A stretch of DNA of 11,426 nt from Candidatus Hodarchaeota archaeon (GCA_016840035.1 JAEOTC010000024.1:1-11426), one strand, 5' to 3'. Numbered from the stretch's first letter, positions 1-11,426 are shown. A program made the numbers and translations. Notes: generated from the sequence alone by a model not told the origin.

Positions 1-2195
1 CCATTAGTATTACGGGTGGCCGTATTGTTGGTCAGGGTATTAGAATTACTGGAACTAACCAAAAGAAACCCAGTATAAGTATTACTGGCGGCCGTATTGT
101 TGGTCAGGGTATTAGCACTGGAACTAACCAAAAGAAACCCATGATGAAAATTACTGGCGGCCGTATTGTTGGTCAGGGTATTAGAATTACTAGAACTAAC
201 CAAAAGAAACCCAGTATAAGTATTACTGGCGGCCGTATTGTTGGTCAGGGTATTAAAATTACTATAATAATCCAAATAAAACCCATACTCATTATTACTG
301 GTGGCGGTATTGTTGGTCAGGGTATTAGTACTAGAAGCACCTAAATAAAACCCATCTCCATTACTGGTGGCGGTATTGTTATTCAGGGTATTAGCACTGG
401 AACTCCACAAAGAAAACCCAAACTCATTATTACTGGTGGCAGTATTGTTAGTCAGGGTATTAGTATTACTGAAATAATCCAAATAAAACCCATGATAATA
501 ATTACTGAATGCGGTATTGTTGATCAGGGTATTAGTACTGGAACTCCACAAAACAAACCCATTTTGAGTATTTCTGATGGCTGTATTGTTGGTCAAGGTA
601 TTAGTATCGGAACTATCCAAATCAAAACCGACAGTATTACTGGTGGCTGTATTGTTGGTCAGGGTATTAGAATTGGAAGAAGATAAATAAAACCCGTTAT
701 TACTATTACCAGTAGCATTATTGTTGGTCAATGTATTAGTACTGGAACTAACCAAAACAAACCCATGCTCATTATTACTGATGGCCGTATTGTTGATCAG
801 GGTATTAGTGCTGGAACTAACCAAAACAATTCCATCTTGAGTATTACTGGTGGCGATATTGTTGGTCAGGGTATTAGAAGCGGAACTAACCAAAACAAAC
901 CCATTTTGAGCATTACTGGTGGCCGTATTGTTGGTCAGGGTATTAGAATTGGCACTATCTAAAACAAACCCGTCATAAGTATTGCTGGTGGCGATATTGT
1001 TGATCAGGGTATTAGTGCTAGAACCAGTTAAATAAAACCCATTAGTATTACTAGTGGCGGTATTAAATATAATCGAGTTATTTTCACAGTATTGGGTTAA
1101 AATTCCATGCATACTGTTTTGGATAAAGTTATTCTGAACAAGACTATTGGTAACATTGTAGAGATCAATTGCTGCGTGTTGTTTTGTGTATCCATCCATA
1201 AATGAGTTATAAATAACAAAATAGAGTCGAGTGTCTCGAATTGAAATTAATGGTTGAGTAGAACCAACAATTCTCAAATTTTCAATAATATATGGATCAC
1301 TTTCTGATCCTGAACCTCTCCAGCCTTCTGCACCTGCCTTTGTTATAAATTCTTCATCCCCAACAATCATTATAGGAGTATGGTCGACCTGATTGTCATC
1401 TATCAATGGGTCAATAATGAGAATTTGTGTCGGATTATAGGATTCCACTTCAAATCCGTAACTATGAGTTGATTCGCCTTTGGTAACAAATTGTGCAGGG
1501 ATTTGTTTACCATCCTCTTGTTTTACATCTAATAATAAGTCGCTAAAGGATAAATTACCTTCGTTATCTCTGATTAGGACAGAAGAAGGTCTTACCAGTA
1601 ATATACTTGCTTCATCAACTTTTATAGCGATCTCTGAAGGATCACCTCCAGGATGCACAATAAAATCATATTTTAATCCTCTGGCAGACATATAATACTT
1701 CAGATCAATCCCCTGGTAAAGATTGTAATACCAAACTTCATTTTTTTCTTCTATAAGGACAGGGTCAACTTTTAAAGAATCTTTAAAACTTAAAAAATTG
1801 ATATTTTCACTGTCTCCAAATATTTCATTTTTATAAACGATTTTACTTGTCGAAAATCCTAATAGTAATCTTGGGGTACTTATAACAAACTGTATATCTT
1901 CATCAGTGAATTCTCCCTTATGTTTTGTAAATTTCTCCAAAAATCGTATCTTCTCTGGGATTATTTTGTCATAGTTTGGGTAATTGGAAATCCCATTTTC
2001 ATGATATAGATTAGAATTAATTTCTTTAGAGTTAACACTATGTTCTGATCTTTCATTAAGCGACATTAGCCTGTTAACTGGGACTACATCCTTTTCATTC
2101 TCATTAAAATTAGAAATAAAACTTTTTTTATCCAATAAATAGAGAGAAGGCCCAATCAACACAATTATTACAAAAATAGATTGAAGATTTTTCAA
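1..2195 (-). CDS. Secreted/surface protein, 3'-partial (>731 aa): N-terminal hydrophobic signal, DUF7948-like domain of the type usually preceding SBBP repeats, then right-handed parallel beta-helix (NosD/PbH1) repeats
   Basis: Manual translation of the minus strand is open from TTG 2195 (AGGGG SD-like upstream; alternative GTG 2222) to the window edge, so the ORF track missed it. Reads MKNLQSIFVIIVLIGPSLYLL...EVWYYNLYQGIDLKLYMSARGLKYDFIVHPGGDPSEIAI...YGFEVESYNPTQILIIDP...HTPIMIVGDEEFITKAGAEGWRGSGSESDPYIIENLRI..., then repeats GF-x-L-xx-S-xx-NTLTNNTATSN-xxx. Domain names are from motif recognition, not a search. Confidence 0.93.
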   Translation of the reverse strand, partial: MKNLQSIFVIIVLIGPSLYLLDKKSFISNFNENEKDVVPVNRLMSLNERSEHSVNSKEINSNLYHENGISNYPNYDKIIPEKIRFLEKFTKHKGEFTDEDIQFVISTPRLLLGFSTSKIVYKNEIFGDSENINFLSFKDSLKVDPVLIEEKNEVWYYNLYQGIDLKYYMSARGLKYDFIVHPGGDPSEIAIKVDEASILLVRPSSVLIRDNEGNLSFSDLLLDVKQEDGKQIPAQFVTKGESTHSYGFEVESYNPTQILIIDPLIDDNQVDHTPIMIVGDEEFITKAGAEGWRGSGSESDPYIIENLRIVGSTQPLISIRDTRLYFVIYNSFMDGYTKQHAAIDLYNVTNSLVQNNFIQNSMHGILTQYCENNSIIFNTATSNTNGFYLTGSSTNTLINNIATSNTYDGFVLDSANSNTLTNNTATSNAQNGFVLVSSASNTLTNNIATSNTQDGIVLVSSSTNTLINNTAISNNEHGFVLVSSSTNTLTNNNATGNSNNGFYLSSSNSNTLTNNTATSNTVGFDLDSSDTNTLTNNTAIRNTQNGFVLWSSSTNTLINNTAFSNYYHGFYLDYFSNTNTLTNNTATSNNEFGFSLWSSSANTLNNNTATSNGDGFYLGASSTNTLTNNTATSNNEYGFYLDYYSNFNTLTNNTAASNTYTGFLLVSSSNSNTLTNNTAASNFHHGFLLVSSSANTLTNNTAASNTYTGFLLVSSSNSNTLTNNTATRNTN
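3..1040 (-). repeat. Coding tandem repeat: 15 complete units of 66/69/72 bp (22-24 aa), each one beta-helix coil; continues past the window edge
   Basis: The core cggtattgttggtcagggtattag (+ strand) recurs with small variation every 66-72 bp. Unit lengths sum to 346 codons, exactly 3..1040. Confidence 0.95.
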
Positions 2196-2240
2196 TTTTA
2201 GTCCCCTATTCGTAAAATACACTCCTTGTAAAATTTCAAG

Positions 2241-2289
2241 TATTTAAAATTATCACTGTTGAGACATATTAGAGTATTTTTTATATATA
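2241..2289. promoter_or_regulatory. Candidate archaeal TATA boxes of the divergent promoter between the beta-helix gene and the glycosyltransferase
   Basis: TTTAAATA on the minus strand at 2241-2248, ~46 nt before TTG 2195. TTTATATA on the plus strand at 2280-2287, ahead of TTG 2354. The AT-rich background lowers specificity. Confidence 0.4.
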
Positions 2290-2353
2290 CCTTCACTGCT
2301 AAATCAATGACAGTTTTGTTCCCAAAATCCTCATCAATCGGTGGAGAGCTCAT

Positions 2354-3970
2354 TTGGAGAGCCAGAATTTTGCAAACAAAATCAAGAATCTCTTATCTCG
2401 CGAATCCCTCGCGCAAAGAATGGATCTTATTTTAATCACTTTTATATCACTGATTATTCGATTATTATATCTCTGGATGAACTATCCTGACTTTTGGGGT
2501 GATTCATACCACCATTATTATATCACGGAAATAACTTATGAAAATAACTTTATCTACTCTGATTACAAGTCTAATCAATACCTCTGGTTGCCGGGGTTTC
2601 ATTATTTAGGGCTGATTCCAAGCGTACTGTTAGGATCTACCTCTCTTGATGTCCTTCATCTCTTTAATATCCTTATAAGTGTGATGAGCATTGTTTTAGT
2701 AACAGATGTTGCAAAGATTCTCTCAAAAAGTCGATTAAGTGCTTTTATTACAGGATTAGCGATTGCTTTATCGCCCTGGCACATCATGTATAGCAAAATG
2801 TTTATGCCCGAACCATGGGCTGGCCTGTGTCTATTATTATTAATACGAGGATTAATTACGAGGTCTGATATTCAGCTATTAAGCGGTTGGGGATTAGGTT
2901 TAGTTTCTCGCTACGAAAATTGGTTTTTTGGAGTGTTACTCCTTATAGGCTTTTATATGTTTAAAAGGAATCGAGAAGGAAAACTCAAAGTTATCATTTA
3001 TCTCTGTCTGATCTTGGGAGGGTGGTTGTTATTATGGAGTTTATGGAGTAGATTAGGTGTTGGTTATGGGACTTATTGGATTAATACACAACTGGAAGCA
3101 TTAAAGTGGGATAGTACCTTTTATAACTCAGGAATCAACGTTTTTACTCTTTATTCCTCTTGGATTGGCTATGGACTAGGATTCGTGGGAGGAATACTGT
3201 TATTAACCTTATTCGGTGTTAGACGGTACAACGAGACCTTCCTAAATTATAATTTACCTCCAGCTCTGAATCTACTTGATGAAAATTGTGAAGAAGTGTA
3301 TTTTCTGTTAGTTTTTCTCGGTGTTTCTCTCTGTAAGTTAATATCTACATATATATCAGGAGTCATCCCTTCTTACAATCCTAGATTTGTTTTAATCGAT
3401 CTATATTTGATAGTTCTCCTTATACCGTCTTGGCACCTTCTTTTTCGTATACTAATACAATTTCTTAAAGAAAAAAGCACATTGAATACAAAGTTGGATC
3501 TGAATCGTATATTCGTAATTAATCCTGTCAGTATCCTTATTGGAATAATAATCACAGGTGCTTTCTTAAATCAAGTTTCACTCTTTTCTACTCAATCCTA
3601 TATTGTTGAACCAGAACGGCAAGCTGGCTTATTTATAAAATCATGGGTAAGTGAAAACGTCCCAATCGACGAAAAGGTAAATATTTTTGTCGATTCTCCG
3701 GTTATATCTTATTATGGAAATCTAGAATCAGATCAAATGGTTAGTTCAGAAAAATATGCAAGATTCTTAAATAAAAACATTGATCCTAACCTTCGTCTGA
3801 TTGTTCTCCATAATGTATCCTACAGCAAAGGATATGAGACCTTTAGCTTTCTAAGAGATCTTCCAGTTAATCTGACAGTAGAATCCAGTCATTTCCTGAA
3901 GGTATACGAATACACTGGTTGGGAACTAGAATATGGTGCAGCTTCAGTGACAATTTACTCTGTCGAATAG
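2354..3970 (+). CDS. Multi-pass membrane GT-C fold glycosyltransferase (ArnT/PMT-like, GT39/GT83-type), 538 aa
   Basis: Many hydrophobic segments; first-loop acidic motif FWGDSYHHY; LPGFHYL; ALSPWHIMYSKMFMPE; SRYENW; NPRFVL; soluble C-terminal domain. GGTGG SD-like at 2340-2344 before TTG. Confidence 0.82.
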   Translation: MESQNFANKIKNLLSRESLAQRMDLILITFISLIIRLLYLWMNYPDFWGDSYHHYYITEITYENNFIYSDYKSNQYLWLPGFHYLGLIPSVLLGSTSLDVLHLFNILISVMSIVLVTDVAKILSKSRLSAFITGLAIALSPWHIMYSKMFMPEPWAGLCLLLLIRGLITRSDIQLLSGWGLGLVSRYENWFFGVLLLIGFYMFKRNREGKLKVIIYLCLILGGWLLLWSLWSRLGVGYGTYWINTQLEALKWDSTFYNSGINVFTLYSSWIGYGLGFVGGILLLTLFGVRRYNETFLNYNLPPALNLLDENCEEVYFLLVFLGVSLCKLISTYISGVIPSYNPRFVLIDLYLIVLLIPSWHLLFRILIQFLKEKSTLNTKLDLNRIFVINPVSILIGIIITGAFLNQVSLFSTQSYIVEPERQAGLFIKSWVSENVPIDEKVNIFVDSPVISYYGNLESDQMVSSEKYARFLNKNIDPNLRLIVLHNVSYSKGYETFSFLRDLPVNLTVESSHFLKVYEYTGWELEYGAASVTIYSVE

Positions 3971-3980
3971 ATGAAGGAAG

Positions 3981-4005
3981 TTTTCTTTCTCTCTTCTCTA
4001 TCTTC
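3981..4005 (+). terminator. Pyrimidine-rich tract, possible archaeal-type terminator of the glycosyltransferase gene
   Basis: ttttctttctctcttctctatcttc starts 10 nt after the TAG stop. Confidence 0.35.
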
Positions 4006-4092
4006 AAATGGTGATCATTAAGGTGCAATAAACAACAGATAGTTAGTAATAATACTTCTAAACTAAGGGAGAATATTTCAATTCATTTAGAA

Positions 4093-4137
4093 TGGTGATA
4101 AGTGTCTGCTAAAGAAATGCCCCATTTAAATTGATCA
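4093..4137. repeat. 45-bp direct repeat, copy 1
   Basis: tggtgataagtgtctgctaaagaaatgccccatttaaattgatca; 43/45 identical to 7530-7574. Confidence 0.95.
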
Positions 4138-4171
4138 GGATCCAGCGATTCAGTAACTGGTCAACAGGACA

Positions 4172-7100
4172 CTATTCCCCGGCAATTCTCTTTTGTCTCA
4201 ACCGATTACCAAAATATAAAGTACTAAGAATTGAAATCCCAAATAAAATGACTCTACCAATGAAAAAATATAGCTCGGAATTTCGTATGGAAAACACCTG
4301 ATCTGAAATGTCCTCAGCAGTCAATCCTCCGGAACACCTGGCAATGACTTTAATCAAGTAGGAGGAACCGTCTTTTCGTGGAAAAACAATCCATGTGTAC
4401 CTGGTAGAGGATAATCCTGTCACGATCGGTTCCCAAGTCTTATTATCAACAGAATAATAGAGCGAATAAGTGATATTATGGCGGAGAGGATCGACTGAAG
4501 CTGACCATCTGAGATCGATAAGCCCAATATACTTCCTTCCACCACTAGGAGACAAGAGAATTGGGGGTAATAGGACATTATGAATTGTAAACTGACTATC
4601 AGAGATATATTCGGTTGTTAATCCATCAGAACAAGAGGCAATGACTTTTATTAAATACGCCTCCCCATCATCCACGTGAGTAGTATCCCAAGAATAATTC
4701 GTACTCGAAAACGCGATTTTTAGTGCATTCCAAGTAGTCCCTCCATTAAAAGAAAAATAGACACTGTAATTGATTTGGTCGTCCCATGAATCAGCTGATG
4801 CAAACCAGTAGACAGTAACATTGCCCCTCAGAGTTTCCCCTCCATTCGGGAAGAGTAAGATCGGCATTGAAAGTTGATGGGATGGTGCTGGAAAAGCTAA
4901 AGGCTGGGAATCAGAATTATTTGCGCTCCCACCTATCAAATAGGGACTATCGATCACACCGTCATCATCAGAGTCTGGCCCAAGCCAATCATCCCAGTAG
5001 TTATGAATAAACAGATTTTCTGACCCATCATCGTCAGCCTGAGACGCATTAATATTATTCTGAAGAAAATCATTGTAGCGGATAAGATTGGATTCAGTCC
5101 GATAATCTAAGAAAAATCCACCCCCAGTATTGTTCTTAATGATATTCGCTACCAAGACATTTCTTCTGGAGTCTCCGCGCATGGAAATTCCCTCTTGCTT
5201 GTTTTCAGATATTAAATTTCCTGAAATGCGATTATTCTTAGAATCATCAAGATAGATACCAGCCCCAGTATTTTTAGTCACATTATTATTGGAAATATAC
5301 GCGAAGTCAGAGTTTCCTAGCATAATTCCACACCCAAAGGTTGCAGTGACAGTATTCCCAGACACGGTGCAAAAGTTTGAGTCCAAAATGTAGATTCCAT
5401 ATCTCATACTCAGAAGCGTATTGCTGGTCACTGAGCAATTAACGGATGACCAAAGAAAAATCTCATCACAGCCACTGTTGATATTGTTGTGATCAATGTT
5501 TAAATTTTGGCAATCCATTCCCTTCATCCCTATAGTTTGATCAGTGACTTCAATAGTACTACAATTGACAAGAAAAATTTGCCCAGCATCACTTGGAACA
5601 GCTCTATTGGAAATTCCTCTCCAAAAAACCAAGGGCTTCCCATTGACATAATTATTAGCAATTTCATTATGATAGAACGGGCAATATAGAAAATTATTCA
5701 CGAGATAATTATTATCAACTTGATTCTGAATCACATCTGCCACGAGGAAAATTCCTACCGTATTATTTGAGACAGTATTATTGGTTAGGAAATTACTATC
5801 ACCGTTTATGGTAATACCAGTATAACTGTCTGAGATGAAATTCGTAGTAAGCGTGCAATTTTCTGAATAAAATATGCTAATACCAGAAATGCTATTTGCT
5901 GAGATAACATTCCCATGGATATCAATGCTTTTACAGGTAAAAACCATAATCCCAATCGTGGTATAGGTTAAATTTTGATTTGTAACTGTAACTCCCGTGC
6001 AATTGCTCAAGATTATCTGGCCTACTCCACTAGGAATAATGCCGCCATGGACATTCTGCCAAATCACTAGGGGCTTTCCATTAATAGTGTTGTTGTGATT
6101 GATTACCGTGGGAAGAAAAATCCACGCATGATGAGTATCTAGTGATAATCCATCATTGAGGAAGACATTCTTGTTAAGTACAACACTCCGAGTAGCTATA
6201 AAATCATCATGGGTCTTAAGATATAACCCCCTATTATTATTTTCAAAATGATTTTCTACAATAGTGAGATTTTGCGCATCTAAAATCCATATTCCAACAC
6301 TGTTGTTGACAATGAAATTCTTTGAAACTCTCGTATTAATAGAGTCCCCCCAAGCACAAATACCGATGAGATTATCAGTAATTGTATTCCCCGAAATTAC
6401 ACTATAGGGTGAATTCCAAAATGACAATGCAGTTGCACCATATGGGGGGCCCATGTCGGTATGATTGGTGAAGGTATTATTCACAACCACGGTTCTTTCA
6501 GAATCGTAAAAACCTACAGAATAGTTATTGTATGAAACAAAATTCTCAACAAATGTACAATTACTTGAATCAAATATTGCCATAGGAACACTATTATTTC
6601 TGAGAGTATTGTTGGAAAAGGCAATTTTCTGGGAATTAGTCACTTTAACTCCATAAGAATGCCAAAAAACATCGGTTGATATGTAATTTCTTGAGATAGT
6701 GCAATTCTCGACTTGAGTTATCGAAATCCCCGTCTCAGTTTGGTTTATGATCGTATTTTTTTCGATCTTGGCTCTCCCAGAAGAAATATTCTCAAGTATG
6801 ATTCCATATGAACCTCCCCTTAAATAGCAGTCACTGATTACGAAATAAAGCTCAGTGGAGTAAATTTCGATTAAGGGACTCGGTGTGTGCCCAGTAATAT
6901 TTAACCCCTCAAGTCGATATGGATTTGAAGCTGTTCCATTTCCCTGCCACCCTTCTAACGCCGCAATAGCAAGGAATTCGGCATTGCCATTGATCAAGAT
7001 CGGGGCATCTTCTTGTGCTTGGTGGGATACGCGATGGAGGATGTTCGGTTGAATTTGAGGTGTACTCTTTAATTGCTCCACGGGAGAAGAAAGGCGTTCA

Positions 7101-7243
7101 GTATCTATGAGATCGGAATAGCGCTCTTCCCGAGAAGGATACTCCGTGGGCCAACACAAGAGAACTCCTCTAGAGAAGAATAAGAGAAAAAGGAGAATTA
7201 CATACCCTCTCTTTCGATAAACATTCATCTCCTCGAATTCCAT
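4172..7243 (-). CDS. Membrane-anchored cell-surface protein (1023 aa): NosD/right-handed beta-helix repeats, two Ig/FN3-like C-terminal domains, C-terminal TM anchor
   Basis: Signal-like N-terminus (RKRGYVILLFLLFF); N-cap PILINGNAEF...EGWQGNGTASNPYRLE; many N-x-I-x-x-N-x-I/GI-x-L coils; duplicated NGKPLV..W...GQI.L.NC blocks; NYWDDWLGPDSDDDGVIDSPY end-cap; PNGGE and SPSGG beta-sandwich repeats; terminal hydrophobic helix followed by RLRQKR. Confidence 0.92.
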   Translation of the reverse strand: MEFEEMNVYRKRGYVILLFLLFFSRGVLLCWPTEYPSREERYSDLIDTERLSSPVEQLKSTPQIQPNILHRVSHQAQEDAPILINGNAEFLAIAALEGWQGNGTASNPYRLEGLNITGHTPSPLIEIYSTELYFVISDCYLRGGSYGIILENISSGRAKIEKNTIINQTETGISITQVENCTISRNYISTDVFWHSYGVKVTNSQKIAFSNNTLRNNSVPMAIFDSSNCTFVENFVSYNNYSVGFYDSERTVVVNNTFTNHTDMGPPYGATALSFWNSPYSVISGNTITDNLIGICAWGDSINTRVSKNFIVNNSVGIWILDAQNLTIVENHFENNNRGLYLKTHDDFIATRSVVLNKNVFLNDGLSLDTHHAWIFLPTVINHNNTINGKPLVIWQNVHGGIIPSGVGQIILSNCTGVTVTNQNLTYTTIGIMVFTCKSIDIHGNVISANSISGISIFYSENCTLTTNFISDSYTGITINGDSNFLTNNTVSNNTVGIFLVADVIQNQVDNNYLVNNFLYCPFYHNEIANNYVNGKPLVFWRGISNRAVPSDAGQIFLVNCSTIEVTDQTIGMKGMDCQNLNIDHNNINSGCDEIFLWSSVNCSVTSNTLLSMRYGIYILDSNFCTVSGNTVTATFGCGIMLGNSDFAYISNNNVTKNTGAGIYLDDSKNNRISGNLISENKQEGISMRGDSRRNVLVANIIKNNTGGGFFLDYRTESNLIRYNDFLQNNINASQADDDGSENLFIHNYWDDWLGPDSDDDGVIDSPYLIGGSANNSDSQPLAFPAPSHQLSMPILLFPNGGETLRGNVTVYWFASADSWDDQINYSVYFSFNGGTTWNALKIAFSSTNYSWDTTHVDDGEAYLIKVIASCSDGLTTEYISDSQFTIHNVLLPPILLSPSGGRKYIGLIDLRWSASVDPLRHNITYSLYYSVDNKTWEPIVTGLSSTRYTWIVFPRKDGSSYLIKVIARCSGGLTAEDISDQVFSIRNSELYFFIGRVILFGISILSTLYFGNRLRQKRIAGE

Positions 7244-7529
7244 TTCCGTTTTTCAGAACTACTTCTTTGATGAGATTGTTTAGCAGATTAAAAACATGCT
7301 AGGTGAGTAAATACTATAGTTCAACCAACCTGTTATAATAAACTTTCTAACTTTTCGAGAAAAAAATCCTAAGGATCCTTCAAAGCCATTCATTTTCGAG
7401 TAAAGAGAAAAATCGTGACAGAAACAGAATATCCAACTGTTTGGTATGTTCGGTAAGTACATTGATGACAATATTACTCTAAATTTACCGTCTTTTGTGT
7501 TACCAAAATTCAGTTGGCCTCATTTGGGT

Positions 7530-7574
7530 TGGTGATAAGTGTCAGCTAACGAAATGCCCCATTTAAATTGATCA
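7530..7574. repeat. 45-bp direct repeat, copy 2
   Basis: tggtgataagtgtcagctaacgaaatgccccatttaaattgatca; same orientation as 4093-4137, 2 mismatches. Confidence 0.95.
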
Positions 7575-7620
7575 ATGGAAGTAAAGATTTTGTGGTAAAA
7601 TTTAATGTCATATTTATCCG

Positions 7621-7990
7621 TTAATAAGCTTCCTCGTCCTTCAGAAATTTACCTTTGTCTGCAAGAAACTCTTGACAGAGAGTTGTATAATCGATATTGC
7701 TTATAACAACATCGAGAAGAAACGCAAAAAACTCCCACTCGTAAGAAATGTTCCTTAGTGCTTTTACTCGTGCTTCTAAGTCCGTTCGGATGATTTTCCC
7801 AATTTCCAGTGCTGTTAGATCAGGATTTTCCAACAACGCATCTACCATTTCATCCCGAAATAGGTTATGGTAGACAATTCGTGTATGTCGATTTACTAGT
7901 TTTTTCCCACCAGAAGTTGACTTTCTTAAGACCTCTAGTCAAATTAATCTCTAATACACTGGTGAACTAATTTGTCGGATTCTTACTCAT
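7621..7990 (-). pseudogene. Probable disrupted gene for a ~122-aa hypothetical protein; the 75-aa ORF 7621..7848 is its 3' part
   Basis: ATG 7990 reads MSKNPTN*FTSVLEINLTRGLKKVNFWWEK (TAG at 7967-7969). Removing one A from the A6 run (7900-7905) continues as LVNRHTRIVYHNLFRDE into MVDALLENP...EEAY*. The reconstruction is inferred; the 3' ORF itself looks like genuine protein. Confidence 0.5.
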
Positions 7991-8122
7991 TGGAAATTTT
8001 TAATATTCTGAATCATCTCATCTATAAATGGAAAATTTCATTTTTTGAACAAAATTCCATTATCTTGCTCAAAAATCAATGGCTTTTGTCGTATACATCT
8101 ACTTTTGTCGGAATCGTCATTT

Positions 8123-8148
8123 GCTTGATTTTAGCTTGATTTTAGCTT
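8123..8148. repeat. Short tandem repeat, 11-bp unit x ~2.4
   Basis: gcttgatttta gcttgatttta gctt. Confidence 0.8.
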
Positions 8149-8199
8149 TTTTTGTCCCAATGCTTGATAATATTTCTTGCCCGGTATTTAGTGACATAA

Positions 8200-8220
8200 A
8201 TTGACTCTAAGCAAGTCAAT
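8200..8220. promoter_or_regulatory. Inverted repeat ATTGACT-N7-AGTCAAT (operator or terminator hairpin)
   Basis: Perfect 7-bp arms, ~30 nt downstream of the stop of the 51-aa minus-strand ORF. Confidence 0.4.
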
Positions 8221-8251
8221 ATTATTTTAACAATGCTTTATAATTATTAGA

Positions 8252-8407
8252 TCAATCTATTCCTGATCCCAATCCACCGTCATGCATAGCGGATCCTACA
8301 GAGGCAGATATTAGGAATAACAGGATCATGAATAAGAGCGGAAGTATCTTTAGTAAATAAAGTTCAGCATTGTGTTTTATATCTCGTTTTCTTAATTGTT
8401 TTTCCAT
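8252..8407 (-). CDS. Small secreted pro-peptide, 51 aa: Sec-type signal peptide plus short polar tail (below the ORF-track cutoff)
   Basis: MEKQLRKRDIKHNAELYLLKILPLLFMILLFLISASVGSA-MHDGGLGSGID*. GGTGA Shine-Dalgarno at 8414-8418, 6 nt before ATG; basic n-region, long hydrophobic h-region, small-residue c-region (G-S-A). Confidence 0.8.
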   Translation of the reverse strand: MEKQLRKRDIKHNAELYLLKILPLLFMILLFLISASVGSAMHDGGLGSGID

Positions 8408-8452
8408 TTATTTTCACCATTTTGATTAAAGTCGTTATTTACTCTTCAAGAC

Positions 8453-8467
8453 TAGAGAAAGTCTCTA
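8453..8467. promoter_or_regulatory. 15-bp palindrome TAGAGA-AAG-TCTCTA, candidate Lrp-type operator in the divergent promoter
   Basis: Perfect 6-bp arms around a 3-bp centre; matches 11/15 positions of the E. coli Lrp consensus YAGHAWATTWTDCTR; lies between the peptide gene and the regulator. Confidence 0.45.
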
Positions 8468-8509
8468 AATCTCTCAGATGTAAGATGCGGATATATTTAC
8501 TAGGAACCC

Positions 8510-8517
8510 TTATAAAA
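8510..8517 (+). promoter_or_regulatory. Candidate TATA box of the regulator (possibly bidirectional)
   Basis: TTATAAAA ~40 nt upstream of ATG 8557; reads TTTTATAA on the minus strand. Confidence 0.4.
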
Positions 8518-8556
8518 TCTACGATGACCAAAATATATCACTTGGGACGAATTTTC

Positions 8557-10002
8557 ATGAAATCTCAAAACCAAAGTCCAGAAATAATCGAAAGACTCCG
8601 ACAAAATACTGAACAGAAGGTTGACACCTTTGTTCTTGATTTTCTGGATATTTGGTATGAGATTCATGTTTTAACCGAAAATCAAAATCTTGAAAATGCA
8701 CTCAAGATTTGTCAATCCATCTTTCCTTCTCATATTCTTCCATTCTTTGAGAAGTACAAAGATGAGGGGAATTTACACAAACATAAGGGTTGGGTTGACT
8801 CTTTTGCTTCTATTTTTCTGAAATGGGGAGAACGTGGAGGATTTTATTTTCCTTTAACATTAGTAATATATGAAATTACATATCACGATAGAGGCCTTCT
8901 TTTCGATTTATTAACCCAACTAAGAATAGGATTTAATAGAGGTACGAAGGTTGAACTCTATGAAGTCCTTTTTCCTGTTTTAACCAACTTTACGGTACCT
9001 CTAGATGAACTTGATTTAGGAATAATGAAAGCATACCAGACTTTACAGCCCTTAAAATCTCTCCTTTTTAAAAATCCAGAAAATAAGTCATTTGCTGAAA
9101 TTCTAGATGTATCAACAAGGACAATAATCCGTCGTTTAAAAATCCTTAAATTACTTCAAATCGTACGTACAAACCAATTTATTGATATGGGAAAACTGGG
9201 TTATGAATCATCACTTTTAGTTCATCAAAATCCTTTCCCAAAGAAATTCCAAAAATATTTACTATTTTCAACGAATTTAACTGTTGGAAACTTTAGTATA
9301 GTACAAATACCTGCATCAAACGTTGCTGATCAGACTAAGCTTCAAGAAAAGCTTGAATTGATGATGATGCAACCATTAGTAAAACGATCTACATCTTGGA
9401 ATTTTTCTGGTATGTCAAGCGGAGAAATTCTTTGGAAGAATCCACCCGCATTCTTCTTTTCCAAACCAGAACTTAATTTAGCAACCCCATCTGCAGATGT
9501 GAGTCTTGATCTGTTACCGACTTTTGACTCATTTAGAAAATTAACTCGTGCAGATTTTAACATTTTGGATTTTCTTGCGAGAGAAGGTGGTTTCAAAAAC
9601 TTAAACAATCTTAGTAATGCTATTGATGTTAACAGAATAGAGATCTCTACACGTCTTAAGGAATATTCAAGTGAAAATTTAATCTTTAAAGCTCATCAAT
9701 TCTTCAATATAGGATTGGATCTTTCAATTTTCTTCTTTATTTCGGACGTTGAAGATCGAATTCCATGGATTTCGCATTTACTTACTTTTCCTAAAGTTGA
9801 TGTGTTTTATCAGAGAGAAGAAAATCCTCACATCTATTTCGGTTATTTGAAACTACCGAACACATGGATTAAACCATTTGCACGGAAAATCGATCTCATA
9901 CGTAAAGATCATGATATTAAATTCTATTATAAAATAGCAAGTGCAACTGATCACTTTAAATGGGGGATTTCACTAACAGAAACCTACCATCATCGCCAAT
10001 AA
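8557..10002 (+). CDS. Transcriptional regulator with an N-terminal ~148-aa domain and two tandem Lrp/AsnC-like modules (wHTH plus probable RAM-like domain), ~481 aa
   Basis: Module 1: LDELDLGIMKAY...NKSFAEILDVSTRTIIRRLKIL...IDMGKLGY (9001-9204). Module 2: LTRADFNILDFL...LNNLSNAIDVNRIEISTRLKEY...FNIGL (9541-9717). Start moved from TTG 8422 to ATG 8557 (GGGA SD-like and TATA upstream; leaves room for the divergent promoter). Confidence 0.8.
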   Translation: MKSQNQSPEIIERLRQNTEQKVDTFVLDFLDIWYEIHVLTENQNLENALKICQSIFPSHILPFFEKYKDEGNLHKHKGWVDSFASIFLKWGERGGFYFPLTLVIYEITYHDRGLLFDLLTQLRIGFNRGTKVELYEVLFPVLTNFTVPLDELDLGIMKAYQTLQPLKSLLFKNPENKSFAEILDVSTRTIIRRLKILKLLQIVRTNQFIDMGKLGYESSLLVHQNPFPKKFQKYLLFSTNLTVGNFSIVQIPASNVADQTKLQEKLELMMMQPLVKRSTSWNFSGMSSGEILWKNPPAFFFSKPELNLATPSADVSLDLLPTFDSFRKLTRADFNILDFLAREGGFKNLNNLSNAIDVNRIEISTRLKEYSSENLIFKAHQFFNIGLDLSIFFFISDVEDRIPWISHLLTFPKVDVFYQREENPHIYFGYLKLPNTWIKPFARKIDLIRKDHDIKFYYKIASATDHFKWGISLTETYHHRQ

Positions 10003-10283
10003 TAAATTTTTACAGAATAATTAGTTGTACTTTGGGATAATATGAATTCTAGGACAACACAGAAACATTCGAAAAAAGTGGAATAACACGGAAGTTAATC
10101 CTCTCAATTACTCTATCAAGTATATTCAAATCAAAACACTCGAATAGGGGAATAAGGATTAAGGAATTAGAATCTAGTATAATATAAGCACCCTAGTTGT
10201 AAAAGGGAAACTAAATTTCGAAAATGGGAAATCCTTGAATCCCCATGTATTCCCCAGTATTTAGATATACGCAGATTGTGGAT

Positions 10284-11342
10284 TTATATCTCCAGTATAA
10301 CTTTCCCCATACTTTGTCGTGATTCTATGAAGTGATGAGCTCCAGCTATTTGTTCTAAGGGAAAAATTCTTTCGATATGAGGAGTTATCTGGTACTGAGA
10401 AACAAAATCGACGAGCTCCTCAAATATTCCTCTTACTTCTGTATAACTAGTATCAAGTAATCTCCCCACATGAAATGCAAGTATTCCCTGTGACCTGCCT
10501 AACATATTCAGCAGGTTAATTCGTGGGATGAGCTTGTATGTCGGCCACCACGTTAACGGATTGAATTTATTAAATCGAACACTACTCAGACCCACCAAAA
10601 CTAAGCGCCCCATTGGTGAAAGACATTGGAGTGAATTTCGATATACTTCTCCTCCTACACTCTCCAATATCACGTCAACACCTTTAAAATTTGTCCATTC
10701 TAATATCATATCTTTAAATTTCACGTTAGAGTAATTGATTGCTACATCGACACCGCACTTACGTAAAAAATCGATTTTTTCTGGCGAGGACGCAGTGCCA
10801 GCGACCTTCAATCCAAGTGCTTTAGCGAGAAGAACTGTTGCCGTTCCTAGTGCTCCTGCTGCTGCTTGAACTAAGATAGTTTCCCCTACTCTCACTCTTG
10901 CCATCTGTACTAAAGCGATGTACGCAGTTAAGAATGATCCAGAAAAGGCTGCGTTCTGTTGTAATGTATATTGTGGAATTGCTGGAAAAACGTATTTTTT
11001 ATCTAATGAGATATACTCTGCATGACAACCAAATCCTCTTGCTACAATCACAGGATCCCCTTTATTGAAATCAGTAACACCACTCCCTACTTTTTCAACT
11101 ATCCCTGCTCCTTCCATTCCCAAGATAAAACCCGTTCTCGATGGAACCCATTTGTAAAGACCTCGACGCGCAAGAATTTCAGCAAAGTTTATACCTGAAT
11201 ATTTTAAATTAATTAAGATTTCGTCTGATGTTGTAACATCTGGCTTGGGTACTTTTTTAATCTGAAGAACATCCGACCGTCCTATTTTGTCAAGTACTAC
11301 AGCTTTCAATGTGGTTTCACCATTTAAAACTAATCCTGTCAT
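10284..11342 (-). CDS. Zinc-independent medium-chain dehydrogenase/reductase (NADPH:quinone oxidoreductase / VAT-1-like), 352 aa
   Basis: SGINFAEILARRGLY, ILGMEGAG, GDPV, FLTAY, nucleotide-binding QAAAGALG, GVDVILESVGG, GRLVLVG, AHHFIESRQSMGKVIL. No GHE motif or four-Cys zinc lobe. Confidence 0.93.
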   Translation of the reverse strand: MTGLVLNGETTLKAVVLDKIGRSDVLQIKKVPKPDVTTSDEILINLKYSGINFAEILARRGLYKWVPSRTGFILGMEGAGIVEKVGSGVTDFNKGDPVIVARGFGCHAEYISLDKKYVFPAIPQYTLQQNAAFSGSFLTAYIALVQMARVRVGETILVQAAAGALGTATVLLAKALGLKVAGTASSPEKIDFLRKCGVDVAINYSNVKFKDMILEWTNFKGVDVILESVGGEVYRNSLQCLSPMGRLVLVGLSSVRFNKFNPLTWWPTYKLIPRINLLNMLGRSQGILAFHVGRLLDTSYTEVRGIFEELVDFVSQYQITPHIERIFPLEQIAGAHHFIESRQSMGKVILEI

Positions 11343-11426
11343 ACTAGAATAAACATTAATGCAATTGATGGGAATAAACTACAATATTTTCTTAAATATA
11401 AATCCTTATCAGAATTGCACTTGAAG

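Follow-up and report, generated by a model that had tools for sequence, protein, structure and literature searches.

A Conserved Mini-Gene/Double-Lrp Cassette of Hodarchaeum as a Candidate for Peptide Signaling in Asgard Archaea

Introduction

Can a gene of 51 codons that lies head to head with the gene of a large cytoplasmic DNA-binding protein encode a peptide signal for this neighbor? The question is raised by a stretch of 11,426 nucleotides from a Candidatus Hodarchaeota archaeon (GCA_016840035.1, JAEOTC010000024.1), called the window here, in which a sequence-only reading had proposed a peptide/receptor pair outside the RRNPP family and had taken the genome for a probable Asgard archaeon. 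The latter proved correct: the genome belongs to the Hodarchaeales, the archaeal order placed nearest to eukaryotes, and the MAGs that contain related loci are all labelled Hodarchaeota, Hodarchaeum or Heimdallarchaeota.

In the RRNPP(A) cassettes (Rgg/SHP, PlcR/PapR, NprR/NprX, PrgX/PrgQ and AimR/AimP), a propeptide is exported by Sec or PptAB, trimmed, re-imported by Opp and bound by its receptor. The known cytoplasmic peptide receptors of this kind (RRNPPA) are tetratricopeptide repeat (TPR) proteins of Bacillota and their phages, in which the peptide-binding domain is made of 5 or 9 repeats (PMC12700828). Our search of the literature found no description of peptide-based cell-to-cell signaling in Archaea, nor of a cassette that joins such a mini-gene to a double-Lrp protein. 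The cassette analyzed here is a real, undescribed system, and the regulator/mini-gene pair is a credible candidate for peptide signaling in Asgard archaea.

The Mini-Gene and Its Product

The 51-codon frame, its GGTGA Shine-Dalgarno motif and its 11-residue tail, as first read from the sequence, were all recovered (Table 1). In the leader, a basic N-region (about 20 residues, with R-x-R) precedes a hydrophobic core, whose first residues are K-I-L-P, and a G-S-A site; the tail, MHDGGLGSGID, comes next. All subfamilies of the mini-protein repeat this plan, with a hydrophobic stretch of 14–20 residues, a small-x-small site that ends the core and a tail of 8–15 residues, and across the family the R-x-R and K-L-L-P motifs are near-invariant, as are R6, R8 and P23. 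Interpreted from this pattern, the leader would be a putative Sec signal peptide, with a long basic n-region (~20 aa), an h-region of 14–20 aa and small residues at -3/-1 in all subfamilies.

Table 1. Positions in the window of the cassette, its control region and neighboring genes.
Feature	Position	Strand	Remark
Mini-gene	8252..8407	minus	51 codons + stop; ORF + translation
Leader of mini-gene, codons 1-40	8288-8407	minus	
Tail of mini-gene, codons 41-51	8255-8287	minus	
GGTGA, Shine-Dalgarno-like motif	8414-8418	minus	6 nt 5' of mini-gene ATG
Divergent control region	8408..8556		149 bp between start codons
6-3-6 palindrome (candidate operator)	8453-8467		
9-nt inverted repeat (candidate operator)	8490-8498 / 8531-8539		flanks TATA box
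CTAG box			conserved; immediately upstream of regulator TATA
Regulator TATA box TTATAAAA	8510-8517		
Regulator	8557..10002	plus	481 aa, cytoplasmic
Orphan helical N-domain, aa 1-148	8557-9000	plus	AlphaFold model
wHTH-1, aa 151-199	9007-9153	plus	AlphaFold model
Alpha-beta domain 1, aa 203-281	9163-9399	plus	AlphaFold model; linker after
wHTH-2, aa 331-372	9547-9672	plus	AlphaFold model
Alpha-beta domain 2, aa 376-462	9682-9942	plus	AlphaFold model
Large secreted parallel-beta-helix (NosD-like) proteins, two	3-2222 and 4172-7243	minus	one also with DUF7948
538-aa membrane protein, hydrophobic N-terminus	2354-3970	plus	no Pfam/NCBIfam match; between the two beta-helix genes

The mini-protein matches no database family. 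About 50 homologues were collected, always next to a regulator gene. Public protein collections hold 26 homologues, all of 45–55 aa and all labelled hypothetical; those in public MAGs are called as proteins of 50–55 aa. The possibility that the mini-gene is a leftover 5' end of a longer gene for a secreted protein, against which the sequence-only reading had itself warned, was checked and is excluded, since the roughly 70 homologues collected are all 45–68 aa long and a longer form was not found (a search among proteins of 99–2000 aa that gives weak evidence).

The same stretch of residues allows another fate for the product. The mini-protein may stay uncleaved in the membrane, with its N-terminus inside and its short tail outside, so that the basic N-region would bind the regulator and hold or release it like an anti-sigma factor, or a leader fragment set free by intramembrane proteolysis would be the ligand. 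The hydrophobic stretch of 14–20 residues could span the membrane and fits a permanent anchor as well as it fits an export signal, which counts against the reading as a peptide signal; on the other hand, the small-x-small site at the boundary between core and tail is kept in all subfamilies, which counts against retention. A pilin-like class III signal peptide agrees poorly with the leader, because prepilin peptidases require G/A at -1 before the hydrophobic core and neither residue is present there.

Two further features concern the end of the gene and of its product. About 30 nt beyond the mini-gene stop, a 7-7-7 inverted repeat (ATTGACT ... AGTCAAT, window 8200-8220) may mark the transcript end or a protein-binding site. 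In one subfamily of the mini-protein the tails end in a C-terminal Cys (..P-P-T-C) that is kept between species (L008 1258-1425, plus strand; L071 near 6640, G020), and this residue could be a modification or disulfide site.

Pairing and Distribution

The source genome carries four regulator genes, and every one of them has a divergent mini-gene 145–165 bp upstream. When the 84,061 frames of this genome were scanned with a mini-protein HMM, exactly five matched (E ≤ 6e-14, the next best at 0.02); four of them adjoin the four regulator genes and the fifth lies at a contig edge, so the pairing is far beyond chance. Across 22 Hodarchaeum genomes, a mini-gene stands beside 49 of 65 regulator copies (48 recognized by HMM and one by eye), the 65 being those whose 5' end is intact and whose upstream sequence is available; half of the 16 copies that have no mini-gene (8) lie within co-directional tandem arrays. 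These 16 copies count against the reading as a peptide signal. The pairing seen at one locus is thus conserved synteny (4/4 copies in the source genome, 49/65 in the genus), and the same count answers the concern that regulator homologues might generally lack an adjacent small ORF.

All 21 sister genomes in the genus carry the regulator, with 1–12 copies in each. A search of 300 Asgard genomes with the regulator profile matched 20/20 of the genus and 2/2 of a second family in the order, together with weak single matches in three further families, and gave no match in the other genomes of that set (~275). In the second family, a distant relative likewise faces a 68-codon gene that encodes a hydrophobic helix and a Pro-rich tail. 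Regulator and mini-gene together form a cassette that is conserved in the Asgard genus Hodarchaeum.

Such exclusive pairing suits any direct partnership, and this includes a mini-protein retained in the membrane. It sits less well with the view that the two products never meet, according to which the regulator would sense, for example, an amino acid and only control the divergent mini-gene, whose product would do a job of its own as a small membrane protein, a membrane toxin or a peptide with antimicrobial or surface-modifying activity. Divergent pairs of a regulator and its target gene are common, which speaks for this view; against it, the pairing has remained strictly one to one through repeated duplication, with a different tail for each paralogue.

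Several further loci concern the regulator family. In the window, a remnant of a regulator paralogue occupies 7520-7627 on the minus strand (about 32 codons that match C-terminal residues of the 481-aa protein with 58% identity); it terminates at a stop and nothing lies upstream of it. Similar C-terminal stubs, and one N/C-fusion stub, occur in regulator arrays of sister genomes (G001:C14 and G005:C14); regulator copies are therefore gained and lost by recombination. In the source genome (G000), the contigs C251 (2-1153, minus) and C67 (4523-4957, minus) overlap within one regulator paralogue by the same 40-odd residues; the assembly therefore breaks inside the repeated regulator family, and one regulator of this genome is split over both contigs. 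Upstream of an array member in G001:C14 (L034 3034-4245, minus), the expected place of the mini-gene is taken by a gene for a 403-aa protein built of ~50-residue repeat units, each with W..E...L and an HTH-like stretch.

The Regulator: Two Lrp-Like Modules Behind an Orphan Domain

The divergent gene had been described as a tandem-Lrp regulator with an unassigned N-terminal domain, and structure prediction bears this out. In the AlphaFold model (22 homologues as input, pLDDT 87, pTM 0.82), residues 151-281 and 331-462 each form a wHTH followed by a RAM-like beta-alpha-beta-beta-alpha-beta fold. Sequence models do not reach this assignment: Pfam and NCBIfam gave only sub-threshold HTH matches (residues 177-224 and 327-379), with 17.7 bits for HTH_11 (cut-off 25), 13.5 for the haloarchaeal Lrp model (190) and 15.5 for Lrs14 (90). 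The protein is thus a double Lrp/AsnC protein by its modelled fold, while no family threshold is reached by its sequence. The recognition helices are basic and keep an Lrp-like pattern, and the family as a whole is small (125 clusters among 1.84 billion representatives).

The first 148 residues are more isolated. Folded alone, the N-domain reaches a pLDDT of 88, and no clear match was found in the PDB: the best Foldseek hit had an E-value of 2.3, and the best of the VIA wide comparison (Z 4.4, rmsd 4.2, 78 residues) was under the chance level for helical bundles. No TPR match was found in the regulator with Pfam or NCBIfam.

Among solved structures, the regulator resembles the Lrp/AsnC or feast/famine regulators (FFRP), such as PH1519/FL11 of Pyrococcus with DNA (2e1c), PH0061 (2dbb), Rv3291c of M. 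tuberculosis (2vbw) and ST1022 of Sulfolobus (2efn), in the wHTH and RAM-like fold of each half of residues 150-462. Many single Lrp/AsnC structures were matched by Foldseek (probability 0.96–1.0), including complexes with Phe, Leu, Gln and Ile. Amino acids are the typical ligands of Lrp/AsnC regulators, which favors a regulator that senses such a molecule and has no contact with the mini-protein. Unlike these proteins, the regulator joins two modules in a single chain, preceded by a domain without PDB match; its sequence stays below the thresholds of the family models, and the ligand proposed here would be a gene-encoded peptide instead of a free amino acid.

The top Foldseek match, ahead of the single Lrp/AsnC structures, is NirDL (E 5e-7, TM 0.5 by target), to our knowledge the one solved protein in which a single chain carries two Lrp-like modules. 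NirDL / AhbA-AhbB (4ch7, 4czc) is a siroheme decarboxylase. NirDL is an enzyme of heme d1 and alternative heme synthesis, and the match could be taken to mean that the large protein works as a scaffold, or as an enzyme, in the manner of NirDL/AhbAB and that the small one is the precursor of a modified (RiPP-like) peptide or carries the pilin-like signal considered above; the conserved leader and the core that varies in one clade would agree with this. The AhbA model, however, scores only 19.8 bits against a cut-off of 140, and, unlike for NirDL/AhbA-AhbB, there is no heme-pathway gene context, the neighbors being beta-helix surface proteins, an oxidoreductase and small genes of unknown function; for these two reasons the large protein is interpreted as a regulator and not as an enzyme. 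Together with the Lrp-like recognition helices and the lack of any modifying enzyme linked to the cassette, this makes a modified-peptide or pilin-like origin very improbable.

Selection on the Leader and the Tail

In six orthologues of the mini-gene, the overall dN/dS was 0.17; by part, it was 0.08 in the N-region, 0.11 in the core and 0.06 in the cleavage-site region. Given this strong purifying selection on the leader (dN/dS ~0.1), the mini-gene is coding and translated, and the selection together with the genome-wide HMM scan excludes a chance ORF; the small frame is a real gene, as had been supposed. The last ten residues, at 0.73, are the fastest-evolving part in that clade, where the tail diversifies in a way analogous to pherotype divergence.

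Between paralogues the tails are mutually unrelated, being Gly-rich with a hydrophobic-Asp ending in the window and Pro-rich elsewhere, so the expected variability of the tails was found. Each of the four source-genome cassettes was also compared with its nearest orthologues, and in all four the tail is better kept than the leader. In the window cassette the tail scored 0.73–0.91, the leader 0.53–0.57 and the regulator 0.81 (against L011); the figures were 12/12, 0.55 and 0.65 for C28 and 0.60–0.71, 0.32–0.49 and 0.41–0.72 for C227, and C251 gave identities of 0.82 for the tail and 0.59 for the leader.

Co-variation between the proposed partners, a check suggested along with the original claim, was then measured with partial Mantel tests in which the rest of the regulator was controlled for. 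Tail similarity follows that of the N-domain (r 0.30, reached by 0 of 2000 permutations) and of the first alpha-beta domain (r 0.20; 5 of 2000), and shows no co-variation with the two HTHs (r -0.06 and -0.09). The leader tracks the regulator too, more weakly (N-domain partial r 0.17 vs 0.30 for the tail). Since shared ancestry remains in these tests, the co-variation is suggestive only.

These data bear on both alternatives introduced above. A regulator without contact to the mini-protein fits poorly, because the one-to-one pairing survives many duplications and the tail co-varies with domains that do not bind DNA; we consider this explanation distinctly unlikely. Retention in the membrane is a live alternative, because the conservation of the leader (0.06–0.11 in its three parts, with R6, R8 and P23 near-invariant) is unusual for a disposable signal peptide, and the weaker tracking of the regulator by the leader also agrees with it. 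Against it, each of the four source-genome cassettes keeps its tail better than its leader, and the tail is associated more strongly with the sensory domains; we judge this fate of the mini-protein to be rather unlikely. Conservation beyond the ordinary need of a signal peptide points to a separate job for the leader, which may act in the membrane, engage a dedicated processing partner or touch the regulator.

The Divergent Control Region

The distance of 149 bp given by the sequence-only reading is exact between the two start codons. For the regulator, in-frame starts also exist further upstream (TTG 8422 and ATG 8524), and the ATG at 8557 is favored because of the position of the TATA box and because the N-termini of orthologues align there. 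Alignment of 16 loci revealed three common elements: the GGTG in front of the mini-gene (plus-strand CACC), at the same position in all of them, the CTAG box by the TATA and inverted repeats in the middle of the region, the sequence of which differs from species to species. The palindrome and the inverted repeats are candidate operators.

A Possible Peptide Pathway

The best explanation of the two-gene cassette, which we favor tentatively and at somewhat below even chances, is that it encodes a peptide signal and its receptor. The basic N-region and the hydrophobic core would bring the 51-aa precursor to the membrane, its N-terminus inside, and signal peptidase would cleave after the G-S-A site and set free a Gly-rich 11-mer on the outer side. 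This peptide would then be re-imported, for instance by one of the many importers of the Opp/Dpp type; such uptake is feasible, since 17 matches to peptide-binding proteins of the SBP_bac_5 family occur in the source genome. Inside, it would bind the sensory part of the regulator (the orphan N-domain, the first RAM-like domain or both), and the two wHTH modules would occupy repeats in the promoter region, altering transcription of the pair and of further targets. Several such channels, each with its own tail, would operate in one genome, 4–5 in the source genome and up to 12 in a sister species. Export, cleavage, uptake, binding and the DNA sites are all steps that we infer.

The signal reading draws on the exclusive pairing, a translated gene, a propeptide-like layout (45–56 aa), a channel-specific tail, the co-variation of this tail with the N-domain and the first alpha-beta domain, and the ligand-sensing double-Lrp fold. 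Co-folding of the regulator with the full-length mini-protein gave a median ipSAE of 0.59 (runs of 0.67, 0.59 and 0.02) against 0.00 for the best of three controls, with at least 45% of contacts common to the runs and a partner pLDDT of at least 48. In calibration, 58 of 80 solved complexes passed the mark, as did 2 of 110 mismatched pairs; among passes at or below 0.60 were only 7 of the 80 solved complexes but both passing mismatches. The predicted complex therefore lends weak backing to a contact between regulator and mini-protein, in which the binding part of the mini-protein is left unspecified. No exporter, protease, importer or modifying gene is conserved adjacent to the window-type cassette, and this separation from transport and processing genes counts against the signal reading and agrees with a regulator that merely controls the mini-gene.

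Comparison with RRNPP(A) Systems and Implications

As in RRNPP(A) systems, a cytoplasmic HTH regulator adjoins a gene of about 50 codons or fewer with a putative export leader and a short C-terminal tail, and many paralogous pairs with a different tail each coexist in one genome; the divergent layout is that of Rgg/SHP. In contrast to them, the proposed Hodarchaeum receptor has no TPR and consists of an orphan helical domain and two Lrp/AsnC-like modules, the pair belongs to an archaeon, conservation of the leader is strong, and the steps from export to binding are proposed here by analogy. Membership in RRNPP fails because of the missing TPR, and the likeness is one of logic only, an analogy and not homology; the earlier statement that the pair is not RRNPP by descent is upheld, given the modelled Lrp-like modules in place of TPRs.

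The cassette would then be an RRNPPA-like genetic logic assembled from unrelated parts and multiplied into several channels per Hodarchaeales genome. In its widest form, the proposal is that Hodarchaeales communicate by secreted peptides of 10–14 residues, each with its own double-Lrp receptor, in 4–12 orthogonal channels per cell with pherotype-like diversification of the tails, which would be the first such system in Archaea and built of parts unrelated to the bacterial ones; this is possible, and we advance it with more reserve. If the peptide is a signal, it would represent a new class of ligand for Lrp-type regulators, and synthetic 10–14-mers would offer a cheap and direct handle on social behavior and gene control in Asgard archaea. 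If the mini-protein stays in the membrane, the pair would still be an undescribed coupling of a transcription factor to the cell envelope.

Neighboring Genes

The window contains two genes for large secreted beta-helix proteins and a quinone oxidoreductase, and a gene for a secreted repeat protein lies near the cassette of contig C251. The beta-helix and other secreted surface proteins could be targets of the regulator. Two further frames of the window were considered as regulator paralogues and rejected: the 538-aa membrane protein is unrelated, and the regulator profile gave no match to the 75-aa ORF at 7621-7848.

Conserved neighbors in other subfamilies are small proteins without a family, with only sub-threshold longin or coiled-coil matches. 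In the subfamily with Pro-rich tails (L010 1101-1466, minus strand, which is C227 of the source genome; L078-L094), the regulators of which are 23–27% identical to that of the window, a conserved gene of about 110 codons directly follows the mini-gene, and the next gene is often one of about 145 codons that has a sub-threshold longin match; the window-type cassette has neither.
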